Assembly: GCA_944389385.1 (NCBI GenBank)
Contig: CALXMC010000001.1
Coordinates: 189,303-253,302, forward strand
Source of the DNA: an uncultured Alphaproteobacteria bacterium
GTDB lineage: Bacteria > Pseudomonadota > Alphaproteobacteria > Rs-D84
Length of the DNA stretch: 64,000 nt
Reading direction: 5' to 3'
Shown one piece after another: positions 1 through 64,000 of this stretch. Position numbers and translations under genes: made by a program. The notes under the pieces are model-generated. The model saw nothing but the letters and a program-made list of their open reading frames with translations, made no database searches and was not told the origin of the DNA. Each line of letters starts with the position of its first letter. The stretch's first letter is position 1.

Positions 1-593
1 TTTTGCACCCACAGACCAATATTCAACAGGCTTGAAACTTTCGATTTCGCGTTCGCGATCAACAACCAATTTAACCGCAACAGATTGCACACGTCCCGCA
101 CTGCGCCCCAAATTACGCCGCCACAGCAAAGGTGATATTCCAAAACCAATCAAATAATCCAACGCGCGCCGCACCAGATACGCATCAACCAAATTTTTAT
201 CTATCTCGCGCGGATGGGCGATTGCGTCCAGTACAGCGTTTTTAGTAATTTCATGAAATGCAACACGATAAACTTTTTTTCCATCCAACACATGTTTGGA
301 ATTTAATATATCCAGTATATGCCATGCGATAGCCTCGCCCTCGCGATCAGGGTCAGACGCCAGATATACCGCATCGGTTTTTTTTAATTCAGAAATAATT
401 TGTTTAATTTGTTTTTCTTTACCCGGCATGATTTGCCAACGCATTGCAAAATCGTGCGCTGTATCAACACTGCCGTTTTCAGGAACCAAATCGCGTACAT
501 GTCCAACCGACGCAATAACGCGCCACCCGGCCCCCAAGTATTTTTCAATCGTTTTTGCCTTTGACGGAGATTCAACAATAAGCAAATTCATGA
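1..593 (-). CDS. topA: DNA topoisomerase I, N-terminal (Toprim) part; gene continues beyond window start
   Basis: Reverse translation from 593 gives MNLLIVESPSKAKTIEKYLGAGWRVIASVGHVRDL...DPDREGEAIAWH, the classic TopA Toprim N-terminus; runs off the window edge at position 1. Confidence 0.85.
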
Positions 594-595
594 TA

Positions 596-1741
596 TTAAC
601 TTCCTTTGGCAGATAATTGTTGGTCTTTGTGAATATGCGCGTTCTGGCACAGGCCAAATCCAAACATCAGTGATAACAAACTGCTGCCGCCGTATGACAT
701 TAACGGTAACGGCACACCAACTGTTGGCATCAGCCCCAGAACCATGGATATATTTATAAAGTAATAAATAAAAAAGTTCAACATAAAACCAAAACACACC
801 AATTGCCCAAACCGATTTCGGCATGTTTTTGCACATCTGAATAATACCAAAATTATAATTGTGTAAATTAACAGTAATGAAAACGCGCCCATAAATCCGA
901 ATTCTTCACCAAGCATAGTGAATATAAAATCAGTCTGTTTTTCTGGCAAAAATGATTGTTGTGATTGTGTGCCTGCCATATACCCTTTGCCCAACATTCC
1001 ACCCGAACCGAACGCGATTTTTGCTTGGTTTATTTGATAACCTGCCCCGGTTGCGTCATGGTCTGGGTTGATAAACGTAATAATACGGTCTCGTTGATAG
1101 TCATGCAATCCCCCATACCACACCAAAGGCGCCGCCATCAGTCCCAAAATAATTGCGATAATAAACCATTTTTTTTGTGCCCCAACAATATAAAACATTC
1201 CAACTGTAATCATTCCCAATGACAATGCAGTTCCTAAATCTGGTTGGGCAACAATCAGCAAAAAAGGCACCAATAACATTGCCGCAGGTAAAGCATAATT
1301 TTTTAACTGCGATAATTCGACGGAATTCATCCACGCAAAATATCGCGCCAATGCCAACACCAGTGCTATTTTTATCAGTTCAGATGGTTGCACGTGAAAA
1401 AATCCCAGATTTAACCAACGTTGTGCCCCCATACCTGTATGTCCGACAAATGTAACCAAAATAATCAAAATCAGCGCCAACGCGTAAATCCAATATGCTG
1501 ATTTAATCCATGTTTTAATATTTGTGAATGCCGCAAAGAAAAACACGCCAAAACCCAAAATAATTTTTACCAATTGTGAAAAAGCAAACGGCCGCCATGC
1601 GCCACCACCCGCTGAATACAACACAACAATAGATATTGCACAAATTAAACAAATTGGAATAAATAAAGCCCAAGAAAAACGGTTAAGTTTTTCAGGAAAA
1701 CTCATCATATTGGCATTTGAAACGCGTGTTTGACGTGTTGC
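596..1741 (-). CDS. rodA: Rod shape-determining SEDS protein RodA (peptidoglycan glycosyltransferase)
   Basis: Multi-TM SEDS-family sequence (…GSGGMLGKGYMAGTQSQQSFLPEKQTDFIF…); directly downstream of mrdA/mreCD; start chosen at MATRQ just after the mrdA stop, the upstream ORF extension overlaps mrdA. Confidence 0.85.
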   Translation of the reverse strand, partial: ATRQTRVSNANMMSFPEKLNRFSWALFIPICLICAISIVVLYSAGGGAWRPFAFSQLVKIILGFGVFFFAAFTNIKTWIKSAYWIYALALILIILVTFVGHTGMGAQRWLNLGFFHVQPSELIKIALVLALARYFAWMNSVELSQLKNYALPAAMLLVPFLLIVAQPDLGTALSLGMITVGMFYIVGAQKKWFIIAIILGLMAAPLVWYGGLHDYQRDRIITFINPDHDATGAGYQINQAKIAFGSGGMLGKGYMAGTQSQQSFLPEKQTDFIFTMLGEEFGFMGAFSLLLIYTIIILVLFRCAKTCRNRFGQLVCFGFMLNFFIYYFINISMVLGLMPTVGVPLPLMSYGGSSLLSLMFGFGLCQNAHIHKDQQLSAKGS

Positions 1742-1745
1742 CATT

Positions 1746-3521
1746 TTATTTTTTATCCCCCAATAATACCCGCATAACTGTGGCCACAGTACGTCCAGCC
1801 ATACCGCTGCCACCGGAATGTTCGGTTATTGCGCATACAACGTATTTTGGTTTATTTGTTGGTGCGTATCCAACGAATAAACCATGGTTACGCATATTCC
1901 ATTTTAATTGTTCATTGGTTAAAACGCCACTTTCACGTTCGGCGCGTGAAATACTGCGAACTTGGGACGTACCAGTTTTACCCCCCATACGTGCACCATT
2001 AACATTTATTGCACTGCCTGCGGCGGTTCCCCCACGACGTGTAACCTGCTCTAAGCCGCGCAGGACTGCATCCACGTTCTTTTTTTGCAATCCCAAAGTT
2101 TCAAATTTTGGCGTGTCTGCGGTTAAAATTAAACGTGGCACAACAACACGATTTGATGCCGCGCGCGCCATCATGACCGCCAATTGCAAACAATTGGTTA
2201 AAATAAATCCCTGACCAATCCCAGATATAATTGTATCGCCGTGCATCCATCCATAACCAATGGCCTTTTCTTTCCAATATCTGTCTGGGATTATTCCCGG
2301 CATTTCCCGGGATAATATGCCATCCATATATTTTTGTGACAATCCCAGTTTAATTGCCATTTCTTTGATACAATCTATGCCGATACGCAATGCCAGTTGG
2401 TAAAAATAAATATCACAAGAATGTTTTAACGCACCGGCCAAATCCACCCATCCGTGTCCATGGTCTTCCCAACAATGGTAACGTCTGTCGCCATAATCCC
2501 AATATCCAGGACAGTGAATTTTTTCATTCGGTGTAATTGCCCCAGATTCCAACGCAGCCAACGCAACAACAATTTTGAATGTGGACCCAGGTGGATATAA
2601 TCCTTCGATTGTTTTATTCATAAAAGGTTTCATATAATCATTACGTAACGAAGCAATATATTCTTCACCATCATCCGTTCCAAACATATTTGCATCGAAA
2701 CTGGGTGCAGAAACCATCGCCAAAATATCACCATTTTCGATATCCAATGCAACCCCACATCCTGCGCGATGTTGCATCAAAGCATCATACATGGCCCTTT
2801 GAGCGGCATCATTTATGGTTGTTTGTAAATCCACCCCGGCAATTGCCGGCTTAAATTGTGTTTTATCTTCGCCTGTGATACGACCAACAGCATTTGTAAT
2901 CATAACTGTTTGACCGGGGATTCCGGCCAGTTGCTCGTTAAATCTGCGTTCCAGACCGGTAATACCCGTGGTAAAAAAAGGTGTATTTGCGACCGGTGTA
3001 TCTGGGTCGCCAACATATCCGAAAATCTGTGCGCCAGCCGGCCCCATTTCGTATTTGCGTGCATAACCATTACGAACATGTAACCCAGGTATATTTTTAG
3101 CCTGTAATTTCGCTAATTCATTCCAATCTGAATTTTCGCTGACCAAAATAGGTTGGAATGGTTGTTGCTTTTTTATACGTGCATAGATACGATCGATACG
3201 TTTTTTATTTAATTTTAATTCAGATGCGACAACAGATATAACATCATCTATATTTTTAACTTCTTCTGGGATTAAATAAATTCTGTATATTTGTGTATCG
3301 CGCGATATAGGTGTTCCGTTTTGGGATAAAATCCGTCCACGTTGCGGCATGTTAATTTGAATACGAAAAGAATTATTTTGGCTTTTTTTTGTATATTCAT
3401 GATAGTTAAATAATTGCATTTGCAACATACGTAACACCAATGCAGACGTCAGCACAGCCCCCGCCGTTAAAAACAGCGCGCTGCGTCGATCAAATGTGCG
3501 TGCAACTTCTTTATCTATCAT
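1746..3521 (-). CDS. mrdA: Penicillin-binding protein 2 (elongasome transpeptidase)
   Basis: About 590 aa PBP2-like (transpeptidase SxxK and KTG motifs present: STFK, KTGT); located between mreD and rodA; start at MIDKEVARTF. Confidence 0.88.
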   Translation of the reverse strand: MIDKEVARTFDRRSALFLTAGAVLTSALVLRMLQMQLFNYHEYTKKSQNNSFRIQINMPQRGRILSQNGTPISRDTQIYRIYLIPEEVKNIDDVISVVASELKLNKKRIDRIYARIKKQQPFQPILVSENSDWNELAKLQAKNIPGLHVRNGYARKYEMGPAGAQIFGYVGDPDTPVANTPFFTTGITGLERRFNEQLAGIPGQTVMITNAVGRITGEDKTQFKPAIAGVDLQTTINDAAQRAMYDALMQHRAGCGVALDIENGDILAMVSAPSFDANMFGTDDGEEYIASLRNDYMKPFMNKTIEGLYPPGSTFKIVVALAALESGAITPNEKIHCPGYWDYGDRRYHCWEDHGHGWVDLAGALKHSCDIYFYQLALRIGIDCIKEMAIKLGLSQKYMDGILSREMPGIIPDRYWKEKAIGYGWMHGDTIISGIGQGFILTNCLQLAVMMARAASNRVVVPRLILTADTPKFETLGLQKKNVDAVLRGLEQVTRRGGTAAGSAINVNGARMGGKTGTSQVRSISRAERESGVLTNEQLKWNMRNHGLFVGYAPTNKPKYVVCAITEHSGGSGMAGRTVATVMRVLLGDKK

Positions 3522-3972
3522 AATATACCTGTTTAATAACGGCTGTAATCGGTACGTACAGCGCGGATGTCCATGCAAATAACCATGTGGCGCGCATTAA
3601 ATTTGAAACACTGAACCCAACAAGAGTCAAAATCAGTAACGCTGCGCCAAAAAACATCATAAATATATACAAAGCATTTTTTTCATTATGCGTCAAATCA
3701 AAAAAGTTTTGAAATCCGTACGCAGCATAAAATATGCAATACAGCGCGGTCCAATAAACCAATGTATTTAACTTGTAATCTGTTAAAAAACAAAACAAAA
3801 TGGCAAACGGCACAAACCATGGTACAGGTCTTACAAACGAACAATAAAATATTGGGATAATCGCCAATATTCCGCCCGGGTTCCAAAAACTTGCAGACAA
3901 CCGCCACAAAATAATCACTGTGACAAAAGGGAAAATATTACGTAAAAATTTTATAATTTTATCCCGTTTCAT
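3511..3972 (-). CDS. mreD: Rod shape-determining protein MreD (small polytopic membrane protein)
   Basis: 153 aa hydrophobic protein located between mreC and mrdA; call is positional plus size and hydropathy. Confidence 0.6.
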   Translation of the reverse strand: MKRDKIIKFLRNIFPFVTVIILWRLSASFWNPGGILAIIPIFYCSFVRPVPWFVPFAILFCFLTDYKLNTLVYWTALYCIFYAAYGFQNFFDLTHNEKNALYIFMMFFGAALLILTLVGFSVSNLMRATWLFAWTSALYVPITAVIKQVYYDR

Positions 3973-4790
3973 TTATATTCTTTTGTCCCATCAAAATCCA
4001 ATACGATAACACGTGACAAAGTATTTGGTGTTACTATACGAACATCTGTATTTTCAATAATTTCACCAACACTGATGCCGTTTGGTAAAATTCCACTGAT
4101 ATTACTTGTAACCAATTTCAGACCAGGCGTTGGTTGAAAACCAGGGTCACTGAATAAACCAACTGTCGGTGTATTTGAACCATTACCCTGTAAAAAACCA
4201 TATACGTCCGTCCCAGCAATACGAACAGCGATATTTGTATTTGTATCAGTCAGTGCCCGCACACGTGAAAACCGTGATGCAACATCGAATATTATACCAA
4301 CCAAATGCCCATCAGTTGAAACAACGACCATACCCTTTTTTAATCCGTGCTGCGCACCTTTGTTGATAAAAAAAGTACTGTGATGAAATGCGGTATTATC
4401 GTATGTAACATCTGCGACAATTGCGCCATTTTGATAAGATTGAACAATGTTCAATTCCTGGGTTAATTTTTGATTTTCTGCAATCGCCACATCGCAAGCG
4501 TTTTTGTTACGCAAAGCCGCATCCAATTGTGCGCGCAGTTCTTCATTTTCAGTCCTTAAATTTGCCAATTCGCGCACATTTTCAATACCGTTACCAATGG
4601 CGCGTACAGGCCATGTTATAACATCACCAACCCAATTTGCGACCGGTAAAACAATATGCGCCAACCCATTCATCAACGCATAGTCAGGCTTTGCAATCAT
4701 TATATATATAAACAACACCGGCAGCACCGCCGCCGCGGCGGCAGATTTTATAATAGTTTTTAATCTGGCAGATGTTTTATTTTGGTTCAT
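3969..4790 (-). CDS. mreC: Rod shape-determining protein MreC
   Basis: 273 aa with N-terminal TM, coiled-coil (RELANLRTENEELRAQLDAALR) and C-terminal beta domain typical of MreC; overlaps mreD by 4 nt. Confidence 0.8.
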   Translation of the reverse strand: MNQNKTSARLKTIIKSAAAAAVLPVLFIYIMIAKPDYALMNGLAHIVLPVANWVGDVITWPVRAIGNGIENVRELANLRTENEELRAQLDAALRNKNACDVAIAENQKLTQELNIVQSYQNGAIVADVTYDNTAFHHSTFFINKGAQHGLKKGMVVVSTDGHLVGIIFDVASRFSRVRALTDTNTNIAVRIAGTDVYGFLQGNGSNTPTVGLFSDPGFQPTPGLKLVTSNISGILPNGISVGEIIENTDVRIVTPNTLSRVIVLDFDGTKEYK

Positions 4791-4865
4791 GGCGTGGTAA
4801 GTTTAGACGTTAAAATCCAGATATTCAATAAAAACTTGATTTTTCATTTAATTATGCCAAAATAA

Positions 4866-4911
4866 CACCTGTGTTAAACGCGCCGAAATGGCACAGGCAT
4901 GCCATCAGGTG
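4866..4911 (+). promoter_or_regulatory. Structured leader upstream of rpmI-rplT (candidate L20 autoregulatory RNA)
   Basis: Nested inverted repeats CACCTGTG…CACAGG, GGCATGCC, CAGGTG immediately upstream of the rpmI SD. Confidence 0.3.
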
Positions 4912-4930
4912 TAATAAAAAAGGATATAAA

Positions 4931-5134
4931 ATGCCAAAATTAAAAACCAAGTCGTACTTGAAAAAGCGCGCATCTATGACTGCGACCGGTAAAATCCGCG
5001 TTGCCAGAAATGCCCACAAAAAACTGTTGCGTAATAAATCCAAGCGTGCAAACAAGGCTGGATCAAAACCACAGTATTTGAACGATAACATGAAGGGACA
5101 GGCGAAAATCTTGGCCCCGTATGGTTTGAAATAA
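4931..5134 (+). CDS. rpmI: 50S ribosomal protein L35
   Basis: MPKLKTKSYLKKRASMTATGKIRVARNAHKKLLRNKSK… typical L35; ATG at 4931 with AAAAGGA SD. Confidence 0.9.
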   Translation: MPKLKTKSYLKKRASMTATGKIRVARNAHKKLLRNKSKRANKAGSKPQYLNDNMKGQAKILAPYGLK

Positions 5135-5150
5135 TTAAAGGGGGCAAGTT

Positions 5151-5519
5151 ATGGCAAGGGTTAAACGCGGTACAACCGTAAAACAAAAACACAATAAAAT
5201 ATTGGCACGTGCCAAGGGTTACCTGGGCCGTCATCATTCGACATATCGTGCCGCCCGTGAAAAAACTGAAAAAGCGGGTCAGTACGCATATCGCGATCGT
5301 CGTGTGAAAAAACGCGAATTTCGTGGTTTGTGGATTGTGCGTATCAACGCCGCAGCGCGTGCAAATGGTATGACATACAGCCAATTCATGAATGGCCTGA
5401 AACGGGCCGGTGTTGCATTGGATCGCAAAGTATTGGCCGAAATGGCGTATGCAGGCGATGCAAACTTTGCAAAATTGGTTGAAACAGCAAAACGATTTAC
5501 TGCCGCGGATGCTAAATAA
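5151..5519 (+). CDS. rplT: 50S ribosomal protein L20
   Basis: [24 protein letters not shown]…[29 protein letters not shown]… canonical L20. Confidence 0.95.
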
Positions 5520-5551
5520 GCCTTGGCGGTTGGTACTTTATTTTGTATTAT

Positions 5552-5583
5552 AAAGCCGTCAAACGACGGCTTTATGTTTTTAT
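5552..5583 (+). terminator. Hairpin plus T-tract between rplT and pheS (terminator or attenuator)
   Basis: AAAGCCGTCAAACGACGGCTTT followed by ATGTTTTT. Confidence 0.45.
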
Positions 5584-5599
5584 AACATGGGGTAATGTT

Positions 5600-6547
5600 A
5601 TGCAGAATCAGATAAAAAACGTAAAAACATTGGAAGAATTGCAGTCTTTATACACTGCAACTTTCGGAAAAAATGGCACTATGACGGCCAAATTAAAAAA
5701 TATGAAAAATTTGGATAATGATGCACGTGCCGAATTAAATCGTGAAAACGCTGAATTGCGCGAATTATTCAAATCGCGCCAGACGGAAATTGAAAATGCG
5801 GTTATGATGGCGGCATTGGAATCCCAGAAATTGGACGCGTCGTTAAATCCATTGCCTGAAAATCGTGGCACTTTGCACCCATTAACAACTGCGCTGGCGG
5901 ATATATCTTCTATCCTTGAATCTTTCGGATACGAAATGTGGGTCGGCCCAGAAATCGAAGATGATTGGCATAACTTTACGGCATTAAATACCCCGGAATA
6001 TCATCCTGCCCGTGATATGCAAGACTCGTTTTTCTTGGAAAACGGCAACGTTATGCGTACGCAAACATCCGCCATTCAAATCCGCAGTATGGAACGCGTT
6101 GGCGCACCAATAAAAATGTTTGGCATTGGTGCCACATATCGCAAAGAAATGGATGCGACACACGGCCCAATGTTTCATCAAATCGAAGGTTTATACATAG
6201 ATAAAAACATCACTATGTCTGATTTGTTTGCCGATGTGCGCGAATTTTTGAAACGATTTTTTGAAATGGATGATATTAAATTACGTATTCGGCCGTCTTA
6301 TTTCCCATTTACTGAACCCAGTATAGAAATCGATATGATGTGGCGTGATAATAAATGGTTGGAAATCATGGGTGCAGGTATGGTACATCCAAATGTGTTG
6401 CGTAATTGTGGTATAAATCCAGATGAGTATCAGGGTTTTGCTTTTGGTTTTGGTTTGGACAGACTTGCGATGTTAAAGTACGGCCTGAACGACATACGTC
6501 AATTGTATGATGGTGATGTGCGCTGGCTGCAAAAAACAGGTTTTTAA
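5600..6547 (+). CDS. pheS: Phenylalanine--tRNA ligase alpha subunit
   Basis: Class II aaRS motifs (…FPFTEPSIEIDMMW…GFAFGFGLDRLAMLKYG…); start at MQNQIKN; upstream ORF extension rejected. Confidence 0.93.
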   Translation: MQNQIKNVKTLEELQSLYTATFGKNGTMTAKLKNMKNLDNDARAELNRENAELRELFKSRQTEIENAVMMAALESQKLDASLNPLPENRGTLHPLTTALADISSILESFGYEMWVGPEIEDDWHNFTALNTPEYHPARDMQDSFFLENGNVMRTQTSAIQIRSMERVGAPIKMFGIGATYRKEMDATHGPMFHQIEGLYIDKNITMSDLFADVREFLKRFFEMDDIKLRIRPSYFPFTEPSIEIDMMWRDNKWLEIMGAGMVHPNVLRNCGINPDEYQGFAFGFGLDRLAMLKYGLNDIRQLYDGDVRWLQKTGF

Positions 6548-6562
6548 TTACGGGGGCGAAAA

Positions 6563-8866
6563 ATGAAATGGACTTATGATTGGTTAAAAGATTATCTGGA
6601 AACAGACATGTCGGCCCAGCAAATTGCCGATACATTAACCCGTACTGGATTGGAAGTCGAAGATTTATCCGTGCCAACTGCACCAATTGCGGCAAAAATC
6701 GTTGAATGTACACCAATGGACGGCAGTGACCATCTGCATATTTTACAGGTCGATGATGGTTCGGGTACATTGCGCCAGGTTGTCTGTGGCGCGCCAAACG
6801 CGCGTGTTGGGTTGGTGTCTGCGTTGGCTTTACCGGGCTGTATAATTGACGGGCATGAAATTCACGCCGGCAAATTGCGTGGCGTTATGTCAAACGGCAT
6901 GATGTGCAGCGCGCGTGAATTGGGCATCGGCGACGACCACAGCGGAATTATTGAATTGGACGCGAATACAAAAATCGGTTCGCCTGTATTGAATATGGAA
7001 ACGGTTTTTGATGCAGGAATAACGCCAAATCGGCCCGATTATTTGGCGGTGCGCGGGATTGCGCGTGACCTGGCGGCATGTGGGGCCGGCAAATACATTG
7101 CGCCGAATGATACCGAATTAAAACCGGTAAAATCGGCACGCAGTGTAAATATCAAAACGGATAAATGCCCCGTGTATCAGTTCTGTGAAATTCATGGAAT
7201 CACCGTTTCAGACAGCACACCGAAAATAAAATCGCGTCTGGGGGCAATTGGGATAAATCCGAAAAACGCGCCGGTCGATACAACAAATTATATTTGTTAT
7301 GACATGGGGCAGCCGATGCACTGTTTTGATGCAGACGAAATCCATGGCGATATAACTGTACGCATGGCGACATCTGGTGAAAAATTTACAGACTTGTTCG
7401 GTGCCGAACATACTTTGTGTGAAACCGATATGGTAATTGCCGACGATGCAGGTATATTGGCATTGGCGGGTGTGGTTGGTGGCGCACGCGGTATGACAAC
7501 CGAAAAAACAAAAAATATTATCTTGGAAAGTGCTTATTTTAACCCGGTATCAGTTCGTAAAACCGCAAAACGTTTGGGAATATTAACTGATTCTTCATAT
7601 CGTTATGAACGTGGTATTGACCCGACTATAACCGGGATTGCGCTGGCGCGCGCGGCGGATATTATAATGGATGCCTGTGGTGGCGAAATTGTTGGAACTG
7701 GATTGGGTGGCGAATTGCCAACTGAAAACCGCAGCATTGAATACACGCCTGATTTGTTCAAAATAAAAACAGGTGTTGATATGTCGGCTGAAACCCAACG
7801 TGAAATTTTGGAAAATTTGGGATTTGTTGTCACAACACATGGCGATGTGTGGAAAATAACACCCCGCCCTGCCCGCGTGGATGTTGTGATTGCAGAAAAT
7901 ATAATTTCCGAACTTATTCGTATTTACGGATATGATAACATTGCAAATACAGCCAAACACACACCATCGGATTCTGCGCCGTATAATGATTATTTTATGC
8001 GCTTTAAGCATGAATTGGCATCGCGTGGCTTGAACGAGGCAAAATCATTCGGGTTCGGAAATTCAGAAATTGAACAAATAGTGTCTGATAAACCAATTGT
8101 TCGTATATCAAACCCAATAACAAAAGATATGGATACTGCGCGTAATAATTTGTTGGGCAATATGTTGTTATTCGCGCGTAACAATGAAAAGCGCGGATAC
8201 CCAGATTTGAATTTGTTTGAATTGGGAACTGTGTTTGATGGGGATACGCCAAACGCGCAACATACACAAATTTGTATTGTTCGCACAGGCGATATTGCGC
8301 CACGCCATTGGACGCATCGTAATCGCGCCACAGACATTTATGATGTCAAAGCGGACTTGATTGCATTGCTGCATGGACAAAACTTTACAATTGCATCGGA
8401 TAACCCGCCACGTTGGGCGCATCCGTTCAGATATGGCGCGGTGATGCAGGGCAAAAAAAAGATTGCTGAATTTGGACAGTTACATCCGTCTGTTGCACGT
8501 GCGTTAAAGATAAAAACAAATGTTAATATCGCGATAGTTGATGATGTTGAAAACTTGCCGGGAATTCGCAAAGTTCATGAACCGAAATTGTCTGAATTTC
8601 AACCGATAACGCGTGATTTTGCGTTCGTTGTGGATTCGGCAACGCCGGCTGAAAAATTAACATCTGTCGCGCGATGTGCTGATTCGCGTATAACAGATGT
8701 TGTTGTATTTGACGCATTTGATTTGACGGATGGAAAAAAATCGATTGCATTTACTGTAACGATTACACCAACCGACAAAATGTCTGACACAGATTTGCAA
8801 AAATTACAAACAGATGTCATTGAAAATGTAGAAAAGAAATGTAACGCAAAAATTCGTGATAAATAA
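6563..8866 (+). CDS. pheT: Phenylalanine--tRNA ligase beta subunit
   Basis: 767 aa; N-terminal tRNA-binding domain (VVCGAPNARVGLV), B3/4 and B5 regions, FDX-ACB C-terminus; immediately follows pheS. Confidence 0.93.
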   Translation: MKWTYDWLKDYLETDMSAQQIADTLTRTGLEVEDLSVPTAPIAAKIVECTPMDGSDHLHILQVDDGSGTLRQVVCGAPNARVGLVSALALPGCIIDGHEIHAGKLRGVMSNGMMCSARELGIGDDHSGIIELDANTKIGSPVLNMETVFDAGITPNRPDYLAVRGIARDLAACGAGKYIAPNDTELKPVKSARSVNIKTDKCPVYQFCEIHGITVSDSTPKIKSRLGAIGINPKNAPVDTTNYICYDMGQPMHCFDADEIHGDITVRMATSGEKFTDLFGAEHTLCETDMVIADDAGILALAGVVGGARGMTTEKTKNIILESAYFNPVSVRKTAKRLGILTDSSYRYERGIDPTITGIALARAADIIMDACGGEIVGTGLGGELPTENRSIEYTPDLFKIKTGVDMSAETQREILENLGFVVTTHGDVWKITPRPARVDVVIAENIISELIRIYGYDNIANTAKHTPSDSAPYNDYFMRFKHELASRGLNEAKSFGFGNSEIEQIVSDKPIVRISNPITKDMDTARNNLLGNMLLFARNNEKRGYPDLNLFELGTVFDGDTPNAQHTQICIVRTGDIAPRHWTHRNRATDIYDVKADLIALLHGQNFTIASDNPPRWAHPFRYGAVMQGKKKIAEFGQLHPSVARALKIKTNVNIAIVDDVENLPGIRKVHEPKLSEFQPITRDFAFVVDSATPAEKLTSVARCADSRITDVVVFDAFDLTDGKKSIAFTVTITPTDKMSDTDLQKLQTDVIENVEKKCNAKIRDK

Positions 8867-8870
8867 ACAC

Positions 8871-8901
8871 AAAAAAACACCGGCATTTGCCGGTGTTTTT
8901 T
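8871..8901. terminator. Bidirectional intrinsic terminator, member of the CACCGGCAAATGCCGGTG hairpin family
   Basis: AAAAAAACACCGGCATTTGCCGGTGTTTTTT between convergent pheT and nth. Confidence 0.7.
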
Positions 8902-8910
8902 AATGTTTTT

Positions 8911-9573
8911 TTATACTGTTTTATCCGGCGCATTACACCAACGTGCAACCGGACATTCGCCGCATTTTGGTCGCAGTGCACGACAAATATAACGGCCATG
9001 TAAAACCATTACATGATTTACAATTGGATGATATTTTTTTGGAATGATTTTTAATAATTGTTCCTCGACTTTTTCTGGGGTATTTGCATCGGCCCCAACC
9101 CAAGCATACCGATGTGCATTGCGGAAAACGTGAGTATCAACACCTATGTTTGGCGCACCCCATAAAACATTCATTATAACATTTGCGGTTTTTTGCCCGA
9201 TGCCCGGCAATTTCATCAAAGCATCTCGATTATGATATTTTTTTGGAAATTTATAATTATCATCCGCACCATTTGTATCATTCATTAACGCCGCCGCCAA
9301 CCCCATGATACTTTTTGCCTTGTTGTTAAAGAAAGACAGTACACGAATGTGTCGCTTTAATCCATCTTCGCCCAATGCAATCATTTTAGCGGGCGACGGG
9401 GCGACGCGGAATAATTCGGGTGTGACCTCGTTTACTTTTTTATCGGTTGCCTGGGCGGATAAAATAACCGCCACAGCAAATGTGAATTCATTCACAGAAT
9501 ACAACTCCGACCGGATTGACATATCAACCACGGTCGGGACATGTGTGAAATAAATATCGGGCGTCAAAGTCAT
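8911..9573 (-). CDS. nth: Endonuclease III (DNA glycosylase/AP lyase, 4Fe-4S)
   Basis: HhH-GPD motif (LMKLPGIGQKTANVIMNVLWG) and C-terminal CX6CX2CX5C cluster; start at MTLTPDIYF (9573), long upstream extension rejected. Confidence 0.88.
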   Translation of the reverse strand: MTLTPDIYFTHVPTVVDMSIRSELYSVNEFTFAVAVILSAQATDKKVNEVTPELFRVAPSPAKMIALGEDGLKRHIRVLSFFNNKAKSIMGLAAALMNDTNGADDNYKFPKKYHNRDALMKLPGIGQKTANVIMNVLWGAPNIGVDTHVFRNAHRYAWVGADANTPEKVEEQLLKIIPKKYHPIVNHVMVLHGRYICRALRPKCGECPVARWCNAPDKTV

Positions 9574-9574
9574 T

Positions 9575-9958
9575 TTAATCCGCAAAAACAAACCCAGCCA
9601 AACGCCCTTCGCACAAAGTCTGGCAATTTGCCGAACATTCGTTACGAACTGCATCTTCACTGTCACCACTGATTTCGACGGTATCAACCCATACATTTTC
9701 ATGGGTTGCGTCGGACGCAAAGCATAAACAGCGTGATGTATATTGTTTTGATTCCTGGCGTTCGTCACGAACCACCTGGCCATCGACGGTTGCGAAACTG
9801 GCCGAATAACTTTCAGATACACCAATACCCGCACATTGTGATGTTATTACAACGTCGCGTTCTGCGGCATCCAATGTACCGACATAGAACCCAACCATGA
9901 ACACCAACAACATACCGATAACGCCTGCCATCCAATGCAACGAACTGTGTATATGCAT
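9575..9958 (-). CDS. Hypothetical small membrane-anchored Cys-rich protein (127 aa)
   Basis: Strong SD (AAGGAGG, 7 nt before ATG); N-terminal TM helix then a domain with 7 Cys (…RCLCF…ECSANCQTLCEG…); packed between ileS stop and nth start. Confidence 0.55.
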   Translation of the reverse strand: MHIHSSLHWMAGVIGMLLVFMVGFYVGTLDAAERDVVITSQCAGIGVSESYSASFATVDGQVVRDERQESKQYTSRCLCFASDATHENVWVDTVEISGDSEDAVRNECSANCQTLCEGRLAGFVFAD

Positions 9959-9972
9959 AATATCCTCCTTTT

Positions 9973-12900
9973 TTATGCTTTTTCGATATTAACAGACAAA
10001 TCATAACCCTCGATGGATGTATTATACACCCCGTTTTCATTTTGCGACATATTTTTTATCAACGCGTCACGCATAATACGATCACGGTGTTGTTCAATAG
10101 CCGCCGCCAAAGCAGGCGCAGCACTGTATGTCATGTTAATACGGTCAGACACATCCAAACCGATTGCTTTGCGCGTGTCTTGGATAAAACGCAACGCGTC
10201 ATTTGCCAAACCTTCGGCAACCAATTCAGAATTTATTTCTGTATCCAACACAACCACGGCGGTGTTGTCGGGCAACGATGCACCAGTCACACCATCGCGC
10301 ACAGTCAAGCGATTTTCAAATTCGTCCGCGTTCAATGTGTATTCACCGACATCCAGTGTATTGCCCGAAATCGTGTATTCACCGCGTTTTACCGCCGGTA
10401 TAATTTCGCGCAACGCCCCACCCAATCGCGCACCAATTTTTGGCGTAATCAGATATACGAACGCATCCGCGACATCACTGTAACTGTCCGTAAATTCGAC
10501 GGATTTAACATTTAATTCGTCGCGAATAATATCGCTGTACGCGGATAAATCAGTTCCCGCCACAGTCAATTTTGCCAACGGCAAACGATTACGCAATTTA
10601 TATTGTTCGCGCAATTGTTTTCCGACGGATACAATCATTTGTACGCGCCGCATATCATCAACAATTTTTTTGTCGTATTGCGCGGCGGTCGGGAACGATT
10701 GCAAATGTACACTTTCCCCGCCGGTTAAATTGCGATAAATATAATCAGATATAAACGGCGCAAACGGTGCCAACGCGCGGCATAAATTTGTCAAAACATG
10801 ATACAGTGTATCAAACGCATCCTGGTCTTCGTCCCAGAAACGCGCGCGCCCGCGGCGGATATACCAATTGTTTAACACATCCAGAAATCGTACGAATTCT
10901 TTTATCGCCGCGTCTGGTTTGTATTCGTCCAGCGCATTTCCAACAACGGCGACCAATTCGTTTAATTCTGCAATTATGTATTTATCCAGTGCATTATCGG
11001 ACGCGCCCGCATCGTGTGCGGTAATATTGCCCGCGTTCGCATACAGTGTAAAGAAATGGTACGCGTTCCACAATGGGGTCAAAATAGTTTTTGTTGATTC
11101 AGCAAAAACGCGGCCCTCTTTATCAACGGGAACTGGTTCGGCCTTCATAAAATTAGACCCCTGGATAAACAGACGAATTGCGTCCGCACCGAATTGTTCT
11201 ATTTGTTGTTCCGGGTTCACAAAGTTTTGCAATGATTTTGAAAACTTCTTTTTGTTTTCGTCAACAACCATACCGTTTGCGGAAACCGTCTTGAACGCCG
11301 GGCTGTCAAACAAAGCCGTCGCCAAGACCATCAAAGAATAAAACCAACCACGCGTTTGATCTTGGCCTTCGATAATATAATCTGCCGGGAAAGTATCTGC
11401 AAATTTATCGGCATTTTCGAACGGATAATGCAGTGACGCCCACGGCATAGACCCAGATTCCACCCAACAATCCAAAACATCTGGAATGCGTGTCCATCCG
11501 TCTTTGGTTAATTTATCCAACGTCGGCCGATGCAGGTCATCTACCTTTTCGCCAAAGAAATCTTCAATTTCCGCAACCGAACCAAACACTTTATATTCGC
11601 CGTCTTTTTCCCATATCGGCAGTGGCGTTCCCCAAAAACGATTGCGTGACACAGACCATGGGCGTGCGCCTTCTATCCACGTGCGGAAACGCTCGCCGGC
11701 CGAAGTCCAATGCACTTTGTTATTATTTGCAATCAGTTTTTCGCGGATTTTTGGCACATCTATATACCAAGAATCAGTCGCGCGATAAATTAACTTTTCC
11801 TTGCTGCGCGGGCTGTATGGATAACTGTGCTTGTGCTGTTCTTTTTTCACCAGATGTCCATTTTCACGCAGATGCTGGATTATTTTTGGATTGGCAACGA
11901 ATATATTTTCGCCGGCCCAATCACGCACAGTTTCATCAAAGTTTCCATAACTATCAACATTTAACAAAACCGGGAATTTTGGGTCGATATTTTTCGCCGC
12001 CCAAAAATCGTCTTCGCCGTACGCGGGCGCTATATGCACGATTCCGGTACCGTCCGCATCCGATACATAATCAGCGGGTATGATTTTATATAACAAATCA
12101 GACGTGCCCGCATAGTAATCAAACAACGGTGTATAACGCAAACCAACCAATTCAGTCCCCATAACTGTACCGATTTTTTCTGCGTTTTCGAATTGTTTTG
12201 CATACGCGGCCAGTCGCGATTCAGCAATGATATATACCGCGCCATCACTGTCACGCATACGCAGATATTTCATATTTGGATTTACCGCCAGCGCAGAATT
12301 TGCCGGCAATGTCCATGGCGTTGTTGTCCATGCCAACGCGCGATCGCCTGTTTCCAATTCAAACCAGACTGTAATTGCATCATCAACAACATCCATATAT
12401 TCACTGGATGCCTCGGAATTGGATAACACGGTCCCCAATTTCCAATCATATGGATTAACGCGAAAATCTTTGTATAACAGCCCGCGGTTATATAATTCTT
12501 TGACCGCCCATATAACAGATTCCATGTAATTTTTATCCATGGTGCGATAACCATAACCGTCACCCACATCAACCCAGCGACCTATGCGTTCGATAAAGCG
12601 TTCCCATTCATGTGTATAAGTCAAAACATCTTTGCGACACATATCGCAAAAAGCGGCAATTCCATCGGTTGCGACAATATCTTTGGCCTGGCGTCCTTGC
12701 TTTTTTTCAACCGAGATTTCGGCCGGCAAACCATGGCAATCCCACCCCAGTTCGCGCACAACATGGCGACCACGCATAGTTTGATAACGCCCAACCATAT
12801 CTTTGACGGCGGACACACCTAAATGCCCCCAGTGCGGCAAACCATTACCAAACGGTGGCCCGTCATAGAATGAAAACGGATGTCCCAATTTTGTTTTGTT

Positions 12901-12999
12901 CAAAGATTTATGAAAAGTATCGTCATTGCGCCAAAATTCCAACGTTTCACGTTCCAACGCTGGGAAATCTGCCTTGGGTTCTGTTTTTGGGTACGCCAT
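9973..12999 (-). CDS. ileS: Isoleucine--tRNA ligase (type 2, eukaryote-like bacterial form)
   Basis: About 1008 aa; HIGH-like (PHWGH) and KMSKS-like (KFSKS) motifs, editing domain; start at MAYPKTEPK with AAAGGAG SD. Confidence 0.93.
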   Translation of the reverse strand: MAYPKTEPKADFPALERETLEFWRNDDTFHKSLNKTKLGHPFSFYDGPPFGNGLPHWGHLGVSAVKDMVGRYQTMRGRHVVRELGWDCHGLPAEISVEKKQGRQAKDIVATDGIAAFCDMCRKDVLTYTHEWERFIERIGRWVDVGDGYGYRTMDKNYMESVIWAVKELYNRGLLYKDFRVNPYDWKLGTVLSNSEASSEYMDVVDDAITVWFELETGDRALAWTTTPWTLPANSALAVNPNMKYLRMRDSDGAVYIIAESRLAAYAKQFENAEKIGTVMGTELVGLRYTPLFDYYAGTSDLLYKIIPADYVSDADGTGIVHIAPAYGEDDFWAAKNIDPKFPVLLNVDSYGNFDETVRDWAGENIFVANPKIIQHLRENGHLVKKEQHKHSYPYSPRSKEKLIYRATDSWYIDVPKIREKLIANNNKVHWTSAGERFRTWIEGARPWSVSRNRFWGTPLPIWEKDGEYKVFGSVAEIEDFFGEKVDDLHRPTLDKLTKDGWTRIPDVLDCWVESGSMPWASLHYPFENADKFADTFPADYIIEGQDQTRGWFYSLMVLATALFDSPAFKTVSANGMVVDENKKKFSKSLQNFVNPEQQIEQFGADAIRLFIQGSNFMKAEPVPVDKEGRVFAESTKTILTPLWNAYHFFTLYANAGNITAHDAGASDNALDKYIIAELNELVAVVGNALDEYKPDAAIKEFVRFLDVLNNWYIRRGRARFWDEDQDAFDTLYHVLTNLCRALAPFAPFISDYIYRNLTGGESVHLQSFPTAAQYDKKIVDDMRRVQMIVSVGKQLREQYKLRNRLPLAKLTVAGTDLSAYSDIIRDELNVKSVEFTDSYSDVADAFVYLITPKIGARLGGALREIIPAVKRGEYTISGNTLDVGEYTLNADEFENRLTVRDGVTGASLPDNTAVVVLDTEINSELVAEGLANDALRFIQDTRKAIGLDVSDRINMTYSAAPALAAAIEQHRDRIMRDALIKNMSQNENGVYNTSIEGYDLSVNIEKA

Positions 13000-13125
13000 T
13001 TTAATATGCTCCTTTTGCGCGATTATAAAAAACGGGCGCCCATGCGCCCCAGCCACGTGCAGAAGCGCATGTGCCAGTTTATCTTATAATAATTATTGCC
13101 GTGTTATTCATGTTTATTTTATTCC

Positions 13126-13201
13126 TGGTGCCGGTTATAGGACTTGAACCTACGACCCCCTCATTACGAATGAGATGCTCTACCAGCTGAGCTAAACCGG
13201 C
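13126..13201 (-). tRNA. tRNA-Thr (anticodon CGU)
   Basis: Reverse complement folds as GCCGGTT-TA-GCTCAGCTGGTAGAGC-A-TCTCA TTCGTAA TGAGG-GGGTC-GTAGGTTCAAGTCCTAT-AACCGGC-A-CCA. Confidence 0.85.
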
Positions 13202-13408
13202 GCATGCGCATATCTTAGTATATGTTTTTATGGATTTCCAGTACTAAATTTATATAAGATTTCAATCTTGTTGATATATAACTTATGTATGCGTATAGAT
13301 GTAATATATAGATATACAACTACTTGTATTTGTGGATTTTTTCCTGCATAATAAATCCAGAACCCACGTTAATGTGGCGTTCGGACTGTGATAAGTCCAT
13401 ATCTGTTC

Positions 13409-13597
13409 GGTGCGAAAGCATCGTTATCTGGTGTAATGGTGTTTTTGCACCGTTATATCCCCGACATTTGGTCGGGGGGCCGTTGGTATACAACAGGTTT
13501 TACCAAAAACAGCGGAATCATCTAACAGATATGATTTATCAACTCCCCGACCGCCAAAAATATGTGGCGGTTTAACTTTTTTATAAAAGGAAAAAAT
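13409..13597 (+). ncRNA. Conserved multi-hairpin leader element, copy A (candidate cis-regulatory RNA or MITE)
   Basis: Shares an ordered series of hairpins with 41868-42056 (GGTGC-loop-GCAYC-GTTAT x2, CCCGAC-loop-GTCGGG, TGGTA-TACAACAGGTTT-TACCA, ATCAT-loop-ATGAT, CCGCC-loop-GGCGG); ends at the start codon of an OMP gene. Confidence 0.45.
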
Positions 13598-14185
13598 ATG
13601 AAAAAAATAATTCCTGTTGCATTATGTGCTGCATTTTTACCTGTGTATGGCTTTGCTGCGGACGCAACAACCAATACAACAAGTATATTTGATAATACCA
13701 GATTTTTTATTGAATACGGCGCATCGATATTTTCCAGCACTGGAACAAAAGAAAAACTGGATGGTGAAACGTTATCAGATGTTGATACAACATCGGTAAA
13801 TACTGGCACATCACTATCCATTGGTGCTGATTTTGATGGGATTCAATTGGCTTTTACTCCATCGTATTCAGATCAAGAAAGTATGTCGGTTACAGATTTA
13901 AGCTTGCAATTATTCGTTCCATTTATGGACACTAAATTACAACCATTTGTTTCATTATCTGCTGGTATTGGATTTGTCAGCATTGATTCATTAGATGTTG
14001 ATAATGAAATTGGTTTCAGTTATGGCATCGGTGCCGGAGTAAAGTACACATTTAATGACAATATGTATGTCAAGGTTGGTCTGGAATACGCTGGTGCATC
14101 ATTCAGTTTTGATGTATATGGGTATGATGCGGATATTAGTGCATCTGGATTCGGTTTAACGACCGGATTAGGGTACAGATTTTAA
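13598..14185 (+). CDS. Outer-membrane beta-barrel protein (OmpA/OmpW/Opa-like small barrel), signal peptide
   Basis: MKKIIPVALCAAFLPVYGFAADA signal peptide; alternating amphipathic beta strands; C-terminal …GLGYRF with terminal Phe. Confidence 0.7.
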   Translation: MKKIIPVALCAAFLPVYGFAADATTNTTSIFDNTRFFIEYGASIFSSTGTKEKLDGETLSDVDTTSVNTGTSLSIGADFDGIQLAFTPSYSDQESMSVTDLSLQLFVPFMDTKLQPFVSLSAGIGFVSIDSLDVDNEIGFSYGIGAGVKYTFNDNMYVKVGLEYAGASFSFDVYGYDADISASGFGLTTGLGYRF

Positions 14186-14188
14186 TAA

Positions 14189-14222
14189 TAAAAAACACCG
14201 GCATTTGCCGGCAAAAACCGGT
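14189..14222. terminator. Intrinsic terminator hairpin (CACCGGCATTTGCCGG family variant)
   Basis: AAAAAACACCGGCATTTGCCGGCAAAAACCGG after the OMP gene. Confidence 0.55.
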
Positions 14223-14262
14223 AAAAATGACGTATTATGAAAATTACATAAATATTATATGA

Positions 14263-14290
14263 AAAAGCCGGCATTTACCGGCTTTTTTTG
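14263..14290. terminator. Intrinsic terminator hairpin
   Basis: AAAAAGCCGGCATTTACCGGCTTTTTTT between OMP (+) and mnmG (-). Confidence 0.6.
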
Positions 14291-14296
14291 ATGTTT

Positions 14297-15946
14297 TTAA
14301 TTGCCGCATTTTATTTTGCGTAAAACAACCATTATGCCGGCCGGTGTCATACCCGGAATGCGCCCCAGGTCGGCGATATTTTCCGGCCGCGTGGCGGTTA
14401 ATTTTTCCACCAGTTCGTTGGTTAATCCCGGCAAACCCCGGTATTCAAAATTGACTGGTATTTTTAATTCTGCGTCACGCCGGTATGCCGCGATTTCGCG
14501 TTCGTTGCGCTGGATATACCCGGCATAGAATTTATCGTTTTCGCGAATTTTATCGGCGCGATATGCGTATTTTTCATCCCGCGCAGACGCATCCAACATC
14601 CCAAGTTCAACCGCCATATCCCCCAGTCGCGCAATTGCATTATCCGCCCGCAGACGTAACCGATATTCCGCACGTGATGTAAACATCCGATATGGTTCAT
14701 CCACCCCCAGTGTTGTAATATCGTCAATCAACACACCAATCATCGCGTTTGTTCTGTCCAGTTGCATCTGTGCCAACCCCAACGCACGCGCGGCGGCGTT
14801 ACAGCCCGCAACGATGCCTTGGGCGGCGGCCTCTTCATATCCAGATGTGCCGTTAATTTGCCCGGCAAAGAATAATCCCGGAATATCTTTGGATTCCAAT
14901 GTGTCGCGCAGCGCGCGTGCGTCAATTGTGTCATATTCAATCGCGTAACCATACCGCACGACGCGCGCGTTTTCCAATCCTGGAATTGTGCGAATCCACG
15001 CGTCTTGGACATCTGCGCCAAAACTTGTGGAAATACCGTTGGGGTAAATTAAATCACTGCGTATTCCCTCGGGTTCCAGAAAAACATGGTGCGATGTGTG
15101 TTCGGGAAAACGCATAACCTTGTCTTCTATACTGGGGCAATACCGCGGGCCAGTGCCACGAATGTCGCCGTTATACATCGGCGCATTAAGGATATTTTCA
15201 CGAATTAAATCATGCGTTTTTTGTGTCGTGTGCGTTATATAGCAAACGGCATCATAATTATTTGTCGGATTTGGTGCGCTGAACCAATCGTGTGGCGCGT
15301 CGCCCGGTTGCACTTCGCACACAGAATAATCTATGGACGATTTGTCGATACGCGCGGGTGTGCCTGTTTTCAGGCGCATAATTTTGAACCCGGCCGCCAC
15401 CAAAGCCCCCGATATATTTTCATCCGCCGCCTGGTATTCACCATCGTCCATGATGCGACCAGATGAAATTTTTTCGACCCCGCGTGTTACCAAGCCATTC
15501 AAAAAAGTCCCCGTGGTCAATACTATTGCGCGCGCGGCATATTCGCTGTTGATGCACATTTTCGCGACGTCCAGCGATTTAACTATTTCAAATTGCACGG
15601 TTAAATTCGGATAATCACGCAATATTTTAACGATTTCATTATGATATAATTCGCGATCGATTTGTGCGCGCAGTGCCTGGGTTGCCGCGCCATGTGATGC
15701 GTTTAACGTACGAAAATGAATTCCGGCCGCGTCCGCCGCGCGCCCCATAATTCCGCCCAGTGCGTCAATCTCAGCCACCATTTGTGATTTGCCCGGACCC
15801 CCGATAGACGGGTTGCACGACATAGCCCCCAAATCAGATTCGCGTTGGGTTATCAACAATGTACGCGCACCGCGCCGCGCAGATGCACATGCGGCCTCGA
15901 CCCCGGCATGTCCGCCACCAATAACGATTACATCAAATGATTTCAT
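14297..15946 (-). CDS. mnmG: tRNA uridine 5-carboxymethylaminomethyl modification enzyme MnmG (GidA)
   Basis: [24 protein letters not shown]… FAD-binding N-terminus, …[18 protein letters not shown]…, C-terminal [11 protein letters not shown]; 549 aa is shorter than typical. Confidence 0.88.
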
Positions 15947-15949
15947 TTA

Positions 15950-16678
15950 TTAAAAACGTCCCATACCGCCGTTAATATGTAATACCTGGCCATTTATGTA
16001 CGATGCATCGTCTGACGCCAAAAACACGCAAGCGGCCGCAATATCATCTGGTTCGCCAAAACGGCCGGCGGGTATTTGTGCCAAATAAGTCTTTTTCAAA
16101 TCATCGGACAAAACATCGGTCATAGGTGTTTTGATAAATCCCGGTGCGATACAGTTTGCTGTTATGCCACGGGATGCAACCTCGGCCGCGATGGATTTAG
16201 TCATCGCAATCATTCCGCCCTTGGACGCGGCATAATTCGCCTGACCTGGGCCGCCGATTGCACCGATAATGGACGCCATGTTGATAATACGCCCGTTGCG
16301 TTGTTTCATCATGGGCATAATAACCGCGCGACACATCTTGAAACAAGACCGCAGATTTGTGTTAATAACATCATCAAATTGCTCGTCCGTCATACGCATC
16401 AGTAATGTATCTTTGGTAATGCCGGCATTATTTACAACAATATCGATTTTTCCGGCCGCCTCTATTGCGGCATTAACCAAATCAACCGCGCCGTTATCAG
16501 CCGCCAAATCGATTGGAATTTTGACATAAGAATCATCGAATTGCGCATTTAATTTATCCATGCTGCGCCCAGACACAACGACCGTCGCGCCTGCATCTTT
16601 CATACGTTTTGCAATTGCGCCACCAATACCACCGGTTGCGCCAGTAATCAAAGCAACTTTGCCATTTAATTCAAACAT
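15950..16678 (-). CDS. fabG: 3-oxoacyl-[ACP] reductase
   Basis: SDR family: TGATGGIGGAIA…NNAG…YAASKGG…; adjacent to fabD. Confidence 0.88.
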   Translation of the reverse strand: MFELNGKVALITGATGGIGGAIAKRMKDAGATVVVSGRSMDKLNAQFDDSYVKIPIDLAADNGAVDLVNAAIEAAGKIDIVVNNAGITKDTLLMRMTDEQFDDVINTNLRSCFKMCRAVIMPMMKQRNGRIINMASIIGAIGGPGQANYAASKGGMIAMTKSIAAEVASRGITANCIAPGFIKTPMTDVLSDDLKKTYLAQIPAGRFGEPDDIAAACVFLASDDASYINGQVLHINGGMGRF

Positions 16679-16679
16679 T

Positions 16680-17555
16680 TTATATCTCCAATTTTCTTGA
16701 TGTCATATCGGGACAAATACGCGGTGTTAATCCAGTTAAGACGGAACCAGGTCCAACCTCGACGGTTTCGGTTATACCTAACTCGTGCATTTTTAACACA
16801 GATTCGCGCCAACGCACGCCATGTGTAATCTGATATACCAACACTTCTTTTATCTCAGCCGGGTCAGACATCGGCGCAGCGGTTTTATTCGAAATCAAAA
16901 TTGCGTTTGGTGTTTTGATTTCTATTTTTTCCAATGCTGCACGCATTTCATCCGCGGCAGGTGCCTGGATACGACAATGAACGGGTACAGACAAAGCCAA
17001 CGGCATTGCGCGTTTTGCGCCCGCCCCTTTGGCCAATTCCAGTGTTTTTTCAACAATATCTTTTGCGCCTGAAACAACAACCTGGCCGGGGGAATTATCA
17101 TTTGCAACATCGCAATCTGTTTGTGCGCAAATTTCGCGGACTTTTTCAATACCCAATCCCAATATAACTGCGGTCAGACCCGCGCCAACCGGCACTGCGC
17201 GCTGCATAGCATCACCACGCAGACGCAACAATCGCGCCGCATCGCCAACCGATAAAGCCCCCGCCGCACACAGCGCGGTATATTCACCCAACGAATGCCC
17301 CGCAACATATTGTGTTAATTCAACGTTTGATGCACGTAACATCGCAATGGATACGGCCATAATTGCAGGCTGGACATTGGTAGTTAATGTTAATTCATCC
17401 ATTGGCCCGTTAAAAATAATATCAGATAATTTTTGATTTAACGCGTCATCAACCTCGTCAAATACGGCGCGCGCGACTGGATTATTGTCGTATAAATCTT
17501 TGCCCATACCAACGGATTGAGAACCCTGGCCTGGGAAAACCAGCACAGAAGACAT
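16680..17555 (-). CDS. fabD: Malonyl CoA-ACP transacylase
   Basis: FPGQGSQSVGMGKDLY…GHSLGEYTAL active-site motifs. Confidence 0.9.
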   Translation of the reverse strand: MSSVLVFPGQGSQSVGMGKDLYDNNPVARAVFDEVDDALNQKLSDIIFNGPMDELTLTTNVQPAIMAVSIAMLRASNVELTQYVAGHSLGEYTALCAAGALSVGDAARLLRLRGDAMQRAVPVGAGLTAVILGLGIEKVREICAQTDCDVANDNSPGQVVVSGAKDIVEKTLELAKGAGAKRAMPLALSVPVHCRIQAPAADEMRAALEKIEIKTPNAILISNKTAAPMSDPAEIKEVLVYQITHGVRWRESVLKMHELGITETVEVGPGSVLTGLTPRICPDMTSRKLEI

Positions 17556-17616
17556 TTGTACTCCTTTTATTAAACGTCTGGGGTATTATAGAATTGAAAT
17601 GCGCCGTGCGCAAATA

Positions 17617-18186
17617 TTATCTGACGGGCACGATTTTGTCGATGTTTTTTACTTTGTCTGTATCGCGCCGCATTGAAAACTCGCACCCACAGTATTTTTG
17701 CCGATAAAAATCAGACGCACGATTTATCTCGCACCGCAACCCCTCGTCCCATTTAATGGGAATGTATTGGTCAGACAAAGCGGAATACCCTGCTCTATCT
17801 ACTTGGGATTGGTCTTTGTGGCGTGATACCCCGAATACAGACGTAACCGCATCATAACCATGCTCGGCCGCCCACCGGCGCGCGTATTCAAATCTGAATT
17901 TGAAACACGCGCTGCACCGCACACCGCGTTCGGGGGCATCTTCCATCCCGCGTACTGCGTCGCGCCATGCCGCGTGGTCATATTCGCCGATGGCATATTT
18001 TACCCCCATTTTTTCACAGTACCGTATTTGTTCTGCCAATCGTTTATCATATTCGGCGGCCGGGAAAATATTTGGGTTAAAAAACAACACAATAAAATCA
18101 TCCACCCCAGGGATTTGCCCGTCGGCCAGTTGTTTTATCGCGCCCGCGCTGCACGGCGCACAGCAAGACATTAAAACCAGTTTCAT
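17617..18186 (-). CDS. queH: Epoxyqueuosine reductase QueH (DUF208)
   Basis: MKLVLMSCCAPCS…FFNPNI…C..C…GCEFS Cys motifs typical of QueH; overlaps metG stop by 4 nt. Confidence 0.75.
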   Translation of the reverse strand: MKLVLMSCCAPCSAGAIKQLADGQIPGVDDFIVLFFNPNIFPAAEYDKRLAEQIRYCEKMGVKYAIGEYDHAAWRDAVRGMEDAPERGVRCSACFKFRFEYARRWAAEHGYDAVTSVFGVSRHKDQSQVDRAGYSALSDQYIPIKWDEGLRCEINRASDFYRQKYCGCEFSMRRDTDKVKNIDKIVPVR

Positions 18187-20192
18187 TTGTTGTTGTACAC
18201 CACGCCAATTTTTGTGTCTGTCGGCAATTCGATGATATTTTTATCATCGTCGCCCACGCCAACCTCGGCCGCACTGCATAACATGCCGAATGATTCAACA
18301 CCCGCAACCGTGCGTTGAACAATGGGCTTTTTTGCACCGGGTAATTTTGCACCAATTGGCGCCAAAACACCAACCAAGCCAACACGTACATTCGGCGCAC
18401 CACACACAATTTGCAAATCATGATGTTCGCCATCATCAACAGTCAGTATATGCAAATCATCGCGTGTCGGATGCGTTTTGACATCCACAATTTTTGCCAC
18501 GATTGGTTTTGGCGTGTCATTGGTTTTCGGTACGTATTTTTGTATTAAGTCCGCAACCGTTTCATCATCTATGCGTGAAAACAGGTTTTCAGGCACGACA
18601 AATCGCGTGCCATCGGCCACACGCGGCGCATATTCGTCCGGCCAAGATAAATCCAAATCCGAATCTGTGAATACGGCGCGGATTTTTTTCGCAGCGTTTG
18701 GTATAAACGGCACAGACACACGCGCATACAAATCAATCAGTTGGAAACACTGATTCAACACCGCGCCCGCCGCATCCATATCACCGCCTTTAACCAGCGC
18801 CCACGGTTCGCGCACGGTCATATATTCGTTGCCAATCGCATACAGCCCGCGCAGCGCAACAATTGCATTGCGGAATTCGCACTCATCCAGCGCATCGGTC
18901 AATTCGCGCAATTTTTCGTTTATTTGTTTTTCCAACGCCGCATCACGCGCACCGGCGTTTGGCACAGTATCGCCAAAGTTTTTATTTGTTAATTTGCAAA
19001 CGCGCGATACAAAATTGCCCAACATACCGTTCAAATCTTTATTCACAATATCTGCGAAACGTTCGAAAGTGAAATTAGTATCATCCGTTTCCGGTGCCGA
19101 TGCCATCAGCGCATATCGCCACGCGTCCGCCGGCGCGATTGAAATCGCATCATCCAAAAACACGCCGCGATTTTGTGATTTGGAAAACTTGCCGCCTTCA
19201 AAATTCAAGAAATTCATAGCCTTTAACTGATCGACAGTTTTCCAATTATCCGCCAAAGCCAATTGTTGTTCTGGGAATAAAACGGCGTGGAATTTCACGT
19301 TGTCTTTGCCCATAAATTGCGCATAATGACAATCTGGATTTTTCCACCAAGACGCCCAGTCATCGGTTGCGGCCTGGGATATAGAAACATAGCCCCACGG
19401 CGCATCAAACCATACATAGAATACTTTATTTTCATACCCCGGCTTATTTACCGGCACGCCCCACGATAAATCACGTGTAATGGAATAATCCAACAACCCT
19501 GTTTTTTGCCATCCGTACGCGATGCTTTTCGCAGTTTTTGACCATCCATCCGAATGAGTTTTTAACCAATCATCCCACAGTTTTTGTGCCTTGGCCGCCA
19601 AAAAGAATAAATTTTTTGTCGGGCGCAGTTCTATATTCGTGCTGCCTGATATAGTACTGCGTGGGTTTAATAATTCTTCGGCCTCGTACGTTGCGCCACA
19701 TTTATCGCATTGGTCACCACGCGCGTTTTCATAACCGCATTTCGGGCAAGTCCCCTCGATTTGTCGGTCGGCCAAAAACATATTGTCATCGACCGAGAAA
19801 GGCTGTAACGTTTCGCGTTCGTCGATCAAGCCCAATGTGTCCAGACGTGTAAATAAATCCTGGACCAATTTTTCTTGTAATTGGGTATGTGTGCGGCCGT
19901 ACAGGTCAAATGATAATTCAAAATCACGTACCGCGCGCAGATGCTTTTCGTAATATTTATCGGTGTATTCCAAAATGGGCATATTTTCTTTTATCGCGCC
20001 GACCGCGGCGGGGGTACCATGTTCGTCTGCGCCACAGACATATAATACATCGCGTCCGCGCGCACGGCAGAAACGTGCATATACATCGGACGGCAACCAA
20101 CATCCCACCAAATGCCCCAGGTGTAATTCACCATTCACATATGGTAATGCGGATGTAATTAAATATTTTTGTTTTTTGTTATTCGTTGTCAT
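18183..20192 (-). CDS. metG: Methionine--tRNA ligase with C-terminal tRNA-binding (EMAP/Trbp111-like) domain
   Basis: PYVNGELHLGHLVG (HIGH), KFSKSQNRG (KMSKS), C-terminal …VCGAPNVRVGLVGVLAPIGAKLPG…. Confidence 0.93.
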   Translation of the reverse strand: MTTNNKKQKYLITSALPYVNGELHLGHLVGCWLPSDVYARFCRARGRDVLYVCGADEHGTPAAVGAIKENMPILEYTDKYYEKHLRAVRDFELSFDLYGRTHTQLQEKLVQDLFTRLDTLGLIDERETLQPFSVDDNMFLADRQIEGTCPKCGYENARGDQCDKCGATYEAEELLNPRSTISGSTNIELRPTKNLFFLAAKAQKLWDDWLKTHSDGWSKTAKSIAYGWQKTGLLDYSITRDLSWGVPVNKPGYENKVFYVWFDAPWGYVSISQAATDDWASWWKNPDCHYAQFMGKDNVKFHAVLFPEQQLALADNWKTVDQLKAMNFLNFEGGKFSKSQNRGVFLDDAISIAPADAWRYALMASAPETDDTNFTFERFADIVNKDLNGMLGNFVSRVCKLTNKNFGDTVPNAGARDAALEKQINEKLRELTDALDECEFRNAIVALRGLYAIGNEYMTVREPWALVKGGDMDAAGAVLNQCFQLIDLYARVSVPFIPNAAKKIRAVFTDSDLDLSWPDEYAPRVADGTRFVVPENLFSRIDDETVADLIQKYVPKTNDTPKPIVAKIVDVKTHPTRDDLHILTVDDGEHHDLQIVCGAPNVRVGLVGVLAPIGAKLPGAKKPIVQRTVAGVESFGMLCSAAEVGVGDDDKNIIELPTDTKIGVVYNNK

Positions 20193-20218
20193 GTGTTTAT
20201 ACCTTTTATTAAAACAAT

Positions 20219-20242
20219 ATGGGCGCCCAACGGGGCGCCCAG
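20219..20242 (-). promoter_or_regulatory. GC-rich perfect hairpin in metG 5' leader
   Basis: TGGGCGCCC-AACG-GGGCGCCCA about 28 nt upstream of the metG ATG. Confidence 0.3.
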
Positions 20243-20320
20243 GAATCCCGTCAGAAATTTTGATTAAGATTATTTATACATTCGCATCATTTTTTATAAC
20301 TTTATTTTTTATTATACCTT

Positions 20321-20418
20321 GTGGCTTGCCACCCGAAGCATTCCGTGAATGGGCAACTTACAACCAAATAGCCCTGCGAATAGGTGGCTTGCCACCCGAA
20401 GCGTTTCGCGAAGGGTGG
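20321..20418. repeat. Two direct repeats of about 33 bp flanking or overlapping the 3' end of tRNA-Val(GAC)
   Basis: GTGGCTTGCCACCCGAAGCATTCCGTGAATGGG (20321-20353) and GTGGCTTGCCACCCGAAGCGTTTCGCGAAGGGTGG (20384-20418). Confidence 0.6.
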
Positions 20419-20492
20419 TGGGTGGTATTGGACTCGAACCAACGACCTTTACGATGTCAACGTAACGCTCTAACCAACTGAGCTAACCACCC
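20416..20492 (-). tRNA. tRNA-Val (anticodon GAC)
   Basis: Reverse complement GGGTGGT-TA-GCTCAGTTGGTTAGAGC-G-TTACG TTGACAT CGTAA-AGGTC-GTTGGTTCGAGTCCAAT-ACCACCC-A-CCA. Confidence 0.85.
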
Positions 20493-20526
20493 AAAACCGT
20501 TTCCTGGTGATTTGTCCATGAAACCA

Positions 20527-20577
20527 GCGACCTTTACGATGTCAACGTACGCGGCTTACCAACTGAGCTAACCACCC
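20527..20577 (-). pseudogene. Partial duplicate (5' about 50 nt plus upstream flank) of tRNA-Val(GAC)
   Basis: GGGTGGTTAGCTCAGTTGGTAAGCCGCGTACGTTGACATCGTAAAGGTCGC matches the intact tRNA through the anticodon arm and then diverges (no T-arm or acceptor 3' half). Confidence 0.6.
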
Positions 20578-20760
20578 AAAACTATTACAAAGCGCACAAA
20601 TTATACCAAACAAATTTCAGATTGCAATATTAAATTGTTTTTATTCGGCTTTATTCGATTAAAACACACATTTGACTTTGTCATTCCCAGGCGACGTGTC
20701 GCGTGGGTGATTGGGGCGTGTGTGTGGGGAAATACGTGACTAGTCACTTAGTCCCTTAAC

Positions 20761-20947
20761 TTGTCATTCCCGCGCCCGGGGTCCCCGCAAATACGAACGT
20801 ATTTGTGGGGTGGTTAAGGCGGGAATAGGGTCTATTAAATTTGTTATGTGGATTACATATAAATAAAAACACAACGCTGAATTATTCCCCTGATTAAATA
20901 ACTAATAACAACCCAAGCCCTATTCCCGCCTGCGCGGGAATGACAAA
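20761..20947. mobile_element. MITE-like element with 15-bp perfect terminal inverted repeats and nested internal palindromes
   Basis: TTGTCATTCCCGCGC … GCGCGGGAATGACAA termini; inner IR GGCGGGAATAGGG/CCCTATTCCCGCC; internal hairpin CCCCGCAAATAC-GAAC-GTATTTGTGGGG; right end reads ATTCCC-N8-GGGAAT. Confidence 0.5.
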
Positions 20948-20970
20948 CATAGTAAATACGTGATTATATT

Positions 20971-21291
20971 TTATACATCGACCATATTTTTTATATATTC
21001 ATCCAGCCCGACGGCCAAATCATCCCAATTGGGATTCATTGTTTCTATTAACCTATATTTCCAAGCGCGATTCCATTTTTTTAATATCTTTTCGCGTTTT
21101 ATAGCGTCGTCTATGTATTTGTAATGTTCAAAATATGCCAACTTATCAATTTTATGTGTTTTTGTATATCCGCGAATTAACCCCATTTTATGTTCTATCA
21201 TACGGCGTTCCAGATTATTTGTAACGCCAATATAGGTTGCCTTGGCGCGTTCATTAAATAATATATAAACCCAGAAATGATATTCTTTCAT
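20971..21291 (-). CDS. GIY-YIG nuclease family protein (YhbQ/UPF0213-like small endonuclease)
   Basis: …YHFWVYILFNERAKATYIGVTNNLERRMIEHKMG…YTKTHKIDKLAYFEHYKYIDDAIKREKILKKW… GIY-YIG pattern; an alternative upstream start at 21327 is possible. Confidence 0.65.
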   Translation of the reverse strand: MKEYHFWVYILFNERAKATYIGVTNNLERRMIEHKMGLIRGYTKTHKIDKLAYFEHYKYIDDAIKREKILKKWNRAWKYRLIETMNPNWDDLAVGLDEYIKNMVDV

Positions 21292-21363
21292 ATAATACAG
21301 AGTATAAAAAATACTCTTATATAACAATAATTTTAGTTCATAAATATAACGAAAATTTTTAAC

Positions 21364-21393
21364 AAAAACACCGGCGATTGCCGGTGTTTTTTT
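21364..21393. terminator. Bidirectional intrinsic terminator (CACCGGC…GCCGGTG family)
   Basis: AAAAACACCGGCGATTGCCGGTGTTTTTTT between the GIY-YIG gene and accC. Confidence 0.65.
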
Positions 21394-22750
21394 ATTTCTT
21401 TTCTTTTTCAGATTTCAAATAAGATTCCAACCAATGATTATCAAAATTCAGCGTTTTTACATCGCGATTTTTTAATAATTTTTGCTGTAACGGAATCGTT
21501 GTTTTTACGCCTTCGATAACAAATTCGTCCAACGCACGTGTTGCACGCATTATGCACGCCGGCCGCGACGGCGCATGCACAATCAATTTTGCAATCATAG
21601 AATCGTATGTCGGCGGAATAGTGTATCCTGTATAAACGGCACTATCCACGCGCACGCCCATCCCACCCGACGGCGCATACAGCGTTATTTTGCCCGGATT
21701 TGGGATAAAGTTTTCTGGGTCTTCGGCATTTATGCGGAATTCAATCGCATGACCGTGTGGAACGACATTAGATTGCGTATATCCCAATTTTTCACCGGCC
21801 GCGACGCGAATCTGTTCGCGCACCAAATCAACACCATAAACCATTTCAGTAACAGGATGTTCAACCTGCAAACGCGTATTCATTTCCAAGAAATAAAATT
21901 TGCCATCTTCGAACATAAATTCGAACGTACCCGCATTGACATATCCCATTTTTTTTGCGGCGTTTTTACAGATTTCAATCATATCGTCGCGCTGTTTCTG
22001 GGTCAGAATTGCGGCGGGGCATTCCTCCATAACTTTTTGATTTTTGCGTTGCAGCGAACAATCGCGTTCGCCAAAAATCACAACATTGCCATGTGTATCG
22101 CCCAATACCTGGAATTCAATATGACGCGGATGCAACAATAATTTTTCCATATACAGTGTATCATCGCCGAATCCAGATTTAGCCTCGTTCTTTGTCATTT
22201 GAAACGCTTCGGCCATCTGGTCGGCATTCATAACCGGACGAATGCCGCGCCCACCGCCACCTGCGGCGGCCTTTAACATAACGGGATAACCGATTTTTTC
22301 GGCCCACGCATACGCATCTTCCAACGTTTCAACCGCGCCATCAGACCCCGGCACAACGGGCAATCCGCATTCGATAGCGGTGCGTTTTGCATTAACTTTA
22401 TCGCCCATTTTTTCAATCATGGCGGCCGACGGCCCAATCCAGATTAAACCATGTTGTTCAACTTTCTGGGCAAAATCTGCACGTTCGGATAAAAATCCGT
22501 AACCCGGGTGAATTGCGTCCGAATTGGTCAATAACGCCGCGGTTAAAATCGCAGATTCATTCAGATAAGAATCCTTGCTGGGGCCCGGACCGATACACAC
22601 AGATTCGTCCGCCAATTGTACATGCATGGCGTTTTTATCGATGGTTGAATATACTGCAACCGTGCGAATACCCATATCGCGGCACGCGCGAATAATACGC
22701 AGCGCGATTTCCCCGCGATTGGCAATCAAGACTTTTTTTATTTGAGACAT
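21392..22750 (-). CDS. accC: Acetyl-CoA carboxylase biotin carboxylase subunit
   Basis: MSQIKKVLIANRGEIALRIIRACRDMGI… ATP-grasp, 452 aa. Confidence 0.93.
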   Translation of the reverse strand: MSQIKKVLIANRGEIALRIIRACRDMGIRTVAVYSTIDKNAMHVQLADESVCIGPGPSKDSYLNESAILTAALLTNSDAIHPGYGFLSERADFAQKVEQHGLIWIGPSAAMIEKMGDKVNAKRTAIECGLPVVPGSDGAVETLEDAYAWAEKIGYPVMLKAAAGGGGRGIRPVMNADQMAEAFQMTKNEAKSGFGDDTLYMEKLLLHPRHIEFQVLGDTHGNVVIFGERDCSLQRKNQKVMEECPAAILTQKQRDDMIEICKNAAKKMGYVNAGTFEFMFEDGKFYFLEMNTRLQVEHPVTEMVYGVDLVREQIRVAAGEKLGYTQSNVVPHGHAIEFRINAEDPENFIPNPGKITLYAPSGGMGVRVDSAVYTGYTIPPTYDSMIAKLIVHAPSRPACIMRATRALDEFVIEGVKTTIPLQQKLLKNRDVKTLNFDNHWLESYLKSEKEKK

Positions 22751-22758
22751 TTTTTTAA

Positions 22759-23211
22759 TTATTCAATAACAATAATCGGTTGATCGAATTCCACGGCTTG
22801 GCCATCGGAAACCAAGATTTCTTTTACCACGCCGTCTTTATCAGATTTAATCGGGTTAAATGTTTTCATGGCCTCGATTAAAGCGACCGTATCGCCGGCC
22901 TTGATTTGTGCGCCGACCGATGTAAATGGCTTTGCGCCGGGCTCCGGGGCCAAATAAGCAACGCCCACCATTGGCGATTTTAACGCATAACCATTAACGG
23001 CATTTTCGCCGCCGGCCGGTTCGCTGTTTGTGTTTTTGGATTCAGCCGCCACCGGAAAATTCGGCATAGCAACGGCGGCCGCCTGCTGTTTAGACAGGTG
23101 AATATGTTTGCGATAAACGCCAAACAAAAACTGGCGTTCCAAATCCAATTCAGTAATCCCCATTTCATCCATTATTTTCGACATAGACTCAACGGTTGCA
23201 CGAAATGACAT
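22759..23211 (-). CDS. accB: Acetyl-CoA carboxylase biotin carboxyl carrier protein
   Basis: C-terminal biotinyl domain …ALIEAMKTFNPIKSDKDGVVKEILV…; directly upstream of accC. Confidence 0.88.
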   Translation of the reverse strand: MSFRATVESMSKIMDEMGITELDLERQFLFGVYRKHIHLSKQQAAAVAMPNFPVAAESKNTNSEPAGGENAVNGYALKSPMVGVAYLAPEPGAKPFTSVGAQIKAGDTVALIEAMKTFNPIKSDKDGVVKEILVSDGQAVEFDQPIIVIE

Positions 23212-23306
23212 TTTTAATCCTTTGTTATATATCCATACTTTCTTTTATATCAGAATTTGTCCTGAATTTCAACGTAACTGAAATTCTAGCACAATCGGCG
23301 CGCATG

Positions 23307-23543
23307 TCAAGGAACGGGATCATACCCAAATCCACCGCCCGGTCGACAGCGTAAAATTCGTCGCAATCCCATAATTGTCCCGCGCCAAACACCATATTTT
23401 GCGATTGCAGTTGCGGTATATTCGCTGCACGTTGGGGTAAATCGGCACGCCGCGCGCCCACCAATAAATGGTGATATGCACAATTGGTACATTCGCACCA
23501 ACGATACAGCTATCTTTTGAAAAATGTTATTTTTTTGTCGCAT
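23307..23543 (-). CDS. yidD: Membrane protein insertion efficiency factor YidD
   Basis: …YQLCISPFIGGRAACRFTPTCSEYTATAIAKYG…RCRPGGGFGYDPVP DUF37 signature; overlaps rnpA 3' end. Confidence 0.85.
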   Translation of the reverse strand: MRQKNNIFQKIAVSLVRMYQLCISPFIGGRAACRFTPTCSEYTATAIAKYGVWRGTIMGLRRILRCRPGGGFGYDPVP

Positions 23544-23871
23544 TTAATTTTTTGATATATGCCAAAGCCTTGCGCATGGCGGTACGCCCCGCATCGCGGG
23601 TCGCATTCAATATGCCGTGACGTGCAACGAAAACATAATCCAGGTTGTCGCACAACAAATCTTCGTGATGCCGAATCCAATCACGCAGCAAACGTTTTGC
23701 CCGATTGCGATGCACCGCCAATTTGAACGTGCGCTTTGTCGCGGTAATTCCATATCGCGCGTCGCCTGGGAATTTAGTCGGCATTCCACGCACATAGAAA
23801 AATTCACTTTGCGCGTTTATATCATTTTCACCCAGCAAAAAATCTTCATGTTTTTTAATAGTATTTCGCAT
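23527..23871 (-). CDS. rnpA: Ribonuclease P protein component
   Basis: 114 aa basic protein with RnpA motif (…KLAVHRNRAKRLLRDWIR…); yidD immediately downstream; no rpmH seen upstream. Confidence 0.8.
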   Translation of the reverse strand: MRNTIKKHEDFLLGENDINAQSEFFYVRGMPTKFPGDARYGITATKRTFKLAVHRNRAKRLLRDWIRHHEDLLCDNLDYVFVARHGILNATRDAGRTAMRKALAYIKKLNATKK

Positions 23872-23912
23872 AACGACGGTAATATTACCATAATATCGGC
23901 ATAATCAAATAA

Positions 23913-25055
<1,143 letters not shown>

Positions 25056-25058
<3 letters not shown>

Positions 25059-25088
25059 AAAAAACACCGGCAAATGCCGGTGTTTTTT
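25056..25088. terminator. Bidirectional intrinsic terminator (AACACCGGCAAATGCCGGTGTT)
   Basis: A8-CACCGGCAAATGCCGGTG-T6 between convergent mreB and the ABC permease. Confidence 0.7.
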
Positions 25089-26304
25089 ATTCATAACGTA
25101 AACTGTCAATCGGGTTTAATTTTGCGGCCTTCATTGCCGGCATAACGCCGGACGCCAACCCGACAACCACTGCGACCGTAACGGATACTATTACCGGCCA
25201 CATACTGAACGGCACTTCGTAATCCATTATGAAACGCCCGACACCCTGGGACAGACCAACACCCAATACCAATCCAATCATAGACCCCATAAACGATATC
25301 AAAATCGCTTCGGACAAGAACTGGATGATGATATGTTTTTCGCGTGCGCCAATGGCTTTGCGTATGCCAATTTCGCGCGTGCGTTCCGCAACCGACACCA
25401 ACATCATATTCATAATGCCAATTGATCCCACCAACAGCGACACCGCCGCAATCGCGATTAACAGCATTGTCATATAACCGGTTACGGTATCCATGGCCTC
25501 CATAACTTGTTTCATATCCATAATTTGGAAATCATCGGCTTCGTCATCGGCCAATTTATGCCGGTCGCGCAGCAGTGCGGTTATCTGTTCAATTGCCAAC
25601 GCGTTATCTGCATTATCAGTCAGTTTCAATGTGACCATATTAACCGAGTTTGGAAAACGGCTGCCCTGCAAACGTTTTTTCAGTGTGGTAATTGGGATAA
25701 TAATCATATCGTCCTGGCTGCCCATTGTGGAATCGCCGCGTTCTTTTGTGACGCCGATAATGGTAAAGGGCATATTTTGCACGCGGATAATTTCGCCAAC
25801 TGGGTTTTCAGGCATTTGTAATTCTTCGGCCGTCTGGGGTCCGATAATGGCGTATGTTGAACCATTGCGCACGGCAGACTGATTAAAAAACGTGCCGTAT
25901 TTCATTTCCAGATTTTGCACTTGTTCATAACCTGGGTATGCACCAACCATGGACGTTGCCCAGTTTTGATTACCATAAATAACCTGGGCGGCGGCATTTT
26001 GTACGGGACTGAATGCGGCGACATCGGGCAATTGACCGATGAATTCAGCATCTTGGATAGTTAAAGTTTGTCGATTTCCCGTACGCACCCCCGCGCTTTG
26101 CGCCGCGCCTGCGCGAATCATAATTGTCCCAGTCCCCAAGGACGAAAACTGGTCGCTGATTTGTTTTGACACCGTTTCACCAACTGCAACCATTATCACC
26201 ACGGCCATAACGCCGATAATAATACCCAACACGGTTAAAAAAGAACGAACCTTATTCCCGCTGATGGACAGCCAAGATTCTTTGAAAATATCATTAAAAG
26301 TCAT
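25087..26304 (-). CDS. ABC transporter permease, MacB/FtsX family
   Basis: 405 aa; N-terminal TM, large periplasmic domain, C-terminal FtsX-like 3-TM bundle; downstream of cognate ATPase. Confidence 0.82.
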   Translation of the reverse strand: MTFNDIFKESWLSISGNKVRSFLTVLGIIIGVMAVVIMVAVGETVSKQISDQFSSLGTGTIMIRAGAAQSAGVRTGNRQTLTIQDAEFIGQLPDVAAFSPVQNAAAQVIYGNQNWATSMVGAYPGYEQVQNLEMKYGTFFNQSAVRNGSTYAIIGPQTAEELQMPENPVGEIIRVQNMPFTIIGVTKERGDSTMGSQDDMIIIPITTLKKRLQGSRFPNSVNMVTLKLTDNADNALAIEQITALLRDRHKLADDEADDFQIMDMKQVMEAMDTVTGYMTMLLIAIAAVSLLVGSIGIMNMMLVSVAERTREIGIRKAIGAREKHIIIQFLSEAILISFMGSMIGLVLGVGLSQGVGRFIMDYEVPFSMWPVIVSVTVAVVVGLASGVMPAMKAAKLNPIDSLRYE

Positions 26305-26327
26305 TTTACGCGTCCCCTGTTTTGAAA

Positions 26328-27071
26328 TTATTTTTGTAACACGCGCTCGTCACGTGGCACGCGTCCATCGTAAGTTATGCGTCCGTCATATATGTGAATC
26401 AAACGATTTGAATATTGGGCAATTTCAAATTCGTGGGTAATCATAACGATTGTAATGCCCATTTCTTGGTTTAATTTTTTGAAGAATGTTAAAATATCAT
26501 TTCCCATTTTACTGTCCAACGCACCAGTCGGCTCGTCCGCCAGAATCAGTTTGGGATTGCCCGCCAAAGCACGCGCGATGGCAACACGTTGTTTCATCCC
26601 ACCCGACAATTGCGTTGGCAAATAAGATTCAAAATTTTCCAATCCGACACGCTTTAACATCTCACGCGCACGTGATATACGTTCATCCATCGGCAAACCG
26701 CGATACATCAAAGGCAGCATCACATTATCCAACACACTGCGTTTGGCCAATAAATTAAATTGCTGGAACACAAACCCGATATATTCATTACGAACAACGG
26801 CCAATTCATCAGACGTCAAATGCGTTACGTCCCGCCCGTACAGTTCGTATGTGCCACTGGTTGGTGTATCCAACGCGCCGATTATGTTCATACAAGTGGA
26901 TTTACCACTGCCCGACGGGCCCATAATGGATACAAATTCACCCTGATGCACATCGAATGTTATATCGAATAAAACCTGCTGCTCGCCACCCATTTCAACC
27001 GGGAAACTTTTACAGATTTTCTTCATAGAAATAATTTTTACATCATCAGATTTTGTGGATTTTTTCTTCAT
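26328..27071 (-). CDS. ABC transporter ATP-binding protein (MacB-type ATPase)
   Basis: Walker A GPSGSGKST, signature LSGGMKQRVAIARAL, Walker B ILADEPTGALD; start at MKKKSTKS (27071), long upstream extension overlapping macA rejected. Confidence 0.85.
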   Translation of the reverse strand: MKKKSTKSDDVKIISMKKICKSFPVEMGGEQQVLFDITFDVHQGEFVSIMGPSGSGKSTCMNIIGALDTPTSGTYELYGRDVTHLTSDELAVVRNEYIGFVFQQFNLLAKRSVLDNVMLPLMYRGLPMDERISRAREMLKRVGLENFESYLPTQLSGGMKQRVAIARALAGNPKLILADEPTGALDSKMGNDILTFFKKLNQEMGITIVMITHEFEIAQYSNRLIHIYDGRITYDGRVPRDERVLQK

Positions 27072-27097
27072 ACTACATTCTCTTGCTTGTCCGGCAC

Positions 27098-27125
27098 ATT
27101 GTATCATTTTTTTACAAATTTGCAA
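27098..27125 (-). promoter_or_regulatory. Sigma70-like promoter for the ABC ATPase/permease genes
   Basis: On the minus strand TTGCAA-16 nt-TACAAT, about 20 nt upstream of the ATPase start and just after an internal terminator. Confidence 0.4.
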
Positions 27126-27146
27126 AGTTGTTACATGGTAAATAAT

Positions 27147-27175
27147 AAAAAAAACACCGGCAAATGCCGGTGTTA
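27147..27175. terminator. Intrinsic terminator hairpin (AACACCGGCAAATGCCGGTGTT) inside the efflux gene cluster
   Basis: On the minus strand the hairpin is followed by T8; located between the adaptor gene and the ATPase gene. Confidence 0.6.
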
Positions 27176-27180
27176 TAATA

Positions 27181-28362
27181 TTACCGTGGCGGTCCCATTC
27201 GTGCGGATCCGGTTGATGCCAATCCATACCGACCGAATATAATCCTGTCGCCATCCTGGATTTGGTCGGAAATAATCTCGGTCTCGGTTGCAGTAACCAA
27301 ACCTTTTTCGTATGGCACCAGTACAACGGTTTGCACACCATCAACCATGCGTTGGATTGCCAAATGGTCGGACGGTGTCGCATCACCTGCATTTTCGACA
27401 ATTCCGTCAAAATTGCGCAGTATTAACGCAGAATTTTGCACTTTCCATACGTCAATTTTTTCAGAGATTAAAATTGTCACGAACGCGGTCATACCGGGTT
27501 TCAGACGCAAATCAGAATTATCCACGTCAATGACCACGGTATATACCACAACGTTTGACGTAATTGTTGGTGACAAACGAACCTGGCGCACGGTGCCTTC
27601 GAACGTCTGGGTTGGATACGCATCAACCGTAAATGTCACGGGCAATCCTTCGGTAATCATACCAATGTCGGCCTCGGACACGGCGGTTTCAATTTGCATT
27701 TTCGATAAATCTTCGGCGATTTCGAACAAATCAGGCGTCTGGAACGATGCCGCAACGGTTTGCCCAACGTCAACCTGGCGTGAAATAACTGTGCCATCAA
27801 CGGGGGATGTAATCGTTGCATAACCCAAATTTGTTACCGCACGATCATATTGCGACTGCATACGTTTAACGGACTGTTCGGCTTGTTCGTATGTGGTCAA
27901 AGATTGTTCTAATTCGGCACGTGGAATAATATCGTCTTCGTATAATATTTTATTGCGTTCGTATTCACTTTTTGCATAGTTGCGTTGTGATTCTGCACTG
28001 ACCAGTGATGCCTTGGCTTCGTCCACTGATGCCTGTAATACGGACGGTTCGATTTCCAATAATACATCACCCTTTTTCACCTTGGAATTATAATCGACAT
28101 AAATCGCCTCGATGGTTCCACTGACCTGGGAACCAACGTTAATGGTGTTCAAAGGTTGAATTTCACCCGTTGCGGTCACAACCTGGCGCAGGTTTCCGCG
28201 CGATATTGTCGCAGTTGCAAATCCGGTGCCTTGGTTTTCACCACCACCCATAAAATACAGAAATCCACCCGCCACAACAATGAATAAAATAATCCACCAT
28301 TTACGACGCCGTACCCAGTTCCAAAATCTGTGTTGTTTCGGTTGTTTTTGTTCCTTATTCAT
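27181..28362 (-). CDS. Efflux periplasmic adaptor (HlyD/MacA family)
   Basis: N-terminal TM, biotinyl-lipoyl-like and coiled-coil hairpin regions, 393 aa; between TolC-like and ABC genes. Confidence 0.82.
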   Translation of the reverse strand: MNKEQKQPKQHRFWNWVRRRKWWIILFIVVAGGFLYFMGGGENQGTGFATATISRGNLRQVVTATGEIQPLNTINVGSQVSGTIEAIYVDYNSKVKKGDVLLEIEPSVLQASVDEAKASLVSAESQRNYAKSEYERNKILYEDDIIPRAELEQSLTTYEQAEQSVKRMQSQYDRAVTNLGYATITSPVDGTVISRQVDVGQTVAASFQTPDLFEIAEDLSKMQIETAVSEADIGMITEGLPVTFTVDAYPTQTFEGTVRQVRLSPTITSNVVVYTVVIDVDNSDLRLKPGMTAFVTILISEKIDVWKVQNSALILRNFDGIVENAGDATPSDHLAIQRMVDGVQTVVLVPYEKGLVTATETEIISDQIQDGDRIIFGRYGLASTGSARMGPPR

Positions 28363-29695
28363 CTGTCGATTCCCCCTCGTCCTTGATTAAGCCATCTTTT
28401 ATATCGCCTATTGACAACGCCAACGCGGCACGTTTGGTAAACAAATCATATTTGGCCGCATTATTTTGTTTATGCGCATCAGCCAGGTCAGCCAAAGCCT
28501 GCTGCCAATCCAACATGGTTGCTTTACCAACCTTGTACATACTGGCGGTAACGTTTTCTGTTTCGCGCGCAGACTCCAATAACGTTTCGGTTTGCTTTAA
28601 CACAGTTTGCGCAGTTTTATAATTCTGATACGCGCTGAACACGTCCAACATCGCGTTATCCACGGTTTGGCGTTCTTGTTCGATTGCGCGTTCATAATTT
28701 GCCTGGGCGGCGCGACTGCTGTAAAAATTGGAAAATCCAGTAAATATTGGCATAGATGCACGGATACCGATGCTGCCGCTCCATTGGTCAGATCCGGCGT
28801 TATACACATCGGAAGGCGTGTTGTTCCACGATAAACTGCCACTTGCAGAAATTGTCGGCAGATTTGATAAAAACGTGCTGTTTCTGCGGTGCCATGCGGC
28901 ATCTTTGTTTGCGGTTGCACGCAGTAAATCAGGCCGCCGTTCGCGTGCGATTTCGATTAACTCGTCAATACTTTTGTTTTCATCCGCACTGCCAAATTCA
29001 GCGGACATATCAGCGATTTTTATATCTTGGTCGGCCGGAAAAGCCAACTTAGCCAACAATGTGCCCTTGGCAATTTCGCGATTATTTTTGGCGCGTTCCA
29101 AATCCAATTCGCTGCTGGCCAATGTAACCTCGGCCTTTAATACATCAGCCTTGGCCACAACGCCAGCCTTGTACTTTGTATCGGCCATATCCTTGGCGGT
29201 TTGTGATACTCGTTGTACGGCGTGCGCCGTAAATACATCGGCATTGGCGTTTAACAACGCGTAATACGCCCCAATAACACCATAGACATAATTTTGGACA
29301 GATTCGCTGTAATCAAATCCGGTTGCACGCCAAGTATCTATTAACTGGTTTATATCCGACAACCGTTTACCAAAATCAAATATCAAATAAGATGCAGAAA
29401 TCGATGCGCCATACGACCAATCTGCAAATTCGTTGTTACGATAAGGCAAACTGGCGGATGCAGACGCGCTGACCGACGGTAAATATTGTGAATACCCGGC
29501 ATTTTTATTAAAACGCGCAGATTCCAACGATAAATACGCCGCCGCCGTTTCAGGATTCCGGCACAGCCCCAGTTCAATAACCTGTTGTAAAGTTAATTCG
29601 CCATCTGGCACGGTTGTCATTGTACGACAATTATCTTCGCCTGCCATGGCGGTAATTGGCAGTATTGCCGCCAAAACTGTAAATATTTTCTTCAT
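28355..29695 (-). CDS. Outer-membrane efflux channel, TolC family
   Basis: 446 aa, signal peptide, two repeat halves with long coiled-coil segments typical of TolC/OprM; overlaps the adaptor gene. Confidence 0.8.
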   Translation of the reverse strand: MKKIFTVLAAILPITAMAGEDNCRTMTTVPDGELTLQQVIELGLCRNPETAAAYLSLESARFNKNAGYSQYLPSVSASASASLPYRNNEFADWSYGASISASYLIFDFGKRLSDINQLIDTWRATGFDYSESVQNYVYGVIGAYYALLNANADVFTAHAVQRVSQTAKDMADTKYKAGVVAKADVLKAEVTLASSELDLERAKNNREIAKGTLLAKLAFPADQDIKIADMSAEFGSADENKSIDELIEIARERRPDLLRATANKDAAWHRRNSTFLSNLPTISASGSLSWNNTPSDVYNAGSDQWSGSIGIRASMPIFTGFSNFYSSRAAQANYERAIEQERQTVDNAMLDVFSAYQNYKTAQTVLKQTETLLESARETENVTASMYKVGKATMLDWQQALADLADAHKQNNAAKYDLFTKRAALALSIGDIKDGLIKDEGESTDE

Positions 29696-29794
29696 GAATC
29701 AAACTCTCTCGTGTCAATTATATCACGTATAATACAATTTTTATGTTGAATTACAATTTTTTTTTGCTTAGTATAGTTCCACACCTTTCAGATT

Positions 29795-29868
29795 GGCCTG
29801 GTGGCAGAGTGGTTATGCAGAGGACTGCAAATCCTTGTATGCCGGTTCGATTCCGACCCAGGCCTCCA
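29795..29868 (+). tRNA. tRNA-Cys (anticodon GCA)
   Basis: GGCCTGG-TG-GCAGAGTGGTTATGC-AGAGGA CTGCAAA TCCTTGT-ATGCCGGTTCGATTCCGAC-CCAGGCC-T-CCA. Confidence 0.85.
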
Positions 29869-30104
29869 AAAAATAAAACGCCCCTGTGGCGTTTTGTTTT
29901 TTGGAAATATGGGATGTCATCGAACCGGCCCGGTTCGCATATGAGTCAGATTTTTCAAGCGCCCTGCGCGCCGAAAAAGCCATACGAATGGTGAGTCAAG
30001 TTGCGCCAGCAACGGTTTTTGCCGCACATGCCGGCAAAAATGCGAACTTTCCGACCCAGGCCTCCAAAAAATAAAACGCCCTTGTGGCGTTTTGTTTTTT
30101 GGAA
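29851..30104 (+). repeat. 56-bp tandem direct repeat (tRNA-Cys 3' end plus its terminator) flanking a 141-bp spacer
   Basis: TTCCGACCCAGGCCTCCAAAAAATAAAACGCCCYTGTGGCGTTTTGTTTTTTGGAA at 29851-29906 and again at 30048-30104. Confidence 0.75.
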
Positions 30105-30147
30105 GCAATCAGTTGTTTTTTTTATGCACCCGGTGTATTATCGGGCT

Positions 30148-31236
30148 ATGATTGAAACGATTACCCTTACTGATTTTCGTAACCATACCGCGTCCAGGAT
30201 TCAAACCCATGGTCGGCATAATATCATAATTACCGGACCCAACGGCGCGGGTAAAACCGCAGTACTGGAGGCGGTATCCATGTTATCGGGCGATCGTGGC
30301 ATGCGCGGTGCCGCAATGCCAGATATTGCGCGTTTCGGCGGTATGGGCGGATTTTCAGTGTTCGCGCAATTAAATGACAGCACGGAAATATCTGTATCAT
30401 TTACATCGGCTGATACCAATCGTCGTGCACGCGTTGATGGCGATGCGGCGCCGTTATCTGATTTATCTGCACGGTTGCGCATGGTGTGGGTAACCCCGCG
30501 CGAAGACAGGTTATTTATCGACGCGGCGGCCGATCGCAGGGCTTTTTTTGATCGTTTGGCGGCCGGCTTTGATGCGTTGCATACTGGGCGTACGGCGCGA
30601 TTTTCAAAACTGATGTCTGAACGTGCATTCGCGTTAAAGAATGGGCGCGACGGGCGGTGGTTGGATGCGTTGGACGCGCAAATTGCGGGCGTGGCCGTAT
30701 CCATTGCAGATGCACGTATACGCTATGCGGGGCAATTAAATTATTTTTTACAAAATTGCGCGGTGACAGTATCGGGCATAATCGAAAAAATGTTAATAGA
30801 TGGCCTGACGGCTGCCACGGCAGAACGCGAGTATTTGAATTATCTGCATGGGGCGCGTGATTTGGTTGGTGATAAAATGGTGGTTGATGGCCCGCATAAA
30901 TCAGATTTTGGCGTGTTTAACAAAAAATTAAATTTACCGGCCGAGTTAACCAGTACCGGCCAACAAAAAATGACGTTACTGGATTTAATCCTGGCGCATG
31001 CAAAGTTAATTCATGAAAAAACACACAATCGCCCAATTATTTTATTGGACGAGGCCGCCGCCCATCTGGATTCTGATGCGCGTGCGCGCTTGTTTGCTGA
31101 TTTGGCCACATCCGAAGCCCAGGTTTGGGCGACGGGTTTGGATGCGAATGTTTTTGCCGATGTATCCGATGCAGTATTTGTCACTTGCATGGATGGCGCA
31201 ATAAATAATATACTGTTACCGGGATTGGAAAAATGA
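30148..31236 (+). CDS. recF: DNA replication and repair protein RecF
   Basis: MIETITLTDFRNH…ITGPNGAGKTAVLEAV (Walker A) … C-terminal LLDEAAAHLD; upstream ORF extension covers the tRNA-derived repeat and is rejected. Confidence 0.88.
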   Translation: MIETITLTDFRNHTASRIQTHGRHNIIITGPNGAGKTAVLEAVSMLSGDRGMRGAAMPDIARFGGMGGFSVFAQLNDSTEISVSFTSADTNRRARVDGDAAPLSDLSARLRMVWVTPREDRLFIDAAADRRAFFDRLAAGFDALHTGRTARFSKLMSERAFALKNGRDGRWLDALDAQIAGVAVSIADARIRYAGQLNYFLQNCAVTVSGIIEKMLIDGLTAATAEREYLNYLHGARDLVGDKMVVDGPHKSDFGVFNKKLNLPAELTSTGQQKMTLLDLILAHAKLIHEKTHNRPIILLDEAAAHLDSDARARLFADLATSEAQVWATGLDANVFADVSDAVFVTCMDGAINNILLPGLEK

Positions 31237-31703
31237 GTAAAATAGACTATCAAAATTTATTGGATAATGCGTTAAAATCTGTTGTGAAAGAGGCTCTTGT
31301 TTATGCACAAATAAACGGCCTGGGCGATGGCGCGCATTTTTATATCACATTCAAAACACGTGCGCCTGGCGTTGTTTTACCGGATTTTTTGCGCATACGT
31401 TATCCTGACACAATGACCATTGTGTTACAGTATTCGTATAACAATCTGAATGTATCGGACAAAGAATTCGGTGTTCAATTAACATTTGATGGCCGGCCGT
31501 TTTTTATTCGTGTGCCGTTTTCTGCGCTGGTCGAATTCAAAGATCCATCTGCGGATTTCATGTTATCGTTTCATCCACGTGGTGCTGCCGCTGCAACGGC
31601 CGATAATGATATGGAATTACCATTGGACGAAAAACCGGGTGTTGTTCCAGACCGCGGTCGCGTTGTTTCGTTGGATGAATTTCGCAAAAACAAAAAGCAA
31701 TAA
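31233..31703 (+). CDS. sspB: ClpXP adaptor SspB-like protein (stringent starvation protein B family)
   Basis: N-terminal fold pattern …LLDNALKSVVKEAL…HFYITFKTRAPGVVLPDFLRIRYPDTMTIVLQYSYNNL…FDGRPFFIRVPFSALVEF… followed by an acidic or disordered tail. Confidence 0.6.
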   Translation: MSKIDYQNLLDNALKSVVKEALVYAQINGLGDGAHFYITFKTRAPGVVLPDFLRIRYPDTMTIVLQYSYNNLNVSDKEFGVQLTFDGRPFFIRVPFSALVEFKDPSADFMLSFHPRGAAAATADNDMELPLDEKPGVVPDRGRVVSLDEFRKNKKQ

Positions 31704-31730
31704 AAACACCGGCAAATGCCGGTATTTTTT
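31703..31730. terminator. Bidirectional intrinsic terminator (CACCGGCAAATGCCGGTA variant)
   Basis: AAAAACACCGGCAAATGCCGGTATTTTTT between convergent sspB and gpsA. Confidence 0.65.
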
Positions 31731-31733
31731 ATA

Positions 31734-32600
31734 TTATTTTAATCCCATTTTTTTCTGCATTTCGATCAACAACGGCGTATCAACCCCAAGATTTTTTGCG
31801 CGCCGAATCAGTCCGTCCAGTGCGAATATACCCTCGACTGTGCCGGTGGGTGGGTTTCCGTTTGCGATTGCGGCGCCACCTGCAAAATTGCGACTGGTTG
31901 ATGATGTGGCGGATAAAACCAAATCGCCTATGCCACACAAATCCAAGAACGTGCGCATTTTTGCGCCACTGCGGATGCCCAGATCCATAACCTCGCCCCA
32001 GGTGCGTGTAAATATCATTGCGCGTTCATTTTCGCCGGCCGCAGTCACGGACGCATATCCACAAATCAACGCAACTGCATTTTTACCGACCCCACAAATT
32101 TGAGTTCCAATAACATCATCGGTTGGGCTGATGTATAATTTATTCAATATCGCCCTGCCCGCCTCTATTGCGCGCGGCGTGCCCGCCAGTGTCGAGCCAG
32201 TTGGAACCCCTCGTGCAACCTCGGCTGCGAATTGTGGACCGGACAACACACCAACATCGGTTGCCGTCGGCAATTCAGATGCGATAATTTCCGACATAAA
32301 ATCACCGGTTGCGCTTTCTGCGCCCTTGGTGCAGATAATAACAGGTTGGTTATTATAATATTGTGCTGCATTTCGCATTGTTGTCCGGAAAAAGGCGGCG
32401 GGTGTTACAATCAACCATGCCTCGCACGTTGACATTTGTGCCATGTCGCGTGTTATACGTAAATTTTGTGGCATATCAACACCATCAAAATTTTTATACT
32501 CGCCATCAAAAGACCAAAGAACAACATCCGCCCCGCCCTGTGCAGAAATAATTGCCAACGCTGTTCCCCATGCGCCTGCGCCAATTACACCGACTTTCAT
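31734..32600 (-). CDS. gpsA: Glycerol-3-phosphate dehydrogenase [NAD(P)+]
   Basis: MKVGVIGAGAWGTALA Rossmann N-terminus, …GKNAVALICG… 288 aa. Confidence 0.88.
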   Translation of the reverse strand: MKVGVIGAGAWGTALAIISAQGGADVVLWSFDGEYKNFDGVDMPQNLRITRDMAQMSTCEAWLIVTPAAFFRTTMRNAAQYYNNQPVIICTKGAESATGDFMSEIIASELPTATDVGVLSGPQFAAEVARGVPTGSTLAGTPRAIEAGRAILNKLYISPTDDVIGTQICGVGKNAVALICGYASVTAAGENERAMIFTRTWGEVMDLGIRSGAKMRTFLDLCGIGDLVLSATSSTSRNFAGGAAIANGNPPTGTVEGIFALDGLIRRAKNLGVDTPLLIEMQKKMGLK

Positions 32601-34213
32601 TTCAAATTCCTTATTTTCTTTTCTACTTTTTTAATAATTACCAATCCATCATCAGACAGTTCAATCGCACGCTGATATGCATCCAGAGCCAATTTTTCAT
32701 CGCCCAATGCAACGTATAAATCACCCAATTGTTCAAACAAAGATGAACAAGAATTTGATATTTCACCCACGCGCGCAATAACATCCAAAGCCGGTTGAGC
32801 ACCCTCGCGCACAGTGACAACACGCCCCAACGTATCCCATGCCATAATATCCGTTGGGTCTTGTCTGACCAGTGTCATGGCGTAATCGTATGCGTCTTCG
32901 ATATTTCGCCCCTGGGCGGCCCATATTTTCGCCTGTAACGCCAATATTTCACCATCCAACGGCAACGTTTCTGATGCGTCATGCAGGTCTGTTTGTGCGC
33001 TTTCAAAATCTTCGAACATGTAATAAATATGTGCACGACTTTTTACAAAAAAAGCATGCCCCAATTCATTCAGATTTTCGTCGTCCAATGCCGCATTAAC
33101 CACACGCAGTGCACCGCGCTTATCATTATTTTGAATGTTATATGCAATCAGTTTATTGACCGCCGGCACAAACAAAGGATTTTGTTCTGTGGCACGTTCC
33201 AATGTTTTTATATCGCCACTGCGTTCTGCGTCGCGCAACACAGCGAACAAATAAAACGGACTGTCAACCGGGATTTTATCGAAAAATGACCGGTAATTGC
33301 CGGTGTTATTATAAAAAAATTGCCCCAGGTAATAATTCACTGCGTCACTGGTTTGGCCGAATAATGGCGATGTAATTTGTGCGAATCGCAATAATAAAAT
33401 CGCCAAATCAGAATACATCATGATTTGTGTATGCGACACAGTTTGCACCAAACTGAATGCCAATTGGTTTTTGTATCCCGAAAACATCGACCAATCAGGA
33501 ATATTGTTGTAATCCAACATATACATACCGCCCGGACGTGCAGTAAAATCATTATGCAAACGTTCTGCATCATCCATTAAATCATGATGCTGATAAAACG
33601 ACATTAAATACATATAATCGTTTATATTCAAAAAATCCGTACTGACATTTGCGAATTCTTCTGCGGCACGATCGATTTTGCCGGTTTCCGCATAAATTTG
33701 TCCTGAAACGAAATGTTGCCATGATTCATTGGTCGGCAATTCCCGGATAAATTCCAATGTTTTTGTTATATGATTTGTTGCGATTCCAGACCAAATACGC
33801 AACGGTGCCGCCAATGCAGACGTATCTTTTTTATGGCGGGAATACATTTCGTCCCACTTGTCATTTTGCACCAAATACGCGTCATATATCAGCCGTGACG
33901 CAGTGTTTTTTTCTTCTTCCAGTACAATGATTTCGTCCGGCATGTGGCCGCTTAAAAATTCGGATAAAAATTTAGTTGATTGAACGGTCGCATATTCAAC
34001 ATCTGTTAATTTGCCGGCAAATTTGGCCGCCGAATCAAAATCATTGACATAGATAGCATGTTGAGCCGCCAAAAAAGCCCCAAATTGAGTTGTTGGATAT
34101 GTGTGTGTTTGTTGCGCCCGGTTAAAATGGTTGTGGCACAAATACGCACCACCAATCACAGCCATGATTGCAACCACCCCTGCGCCGATAAATAATGTTT
34201 GTGCTTTTTTCAT
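32597..34213 (-). CDS. Hypothetical TPR-repeat protein with N-terminal membrane anchor
   Basis: About 538 aa; N-terminal TM after MKKAQTLFIGAGVVAIMAV; C-terminal TPR-like helical repeats (…ALDAYQRAIELSDD…); 4-nt overlap with gpsA. Confidence 0.6.
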   Translation of the reverse strand: MKKAQTLFIGAGVVAIMAVIGGAYLCHNHFNRAQQTHTYPTTQFGAFLAAQHAIYVNDFDSAAKFAGKLTDVEYATVQSTKFLSEFLSGHMPDEIIVLEEEKNTASRLIYDAYLVQNDKWDEMYSRHKKDTSALAAPLRIWSGIATNHITKTLEFIRELPTNESWQHFVSGQIYAETGKIDRAAEEFANVSTDFLNINDYMYLMSFYQHHDLMDDAERLHNDFTARPGGMYMLDYNNIPDWSMFSGYKNQLAFSLVQTVSHTQIMMYSDLAILLLRFAQITSPLFGQTSDAVNYYLGQFFYNNTGNYRSFFDKIPVDSPFYLFAVLRDAERSGDIKTLERATEQNPLFVPAVNKLIAYNIQNNDKRGALRVVNAALDDENLNELGHAFFVKSRAHIYYMFEDFESAQTDLHDASETLPLDGEILALQAKIWAAQGRNIEDAYDYAMTLVRQDPTDIMAWDTLGRVVTVREGAQPALDVIARVGEISNSCSSLFEQLGDLYVALGDEKLALDAYQRAIELSDDGLVIIKKVEKKIRNLK

Positions 34214-34240
34214 ATTAAAAATGATGCTACAATAATATTT

Positions 34241-34798
34241 ATGAATAATAAAGGAAAATTTGTCAGATATGCTGAAATGTTGCGCGATTGGTCTGGGCGC
34301 ATGAATTTGGTTGCCCCCAGTACGTTGGACAACATCGAAACCCGTCATTTTGCAGACTGTGCGCAATTGGCGGATGTATTACCGCATGGCGCGCAAATAA
34401 TCGATTTGGGCAGTGGTGCGGGATTCCCAGGCGTTGTTTTGGCGATATTGGGTTGGGATGTTGTTTGTATCGAATCGATTGGGAAAAAAGTTGCGTTTTT
34501 GACCGCTGTTAAAGACGAATTAAAATTGGATAATCTTACGATTTATCACGGGCGCGTGGAAAATTATGTTGATGCCCTGCCCCGTGATGGAAAATATATT
34601 GTTACAGCGCGCGCATTTGCACCACTGGTTAAAATACTGGATTATGTTGCAAAAATAAATTGCCGGCTTTTTTTGTTAAAAGGCCGGGAAATACCGGCCG
34701 AGATTTCGGTCGCAAAACGTAAATATAAATTCAAATACGAACTGATTCCATCCAAGACCGGCGATGGATTTATAATAATTATACAAAAAGGCCGGTAA
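34241..34798 (+). CDS. rsmG: 16S rRNA (guanine527-N7)-methyltransferase RsmG (GidB)
   Basis: …LDLGSGAGFPGVVLAI… SAM-binding motif, about 185 aa; followed by parA-parB. Confidence 0.85.
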   Translation: MNNKGKFVRYAEMLRDWSGRMNLVAPSTLDNIETRHFADCAQLADVLPHGAQIIDLGSGAGFPGVVLAILGWDVVCIESIGKKVAFLTAVKDELKLDNLTIYHGRVENYVDALPRDGKYIVTARAFAPLVKILDYVAKINCRLFLLKGREIPAEISVAKRKYKFKYELIPSKTGDGFIIIIQKGR

Positions 34799-34930
34799 TT
34801 TCACATGAAATAACATGTAATCTTTTGAAATTACTCAAAAAGTAAAAAATAATAATTTTGCCGGCAAAAACGCACAAAAATGTCGTTTTGGCCGGCGGGT
34901 GTTTGTTGTGTGTTATTTCATGTGAAATAA
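34797..34930. repeat. Pair of 19-bp inverted repeats (TTTCACATGAAA core) flanking a long hairpin upstream of parA; parS-like sites or MITE termini
   Basis: AATTTCACATGAAATAACA (34797-34815) and its reverse complement TGTTATTTCATGTGAAATA (34911-34929); each core is a near-palindrome 1-3 mismatches from the parS consensus TGTTTCACGTGAAACA; central hairpin GCCGGCAAAAACG…CGTTTTGGCCGGC. Confidence 0.45.
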
Positions 34931-35038
34931 AAGATATCGTATTGTTTTTACTGTGTTTTTAATATATGAAATATTATTATCTTGACCGAATCGGTTGTTT
35001 TATTCTATTTTTATTCCGTAAAGGAATGGGAATATAAA

Positions 35039-35812
35039 ATGGTTCAGATAATTGCTTTTGCAAATCAAAAGGGTGGGGTTGGTAAAACGACAACGGCAAT
35101 AAACCTGGCGGCATCACTGGCGGCCATCAAGAAACGCGTGTTGTTGGTGGATTTGGATTCCCAGTGTAATGCCAGTACTGGATTGGGATTTGTTCGTGCT
35201 TCGCATCCACAAAGTGTTTATGGCGTTTTGGCCGGTCAAAGCCGGGCGGTGGATAATATTTTGACTACTGCGGTGCCAGGGTTACATTTAATGCCTTCTT
35301 CACCGGTTTTGGCCGGGGCAGAAAATTATCTAATGGATAATGATGGGGGTGCGTATTTATTGCGTAATGCTTTGGGGGCGGTTTATGAACATTATGATTA
35401 TATTTTATTGGATTGTCCGCCGGCATTGGGTGCGTTGACATTAAATGCGTTAACAACCGCAACGAATGTTATCATACCGTTACAGTGCGAATTTTTCGCA
35501 TTACAGGGGATTTCTGATTTGGTTACGAATATTCGCAGTATTCGTGAAAAATGGAATCCTGAATTGGAAATTTTGGGCATATTGTTAACTATGTATGACA
35601 AGCGTTATGGCCAAACACATCAGGCTGAAAAGGATGTTCGTGATACGTTTGGGGATGTGGTGTTCAAAACGGTAATCCCGCGCAATGTTCGTGTGTCCGA
35701 GGCACCCAGTCACGGCATTCCTGCGTTATTTTATGATTTCAAATCACCGGGCGCCCAGGCGTATGTTCGTGTCGCGACCGAGGTTGTAGAACGTTTGGAA
35801 CAAGGGGAATAA
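35039..35812 (+). CDS. parA: Chromosome partitioning ATPase ParA (Soj)
   Basis: MVQIIAFANQKGGVGKTTTAINLA deviant Walker A; 257 aa. Confidence 0.92.
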   Translation: MVQIIAFANQKGGVGKTTTAINLAASLAAIKKRVLLVDLDSQCNASTGLGFVRASHPQSVYGVLAGQSRAVDNILTTAVPGLHLMPSSPVLAGAENYLMDNDGGAYLLRNALGAVYEHYDYILLDCPPALGALTLNALTTATNVIIPLQCEFFALQGISDLVTNIRSIREKWNPELEILGILLTMYDKRYGQTHQAEKDVRDTFGDVVFKTVIPRNVRVSEAPSHGIPALFYDFKSPGAQAYVRVATEVVERLEQGE

Positions 35813-35815
35813 AAT

Positions 35816-36703
35816 ATGACGACTAAATTTGGAATGGGGCGCGGATTGGCGGATATTAAACAGGAAATGGGTAATATACCCGATATATCGGTATTAACCG
35901 GGGCAGGGCGCGTTGTTGTAAAACAAATCCCACTGGCGCAAATTGGCGCGAATCCGGACCAACCGCGTAAAACATTTACAGAATCGGAATTGGCGGATTT
36001 GACGGCGTCCATTCGCGAACGCGGTGTGTTACAACCGATTTTATTACGTGCCGTGACGGGACGTCCGTATATGTATGAAATTGTGGCGGGCGAACGCAGA
36101 TACCGCGCCAGTAAATTGGCGGGATTGACGGAAATTCCCGCGTTGGTTAAACAAATTACGCCTGAAAACGCGATGGAAATTGCGTTGATTGAAAATGTAC
36201 AACGTGAAAATTTGAACCCGGTCGAGGAATCTGCTGCGTATAAAAATATAATGGAAAAGTGTGGATATGAATTGGCGGATGTTGCCAGGTTAATAGGCAA
36301 ATCAGAAAGTTACATTCGCAATTTAATCCGTTTGGATGATTTGCCGGCCGATGTAAAGCAAATGGTGGCGCGTGGGGATATATCTGCGTCGCACGCGCGC
36401 ACGATTGCGGTTGCTGAAAATCCGACCGAATTGGCGCGTGCAATTGCGGAAAAACATTTATCGGTTGCAGATACTGAAAAAATGGTGCGCGCCGCGCCAC
36501 GTCGTGCTGCATCGCGTGCACATACATCAAAAACGATTGACGCGGCCACCGTTCGCGAAATAGAGGCCAAAATCAGCAACGTGTTTGGCGCACCTGTTAA
36601 ATTGCGCGAAAAGCGGGGTGGGGCGGGGCAGATAATTTTTGAATTTGCCACCCGCACACAAATGAATGAATTGGTTGATAAATTGGTTAATCATAACGCA
36701 TAA
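35816..36703 (+). CDS. parB: Chromosome partitioning protein ParB (Spo0J)
   Basis: ParB-N with GERRYRAS motif, HTH, C-terminal dimerisation domain; 295 aa. Confidence 0.92.
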   Translation: MTTKFGMGRGLADIKQEMGNIPDISVLTGAGRVVVKQIPLAQIGANPDQPRKTFTESELADLTASIRERGVLQPILLRAVTGRPYMYEIVAGERRYRASKLAGLTEIPALVKQITPENAMEIALIENVQRENLNPVEESAAYKNIMEKCGYELADVARLIGKSESYIRNLIRLDDLPADVKQMVARGDISASHARTIAVAENPTELARAIAEKHLSVADTEKMVRAAPRRAASRAHTSKTIDAATVREIEAKISNVFGAPVKLREKRGGAGQIIFEFATRTQMNELVDKLVNHNA

Positions 36704-36713
36704 AAAATATGTA

Positions 36714-36746
36714 AAAAGGCCGGCAAAAGCCGGCAATTTTTATATT
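36714..36746. terminator. Intrinsic terminator hairpin
   Basis: AAAAAGGCCGGCAAAAGCCGGCAATTTTTAT downstream of parB. Confidence 0.6.
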
Positions 36747-36770
36747 GTGAATCAGCGACGCAAAAATAAC

Positions 36771-36800
36771 AAAAAACACCGGCAATTACCGGTGTTTTTT
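36771..36800. terminator. Bidirectional terminator (CACCGGCAATTACCGGTG family member)
   Basis: AAAAAACACCGGCAATTACCGGTGTTTTTT between parB and pal. Confidence 0.65.
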
Positions 36801-36818
36801 GCATATTTTGAACAACAA

Positions 36819-37235
36819 TTATTTAACTGTTGTTGTGGCATTACGATTCCATTTCCAAACTTCTTCGCCAGTACCCTGGACCAACGGACGTTCTTTGCCG
36901 TATGAAATTGTGGAAATACGCGATGGTTCGATACCGTCGTCAACCAAGACGGCCTTGGCCGCATTGGCACGACGTGCGCCCAATGCCAAATTGTATTCCG
37001 ATGAACCACGTTCGTCGCAATTACCAGCAATCTGGATTTTTGTATCCGCGTGATTTTTCATATACAGCGATTGACCCAACAGGTTATCGCGTGCCTCGTC
37101 CGAGATTTCATATGAATCGAACGCAAAATATACGCGTTGATCGTTCAAATCAGCCGGTTCAACGATTGTAGAACCACCACAGGCGGCCAACAAACCCGCA
37201 ACACTAGCCAACATAGCAAAGTTTTTTATTTTCAT
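36819..37235 (-). CDS. pal: Peptidoglycan-associated lipoprotein Pal (OmpA-like domain)
   Basis: Lipobox LLAAC; OmpA-C domain (…FDSYEISDEARDNL…NCDERGSSEYNLALGARRANAAK…); 138 aa. Confidence 0.85.
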   Translation of the reverse strand: MKIKNFAMLASVAGLLAACGGSTIVEPADLNDQRVYFAFDSYEISDEARDNLLGQSLYMKNHADTKIQIAGNCDERGSSEYNLALGARRANAAKAVLVDDGIEPSRISTISYGKERPLVQGTGEEVWKWNRNATTTVK

Positions 37236-37313
37236 GAAAATACTCCCTTGAGTTTCTGTTACTCGTGTTCTATTGTAAATTAAGATGTTTGAAAAATCAA
37301 GGAAAAAGGCAGA

Positions 37314-38087
37314 ATGAACGATTTTGACTTGCGTGATTTATTATTGGCGGGCGTGCGTTGGGAATTGACCGATATGCCAACTGCAATGGCGGCGGCCGCA
37401 CGTGCGGCGACGGTGTCGAATGACGATGTGCCGGCATCTGGTGTGCAATCGCGCACCCAGACCGCAATTGTACCACCGATTGCACCACAACACGCTGTGT
37501 CCATTGAAACGGCTGTGGCGATGGCGGCGCGACCTGGGAACACAGATGCGTTGTTACGAATGGTGGCTGAATTTAATCATCCGCTGCGGGGCGGGGTGAC
37601 GAATGTAGTTTTGCCACATATTGCCCCAAATCCAAATGGTTTGGTTGTTGTAACAGACGTTCCATCCGGCGATGATGATGCGTCTGGACGAATTTTATCT
37701 GGGGCAGCCGGCGAATTATTTGATAAAATGTTGGCGGCGATTGGTCTGTCGCGTGAAAATGTATCTATTGTGCCGATGGTATTTTGGCGTACGCCGGGCG
37801 GTCGCACCCCGACGGCGGACGAATTAAAACTTGCGCGGCCATTTATGGACAAATTTATGGATTTTTTGCGTCCGAAATTTATTTTGACCCTGGGTACATT
37901 GGCGGCGACGGAAATAATTGGTGCCGCGTTGCCACGTGCGCATGGAATGACGACGATATTGCCAAATGGTGCAACGGCCATGCCGATTTATCATCCGAAT
38001 TATTTGATGTTAAAACCGGCCGCCAAAAGGGACGCATGGAACGCATTGCAAACCATGCAAAATTTGTTGAATTCGCCGGATAAATAG
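37314..38087 (+). CDS. Uracil-DNA glycosylase superfamily protein (family 4-like) with about 110-aa N-terminal extension
   Basis: C-terminal 150 aa fits the UDG family-4 fold (…VVVTDVPSGDDDASGRILSGAAGELFDKMLAAIGL…HPNYLM…). Confidence 0.65.
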   Translation: MNDFDLRDLLLAGVRWELTDMPTAMAAAARAATVSNDDVPASGVQSRTQTAIVPPIAPQHAVSIETAVAMAARPGNTDALLRMVAEFNHPLRGGVTNVVLPHIAPNPNGLVVVTDVPSGDDDASGRILSGAAGELFDKMLAAIGLSRENVSIVPMVFWRTPGGRTPTADELKLARPFMDKFMDFLRPKFILTLGTLAATEIIGAALPRAHGMTTILPNGATAMPIYHPNYLMLKPAAKRDAWNALQTMQNLLNSPDK

Positions 38088-38125
38088 ATAATAATTGCGT
38101 CATAATATATCAAAAGGAGCGTACA

Positions 38126-38674
38126 ATTAAACCGCAAATTAACCGTGATAATCGTCGGGATACGGGCCCGCGTGTAAACAATCGGATTTTTGCTAAATCC
38201 GTCCAGGTAATCGATGAAAATGGCCAAAATTTGGGCGTTATGCAGACGTCTGATGCGTTGAACATGGCGATGGATGCAGGGCTGGATTTGGTTGAGATCA
38301 GTTCAAATGGCACAACGCCGATTGTTAAAATAATGGATTTTGGCAAGTATAAGTACGAGCAGAAAAAACGTGCGTCCGAGGCCAGAAAGAATCAAAAAAC
38401 GGTCGGTATGAAGGAGGTTTGGGTAAAGCCTTTTATCGAAGAAAACGACCTGAATATAAAAATGAAAAAAGTTTTTGAATTTCTGGGGGATGGCAACAAA
38501 GTCAAAGTTGCTGTGATGACCCATGGTTCGAAAAAGGTTTTGGCACGGGGCAGGGATGCCGTACCGGAATTATTCGCGCGAATAATGGAAATTGTGGGCG
38601 ATCGTGGGACTTTGGAATCAAAATCAAAGCCCGATGAACGCACGAAATCCATTATAATTGCGCCTGCGAAATAA
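38126..38674 (+). CDS. infC: Translation initiation factor IF-3 with non-canonical AUU start codon
   Basis: In-frame translation from ATT at 38126 gives IKPQINRDNRRDTGPRVNNRIFAKSVQVIDENGQNLGVM…, the canonical IF3 N-domain, preceded by AAAAGGAG SD; the C-domain ORF (38231-) lacks this N-domain otherwise. Confidence 0.85.
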   Translation: MKPQINRDNRRDTGPRVNNRIFAKSVQVIDENGQNLGVMQTSDALNMAMDAGLDLVEISSNGTTPIVKIMDFGKYKYEQKKRASEARKNQKTVGMKEVWVKPFIEENDLNIKMKKVFEFLGDGNKVKVAVMTHGSKKVLARGRDAVPELFARIMEIVGDRGTLESKSKPDERTKSIIIAPAK

Positions 38675-38678
38675 AAAC

Positions 38679-38705
38679 GCCCGATTGGGCGTTTTTTTTA
38701 TGACC
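38679..38705 (+). terminator. Intrinsic terminator after infC
   Basis: AAAAACGCCCGATTGGGCGTTTTTTTT. Confidence 0.7.
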
Positions 38706-38716
38706 AACGAAAAAAT

Positions 38717-38744
38717 TTGCATCCAGTCGATTTTGAATTATAAT
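38717..38744 (+). promoter_or_regulatory. Sigma70-like promoter for pnp
   Basis: TTGCAT-16 nt-TATAAT. Confidence 0.45.
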
Positions 38745-38771
38745 GCCCAGGACGGCGAAGGATAAATTATT

Positions 38772-38807
38772 CATTCTTGCATTTTTTATGGAATGCAAAA
38801 ACGAATG
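38772..38807 (+). promoter_or_regulatory. Long hairpin in pnp 5' UTR (candidate RNase III/PNPase autoregulatory site)
   Basis: CATTC-TTGCATT-TTTTATGG-AATGCAA-AAAC-GAATG nested stem about 45 nt upstream of the pnp start. Confidence 0.4.
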
Positions 38808-38852
38808 ATTTTTCTTCGCGTTTAACAGTAACAAAAAAACATGGAGAAAAAT

Positions 38853-41021
38853 ATGTTATTTGGTTTATTTAACAAAGGTGAAAAAACTCACTTGAATAAC
38901 CCAGTTGCGGTTGAAATCCCGTATGGTGATGAAACACTGCGTCTGGAAACGGGTCGTATGGCCAAGCAGGCCAACGGCGCGGTTTTGGCAACAATGGGCG
39001 GAACAATGGTTTTGGCAACGGTCTGTGCAGAAAAGACCGCGGTCGAGGGTCAAGACTTTTTCCCATTAACCGTTGATTACCAGGAAAAATTTGCGTCTGC
39101 GGGCCGTATCCCAGGTTCGCGTGACCGGCGCGAGGGCAAGGCATCGACCGCAGAAACATTGACTGCGCGTTTGATTGACCGCCCAATTCGTCCGCTGTTT
39201 CCGGAAACATTCAAAAACAAAGTTCAAATTGTTGTCCAAGTGTTTTCGTATGACCGCAAAAACCAACCTGATATTTTGGCGATGATTGCTGCATCTGCGG
39301 CGTTGTCTTTGTCTGGTGTGCCGTTCGCAGGCCCGATTGGCGCGGCGCGTGTTGGTTATGCGGATGGGAAATATATCCTGAATCCGTCCAAACGTATGGT
39401 GGAAGATTCTGAAATGGATTTGGTTGTTGCTGCGACCAAAGACGGTGTGTTGATGGTCGAATCAGAAATTGGCGAATTGGATGAAAAAACGGTTCTGGGC
39501 GCGGTTAAATTCGGTTTTGATGCGCAACAGGATGTTATCCGTGCAATCAACGAATTGACGGATGCGGCCGGCAAAGAACGCTGGGCTGTGCCTGAAAAGT
39601 CGGCTGAATATGTCGCGATGGAAAAAGATTTCGAATCTTTCGCGGCTGAAATCGAATCAGCACTGCAAATCAAGGAAAAATTAACGCGTTTGGATACATT
39701 GGCCCAGATTCATGTCGCGGCCAAGGCGCGCATTCCTGAATTGTTCCCGGATACAACCGTGGCCACATCTACGTTGGAATCTGCGGCGGATGAAATTATC
39801 GAAAATATTACTGCGCGTATTATGCGTGGCAATATCTTGGCCGGCAAACCACGTATTGACGGCCGTGATACAAAGACAGTTCGTCCGATTGAAATCGAAT
39901 TGGGCGTATTGCCACGCGCACATGGATCTGCGTTATTCACACGTGGCGAAACCCAGGCGTTGGTGTCTTTGACATTGGGCGGCGGCAAAGATGCTTTGCC
40001 GATTGAAAGCCTGGATGGCGAAGAAGAACGCGATTTTATATTGAATTATAATTTCCCTGGATATTCGGTTGGCGAATGCAAAGGGTTAAAATCCCCGGGA
40101 CGTCGCGAAATTGGACACGGTAACCTGGCATGGCGTGCGTTGCATCCAATGGTGCCCAGCCGTGAAAAATTCGACTATGTTATCCGTGTAGTGTCCGATA
40201 TTTTGGAATCGAATGGGTCTTCGTCGATGGCGACAACATGCGGCGCAACGTTGGCGATGATGGATGGCGGTGTGCCATTGACTCGTCCGGTTGCGGGTAT
40301 CGCCATGGGCTTGATAAAAGAAGGCGATGATTACGCCATCTTGACCGATATTTTGGGTGATGAAGATCACTTGGGCGACATGGATTTCAAAGTAACCGGT
40401 ACCGACCAGGGTATTACCGCATTACAGATGGATATTAAAATCACATCCATTACATTTGAAATCATGGAACATGCACTGGCCCAGGCGCGCGATGGCCGTA
40501 TGCACATTTTGGGCAAAATTGAAAAGGCTATCAAGGCACCACGTGATCATGTGTCTGAATACGCGCCCCAGTTATATACCATGAAAATCAATCCTGAAAA
40601 AGTCCGCGATGTTATCGGCAAAGGTGGTTCTGTTATCCAGGCTTTGACGCGCGAAACAGATACCCAGATTGACTTGGAAGATGACGGAACGGTTAAAATC
40701 ATGGCCACAACGCGCGAAAACGCGGATGCAGCAATCGCACGTATCAAAGATATCGTGGCTGAACCCGAAGTCGGCATGATTTATCCGGGCGTTGTGTCTG
40801 GGGTCAAAGATTTCGGATTGTTTGTAAAGATTTTGAACGGCTTTGAATCCATGGTTCATATTTCTGAAATCACAGGTGACAGAATCGCAAAAATCGAAGA
40901 CACAAAAATCAAAGAAGGCGACAAAGTATTTGTCCGCTATCTGGGTGCCGACAAGCGTGGTAAAACACGTATGTCTATGGTTGGTATCGACCAGAAAACA
41001 GGTGCCGAAATCAAAAAATAA
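38853..41021 (+). CDS. pnp: Polyribonucleotide nucleotidyltransferase (PNPase)
   Basis: Two RNase PH domains, KH and S1 C-terminal domains (…GIYPGVVSGVKDFGLFVKI…); start at MLFGLF (38853, GGAG SD) or 12 nt upstream. Confidence 0.93.
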   Translation: MLFGLFNKGEKTHLNNPVAVEIPYGDETLRLETGRMAKQANGAVLATMGGTMVLATVCAEKTAVEGQDFFPLTVDYQEKFASAGRIPGSRDRREGKASTAETLTARLIDRPIRPLFPETFKNKVQIVVQVFSYDRKNQPDILAMIAASAALSLSGVPFAGPIGAARVGYADGKYILNPSKRMVEDSEMDLVVAATKDGVLMVESEIGELDEKTVLGAVKFGFDAQQDVIRAINELTDAAGKERWAVPEKSAEYVAMEKDFESFAAEIESALQIKEKLTRLDTLAQIHVAAKARIPELFPDTTVATSTLESAADEIIENITARIMRGNILAGKPRIDGRDTKTVRPIEIELGVLPRAHGSALFTRGETQALVSLTLGGGKDALPIESLDGEEERDFILNYNFPGYSVGECKGLKSPGRREIGHGNLAWRALHPMVPSREKFDYVIRVVSDILESNGSSSMATTCGATLAMMDGGVPLTRPVAGIAMGLIKEGDDYAILTDILGDEDHLGDMDFKVTGTDQGITALQMDIKITSITFEIMEHALAQARDGRMHILGKIEKAIKAPRDHVSEYAPQLYTMKINPEKVRDVIGKGGSVIQALTRETDTQIDLEDDGTVKIMATTRENADAAIARIKDIVAEPEVGMIYPGVVSGVKDFGLFVKILNGFESMVHISEITGDRIAKIEDTKIKEGDKVFVRYLGADKRGKTRMSMVGIDQKTGAEIKK

Positions 41022-41078
41022 TCGCATTATGGTGCGCCCATCGGGGCGCATCATGATATTTTTACGGGGGAAATACAA

Positions 41079-41375
41079 ATGGATATGGAATCTTTGATGG
41101 CCCAGGCCAGCGCACTGCAAGACAAAGTAACCGCAGCCCAGGAAAAATTGGCAACAATGCATGTCAAGGGCATTGCGGGCAATGGCGCGGTTGTTATCGA
41201 TATGTCGGGCAAATACGATATGAATTCGATACAAATCAGCGATGAATTGGCGTCGCGCGGTGGTGCGGCTGTGGCGGAAATGGTGGGTTTGGCGTATAAT
41301 GACGCCAAATCCAAAGCGGACGAGTTAATCGACCGTGTAATGGGTGAAGCCACCGCTGGTGTTCCGATGCCGTAA
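41079..41375 (+). CDS. ybaB: Nucleoid-associated protein YbaB/EbfC
   Basis: 98 aa: MDMESLMAQASALQDKVTAAQEKLATMHVKGIAGNGAVVIDMSG… matches the YbaB family layout. Confidence 0.8.
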   Translation: MDMESLMAQASALQDKVTAAQEKLATMHVKGIAGNGAVVIDMSGKYDMNSIQISDELASRGGAAVAEMVGLAYNDAKSKADELIDRVMGEATAGVPMP

Positions 41376-41426
41376 TAAAAAACTGGACAAGTGGTAAAAA
41401 ATCATTTAAGATTCAGCCACTGTTTC

Positions 41427-41503
41427 GGATGTTTAGCTCAGTTGATTAGAGCATCTCGTTTACACCGAGAGGGTCGGGGGTTTGAGTCCCTCAACATCCA
41501 CCA
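41427..41503 (+). tRNA. tRNA-Val (anticodon UAC)
   Basis: GGATGTT-TA-GCTCAGTTGATTAGAGC-A-TCTCG TTTACAC CGAGA-GGGTC-GGGGGTTTGAGTCCCTC-AACATCC-A-CCA. Confidence 0.85.
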
Positions 41504-41510
41504 CAAAATA

Positions 41511-41538
41511 CAATCGCCCAACGGGCGATTTTATTTTG
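41511..41538 (+). terminator. Intrinsic terminator after tRNA-Val(UAC)
   Basis: AATCGCCCAACGGGCGATTTTATTTTG (same stem as the terminator after rpsO at 63958). Confidence 0.6.
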
Positions 41539-41539
41539 T

Positions 41540-41776
41540 GCATGGGGATGTGGGACGAAAACCCCCGTCGGGGTGTTTGACAATGAGTCAGCGAGCGTTT
41601 TAATAAAACGCGAGTGCAGTACGCGCAAGCGTACGCGAACGAATGCCCCACAGCCGGCGTATCGGCGCCGTGCGAGGGAGTCCCGGGCATCCACCACAAA
41701 ATTTCGTTAGCGAACGCAGTGAGCTTAAGAAATTTTAGTGCCACACGAAGCCTTGTGCGAAGTGTGGCTTTTTTAT
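41540..41776 (+). ncRNA. Candidate small RNA or att-scar region: about 200 nt between two terminators, containing a second copy of the tRNA-Val 3' end
   Basis: CATCCACCACAAAAT (tRNA 3' end plus flank, 41495-41509) repeated at 41689-41703; region ends with hairpin GCCACACGAAGCCTTGTGCGAAGTGTGGC plus T6 (41740-41774); only short overlapping spurious ORFs. Confidence 0.3.
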
Positions 41777-41867
41777 TTCATATTCCTTGCCTTATTTTTA
41801 TTTATTGTTTATGATTGGTTTGAATTCACAGGGATGTGGGTTCGGGTCTTTCAAAACCCTTAACACG

Positions 41868-42056
41868 CGGTGCGATTTGCATCGTAATCCGTTTCGCAGA
41901 TGGTGCATTTCGCATCGTTATGCCCGACGTTTTGGTCGGGCGTCTGGTGTTATACAACAGGTTTTACCAAAAGCATCGGGATCATTCGTGTTATGATTTT
42001 GAAAACGCCCGACCGCCATTTCTGTGGCGGTTAATTTTTATAATGGGGTTAATATC
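41868..42056 (+). ncRNA. Conserved multi-hairpin leader element, copy B
   Basis: Same ordered hairpin series as 13409-13597 with identical TGGTR-TTATACAACAGGTTT-TACCA module; ends at the start codon of the glycosyltransferase gene. Confidence 0.45.
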
Positions 42057-42962
42057 ATGAAGATTTCGGTCATTATACCTGTGTATAATTGCGCGCGTTA
42101 CATTCGCCAAACATTGGATTTAATTCGGCTGCAAAATTTTGATTCACGTGAAATTGAAACGATTATTTACCTGGATGGTTGCACGGACACAACCGCCGAT
42201 GAGGTTGCAATATATGCAAAGCAATATCCAAAATTTAATCTGCGGGCGATTCGCGCGGATGTAAATATGGGGCCATCAAACGCGCGTAATGCGGCACTGG
42301 CCATCGCGCGCGGCGAATATATTCACTTTATGGATGCAGACGATGTAATAAATACTGATTTTTATAAAAGTTTATATGATGCCGCAACGCGCACTGATTC
42401 AGATGTTGCCGTGTCGTCTTTCTTTCATGAACGTTGGCCGAATGACAGTGTTATTTTCGACCAAGAAATTGTACTTGGCATGTTACAGGATAAAATGGAT
42501 GCAACACACGTGGATACAGCGGGATATTCATGGCGATATTTAATTCGACGCGCGTTTTGGGAACGTAACCATTTCGCGTTTCCAACCGATATGAAATATT
42601 GCGAAGATTTATTGTTAATGAACCGGGTTGTTTGTTATTCAAACCGCTTGGTGTTGGTTCCAGGTGCAAAATATTTGTATAAATTCAGACCGAATTCATT
42701 GCTGACCACGCACAGCACGCGAAAATTACAGAACGTATATTATAACCGTGCGCGCGCGGATGTATATGTCTTTTTGGCTCAATACGATTTAAGTCGTGGC
42801 GTTGTGACACGTGGGCGTACTTATTGGCGGTTGTTTGGCTTTATTCCCGTTGTTATTGCGCGACGCGATAAAAACCGCACAAAAACATGGTATTATTTAT
42901 TTGGCATAATTCCGTTTATGTGCGTACGCAATAAAAACATAACACGATTGTGGAAATTATGA
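42057..42962 (+). CDS. Glycosyltransferase family 2 protein
   Basis: MKISVIIPVYNCARYIRQTLDLIRLQNF… GT-A fold with DAD motif (FMDADD). Confidence 0.82.
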   Translation: MKISVIIPVYNCARYIRQTLDLIRLQNFDSREIETIIYLDGCTDTTADEVAIYAKQYPKFNLRAIRADVNMGPSNARNAALAIARGEYIHFMDADDVINTDFYKSLYDAATRTDSDVAVSSFFHERWPNDSVIFDQEIVLGMLQDKMDATHVDTAGYSWRYLIRRAFWERNHFAFPTDMKYCEDLLLMNRVVCYSNRLVLVPGAKYLYKFRPNSLLTTHSTRKLQNVYYNRARADVYVFLAQYDLSRGVVTRGRTYWRLFGFIPVVIARRDKNRTKTWYYLFGIIPFMCVRNKNITRLWKL

Positions 42963-43047
42963 TTTACCACATCAAGAAACGAATAAATTGCGCCGTCGAT
43001 AAAAATTTTATATAATTTCCACTTGGAAATCACACAAAGGGGAAAAT

Positions 43048-43695
43048 ATGAAAAAAATATCGGTTTTAATTGCGTCAATGTCTGTATTGGCGGCGTGTAC
43101 AACAATAAATCCATACACGGGTCAATCCCAAACTTCAAAGGCCGTTTGGGGCACTGCGATTGGTGCGGCGACCGGCGCGGCAACGGGTGCATTGGTGTCA
43201 AATAACCATGGTGCGGGCGCACTGGTTGGCGGCCTGGCGGGTGCGGCTGTTGGTGGCGGTGTTGGATACTATATGGATACGCAAGAGGCTGAATTGCGCG
43301 CTGAATTGGCGTCAACCGGTGTCAGTGTTATTCGTGATGGTGACAATATTCGTTTGGTTATGCCGGGAAATATTACTTTCAAAACAGATTCTGCGGATAT
43401 AAATGCAGGCTTTTATTCGACGTTAAATTCTGTGGCCAAAGTATTAAACAAATACGATAATTCCACGGTTATGGTTATGGGATTTACCGACAGTACTGGT
43501 GCAGACGCACATAATCAAATGCTGTCTCAAAGTCGTGCGAATGCGGTTGCTGCGTACTTGCAGGGCCAAGGCGTCAAATCGACACGATTTGAAATTTTGG
43601 CAATGGGCGCATCAAACCCAATTGCGGATAATTCAACCGCCACCGGTCGCCAACAAAACCGTCGTGTGGAAATCAAGATTATTCCAAACAAATAA
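43048..43695 (+). CDS. OmpA-family lipoprotein with glycine-zipper region
   Basis: Lipobox LAAC; Gly/Ala-rich glycine-zipper (GAATGAATGALV…GGLAGAAVGGGVGY); C-terminal OmpA domain (…GFTDSTGADAHNQMLSQSRANAV…NRRVEI). Confidence 0.82.
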   Translation: MKKISVLIASMSVLAACTTINPYTGQSQTSKAVWGTAIGAATGAATGALVSNNHGAGALVGGLAGAAVGGGVGYYMDTQEAELRAELASTGVSVIRDGDNIRLVMPGNITFKTDSADINAGFYSTLNSVAKVLNKYDNSTVMVMGFTDSTGADAHNQMLSQSRANAVAAYLQGQGVKSTRFEILAMGASNPIADNSTATGRQQNRRVEIKIIPNK

Positions 43696-43697
43696 AA

Positions 43698-43727
43698 TAA
43701 AACCCGCATCGCGGGTTTTATTTTTTG
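43698..43727. terminator. Bidirectional intrinsic terminator
   Basis: AAAACCCGCATCGCGGGTTTTATTTTTT between the OmpA-like gene and rlmN. Confidence 0.7.
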
Positions 43728-44815
43728 TTATTCAAACGTAATTGGCCACATGCGCTGCCTATATCATTGCCGCGTTCGCGCCGTATGCGTGTGTGGATTC
43801 CGTTTTTGATTAAAATATCTTGGAAACGATGAACTGCGTTGCCCGATGGTGATACAAAATCGCGTTCATCAACCGCATTCCACGGGATTAAATTCACCAT
43901 ACAGTTTTTGCCGCGCAACAAATCCGATAACTTTTCGGCATATTCAGGCGTGCAATTTAATAAAACAGGTTCGCCATTTTCGCCGCGCACCGCCAACAGT
44001 ATATATTCAATCATCAGTTGCCTATTATGCAGGCCTGAAAATTCAAACGCCGCATCCAACACCGCGCTCAGATGATATTTATTGTTAATCGGCATAATTT
44101 GACTGCGTAATTCGTCGGTTGGTGCATGCAGTGAAATCGCCAAGTTTATCGGCCGTCCCCATTCGGTCAGCGCGCGAATTCCCGGCACAATTCCGCATGT
44201 TGAAACAGTTATTTTTCGCCAACCGATTCCCATATCTGAATTGGCGCGTTCAATAAATCCGATAACATTTTCAACGTTTTGCAGTGGTTCGCCCGTGCCC
44301 ATAACGACTATGTGGGACACGTCGCCATTATTTGCATCGCCGTTTGGACGAATGGGGCGGGGTGACGTGTGGTCGTTGCGCAGTTCCCACTGGGCGACCA
44401 AAATTTGAGAATAAATTTCATTTACTGTTAAATTGCGCTTTAATCCCAATAACGTACTGGCGCAGAATTTACACCCCATGGCGCATCCAGCCTGGGAACT
44501 GACGCATACACTGTTTCCATAACTTGTGCGCATCAACACGCATTCGATTTGCTCGCCGTCCCCCAATTCCAATAAAAATTTAGTCGTCTGGCCATCGGAC
44601 GATTCCAGTTTTTTTACCACCCGAACAGGCAAAGTCTGGGCAGTCGCGTCCAAATCATGGCGCAACATGTCCGGCAAATTTTTCATAGATAAAAAATCAG
44701 GCGCACCACGATTTAACCAATCGCGAATTTGCTTTGCGCGAAATCGTGGCTGGCCCATTTGGGTAACATATTCGACCAATTCGGCATCTGTAAAATTAAA
44801 TAAAATCGGTTTCAT
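43718..44815 (-). CDS. rlmN: 23S rRNA/tRNA A2503/A37 C2-methyltransferase RlmN (radical SAM)
   Basis: CVSSQAGCAMGCKFCAST radical-SAM CxxxCxxC; 365 aa. Confidence 0.9.
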   Translation of the reverse strand: MKPILFNFTDAELVEYVTQMGQPRFRAKQIRDWLNRGAPDFLSMKNLPDMLRHDLDATAQTLPVRVVKKLESSDGQTTKFLLELGDGEQIECVLMRTSYGNSVCVSSQAGCAMGCKFCASTLLGLKRNLTVNEIYSQILVAQWELRNDHTSPRPIRPNGDANNGDVSHIVVMGTGEPLQNVENVIGFIERANSDMGIGWRKITVSTCGIVPGIRALTEWGRPINLAISLHAPTDELRSQIMPINNKYHLSAVLDAAFEFSGLHNRQLMIEYILLAVRGENGEPVLLNCTPEYAEKLSDLLRGKNCMVNLIPWNAVDERDFVSPSGNAVHRFQDILIKNGIHTRIRRERGNDIGSACGQLRLNNKK

Positions 44816-45633
44816 AATTCGTATCTGTCATCGTTGATAACAACAACGGCTTTGCGGCGCAGTTGTTTTAATTGTTGGTCTGCTATGAACATAGCCTGTT
44901 TGAATTTTGCGTTTTGTTCAATCGCGTCATCCAGTTTTCCATACTCGTCCGTGCGGCGCGTGTCACACACAAGTAACACAGACCTGTCAACCACCGGCGA
45001 CCATGTTAATTTTGCCAATCCCACAACGCGGTCGCGAATGTCCGCCGCCAGTTCGTACTGCACCGCCGTGAATTTTTGCGGTGCGCCACCCAAATCGCGC
45101 GCCATTTGCATCGCGTCATCGCATGATTTTGGCTTGGTTAATTTTGCGGCCACATCCGCGGGAATATCAACCAGACGCACGATTGTCATTTCGATTGGTA
45201 ACCCTTGTTCGCGTGCGATTTCGTTACGCATATTGGCAATATCAGAATCTGTTATTTCGACGGTTGGCAATACGGTGCGTGCGACAACAATTTGCCACGC
45301 GATTTCAGCCCGCAGTGCCGATTCTGCCATTGCGCGTTCGGTTGCCGACAATTCGCCCAGGTTCATTTTTTTTAATTCTGCATTCACGGTTTCGTCATCG
45401 GGCACCGCGCCAAAATTTTGTGCGTATGCAATTTTAACACTGTCGTCGATTATATTTTGCAACGCAATGCGGCGATTATTTGTTGATGTTTGACCTTGCT
45501 TATTCATCAGTGATACGCGCGCGGTTACATCTGCATCGGTAATGGGCGCACCATTAACAGATGCCACAACGGATGCGGCATACCCAGGCATACAAAATAT
45601 TATCCCCAACAATCCAACAAATAATTTTTTCAT
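44812..45633 (-). CDS. SurA N-terminal-domain periplasmic chaperone-like protein
   Basis: Signal peptide MKKLFVGLLGIIFCMPGYA; chaperone-like domain; sits downstream of lptD as surA does in many Proteobacteria; no clear PPIase domain. Confidence 0.6.
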   Translation of the reverse strand: MKKLFVGLLGIIFCMPGYAASVVASVNGAPITDADVTARVSLMNKQGQTSTNNRRIALQNIIDDSVKIAYAQNFGAVPDDETVNAELKKMNLGELSATERAMAESALRAEIAWQIVVARTVLPTVEITDSDIANMRNEIAREQGLPIEMTIVRLVDIPADVAAKLTKPKSCDDAMQMARDLGGAPQKFTAVQYELAADIRDRVVGLAKLTWSPVVDRSVLLVCDTRRTDEYGKLDDAIEQNAKFKQAMFIADQQLKQLRRKAVVVINDDRYEL

Positions 45634-45652
45634 ACAAAATCCTTTCCTTTTT

Positions 45653-47674
45653 TTAATATTGTTGGCCATCGATACTCATGCCGAATCTGAATTGGAACGA
45701 CGTCGTACCAACATAGTCATACTTTACAGCATTATCACGACGATATTCCAGTGACAAATAATAACAAGGATGGGTGTAAAACACGCCGCCTGCATGCCGT
45801 TGGAATTGTCCGTCTGTTATATTGTATATCGCATTAAATCGCAACGACCACCGGTCTGTCAATTGGACGCCAATCCCCGCCATCAGTTCATTTATATCGT
45901 CGTCCATGGTTTGTGCATCTATGAATTGCTGCGACCAGATGTGACCGATGTTGATAAAGTTTTTAGACGTTCCGATAATTGCGGATGTTTCCACGTGACG
46001 CGGCGCAAGGTTATCGCGTGACAATCTGAAACGAGTGGCAAAATCAATCCATTTTGAATTATCGTATTCTATACGTCCCACAAAGTCAGACGTTCCATTG
46101 TAAAATCCGCTGTTTGGATCGGTGTCGGCGCGTTCGGCAAAATCGTACGTTTGTCCCAAAAATACCTCTATCATGTGGCCTGATTGGTTAAACGCAGAAT
46201 ACCGCACGCCATAATCAGCGTATGTGCCATTTTCCCACAAATCCAACCCAGCAAATCGGTTGTCTGAAAACAGTGTCGCATCAGATAAAAATGTACCCGC
46301 AGAATCATTGTTCAATGTAAATTGTTCTTCGCCGGTACGCCGCATGACTGTCACCCGTGCACGTGGTTCAATAACGTGCGTCCAATTATCAGATGGGCGG
46401 AACAATGGCAATCCCCATTCAACATATCCACTGGGTAAAAAGCGGTCTTTTAATCCAGAAAATTCATTTGTATTTACCAATTGTGATTTATAAAAATTAT
46501 AAACATCATAACGTGCAGATACACTGGCTGTAATTCTGTTTCCGCCCCACAAAGTCCATGGCGATACAACACGCACATCCCCGACCAATCGTTGTGACGA
46601 TGTTCCATCGCCTGATACGCCCAAAACGTCTGCATTTAATTTCAAATAAGTTTCTTTGAATAAAGGCGCAGTCTGATATGTGGCGCGTACGTTTGGTAAA
46701 ATATTACCTGATGGTACGGAATACATACCGGTTGATGCGCGTAATTCTTGGAATATATGTGCGTCTGCAACCACATATCCAGATTCACCAAACAACTCGA
46801 TTTGGGCGCCTGAATCCAAATAAGGTTGGTCGTCATAAAATCCATATTTTTGCAGGAATGTTTTATCTGATGCGCGTTCCAAAAACACAGTCGCGCGTGC
46901 ATAGTTTCCCAATTCAATAACATCGTTGTTAAAAATATACCAACGATCTTCGCCATCACGATTATGGGTATACGCACCAGTTGTACGATATTGCGAATGA
47001 TTCAAATTTAACCTGTGTTCGATTTGAAACAACGGATTTTCTTCCGTCATAATCGATGTAGTAAATGTTAAATCATGCGTATCGGAAAAATTTATATACA
47101 GTGGTATGTTTATCTGGGTTCCCATATTATTTGTGGAACCAAAATCAGGCGTTAAAAACCCGCTTTTATATTTAACACCAGGGTCAGGCATCTCGAAAAA
47201 CGGCAACCAAAACACAGGAATGTCGTATGCGCGTAACACAGGACTGAAAAACCGCAACATGCGACTTTCCATATCGTGTGTTATTCTTTTTGTGGTAATT
47301 GTCCATGCGTCGCCATACGCATCACAGTTATCGCATGCGGTAAATGTCGCATCGTATGCGATTGTATCATCGCCATCGCGTATGATATTATCGGATTCTA
47401 CATACACATGGTCGCCCAGCCACAATTTTATGTCATTTCCAGACAGATTTTCCCCATTTTTCGATAAATAAGAATCGGTTAACGTAATACGTTGTCCCGA
47501 TTCATTTACGATTTCAGTATTCCCAGATGTTTTTATTGTTTTGGATTCTACATCATATTCGATTTTATCTGCGGTAATAGTTTTGGGTGTATCCGTATCC
47601 ACCGATAACGCGTATCCAGAAATCGGTATAAATAACAGCGGTAAAAATGGTACGAATTTTCTCATTTTTTGCAC
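45653..47674 (-). CDS. lptD: LPS-assembly protein LptD (OstA/Imp)
   Basis: 673 aa, signal peptide, N-terminal OstA-like domain and large C-terminal beta-barrel. Confidence 0.85.
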   Translation of the reverse strand: MQKMRKFVPFLPLLFIPISGYALSVDTDTPKTITADKIEYDVESKTIKTSGNTEIVNESGQRITLTDSYLSKNGENLSGNDIKLWLGDHVYVESDNIIRDGDDTIAYDATFTACDNCDAYGDAWTITTKRITHDMESRMLRFFSPVLRAYDIPVFWLPFFEMPDPGVKYKSGFLTPDFGSTNNMGTQINIPLYINFSDTHDLTFTTSIMTEENPLFQIEHRLNLNHSQYRTTGAYTHNRDGEDRWYIFNNDVIELGNYARATVFLERASDKTFLQKYGFYDDQPYLDSGAQIELFGESGYVVADAHIFQELRASTGMYSVPSGNILPNVRATYQTAPLFKETYLKLNADVLGVSGDGTSSQRLVGDVRVVSPWTLWGGNRITASVSARYDVYNFYKSQLVNTNEFSGLKDRFLPSGYVEWGLPLFRPSDNWTHVIEPRARVTVMRRTGEEQFTLNNDSAGTFLSDATLFSDNRFAGLDLWENGTYADYGVRYSAFNQSGHMIEVFLGQTYDFAERADTDPNSGFYNGTSDFVGRIEYDNSKWIDFATRFRLSRDNLAPRHVETSAIIGTSKNFINIGHIWSQQFIDAQTMDDDINELMAGIGVQLTDRWSLRFNAIYNITDGQFQRHAGGVFYTHPCYYLSLEYRRDNAVKYDYVGTTSFQFRFGMSIDGQQY

Positions 47675-48720
47675 AGCATAAACAATAATACACCGAATAC
47701 AGCAAATACGCCAGATGTCAATATTGCAAATTCAGACACACTGCCAATCATATTTGATAAAGACATGTACAGCGACATAACAACCGCCATTGCGGCGACT
47801 GCGGCAGCCGGTGCGAAACTGGCGCGACGACGCAACAAAGATGTTTTTAATAAAATCAACGTGCATAACATTGCCAATATCATATTCATCATTGGCCCCA
47901 GAAATCGACTGCTTAATTCAGCCAACACCATTTTATGTTGTTTTTCGGTTGGCGAATTCAAAATATATTCTATTAAATCATCGGTTGGCACGCGACGCAC
48001 CCGGAAAGACGTTTCGCCTTCTTTATCTGCGACATTCAAATCCATATCGAAACTGTCAAATGTGCCCGTTGTCAGTGTATCACCCGCCGCCTGCAAAGAA
48101 CCGTTTGTCATAACGATGGATAACCCGCGCGCTGTGGATACCAATTTACCCTTTTCTGCGAATATAGTAATTGGTGCATCTTCATCACGCATATCAGACA
48201 ACATAACTTGACTTAAATCATGACCAGACACTTTGTCGACATAGACAACCAATCCATCAGTTATTTGCGTAAAAGCAGACTCCTGCAATTTCATGTGCGC
48301 CAAACCATACCGCAAATTCCATTGGGTTGAATAAAATACAGCCTGGGTTTGCGGCACAATCCATAAATTCAGCACCAAATGAAGCACGGTTAACACCGCG
48401 GCCAACATTATCGCCGGCCGTGCAATTTGTCGTGGTGATAATCCTGTTGCCGCCATAACAGTGATTTCATTGTCAGAAATCAGTTTATTATAAACGAAAA
48501 TAATTGCGATAAATGTAACGAATGGCACGATTATCGACATGATGAACGGAATCATCAGTACGGTTAACCCCAAAAAACTGGATAATTCCACGCCATAGTT
48601 CAACAAGAATTTCATCATGGACATAATTTGCATCATCCATGCCAATCCCGTCAGAACCAACAACAGCATGACAAAAATCGCGACCAGTTGACGCGTAAAA
48701 TATCTGTTCAGTAATTTCAT
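47662..48720 (-). CDS. LPS export permease, LptF/LptG (YjgP/YjgQ) family
   Basis: About 352 aa, 6 predicted TM with central periplasmic domain; start at MKLLNRYFTRQLV; only one such gene is present here. Confidence 0.78.
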   Translation of the reverse strand: MKLLNRYFTRQLVAIFVMLLLVLTGLAWMMQIMSMMKFLLNYGVELSSFLGLTVLMIPFIMSIIVPFVTFIAIIFVYNKLISDNEITVMAATGLSPRQIARPAIMLAAVLTVLHLVLNLWIVPQTQAVFYSTQWNLRYGLAHMKLQESAFTQITDGLVVYVDKVSGHDLSQVMLSDMRDEDAPITIFAEKGKLVSTARGLSIVMTNGSLQAAGDTLTTGTFDSFDMDLNVADKEGETSFRVRRVPTDDLIEYILNSPTEKQHKMVLAELSSRFLGPMMNMILAMLCTLILLKTSLLRRRASFAPAAAVAAMAVVMSLYMSLSNMIGSVSEFAILTSGVFAVFGVLLFMLCKK

Positions 48721-48860
48721 ATTTCGCAGTATAAAGCCCAAAACCCACACCGTCAAATTATATTTATGAAAAAATCCCATGCAAAATCCGAAAATTTTCA
48801 GATTTTTCTTGCATTTATCCGATTCGGACTGAATAATACAGGTGTTCTTAAAGTTTTTTT

Positions 48861-48889
48861 AGGGGCGGGGTTGAAAAACCCCGCCCTTT
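48861..48889 (+). promoter_or_regulatory. GC-rich hairpin in nusA leader
   Basis: AGGGGCGGGG-TTGAAAAA-CCCCGCCCTTT about 45 nt upstream of the nusA start. Confidence 0.3.
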
Positions 48890-48934
48890 GAGTAAAAGCG
48901 ACATAAAAAACAAAATCAGAAGGAGAAAAACAAA

Positions 48935-50473
48935 ATGTCTTTTGTTTCTATGCCCCGCCAGGATTTGTTATTGGCCATTGACTCTTTGGCCCAAGAAAAA
49001 CAAATTGATCGCGAAATTGTTATTGAATCACTCGAGGCTGCAATCGCCAAAATCGCGAAACATAAATATGGCGAAGAATTTAATATCACGGCTGAAATTG
49101 ACCGTAAAGACGGTGCAATTCACGTAAAGCGCCTGTTTGAAGTGATTGAATCGCCTGAATCGCGCGGCGAAGAATATGATCCGAATACCATGTTGACGGT
49201 GGCCGAAGCGAAGAAATATTCTAAAAATCCCCAGGTTGGCGACACGGTCGAAGATGTATTGCCGGAACCTGAATTTGGACGCATGGCATTTCAAACTGCG
49301 CGTCAAATAATGACTGCGCGCGTTCGCGATGCTGAAAAGGGTCGTCAATACGAAGAATTCAAAGATAATATTGGCGATATCGTCAGTGGTGTTGTAAAAC
49401 GCATGGAATTTGGAAATGTATTTGTTGATATTAACGGCAAAGCCGAAGGCTATATCAAAAGCAGCGAGTTGATTCCAGGCGAACGTTTGGCGGTTGGTGA
49501 TCGTGTTCGTGCGTTAATTATGGATGTGACACGTTCAAACACAGGACCGCAAATTTTCCTGACGCGTACCCATCCAATGTTTATGGAAAAATTGTTTGTC
49601 CAAGAAGTGCCCGAAATTTACGAGGGGATTATTAAAATCAAATCAGTTGCACGTGCCCCCGGCAGTCACGCTAAAATTGCGGTTGAAACCCAAGATCCGT
49701 CCATTGACGCGGTTGGTATGACTGTTGGTATCAAGGGTACACGTATCCAGCCCGTGATTAACGAATGTCATGGTGAAAAAATCGACGTTATTTTGTATTC
49801 CGAAGATCCGGCTGTATTCATTGTAAACGCAATGCAACCGGCCAAAGTTGCAAAAATCATTGTTGATGAAGATACACGTACGGCCGCGGTTGTCGTGAAC
49901 GAAGATCAACAATCTTTGGCAATTGGTCGCCGCGGTCAAAATGTCCGTTTGGCGTCTCAATTAACGGGGTGGAATATCGATGTTATGAACGAACAAACCG
50001 AACAAGAACGTCGTGCCCGTGAAGTCAAAGAAAAAACAGAATTATTTATTTCTGCGCTGGACGTTGACGAAATGTTGGCACATCTGTTGATAACCGAAGG
50101 TTTCCGTACAATCGAAGAAATTGCCTTTGTTGACGCATCTGAATTGGAATCTATCCAGGGATTCAACGCAGAATTGGCAACTGAATTGCAAAACCGTGCC
50201 AAGGCGTATCTGCAAAAACAGCAAGAACAATATCGTGATGAAGGACACCAGATGGGTATGTCAGACGATTTGTTAAACTTTGATTTCATCAAACGTCCGA
50301 TTATAATGCAATTGGGTAATGCAGGAATCAAATCATTGTCTGATTTGGCGGATTTGTCCACGGACGAGTTAATCGAAATCCTGGGCGAAGACACAATGAG
50401 CCCACGCTTGGCCGGTCGTGTCATTATGAAGGCACGTGAACTGGCGTACGGCATAACCCAGGGTGACGAATAA
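48935..50473 (+). CDS. nusA: Transcription termination/antitermination factor NusA
   Basis: 512 aa; N-terminal, S1, KH1/KH2 domains and C-terminal acidic repeats. Confidence 0.93.
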   Translation: MSFVSMPRQDLLLAIDSLAQEKQIDREIVIESLEAAIAKIAKHKYGEEFNITAEIDRKDGAIHVKRLFEVIESPESRGEEYDPNTMLTVAEAKKYSKNPQVGDTVEDVLPEPEFGRMAFQTARQIMTARVRDAEKGRQYEEFKDNIGDIVSGVVKRMEFGNVFVDINGKAEGYIKSSELIPGERLAVGDRVRALIMDVTRSNTGPQIFLTRTHPMFMEKLFVQEVPEIYEGIIKIKSVARAPGSHAKIAVETQDPSIDAVGMTVGIKGTRIQPVINECHGEKIDVILYSEDPAVFIVNAMQPAKVAKIIVDEDTRTAAVVVNEDQQSLAIGRRGQNVRLASQLTGWNIDVMNEQTEQERRAREVKEKTELFISALDVDEMLAHLLITEGFRTIEEIAFVDASELESIQGFNAELATELQNRAKAYLQKQQEQYRDEGHQMGMSDDLLNFDFIKRPIIMQLGNAGIKSLSDLADLSTDELIEILGEDTMSPRLAGRVIMKARELAYGITQGDE

Positions 50474-50496
50474 TATTTTGAATGGAGTAAATTTAT

Positions 50497-52899
50497 ATGG
50501 CGACATTAACACTCGGAAAATCTGTAACAATTGATCAAGTGGCCAGCAAAAAGGGCGACGCTGTGTTTGTTGAACGGCGTCGTCGCGTTGTTGCCCCCGG
50601 CAGTAAAGAACTGCGTGAAGAGCCTGTCGCGCCCGCGCCAACCCATAATGCGGCCGATGAAAAATTGCGCGCTGTATTAGAGGCGGCCCGCGCCCGCGAA
50701 GAAGAACGCCGGCAAAAGGCTGCGGCCGAAGCTGCCGCAACTGCCGCGCGCGAAGCGGAAATTGCCCGCGAAAATCGCGAGTATGAACAGGTAAAAGAAC
50801 AATTGGCTGCGCGTGAAAATGTCGCCAACATACCGCCCGCCGAAGAAATTGACGTAATAAAATCCGTCCAACCGCAGAAAAAACAACATTCCCAGCAATC
50901 GTCGCGTGCGCGTCAAAACCGCGATGACGATGAAGATATGGGTATGTCGCGCGCGTCCAAATTTGGTAACGGTAAAAAAGAATTCAAAAAAACAGGCAAG
51001 ATTTCGTTGCACGACATTGTCATTGGCGGTGATGATGATGACGATGATGAAATCGGGCTGCGTGGTGCAAATCGCCGTCGTTCCGAAGCGTCACTGAAAC
51101 GTTTCCGTGAAAAAGCGCGCGCGGTATTTTCCGCCCCGCAAAAGGTTGAACGTGTTGTGACATTGGGCGATACGATAACCGTCAAAGATTTGGCATCTGC
51201 CATGGCTGAAAAGGTTGGCAATGTTATCAAAAAACTGATGGAAATGGGTATGATGGCATCACAAAATCAAACAATTGACGCCGATACAGCCGAACTGATT
51301 GCGGGCGAATTCGGGGCCAAGGTTAAACGTGTTGATGTAAAGCCTTACTCGGACCAATTGGAACGCCAACCAAATCCAGAAAACATGCAGCCCCGTCCGC
51401 CGGTTGTTACGGTTGTGGGGCATGTCGACCACGGAAAAACGTCATTGTTGGATGCGTTTCGTCATGCGAATGTTGCTGCGCGCGAAGCGGGTGGCATTAC
51501 CCAACATGTTTCTGCATACGAAGTTAAAACAAAATCTGGCGCGATGATTACGTTTTTGGATACACCGGGTCATGAAACATTTACCGCCATGCGTGCGCGT
51601 GGTGCGCAAATGGCGGATATTGTCGTTTTGGTCGTTGCGGCAAACGATTCCATTATGCCCCAGACAATCGAAGCCATTAACCACATTCGTGCCGCCAAAG
51701 TACCGTTTATTGTTGCAATTAACAAAATCGATTTGCCCGATGCCGATCCAACACGCGTCAAAACAGACCTGTTACAGCAAGAGGTCCAAGTCGAAGAACT
51801 GGGGGGTGATGTTCAGTGTGTTGAAATATCCGCCACAAAACATATCGGATTGGATAAACTGGAAGACGCGATTTTATTACAGGCCGGTATCATGGATTTA
51901 CGTGCAGATCCCGATATGCCCGCCGTTGCATACGTGGTCGAGGCGAAAATGGAACGTGGCCTGGGGGCAACGGCAACCATTTTAATGCGCCAAGGTACAT
52001 TAAGCATCGGCGATGTGTTTGTCGTGGGCGAAACGTATGGTCGTGTACGTGGTTTAATAAATTCTGGGGGTGAACGTGTAAAATCTGTCAAACCGGGTCA
52101 GCCTGCGGTTGTGTTGGGACTGAATGCCGTTGCGCGTGCGGGCGACGAATTGCATGTTATGGAAACCGAGGCTCAAACGCGCGAGGTTGCCGCATATCGC
52201 GTCCAGCAGGCCAAAGATCGTGCCAACGCAGTAAAACGTTCTTCGTTACAGGAATTGTTTGCCAAGCGCGACGAAACGAAAAAATTGGTATTGCCGATTG
52301 TTCTGCGCGCCGATGTCCAGGGCAGTGTCGAGGCCATCACAGATATGTTAAAAGACATCCATACGGACAAGGCTTCGGTCGATATTTTATCGTCTGGGGT
52401 TGGACAAATTACCGAAGGCGACATTCGTTTGGCGGCGGCATCGGGCGCAATTATAATCGCGTTTAATGTGCGCGCCGATTCTGTTGTGCGTGATATGGCG
52501 CGCAGTTCTGGTGTTGACATCCGTTATCACAGCGTTGTGTATCGTATCACAGACGAAGTCAAAGAAATCTTGTCCGGAAAATTGGCGCCTGAACGCAAAG
52601 AAAACTTTATCGGATACGCGGATGTTATTGCATTGTTCACTGTTGGCAAAGGCGTCCGTGTTGCGGGTTGCCGTGTGTCCGAGGGCGTAATTAAAAAAGA
52701 CGCCTTTGTGCGTTTGTTGCGCGACAACGTTGTTATTTACGATGGTAAGATTGGCGAACTGCGTCGTGAAAAGAACGAAGTTCGTGAAGTATCAGGTGCC
52801 GGGGTTGAATTCGGTATGTCATTTGATAAATATAATGACCTGAAAGAAGGCGATCGCGTCGAATGTTACGAGGTCGAAGAAATTCGTGCCCAGTTGTAA
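50497..52899 (+). CDS. infB: Translation initiation factor IF-2
   Basis: 800 aa; G-domain [16 protein letters not shown] … DTPGHETF … NKID; follows nusA. Confidence 0.95.
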
Positions 52900-52928
52900 T
52901 AAAAATACCGCCATTTGGCGGTATTTTT
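52900..52928. terminator. Bidirectional terminator (TACCGCCATTTGGCGGTA variant of the family)
   Basis: AAAAATACCGCCATTTGGCGGTATTTTTAT between convergent infB and der. Confidence 0.65.
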
Positions 52929-54267
52929 ATTTATCATCAAATGGATTTTCATCCTTTTTATACTCGACAATAATCGGTAAATGTTCCCATTTCAGTGCAT
53001 TTGCCAAACCACGACGCAGATAACGCGTGTACGATTCAGGAATATCAGACGCACCGCCCACATTTATGGTAATTTTCATCGGATGCCGCCCCGTTTGACG
53101 CGCAAATTTTATTTTCATGGGGCGTTTTAACCGCGACATAGGCGGTTGTCTGTCTGCAACCAGTTTTTCAACAATACGGTTGATTAAACTGGTTGGTGCA
53201 TCAGTATTTGATATATCCCATTGCTCGTATATCCGGCGGAACATATTTTTAACGCCACTGCCCATTTCGGCCGATATTGCCAATATCAGCGGTTTGATTA
53301 TTTGATGAAAAGAATTCGTAAATTGGTGTTTTAATTTTAACAATTTTTCGTCACGTAACTCGGGTGCGACCAAATCCCATTTGTTCAACGCGACGCATAA
53401 AATTTTGCCTGCATCATATACGCGTGCCGCGATTCCCAGTGCTTGGTTTTCGATATTGCGTGTGGCATCCACAACCAAAATAACAACGTCTGATTTTTCA
53501 ATTGCATCCAACGATTTTAACGCAGACAACGTTTCCACATCATCAGTCACGCCCGCTTTGCGCCGCAATCCAGCCGTATCCATTAACACAATATCGCGAC
53601 CATAAAAGTTGGTCGGGATTTTTACCGTGTCGCGTGTAACACCCGGCTTGTCAATAACAATTTGACGTTTTTGCCCCAGTACTTGGTTTACCAGTGTCGA
53701 TTTACCAACGTTTGGTTGACCCATAATTGCGATTTTTAATTTTTGTGTAGTGTTGGTTTTGGCGTCATTCTTTTTTGATTCGTTTGGACTTATTTTATCG
53801 ACAAATTCATATATTGCATCGAAACCGATTTTATGTTCAGCCGAAATCTGGACCGGTGCCCCAAAGCCCAATTTATAAAAATCACTTAAATCAGCCATAC
53901 GGCGGCCAGATTCGGATTTATTTGCAACCAACATAACGGGCGCGCGTGTTTTTCGGCGCACTGCGCGTGCCCAATCCATATCCGCAGGCATCAACCCCAC
54001 GCGTCCATCGACAACAAATAATATTGCATCTGCACCTGCGATGGCATCCATCGCCACATTTGTGGAATCTGCGGCAATCCCAGATTTTGCATTTTCCAAC
54101 CCCGCCGTGTCGACGATTTCCCACATTCGGTCGCGCATATTACCCACAATTGTGTCGCGTGTGACACCTGGGCGATCATGCACCAACGCATCGCGTGTCC
54201 CCGTCAGGGCATTAAACAAAGTCGATTTGCCGGTATTTGGCCGGCCTGCTATTATAAGTTTTTGCAT
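52927..54267 (-). CDS. der: GTPase Der (EngA), tandem GTP-binding domains
   Basis: Two G domains (GRPNTGKSTLFN … GQPNVGKSTLVN) plus KH-like C-terminus. Confidence 0.92.
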   Translation of the reverse strand: MQKLIIAGRPNTGKSTLFNALTGTRDALVHDRPGVTRDTIVGNMRDRMWEIVDTAGLENAKSGIAADSTNVAMDAIAGADAILFVVDGRVGLMPADMDWARAVRRKTRAPVMLVANKSESGRRMADLSDFYKLGFGAPVQISAEHKIGFDAIYEFVDKISPNESKKNDAKTNTTQKLKIAIMGQPNVGKSTLVNQVLGQKRQIVIDKPGVTRDTVKIPTNFYGRDIVLMDTAGLRRKAGVTDDVETLSALKSLDAIEKSDVVILVVDATRNIENQALGIAARVYDAGKILCVALNKWDLVAPELRDEKLLKLKHQFTNSFHQIIKPLILAISAEMGSGVKNMFRRIYEQWDISNTDAPTSLINRIVEKLVADRQPPMSRLKRPMKIKFARQTGRHPMKITINVGGASDIPESYTRYLRRGLANALKWEHLPIIVEYKKDENPFDDK

Positions 54268-54333
54268 AATTTTTTCCGTTGATTTTTTATAATTATAAAG
54301 CAAAAATATAAATAATCAAATTGGGGGAACAGG

Positions 54334-54930
54334 ATGATGAAAAAAATAAAAAATGGATTAAGAAAACTGCGTGATTTAATAATCAAACCGAAACGGTATT
54401 TTACCCGTATTGTTGCCGACGGCAATATGGAAGAGGCTATGTTAAAAGCCTTTATATACGGTCTGTTGGGTGGATGCTTGGTATTATTACTGCGGTTGAT
54501 TGGCGGGGCAACGATTACGATTGGGTCTGTATTTACAGCGTTAATAATTGTGCCGGTGTTGGCGGTGGCGTTATTGTTTGTGTTGGGCGGCCTGATGATG
54601 TTGGTGTCTGAAATCACGGGCGGGGAACGCGATTGGGAAATCGCCATCAAGGGTCTGGCGTCTGTGTTTTTTGTATATCCAGTTGTACTGGTTTTGAACG
54701 CATTGGCGTTTAATTGCACGTCGATATGGATAATCAGTTTATTGGTTGATGCGTACGTATTGTTCCTGTTTTACAATATTGCGCTGTACTGCATGCGCGG
54801 CAAACGCAGCAATGTTTTGATAGTGATTGCTATATTTGCGTTGTTTTTAATCACGATATACGCGACAGATTACCGTATTGGTTGGTTTATGTTGAAAAAC
54901 ACCAGTGCGACATTATCGTGCATGTTGTAA
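54334..54930 (+). CDS. Yip1-domain polytopic membrane protein (hypothetical)
   Basis: 198 aa, about 5 TM helices; sits between der and the tail-fibre gene on the strand opposite to the surrounding operon. Confidence 0.55.
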   Translation: MMKKIKNGLRKLRDLIIKPKRYFTRIVADGNMEEAMLKAFIYGLLGGCLVLLLRLIGGATITIGSVFTALIIVPVLAVALLFVLGGLMMLVSEITGGERDWEIAIKGLASVFFVYPVVLVLNALAFNCTSIWIISLLVDAYVLFLFYNIALYCMRGKRSNVLIVIAIFALFLITIYATDYRIGWFMLKNTSATLSCML

Positions 54931-54990
54931 TTGTATGCTTGATTTTTATTGCGTTTTGTGATACAATGCGCATACAGAATTAGGGGGGCG

Positions 54991-55052
54991 GGTTCACATG
55001 TTTGTGAACCTGTTTTTTTTTAACAGACGCGGCAATTTGCCGCATTTTTTTT
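54991..55052 (+). terminator. Two tandem intrinsic terminators after the Yip1-like gene
   Basis: GGTTCACATGTTTGTGAACC plus T8, then GCGGCAATTTGCCGC plus T8. Confidence 0.6.
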
Positions 55053-55075
55053 ATAAAAAACAAAAAGGATGATTC

Positions 55076-56059
55076 ATGTATAAAATAACGTACACAGGCG
55101 ACGGTGTTACGCGCGAATACGCGTTTACGTTTTCATATTTTCAATCGTCTGATATAAAGGTTTCAATAAATTCAGATTTATTGGCACCCGGCGGTTACAG
55201 CGTGATAAAAACACCCGACGCGCCGGTTGATGGCAAATACACTGGTGGACACATCATATTAAACACAGCACCCGCAATTGGCGCAACGATTGTTATATGG
55301 CGTAAAGTGGAATTGAATCGTATTGTTGATTATCAACCGACTTTGCCCATCAGTACCACCAGTTTGAATTCAGATTTTAATTTCATATTGGAATATTTGC
55401 GTGACATGTACGACATTGACGAACACGCGGCAAATATTGAAAACGGTATGCAGTTTTTGGATTCTATCCAGGCTCAAATTACACAAATCGGCAATTTAAG
55501 CGAATTGGCGCGCAAATCTGATTTGCCGGATTTAACCCAATATGCAAAAATCAGTGATATTCCAAATTCTGCTGATTTTGCACCAGTGACGCACACGCAT
55601 GATATGTCCAGTTACGTAACAAATTCTACATTTCAAACCGCAATTTCAGAAATATCAGAAGAATTGGAAAATATGCCGTCTGATTTCCCGTTACAGTTTG
55701 ACGAAGACGATGAACCTGATGTGATAGTCAAAACTCAATTACCAACGGCCGAAAATAACTACACTTGGTACCGAAAGTATAAATCAGGTTGGGTCGAGCA
55801 GGGCGGTATAGTTGATCCTGTGACACCAGGTTCTTTTGATTTTGCGTATATCACTTTGCCGATACAGATGCAAGGTACTAAGTTTACGGTGGTTGTATCC
55901 CCTATGATAGGCGCAACAGTGGAAGCATTTGATTCGTATAACACTATTTGTGTATCTATTACGTCTGCAACCGAAATCAAATTAGCCACCCTGGCCCAAA
56001 CTTTGGTTGGAATCTCGTGGTATGTCGCAGGAATGTCGGCATCCCAACAATCAAACTAA
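55076..56059 (+). CDS. Phage T7-type tail fibre protein (Phage_T7_tail N-terminal domain) – isolated phage-derived gene
   Basis: N-terminus MYKITYTGDGVTREYAFTFSYFQSSDIKVSINSDLLAPGGYSV…IVIWRKVELNRIVDYQPTLPISTTSLNSDFNFILEYLRD matches the spacing pattern of the T7 gp17 N-terminal domain (TY..DG…F.F.Y……I.V…..Y……I.l.R.T…..VDf.dGS.L.A.DLN); central coiled region and a distinct C-terminal tip; good SD. Confidence 0.65.
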   Translation: MYKITYTGDGVTREYAFTFSYFQSSDIKVSINSDLLAPGGYSVIKTPDAPVDGKYTGGHIILNTAPAIGATIVIWRKVELNRIVDYQPTLPISTTSLNSDFNFILEYLRDMYDIDEHAANIENGMQFLDSIQAQITQIGNLSELARKSDLPDLTQYAKISDIPNSADFAPVTHTHDMSSYVTNSTFQTAISEISEELENMPSDFPLQFDEDDEPDVIVKTQLPTAENNYTWYRKYKSGWVEQGGIVDPVTPGSFDFAYITLPIQMQGTKFTVVVSPMIGATVEAFDSYNTICVSITSATEIKLATLAQTLVGISWYVAGMSASQQSN

Positions 56060-56796
56060 TCTGAAATAATTGTGCCGTCTGTGGCATCAACGTGTATTTT
56101 TCCGACAGTTATAATTTTATTTTTATATGTTGGTGCCACTTGTTTATCAACTTGGGTGCGCCAATATATTGCCCCATCAGAATTGCGAATCGCATACAAA
56201 TTATTATCGGTTGCAACAACGAATGAAACATTATCAGTTACGATAAAAGGTACAGCAACACCAATATTTACACACCATTTTTTATCCCCAGACGATGTGT
56301 TAATACGACAAAACGCATCGCCCAAACCACCAACATATAACGCGCCATTATGGATTACCAACGGTGCAATAATATCAACAATTGCGGCGCCGCCGGTCAT
56401 ATTACTGCTGCGGAACACATCCGCAATCCAGATTATTTTGCGTGATTTTGGGGCAATTTTTACAACCTCGCCTGTGGTTAAACCTGCATACACATATCCC
56501 TTTGCGCACACAGGCGTCTGGTTGCTTTGCACAGAATTTTTTGTTGGAAATCCGCTGAAAATTTTTCTGTCCCCATCCCAAATTACATTGGCAGAATCCT
56601 GATGATAATGACAATCTGTCACGTCAGGTGTGGATATATTTTCCGGCAAATTTTTAATTTCTGTATTTAATACATTAACTTCATTCATGCTGAACACAGG
56701 TGTACGCACCCCGGGTAAAATCGGGTCGTGATCCGCGCATCCAACCAAAACAAAGGCGGCGATTGTACCAACAAAAAATTTGCACGTTTTTTTCAT
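56056..56796 (-). CDS. PQQ-repeat beta-propeller lipoprotein, BamB(YfgL)-like, apparently C-terminally truncated
   Basis: Lipobox VLVGC; PQQ-like blades (…GYVYAGLTTGEVV…, …HNGALYVGGLGDAF…, …NNLYAIRNSDGAIYW…); only 246 aa versus about 380-400 for BamB; its stop codon overlaps the stop of the convergent tail-fibre gene; sits between the yfgM-like gene and der as in the conserved yfgM-bamB-der cluster. Confidence 0.6.
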   Translation of the reverse strand: MKKTCKFFVGTIAAFVLVGCADHDPILPGVRTPVFSMNEVNVLNTEIKNLPENISTPDVTDCHYHQDSANVIWDGDRKIFSGFPTKNSVQSNQTPVCAKGYVYAGLTTGEVVKIAPKSRKIIWIADVFRSSNMTGGAAIVDIIAPLVIHNGALYVGGLGDAFCRINTSSGDKKWCVNIGVAVPFIVTDNVSFVVATDNNLYAIRNSDGAIYWRTQVDKQVAPTYKNKIITVGKIHVDATDGTIISD

Positions 56797-56800
56797 ATTT

Positions 56801-57451
56801 TTATCTTAATGATTGCGCTGTGGCCGAAATCATATCAGGCGCATCAGCATCGTTAATTATCACATCCAACCATTTGTTCGCATTTTCCCGATTTCCTTCC
56901 GCCAGATACTTTTGTGCGACCATTAACCGCGATGTGTAATAGTACGGCGATTTTTTTGTATTCAACGGACTTAAATAATCTTCGACGGCATCGGCGGTCA
57001 TATCATCACCACGCAATCCAACAATATGCAACCGTGCCAAATCACGAAAATCGCGTGCATGCCCATCGTTGGCCAAATTTTCCAGATGTTCAATATTTCC
57101 ATCCAGTAAATACGCTTGGAACAAAGCCAGGTCAGATGTTGCACCATTTGAATTGGCTGCGACCGCATTCAGCATATTGGTATCAACATTTTGAATTGCC
57201 AATTCATAGTTTTCAGCGATTGCCAATTTATGTGCGCGATATGTGCGTACACCGATAACTGTGGCCGTCGCTATAATCAGCACCATCAGTGCGCCTGCGA
57301 TGATATACCGTGAATATTTTTTGATAAAAGCGGTTGTTTTTTCATTATTAACCTCTTCCCATACTTCACGATACAGGGCGTCTTCGGCGTAATCAGCGCG
57401 AGTTTTCTTTTTGGGTGCGACTTTATTATTTCTTTCCAATATGGATGCCAT
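56801..57451 (-). CDS. YfgM-like membrane-anchored TPR-like protein (UPF0070)
   Basis: 216 aa; N-terminal TM then helical-repeat domain; immediately upstream of the bamB-like gene. Confidence 0.6.
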   Translation of the reverse strand: MASILERNNKVAPKKKTRADYAEDALYREVWEEVNNEKTTAFIKKYSRYIIAGALMVLIIATATVIGVRTYRAHKLAIAENYELAIQNVDTNMLNAVAANSNGATSDLALFQAYLLDGNIEHLENLANDGHARDFRDLARLHIVGLRGDDMTADAVEDYLSPLNTKKSPYYYTSRLMVAQKYLAEGNRENANKWLDVIINDADAPDMISATAQSLR

Positions 57452-57515
57452 TTGATAAATCTCCTGTATTAAGTTGGCTTGATAATTCTTATTTTGTTGC
57501 TATACTATAAAAGAT

Positions 57516-58424
57516 ATGAAAAAGCAAATCAAGAACGGTTTACCGGTTGTACAAAACCAAAATTTGGTCGAGGCTCGCGGTGTCAATGATGACACCAGTT
57601 TGTCTCAATACATCCAAAATATACAAAAGTTTCCGATTTTATCGGCCGAACAAGAATACGAGTATGCTAAAAAATGGACTGAATTCGGCGACAGTGATGC
57701 CGCGGAAAAACTGGTGGCCAGTCATTTGCGCATGGTTGTGTCGGTTGCGTATGATTTCAAAAATTACGGCGTGCCGTTTGCCGATTTGATTGCCAGTGGC
57801 AATATGGGTCTGATGCAGGCTTTACAAAAATTTGACCCAGATAAAGGCTTTCGTTTTTCCACGTATGCGATGTTTTGGATTCGCGCAGAAATATATGAAA
57901 CCATTTTGCAAAATTGGTCGATTGTAAAAATTGGTACGTCTGCAAATCAAAAACGCGTGTTTTTCGGGTTAAATCGTGCGCGGCGTGCGCTGGGGATAAT
58001 GGACGGAAATTTATCCGATGACCAGACAAAACAAATCGCGGATTATTTGAATGTGTCTGAAAATGATGTTAAACGTATGTCAACGCGTATGTCTGCGCGT
58101 GATGTGTCACTGAATTCGCCTGTTCGGTCGGATGAAAATTCAAATGACGTATTATCCAACATGCCGGATGAAAAAAATAACCCGGAAGATAATATGGAAC
58201 AAATTGAATTTCGGCGTCGCGGGTACGAATTATTAAAAAAGCATTTGAATGAATTGCCTGAACGTGACCGTGAAATTTTACGTGCGCGTCGATTGTCTGA
58301 CCCTGTTGTGACGTTGGAATCTTTGGCTCAGAAATATGGGATATCACGTGAACGCGTACGCCAGATAGAAGAACGCGCATACAACAAATTGCGCGATGCA
58401 ATATTAAAAGAAACCCAGGATTAA
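57516..58424 (+). CDS. rpoH: RNA polymerase sigma-32 factor RpoH
   Basis: Sigma70 regions 2-4; RpoH box (…NQKRVFFGLNRARRAL…); 302 aa. Confidence 0.9.
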   Translation: MKKQIKNGLPVVQNQNLVEARGVNDDTSLSQYIQNIQKFPILSAEQEYEYAKKWTEFGDSDAAEKLVASHLRMVVSVAYDFKNYGVPFADLIASGNMGLMQALQKFDPDKGFRFSTYAMFWIRAEIYETILQNWSIVKIGTSANQKRVFFGLNRARRALGIMDGNLSDDQTKQIADYLNVSENDVKRMSTRMSARDVSLNSPVRSDENSNDVLSNMPDEKNNPEDNMEQIEFRRRGYELLKKHLNELPERDREILRARRLSDPVVTLESLAQKYGISRERVRQIEERAYNKLRDAILKETQD

Positions 58425-58427
58425 GTT

Positions 58428-59456
58428 ATGAAACATATATGCAAAAATATTGTTGCCGCGGGCGTTATTGCGTTGTTTTCTGGGGCGGCGGCGCATGCGT
58501 TGGAATACAAAGCGGGCGATTTCGGGTTCAAGTTATCTGGATATGCAACCGGCGGGGCATTGGATTACGATTTTGATAATCCTGATTTTATTGGCGATTG
58601 GCGCGCGCGTGGCGAAGTGGATTGGCGTGCAAACGATTCGAATAAATTGGGATTGGTTTACTCGATTGACGCCGCCGCAGTTGATGAAGATAAATTTCTG
58701 CGCGAAGGATTTACATATTGGCAAAACAGGGATGTGGGTCGTTTTGAATTCGGGTTTACAGATTCAATTGCGCGAAAATTGGGGGTTGGATTGCCCGACG
58801 TTGGTGGGTTGCGCGTAAATGATAAACCACTGTTTTATAAAAAAATCACACCGAATGGCCCCGTTATTTCAGATACCACATTAACAACCGGGCGCAGCGC
58901 GCTGCGGTTAAATTATGCAACTATGCCGATTGGTATGGCACAATATGGATTGTCGGTTGCGGGTCTGACCGATCATTATGATTATGCAATTGACGGCGCG
59001 GTAAAAATCCGCCAACCATCGGGCAAAGTTAAAACTGCATATACGTTTGGCGCATCGTTTATGTCGCACCCCGATGGATATCGTACGGACGCATATACCC
59101 CACGCGTTTATGCGGATTGGCGCGCCCAGGTGTCTGGCGGCATAAACATTCAATACAACAGTTGGATGTTCGGCACAACAGCGCGGCTGATTTACGATGA
59201 AAATCCTATTGGCCCAATATCTGACGGATTGGCGGTTGGCACCGGCGTCAGTTACGATATTTTGAATTACAGCATATCATTAACATACATATTTTCCGAC
59301 ACAGGCGTATGGAATCGCGACGTGGATGATTATATGGATCATACGGCGATTGCTTCTTTCCGATATAAATACAGCGAAAATGTGGATATTTGGATGTCGG
59401 GCGGGCTTACCACAGAAACGCCGTTTATTGCGGTTGGATTACGTTTAACTCTGTAA
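58428..59456 (+). CDS. Hypothetical outer-membrane beta-barrel (porin-like) protein
   Basis: Signal peptide …AAAHA; 342 aa with alternating amphipathic strands; starts 4 nt after the rpoH stop. Confidence 0.55.
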   Translation: MKHICKNIVAAGVIALFSGAAAHALEYKAGDFGFKLSGYATGGALDYDFDNPDFIGDWRARGEVDWRANDSNKLGLVYSIDAAAVDEDKFLREGFTYWQNRDVGRFEFGFTDSIARKLGVGLPDVGGLRVNDKPLFYKKITPNGPVISDTTLTTGRSALRLNYATMPIGMAQYGLSVAGLTDHYDYAIDGAVKIRQPSGKVKTAYTFGASFMSHPDGYRTDAYTPRVYADWRAQVSGGINIQYNSWMFGTTARLIYDENPIGPISDGLAVGTGVSYDILNYSISLTYIFSDTGVWNRDVDDYMDHTAIASFRYKYSENVDIWMSGGLTTETPFIAVGLRLTL

Positions 59457-59518
59457 ATTTTTAATTGCGTTTTTGCAAAGGTTTTTGTATGTTTGTCGTG
59501 TGACAAAAGGGTGTTTTT

Positions 59519-59722
59519 ATGGACGAAAAAAAATTGTCTTTTGAAGAAGCATACAAACAATTAACTGAATTGGTAAAAAAAATGGAATCGGGCGAATTAC
59601 CGCTGGCGGATTCTGTTGCCGCGTACGAGCAGGGCATTAAACTGAAAGCGTACTGCGAACAATTGTTAAAAGAAGCCGAATTAAAAATCGAAACGTTAAA
59701 GGTTACCCCGGCGCAAGCATAA
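59519..59722 (+). CDS. xseB: Exodeoxyribonuclease VII small subunit
   Basis: 67 aa: MDEKKLSFEEAYKQLTELVKKMESGELPLADSVAAYEQGIKLKAYCEQLL… canonical XseB. Confidence 0.85.
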   Translation: MDEKKLSFEEAYKQLTELVKKMESGELPLADSVAAYEQGIKLKAYCEQLLKEAELKIETLKVTPAQA

Positions 59723-59732
59723 TGGATTTATC

Positions 59733-62273
59733 GTGGCGGAAAAAAGTAAATTAACCCCAGTTATGCAACAATACGTCGACATGCGGGCTGAAAATCCCGA
59801 CGCATTGTTGATGTTTCGTTTGGGCGATTTTTACGAGGCTTTCTTTGAAGATGCCAAAACAATCAGCGCGGCATTGGGGTTGGTTTTAACCCAACGTGGC
59901 ACGGATGGTGATGGTGAAAATATTCCTATGTGTGGGATTCCGTGGCATGCGGCGGATAATTATTTTGGCCGTTTGGTGCGTGCGGGTTATCGTGTTGCAT
60001 TGGTTGAACAAATGGAAACGCCCGCCCAGGCCAAGGCACGTGGTCACAAATTTATCGACAGACGTGTTGTTCGTGTTTTAACCCCCGGCACATTGACGGA
60101 TGAAAATTTATTAACGCCGAAAAATTCTAATTTTTTAATTGCGATTGTCCCGGTTGAAAAAAATCAGTTTGAAATCGCAGGTTGCGACATTTCAACGGGC
60201 GAGTTTTTTGTGGGGCGCACATCGGACATAATCGACGATATGGTGCGTATTTGCCCGGCCGAGGTTATTTACCCCGCCGCAACGGCTGAAAATGAAATCG
60301 TGATGCAGTTGCGCGATATGTTCAAAACAACGCCGGTGTATGAAAAACTGTATATGCGCGCGGACATAGAAAAAATCGTAACGTCTGTATTTGCGGGTGC
60401 GGTTGCGCCAAATGATGTAACGACTTCGAATTACGACAGCGCGATTAAATTATTGGCTGGATATTTGTTTAATACACAACGTGGCGCGGCGATAACTTTT
60501 CGTGCGCCGTATTTGTATAAATCAGGCCGCCAATTGTTAATAGATTCTGCAACATGGAAAAGTTTGGAAATAGACGCGCCAATTAACGACGGTGGTGTGT
60601 GCCTGGTGGATGTTTTGGATAATACGAAAACGGCGGCCGGTGCGCGAAAATTACGTGCGTTCTTGCGTACTTTATCCGCAGACACAAACGAAATTCGTTG
60701 CCGGCAAACTCATATTGGGCATTTGGTGTTAAATAACGATGTTCGCGCGGCTGTGGCGGATATGTTGTCGGTTGTGCCGGATGTGGGGCGCAGTTTATCG
60801 CGCCTGTTGTCGGGACGTGGCACGCCGCGTGATATGCGTCATATAACGGATTTTTTGATTGAATTACCAAATGCGAAAATCCAGGCCACACGTTTGGATG
60901 CCGAACTGGCGGCGCAATTTGAAGATATAAACACTCATGGCGATTTGGCGACCGAGTTAAATTCTGCATTAAACGATGAATTGCCCACGTTTTTCCGTGA
61001 TGGTGGTGTAATTCGCACGGGCTTTGATGCGGGGTTGGACAATATGCGCAAATTGGCGCACGGCGCCCAAGAAACAATCGCAGGCATGCAGTCTGAATAT
61101 GCCACGGCAACCGGCGTTCATAATCTGAAAATAAAATATAATAACATTCTGGGCTATTTTATCGAGGTTCCATCCGCCCGCGCAGATGCACTGATGGCGC
61201 CCGAGTCAGGATTTATTCATCGTCAAACAATGGCGGGCAATATGCGTTTTACCACAGCGCGGTTAATCGATTTGGATAACGATGTTCGCGCATCCGCAGA
61301 AAAATCCGCCGCTATCGAGGCTGAAATTATATCGCGTTTAATCGAGAAAATTCGTGCAGTTGCGGATGATATCTTACAGATTGCGGAATTATTGGCTGAA
61401 TTGGACGTATGGTATGCTTTGGCGGACGTGGCCGATAAGTATTCTTGGGTGCGCCCAAATGTCTCAGACGACACGGCATTCGATGTGGCGGGTGGCCGTC
61501 ACCCGGTCATAGATTATGTCCTGCGTGCCCGCGGCGACAGTTTTGTTAAAAACGATTGTAACCTGAATGCGAAATCAGTCGCTTTATTAACGGGGCCGAA
61601 TATGGCGGGTAAATCGACATATTTGCGTCAAAACGCGCTGTTGGTGGTGTTGGCCCAGTTGGGGTCGTTTGTGCCGGCTGTGTCCGCGACAATTGGCGTA
61701 TGCGACCAGTTATTCAGCCGGGTTGGTGCGTCTGATAATTTGGCGGCGGGGCAATCGACATTTATGGTTGAAATGACCGAGACCGCAAACATATTAAATC
61801 GCGCCACAAAGCAGTCTTTTATAATTTTCGATGAAATCGGTCGCGGCACATCAACATACGATGGTATGGCCATCGCCCAGGCTGTATTGGAATACGTCGA
61901 TGCGTTGCACGCGCGCACATTATTCGCGACGCATTACCATGAATTAACCGCACTGGTTGGGGAAAACGCGGGTCAGTTACAGAATGTAACATGTTTAACA
62001 ATTGACGTGCGCGAACATAACAATGAAATCATATTTATGCACAAAATAATCGCAGGCGTTGCCAATCGTTCGTATGGAATTGGGGTGGCAAAGATGGCGG
62101 GCATGCCGGCGTCTGTTGTGGCACGGGCGGAAACTGTATTGGCTGAGTTGGAATCGCGTGGCGCGCCAATGCAATCATCGCAGAATACGCCGCCACAAAA
62201 CACGCCAACATCGCAACAGGCGCGCGTCCAGCAGCCTAAATCGAACAAGGTTCAATTAAATTTGTTTGGATGA
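59733..62273 (+). CDS. mutS: DNA mismatch repair protein MutS
   Basis: 846 aa; N-terminal mismatch-binding domain (…GDFYEAFFEDA…), Walker A TGPNMAGKST, C-terminal HTH. Confidence 0.93.
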   Translation: MAEKSKLTPVMQQYVDMRAENPDALLMFRLGDFYEAFFEDAKTISAALGLVLTQRGTDGDGENIPMCGIPWHAADNYFGRLVRAGYRVALVEQMETPAQAKARGHKFIDRRVVRVLTPGTLTDENLLTPKNSNFLIAIVPVEKNQFEIAGCDISTGEFFVGRTSDIIDDMVRICPAEVIYPAATAENEIVMQLRDMFKTTPVYEKLYMRADIEKIVTSVFAGAVAPNDVTTSNYDSAIKLLAGYLFNTQRGAAITFRAPYLYKSGRQLLIDSATWKSLEIDAPINDGGVCLVDVLDNTKTAAGARKLRAFLRTLSADTNEIRCRQTHIGHLVLNNDVRAAVADMLSVVPDVGRSLSRLLSGRGTPRDMRHITDFLIELPNAKIQATRLDAELAAQFEDINTHGDLATELNSALNDELPTFFRDGGVIRTGFDAGLDNMRKLAHGAQETIAGMQSEYATATGVHNLKIKYNNILGYFIEVPSARADALMAPESGFIHRQTMAGNMRFTTARLIDLDNDVRASAEKSAAIEAEIISRLIEKIRAVADDILQIAELLAELDVWYALADVADKYSWVRPNVSDDTAFDVAGGRHPVIDYVLRARGDSFVKNDCNLNAKSVALLTGPNMAGKSTYLRQNALLVVLAQLGSFVPAVSATIGVCDQLFSRVGASDNLAAGQSTFMVEMTETANILNRATKQSFIIFDEIGRGTSTYDGMAIAQAVLEYVDALHARTLFATHYHELTALVGENAGQLQNVTCLTIDVREHNNEIIFMHKIIAGVANRSYGIGVAKMAGMPASVVARAETVLAELESRGAPMQSSQNTPPQNTPTSQQARVQQPKSNKVQLNLFG

Positions 62274-62292
62274 AATATAAAAAGGGGTAAAA

Positions 62293-62796
62293 ATGAAAAA
62301 TTCTTTACATCCAATGTTTGTTTTTAATACGCCGTGGCGCAGCAGTTTTTATGACAGTTATCATGAATGCCACAATGCCAAAGATTTGAAAAAATATTTA
62401 TCCCGATATGATTTTTCTGCGCCGTCTGTAATTCATGGTTACAGCGGCGTTTTACCAGAATTTCGTTTGGGAACCAAATATGATTTCACAATTAACGGAT
62501 ACGATTTCAAATCAGGGGTTAAATGGGGCCCCAGATTTTTATTTGCGCGCGATATACGATTTGATGGCAAGCGAATATTTATTAACGTGCCGATGGATGC
62601 GTCTGTGTCTGATGCTGATGGTGTTGATGTTCCGCGTGTTTGGCAATGGATGCCATTTCATCATGGTATGGCTGATGCGGTCATAGATTTATATAATTTG
62701 CGGCAATTATGGCCAAAATGTGAAGAATCGCGTTCTGAATTAAACAAATTTTTATCACGTATGTCGCGTGAAAGATTATCTGTACGGGTGCGGTAA
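62293..62796 (+). CDS. Hypothetical protein (167 aa) in the position usually occupied by rbfA
   Basis: Good SD (AAAAGGGGTAAAAATG); tightly packed between mutS and truB, its stop overlaps the truB start; no recognisable family. Confidence 0.55.
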   Translation: MKNSLHPMFVFNTPWRSSFYDSYHECHNAKDLKKYLSRYDFSAPSVIHGYSGVLPEFRLGTKYDFTINGYDFKSGVKWGPRFLFARDIRFDGKRIFINVPMDASVSDADGVDVPRVWQWMPFHHGMADAVIDLYNLRQLWPKCEESRSELNKFLSRMSRERLSVRVR

Positions 62797-63674
62797 TGAT
62801 GCACGACGGATGGATTATTTTGGACAAGCCGTCTGGGATGTTTTCACGCCGCGCGGCGGGGATAGTGGCGCGTATGTTTGGTGCGCGTACGTTTGGGCAC
62901 ATTGGTACATTGGATGAAATGGCGTCTGGGGTGCTGCCTGTTGCGCTGGGGAATGCGACCAAGATGATTCCATTTGTCGAAGAAATTCGTCCCACAATCA
63001 AAGAATATACTTTTTCATTAAAATTCGGATTTGAAACAGATACTTTGGATGCGTATGGTCGCACTTTGGTGCGTTCAGACGTTATTCCATCGCGCGATGT
63101 GGTTACGGGTATATTACCGACCCTGACGGGCGATGTCATGCAAACACCGCCCGCGTACAGTGCCGTGCATATTGACGGCCACCGTGCATACGACGTGGCG
63201 CGACGGGGCGGGGCTGTGGAATTGCCGGCGCGATGTGTGCATATTGAAACGTTGGAATTATTGGATACGCATGGCGATGAATGGACTTTTCGCACACGTT
63301 GCGGGCGCGGCACATACGTTCGCGCAATCGCACGTGATATTGCAAAAAAGTGTAATTCTGTTGCCACTGTCACCATGATTCGCCGCACAGAAAGCATTGG
63401 TTTTACAATAAAAGACGCTGTAAAACTTGATTTTTTGGAAAAACTGGTTAATAATGGTGGGGATTTTGGGGAATACCTGAAATCGGTTGATTTTGGACTG
63501 GGGGACATTCCGGTTCAGAATCTGGACGGTAAATCGGCCGAATTGTATAAAAACGGCGGGTTTATCGTGACATCGGGTGCGGACGGATTGCGTCGCGTAT
63601 ATTGCGGTTCTGAATTTATCGGAATTGGATACGTTGCGTCCAACACACTGCGCCCAAAACGAACAATTAAATAA
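62796..63674 (+). CDS. truB: tRNA pseudouridine(55) synthase TruB
   Basis: …ILDKPSGM…GHIGTLDEMASGVLPV… catalytic Asp motif; 292 aa. Confidence 0.9.
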   Translation: MMHDGWIILDKPSGMFSRRAAGIVARMFGARTFGHIGTLDEMASGVLPVALGNATKMIPFVEEIRPTIKEYTFSLKFGFETDTLDAYGRTLVRSDVIPSRDVVTGILPTLTGDVMQTPPAYSAVHIDGHRAYDVARRGGAVELPARCVHIETLELLDTHGDEWTFRTRCGRGTYVRAIARDIAKKCNSVATVTMIRRTESIGFTIKDAVKLDFLEKLVNNGGDFGEYLKSVDFGLGDIPVQNLDGKSAELYKNGGFIVTSGADGLRRVYCGSEFIGIGYVASNTLRPKRTIK

Positions 63675-63686
63675 AGGAAAATAACA

Positions 63687-63959
63687 ATGTCCATTACAAA
63701 AGAAAAGAAAAGCGAAATAATCAAAGCGTACAAAACAACCGATCAGGATAACGGCGGTTCTGCTGCGTCCCAGGTTGCGGTTTTAACTGAACGCATTCGC
63801 AATTTGACCGAACACATGAAAAATAATCACAAAGATTTGCATTCGCGTCGCGGTCTGACCCAGATGGTAAATCGTCGCAAGAAATTGTTGGCGTACATCA
63901 AACGTCGCAATGTGACCGAATACGAAGAACTGATTAAAAAACTCGGTCTGCGTAAATAA
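63687..63959 (+). CDS. rpsO: 30S ribosomal protein S15
   Basis: [57 protein letters not shown]…; 90 aa. Confidence 0.93.
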
Positions 63960-63986
63960 AAATCGCCCGTATGGGCGATTTTTTAT
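63958..63986 (+). terminator. Intrinsic terminator after rpsO
   Basis: AAAATCGCCCGTATGGGCGATTTTTT. Confidence 0.7.
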
Positions 63987-64000
63987 GACTATTTTTTCAC

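Follow-up and report, generated by a model that had tools for sequence, protein, structure and literature searches.

A lone T7-type tail fibre gene in Candidatus Enterousia and the candidate podovirus-type gene transfer agent to which it may belong

Genes and features of the locus

The window (the whole 64-kb stretch of DNA analysed here) derives from a member of Candidatus Enterousia, a small-genome gut alphaproteobacterium; Enterousia genomes are smaller than 1 Mb and have a high coding density (PMC12306168). An ORF check recovers five genes at the coordinates reported in the first-pass annotation (der, TM198, the fibre gene, a BamB-like gene and a yfgM-like gene), and the segment that they occupy is organised as follows.

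52927-54267, minus strand: der (EngA) GTPase, with two Pfam MMR_HSR1 domains and a KH_dom-like domain
54334-54930, plus strand: TM198, a 198-aa polytopic membrane protein; conserved core gene, outside the fibre element
54933-54967, plus strand: putative fibre promoter, from a consensus scan
54990-55021, plus strand: leader hairpin 1 and its T9 run, found by script and read from the sequence
55029-55052, plus strand: leader hairpin 2 and its T8 run, from a terminator scan
55076-56059, plus strand: fibre gene, 327 aa (Pfam, PHROG and Foldseek)
55076-55465, plus strand: fibre residues 1-130, T7 gp17-type tail-docking N-domain and start of the helical shaft
55466-55717, plus strand: fibre residues 131-214, helical/repeat shaft, SDLPDLTQYAKISDIPNSADF to THTHD
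55718-56059, plus strand: fibre residues 215-327, receptor-binding tip
56056-56796, minus strand: short BamB-like PQQ-propeller lipoprotein, 246 aa, lipobox LVGC (PQQ_2, 64 bits)
56801-57451, minus strand: yfgM-like (TPR_21/DUF2659-like) membrane protein, flanking core gene (weak Pfam matches)

As had been observed, the fibre gene stands alone among housekeeping genes: the 64-kb window contains no further phage structural gene, and no gene of the structural cluster described below. The fibre and BamB-like genes are convergent and their stop codons overlap by 2 nt, the fibre TAA lying at 56057-56059 and the BamB-like TAG on the complement of 56056-56058, again in agreement with the earlier description.

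The flanking genes

The der gene is a flanking core gene, called at 446 aa in same-species contigs, and is divergent from the membrane-protein gene TM198. There are 1200 homologues of TM198, the best 120 of which are at least 80% identical to it, and none of these 120 carries a precomputed Pfam domain; TM198 itself has no Pfam match at E<=1 and no NCBIfam match at E<=0.1. A single-sequence model shows an N-terminal helical segment followed by five long hydrophobic helices, at a confidence (pLDDT 56) too low for a fold search, and the modelled five-helix core would be compatible with Yip1 without being specific to it. The Yip1-domain label (PF04893) given to this protein in the first-pass annotation has no support from Pfam, NCBIfam or precomputed Pfam. 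TM198 had also been taken to be part of a 1.8 kb insertion together with the fibre gene. The der(-)/TM198(+) pair is kept in genomes where ABC/FtsX and lptFG-lptD genes, instead of the fibre gene, come after TM198, and TM198 counts as a core gene of high conservation that is paired with der; the variable part of the proposed insertion is the fibre gene only.

BamB is an outer membrane protein assembly factor with an eight-bladed propeller and a length of about 380-400 aa. By sequence the 246-aa BamB-like protein would not qualify as a full BamB, its scores against the BamB models falling below their cut-offs (TIGR03300, 49 bits against 285; PRK11138, 42 bits against 423) and the matches spanning only residues 87-215. 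We reject the suggestion that an insertion truncated this gene, its junction creating the stop codon, because the homologues are uniform in length (241-246 aa, rarely reaching 269 aa, across over 120 clusters at 55% identity or higher), about 245 aa being the natural length across the clade, and because the stop codon overlap is not conserved, the close relative L001 having a gap of about 10 nt instead. The yfgM-like gene adjoins the BamB-like gene in every relative examined. The yfgM-bamB-der order, previously regarded as a conserved arrangement, is not fixed in the clade, and more distant relatives carry ppa-efp after bamB.

The fibre protein

The 327-aa protein is a phage-type tail fibre with a gp17-type docking N-domain, a shaft, and a pyocin/gp53-like tip of the glycan-binding type; both the T7 gp17-type N-terminus and the distinct C-terminal tip had been recognised from the sequence at the outset. 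Residues 4-122 match Pfam Phage_T7_tail (PF03906) at 21.9 bits (E=1.5e-4), under the cut-off of 25.2, and the N-terminus matches phrog_1640 at E=3.6e-13, with ten further families annotated as tail, tail fibre or tail spike among the 21 PHROG matches. Foldseek aligns the N-domain with probability 1.0 to the fibre N-domains of LME-1, Carin-1, P-SCSP1u, PhiM1 and T7 gp17, all of them on podophage portal-tail complexes. The N-domain is also 38-48% identical to a fibre stub encoded inside related structural clusters (see below). Domains of the T7 gp17 type dock on the portal-tail junction.

In an AlphaFold monomer model the N- and C-domains are confident and the shaft is a low-confidence helical region, in which an 11-residue repeat is expanded in the relatives P0022 and P0023. 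The tip has Foldseek matches to the R1 and R2 pyocin fibre tips and to AP22 gp53, and consists of a conserved motif, AENNYTWYRKYKSGWVEQGG (identity 0.78), followed by a hypervariable distal part (identity 0.24). It has no Pfam match in the window fibre, some members of the fibre family match PF21882 in precomputed Pfam assignments, and on phage contigs the same tip forms the C-terminal end of fibres 364-708 aa long. The window fibre sequence contains neither a signal peptide nor a membrane anchor.

Promoter and hairpins of the fibre leader

The putative fibre promoter has a -35 element TTGATT (54939-54944), a conserved T-rich spacer, and an extended -10 element TGATACAAT (54959-54967), and it is the sole match in the window to the promoter matrix of the family (37.9 bits). 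It is kept in the relatives L001, L002 and L003, and about 45 family members have this motif in their upstream region. Downstream are two terminator-like hairpins. The first, GGTTCACA-TGTT-TGTGAACC, is followed by a T9 run and resembles an intrinsic terminator; in L001-L003 and in distant loci its position is kept and its sequence is different. The second, GCGGCAATTTGCCGC, is followed by a T8 run directly before the ribosome-binding site and is kept in most family leaders. Among the modules combining an extended -10 with a hairpin and T-run in 1.13 Mb scanned, 37 of 51 are at fibre-family genes, and a phage lysozyme gene bears a promoter/hairpin leader as well. Rfam gives no match at E<=1 to 54931-55075.

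A predicted consensus promoter followed by one or two terminator-like hairpins is thus the family-wide form of the leader, and in its sequence it has the order of the Q/GafZ/BrrG-type units, a promoter and then intrinsic terminators before the regulated genes. No cognate antiterminator was recognised; the conserved gene g21 was considered for this role and set aside, having no match to a protein family or to a solved structure in the PDB. The product of g22 is an XRE-type HTH protein.

Evolution and neighbours of the fibre gene

The fibre gene is intact at 327 aa in six further same-species contigs, making seven strains with the window, and has a dN/dS of 0.12-0.19 with a dS similar to that of the flanking genes; by domain, dN/dS is 0.07 for residues 1-130 and 0.4 for the tip. 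These sequence comparisons show purifying selection on the gene, indicative of a retained function. The contig of L253 (ONAT22-1_SAMEA6814433 scaffold_60) is 100% identical to the window in every gene that was compared. In L001-L003 the flanking genes are 85-96% identical to those of the window and the fibres 60, 55 and 42%, which shows, by alignment, a fixed chromosomal position within the species group with strong divergence between species. Another relative, L086, has only a 180-aa version of the fibre at the same locus. The family as a whole numbers about 570 proteins, every one of them from Enterousia-like gut Alphaproteobacteria.

The next gene after a family fibre is convergent with it in 57 of 62 loci, and representatives of the commonest facing families are glycosyltransferases, WavE, epimerase, DegT or PIG-L proteins. 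As judged from these gene predictions, it is a variable LPS/glycan gene cluster that faces the fibre gene in most relatives; one genome contains several such fibre-glycan pairs, and in one relative a 6-kb glycan cluster is inserted beside the fibre gene. No glycan gene adjoins the fibre gene in the window, L001 or L003. Serine recombinases lie near some of the glycan clusters, and no inverted cassettes indicative of invertase or shufflon switching of fibre tips were found around the window fibre.

A T7-like structural cluster in relatives

Relatives of the window organism encode a T7-like structural cluster of 12-13 kb, which was counted in 34 long metagenome loci. It encodes a major head protein and a T7-type scaffold, the order from birA being hyd, scaffold, capsid, tail A, tail B, terminase, portal; it is strictly syntenic and occupies one fixed site between birA and ppiD (birA is upstream in 32 of the loci). 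Its capsid protein is 78-89% identical among the 34 loci compared with 47-71% for the host gene birA. The cluster contains no integrase or polymerase, and a full-length fibre is never present: there is a 182-aa fibre stub in 15 loci and no fibre in 19. In the four informative loci, absence of the stub goes with a T7-type fibre and its presence with a short fibre of the Mtd_N type. The genes for fibre and lysozyme lie dispersed, away from the cluster. In phage-like relatives, a long fibre with the same N-domain is encoded directly after tail B and the terminase is unsplit; in the Enterousia clusters the portal is displaced relative to these, and each of them has a split large terminase subunit, which could mean that the packaging machinery is dead. 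A segment with a DnaB helicase gene splits the terminase, and a double-HTH XRE-type regulator is also encoded at or in the cluster. Developmental excision of the dnaB-containing segment finds no support in the two loci inspected, where direct or inverted repeats flanking it are no better than expected by chance. Many stretches of the cluster are listed as viral in IMG/VR.

The cluster and the fibre genes appear to be under common control. A matrix trained only on fibre promoters has 31 of its 35 matches in 670 kb at the first gene of the cluster, and the leader of that gene has two hairpin/T-run elements in the same architecture as the fibre leader. At the level of sequence, this suggests that the fibre is co-regulated with the main cluster, and the constant site and synteny suggest that the cluster, in the relatives, is vertically inherited at a fixed position, as would be expected of a gene transfer agent (GTA).

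Interpretation and alternative explanations

We consider it probable, with considerable reservation, that the 327-aa fibre is encoded in trans and serves a domesticated T7-like particle, a candidate podovirus-type GTA switched by antitermination. The window genome would then also hold the birA-ppiD structural cluster, and the fibre N-domain would dock on the tail that this cluster encodes. A promoter-loaded antiterminator may activate fibre and cluster jointly, in the manner of lambda Q, Bartonella BrrG and Caulobacter GafZ; the particles would be GTA-like, and the tip would recognise a glycan on the surface of cells of the same kind. There are precedents for the distribution of a GTA genome over multiple loci (PMC5026251), for GTA fibres that bind capsule (PMC10218006), and for antitermination control of GTAs (PMC11150451; bioRxiv 10.1101/2024.11.20.624540). 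The first-pass annotation had proposed a GTA- or tailocin-type accessory. The GTA part of this is favoured by the fixed cluster of the relatives, which shares the promoter and leader and has a stub or no fibre; the capsid, portal and terminase genes of the associated cluster make a tailocin unlikely. Both the observation and the interpretation that were our starting point therefore hold in part.

Another possibility, very unlikely in our view, is that the fibre gene was left behind when a prophage decayed, or is the cargo of a recombination hot-spot, and is kept by chance or for a function apart from particles. It is the sole phage-like gene in 64 kb, its neighbourhood varies between lineages (as with the 6-kb glycan cluster in one relative) and L086 has only the 180-aa version, all as a leftover might be; against this, seven strains have an intact copy, with the low dN/dS given above, the family has about 570 members with a specific conserved leader at about 45 fetched loci, and the promoter class is common to the fibre and the structural cluster. 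A useless gene is also unlikely to persist because these genomes are below 1 Mb and densely coding (PMC12306168). The facing glycan genes raise another explanation, that a fibre-derived protein serves in an LPS/glycan locus as a lectin, adhesin or glycan-processing factor, off any particle. The convergent next gene in 57 of 62 loci, the glycan-type proteins among the commonest neighbour families, the several pairs in one genome, and the likeness of the tip to LPS-binding pyocin fibre tips would agree with this. We nevertheless regard it as unlikely, given that the fibre lacks a signal peptide or membrane anchor, its docking N-domain shows conservation (dN/dS 0.07), with a homologue of it, the stub, in the place of the fibre within the cluster, its leader is held in common with capsid and lysozyme genes, and the window, L001 and L003 have no adjoining glycan gene.

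Fibre and cluster could instead belong to an infectious or inducible T7-like prophage or a satellite-like element that is not a domesticated GTA, for which the double-HTH XRE-type regulator in the cluster, the adjoining DnaB helicase and the many IMG/VR listings can be cited. The site and gene order are identical in 34 of 34 loci, with divergence that follows the host, and the cluster lacks an integrase, a polymerase and a full-length fibre; with the split terminase and displaced portal relative to the phage-like relatives, and the dispersal of fibre and lysozyme genes, these features make such an element highly improbable in our view.

The domesticated-particle reading can be extended to an undescribed T7-like GTA of Rs-D84/Enterousia with interchangeable fibres, linked to and convergent with the LPS/glycan clusters that make their receptors. 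Particle specificity and recipient identity would therefore be inherited together, giving kin-restricted exchange, and antiterminated read-through may silence the facing glycan genes (the BamB-like gene in the window) in producing cells. We offer this extension as speculation and consider it unlikely.

If the particle interpretation is right, it would point to domesticated virus-like particles of a new family, in an abundant and uncultured group of bacteria from gut and rumen whose genomes are very small. Since organisms with such genomes are expected to shed non-essential DNA, retention would imply a real benefit. A T7-like alphaproteobacterial member would be added to the few known GTAs, antitermination leaders marking every dispersed part would provide a sequence signature for the whole regulon, and the keeping together of fibre genes and receptor-encoding glycan loci would become a testable idea. 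We found no literature tying Enterousia or Rs-D84 to GTAs.

Comparison with known systems

Like the T7 gp17-type fibres (PF03906; 7boz, 7ey9, 9efk, 8ck1), the window fibre has an N-domain, a helical shaft and a C-terminal receptor-binding domain. The gp17-type fibres are encoded after the tail-tube genes, whereas the window fibre is alone among housekeeping genes, is short (327 aa), and has a tip of the pyocin/AP22 gp53 type. The fold of that tip is shared with R-type pyocin fibres (6ct8, 6cl5, 6cxb) and Acinetobacter AP22 gp53 (4mtm; PF21882), which are mounted on contractile tails through N-termini unlike that of the window fibre.

Particle genes placed behind terminators that need to be bypassed are known from Caulobacter GafYZ (PMC11150451), the Q21-like BrrG of Bartonella (bioRxiv 10.1101/2024.11.20.624540) and lambda PR'-tR'-Q. 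The Enterousia leaders resemble these in that a conserved element separates the -35 and -10 of the promoter and terminators come after it; they differ in that no antiterminator homologue was found in the Enterousia system and in that the terminators lie about 20-90 nt from the promoter at every dispersed gene, not at the main cluster alone.

In the RcGTA of Rhodobacter capsulatus, tail-fibre and head-spike genes lie outside the main cluster and their products bind capsule polysaccharide (PMC5026251, PMC10218006). The Enterousia receptor-binding genes are likewise away from the cluster, apparently co-regulated with it, and likely to have glycan receptors. RcGTA is siphovirus-like, with unrelated genes, whereas the Enterousia candidate is T7-like; in addition, the Enterousia fibres adjoin variable glycan loci, and their control appears to act through promoter-proximal terminators.

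FpGTA, a GTA-like element of Faecalibacterium that is reported to be the first of podovirus-like type (PMC12946183), belongs to a different phylum and has packaging evidence, whereas the Enterousia element is recognised by its genes and likened to FpGTA by layout. In that layout the two agree, each being found in a gut bacterium and having a small podovirus-type operon with separate accessory operons.

Gene content of the fibre region

The genes around the fibre, together with the promoter and hairpins of its leader, are arranged as follows:

52927-54267, minus strand: der
54334-54930, plus strand: 198-aa membrane protein (TM198)
54939-54967: near-consensus promoter upstream of the fibre start codon (TTGATT, 17 nt spacer, extended -10 TGATACAAT)
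54990-55021: hairpin 1 with a T9 run, between the promoter and hairpin 2
55029-55052: hairpin 2 with a T8 run, followed by the fibre ribosome-binding site
55076-56059, plus strand: 327-aa fibre ORF
56056-56796, minus strand: 246-aa PQQ-propeller lipoprotein (BamB-like)
56801-57451, minus strand: yfgM-like gene
beyond the yfgM-like gene: rpoH-like sigma factor

The ORF map agrees with the positions claimed in the first-pass annotation, and the convergent overlap described there is present, the fibre TAA and the BamB-like TAG sharing 2 nt. No break in GC content was seen across the fibre region. The short infB/der convergent spacer contains sub-threshold Rfam matches to the rimP leader and BSnc120 (52865-52961), most likely a shared terminator hairpin.

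Other features of this region had been read differently. The BamB-like gene was thought to be truncated, but homologues with identities as low as 55%, grouped in more than 120 clusters, are 241-246 aa long (a few up to 269), and the versions in three related species (L001, L002 and L003) are 242-246 aa. This natural length, together with a score of 49 bits against the BamB equivalog cut-off of 285, shows that the protein is a short BamB-like form typical of this reduced-genome clade; genomes of the order Rs-D84 are mostly smaller than 1 Mb (PMC12306168). The stop overlap is specific to the window species, with a gap of about 10 nt in L001 instead. The BamB-like gene also changes faster than its neighbours (70-75% versus 85-96% protein identity to L001-L003), with a within-species dN/dS of up to 0.36. 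TM198, proposed to be a Yip1-domain protein inserted along with the fibre, has no Pfam or NCBIfam match. Of its 1200 homologues, the top 120 have 80% identity or more and none of these carries a Pfam domain; its divergent pairing with der is kept where ABC/FtsX and lptFG-lptD genes replace the fibre downstream. None of these tests identifies TM198 as Yip1, and it does not belong to an insertion. Nor is the yfgM-bamB-der arrangement fixed, as ppa-efp come after bamB in more distant relatives. In the distant Enterousia-like genomes of L083-L085, ppa and efp or a TraG-like gene take the place of der after yfgM-bamB.

The fibre protein

The 327-aa ORF encodes a true phage-type fibre. The T7-type N-terminal domain noted previously is borne out by a match of residues 4-122 to Pfam Phage_T7_tail at 21.9 bits, slightly below the 25.2 cut-off. 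The protein also matches 21 PHROG families, 11 of which carry a tail, tail-fibre or tail-spike annotation; phrog_1640 gives the strongest match (E=3.6e-13). In an AlphaFold model based on an alignment of 99 sequences (mean pLDDT 77), the domains at the N-terminus (about 1-90) and C-terminus (about 215-322) are confident, and the helical middle that joins them has low confidence. Foldseek searches of the PDB match the N-domain to fibre N-domains on podophage portal-tail complexes, namely LME-1 (9efk), Carin-1 (8ck1), P-SCSP1u (8i4m), PhiM1 (8vbx) and T7 gp17 (7boz/7ey9), and the C-domain to the R1/R2 pyocin fibre tips (6ct8, 6cl5, 6cxb, 6cl6) and AP22 gp53 (4mtm). The same tip is C-terminal in fibre proteins of 364-708 aa in phage-like IMG/VR contigs. 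Mean pairwise identity across the family is 0.51 in the N-domain, 0.78 in the tip motif AENNYTWYRKYKSGWVEQGG and 0.24 in the distal tip, as is usual for receptor-binding proteins. In one family member (P0040, 395 aa) the tip domain is present in three tandem copies, and in two others (P0022 and P0023, 357 and 382 aa) expanded 11-residue repeats in the shaft (ATKDEIPDxSNL) give varied fibre lengths.

A conserved leader

In L001-L003 the fibre promoter is nearly unchanged, and both hairpins occupy the same positions with different sequences. This architecture lies upstream of about 45 fibre-family members at around 30% protein identity, including short ones (160-220 aa) whose N-terminus is an Mtd_N domain and not of the T7 type. 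It is also present where the upstream gene has the opposite orientation, and the hairpins are therefore not merely terminators of that gene. A scan for a hairpin and T-run within 35 nt after an extended -10 found 51 such modules in 1.13 Mb, 37 of them at fibre-family genes; the promoter matrix has a single match in the window. An Rfam search of the fibre leader found no known element.

A T7-like structural cluster in related genomes

Related genomes and IMG/VR contigs contain a compact T7-like cluster, with genes in the following order:

small cell-wall hydrolase-like gene
T7-type scaffold (PF05396)
major head protein (phrog_3437)
75-aa protein
tail A (phrog_394)
tail B (phrog_376)
115-aa protein
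optional 182-aa fibre stub
terminase N-half
opposite-strand g21 (unknown), g22 (double-HTH XRE regulator), dnaB
terminase C-half
portal (phrog_332)
92-aa XhlA-like protein

The capsid matches 173 IMG/VR and 252 metagenome stretches. All 34 metagenome loci that reach at least 12 kb share one gene order, with birA upstream in 32 and ppiD downstream in the only one extending far enough (L181), as also in L014. Capsid identity across loci is 78-89%, compared with only 47-71% for birA, and this together with the fixed order and site points to strongly constrained vertical inheritance. More distant viral contigs (capsid 56-64% identical) show the ancestral phage order, with the portal before the scaffold, the terminase in one piece, and a long fibre that shares the N-domain of the window fibre directly after tail B. 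At the fibre position the Enterousia cluster has a stub in 15 loci, 38-48% identical to the window fibre N-domain, and nothing in 19.

The two cluster forms (L166-L242; 115-aa gene to terminase N-half, e.g. L166:13798-14352) thus differ in a stub of 182-186 aa. Among four informative loci, three combine a stub with a short Mtd_N-type fibre and one combines no stub with a full-length T7-N-type fibre, which suggests an adaptor role for the stub. Every Enterousia-type cluster has its large terminase subunit in two ORFs (L014:593-5380; L166-L242, e.g. L181:13757-18539), an N-half matching phrog_38 positions 271-459 and a C-half matching 477-707, which lie ~3.3 kb apart on either side of the g21-dnaB segment. 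A search of two loci for flanking repeats indicative of excision of this segment found none; the split terminase might be inactive.

A shared promoter and leader

The birA-hyd intergenic region has the fibre-leader design, with cTTGACTTTT..ATTTGTGATAtTAT followed by two hairpin/T-run elements. When a matrix trained on fibre promoters only was run on both strands of 34 capsid-centred loci (670 kb), it gave 35 matches of at least 18 bits, 31 of them at the birA-hyd leader. The same promoter-plus-hairpin leader precedes a phage lysozyme gene (L006:8465-9059; PF00959, E=5.7e-28), which is thus probably another regulon member. This lysozyme gene lies inside a glycan cluster, convergent with rmlC.

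Role of the fibre gene

A less likely explanation is that the fibre is a lectin of glycan loci with no role in a particle. The first substantial gene that follows a fibre-family gene is convergent with it at 57 of 62 loci, and representatives of the commonest neighbour families are GT2, GT1/4, GT11, WavE, NAD-epimerase, DegT, PIG-L or cytidylyltransferase proteins; one genome can contain several fibre/glycan pairs, and in L002 a six-gene glycan cluster sits between fibre and bamB. In the window, L001 and L003 no glycan genes adjoin the fibre, the convergent neighbour being the BamB-like gene, and the fibre promoter recurs at the structural cluster. Several of the glycan clusters that face fibre genes have, at their far edge, a serine recombinase (Resolvase) gene of about 200 aa (L004, L005, L016, L022, L029, L041, L050; e.g. 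L016:15369-15980), which may make these loci phase-variable or mobile.

It is also less likely that the gene is an inert remnant or belongs to a live prophage. A tblastn search of the 64-kb window with 21 phage-like cluster proteins gave no match except the fibre. All close fibre homologues come from MAGs of the order Rs-D84 that bear the label Candidatus Enterousia or gut/rumen Alphaproteobacteria, and the nusA-infB-der-TM198-fibre-bamB-yfgM-rpoH synteny is kept in L001-L003, where flanking proteins are 85-96% identical to those of the window and the fibres 60, 55 and 42%. Six more same-species contigs have an intact 327-aa fibre, and one of these contigs (L253) is identical to the window; within the species, dS of the fibre gene is similar to that of flanking genes, and its dN/dS is 0.12-0.19 overall, with 0.07 in the N-domain and 0.4 in the tip. 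The gene is therefore old at its site, functional, and diversifying mainly in the tip. In a relative with der-TM198 synteny the fibre ORF has only 180 aa (L086:10001-10543) and lies 172 nt from a contig end; either truncation of the allele or an assembly artefact may account for this.

The best-supported reading of these sequences is that the window gene supplies, in trans, the receptor-binding fibre for a domesticated system of T7-like particles, a candidate gene transfer agent (GTA). Promoter-proximal terminators would hold the gene off until a putative antiterminator released its expression, and the tip probably binds a surface glycan.

Our literature search found no paper linking Enterousia or Rs-D84 to GTAs, and a podovirus-like GTA-like element is reported only in Faecalibacterium (PMC12946183). 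In known GTAs, accessory loci are dispersed (PMC5026251), fibres and spikes bind capsule (PMC10218006), and those of Caulobacter and Bartonella are controlled by promoter-loaded antitermination (PMC11150451; bioRxiv 10.1101/2024.11.20.624540). The putative Enterousia regulon of fibre, cluster and lysozyme matches these GTAs in both build and control.
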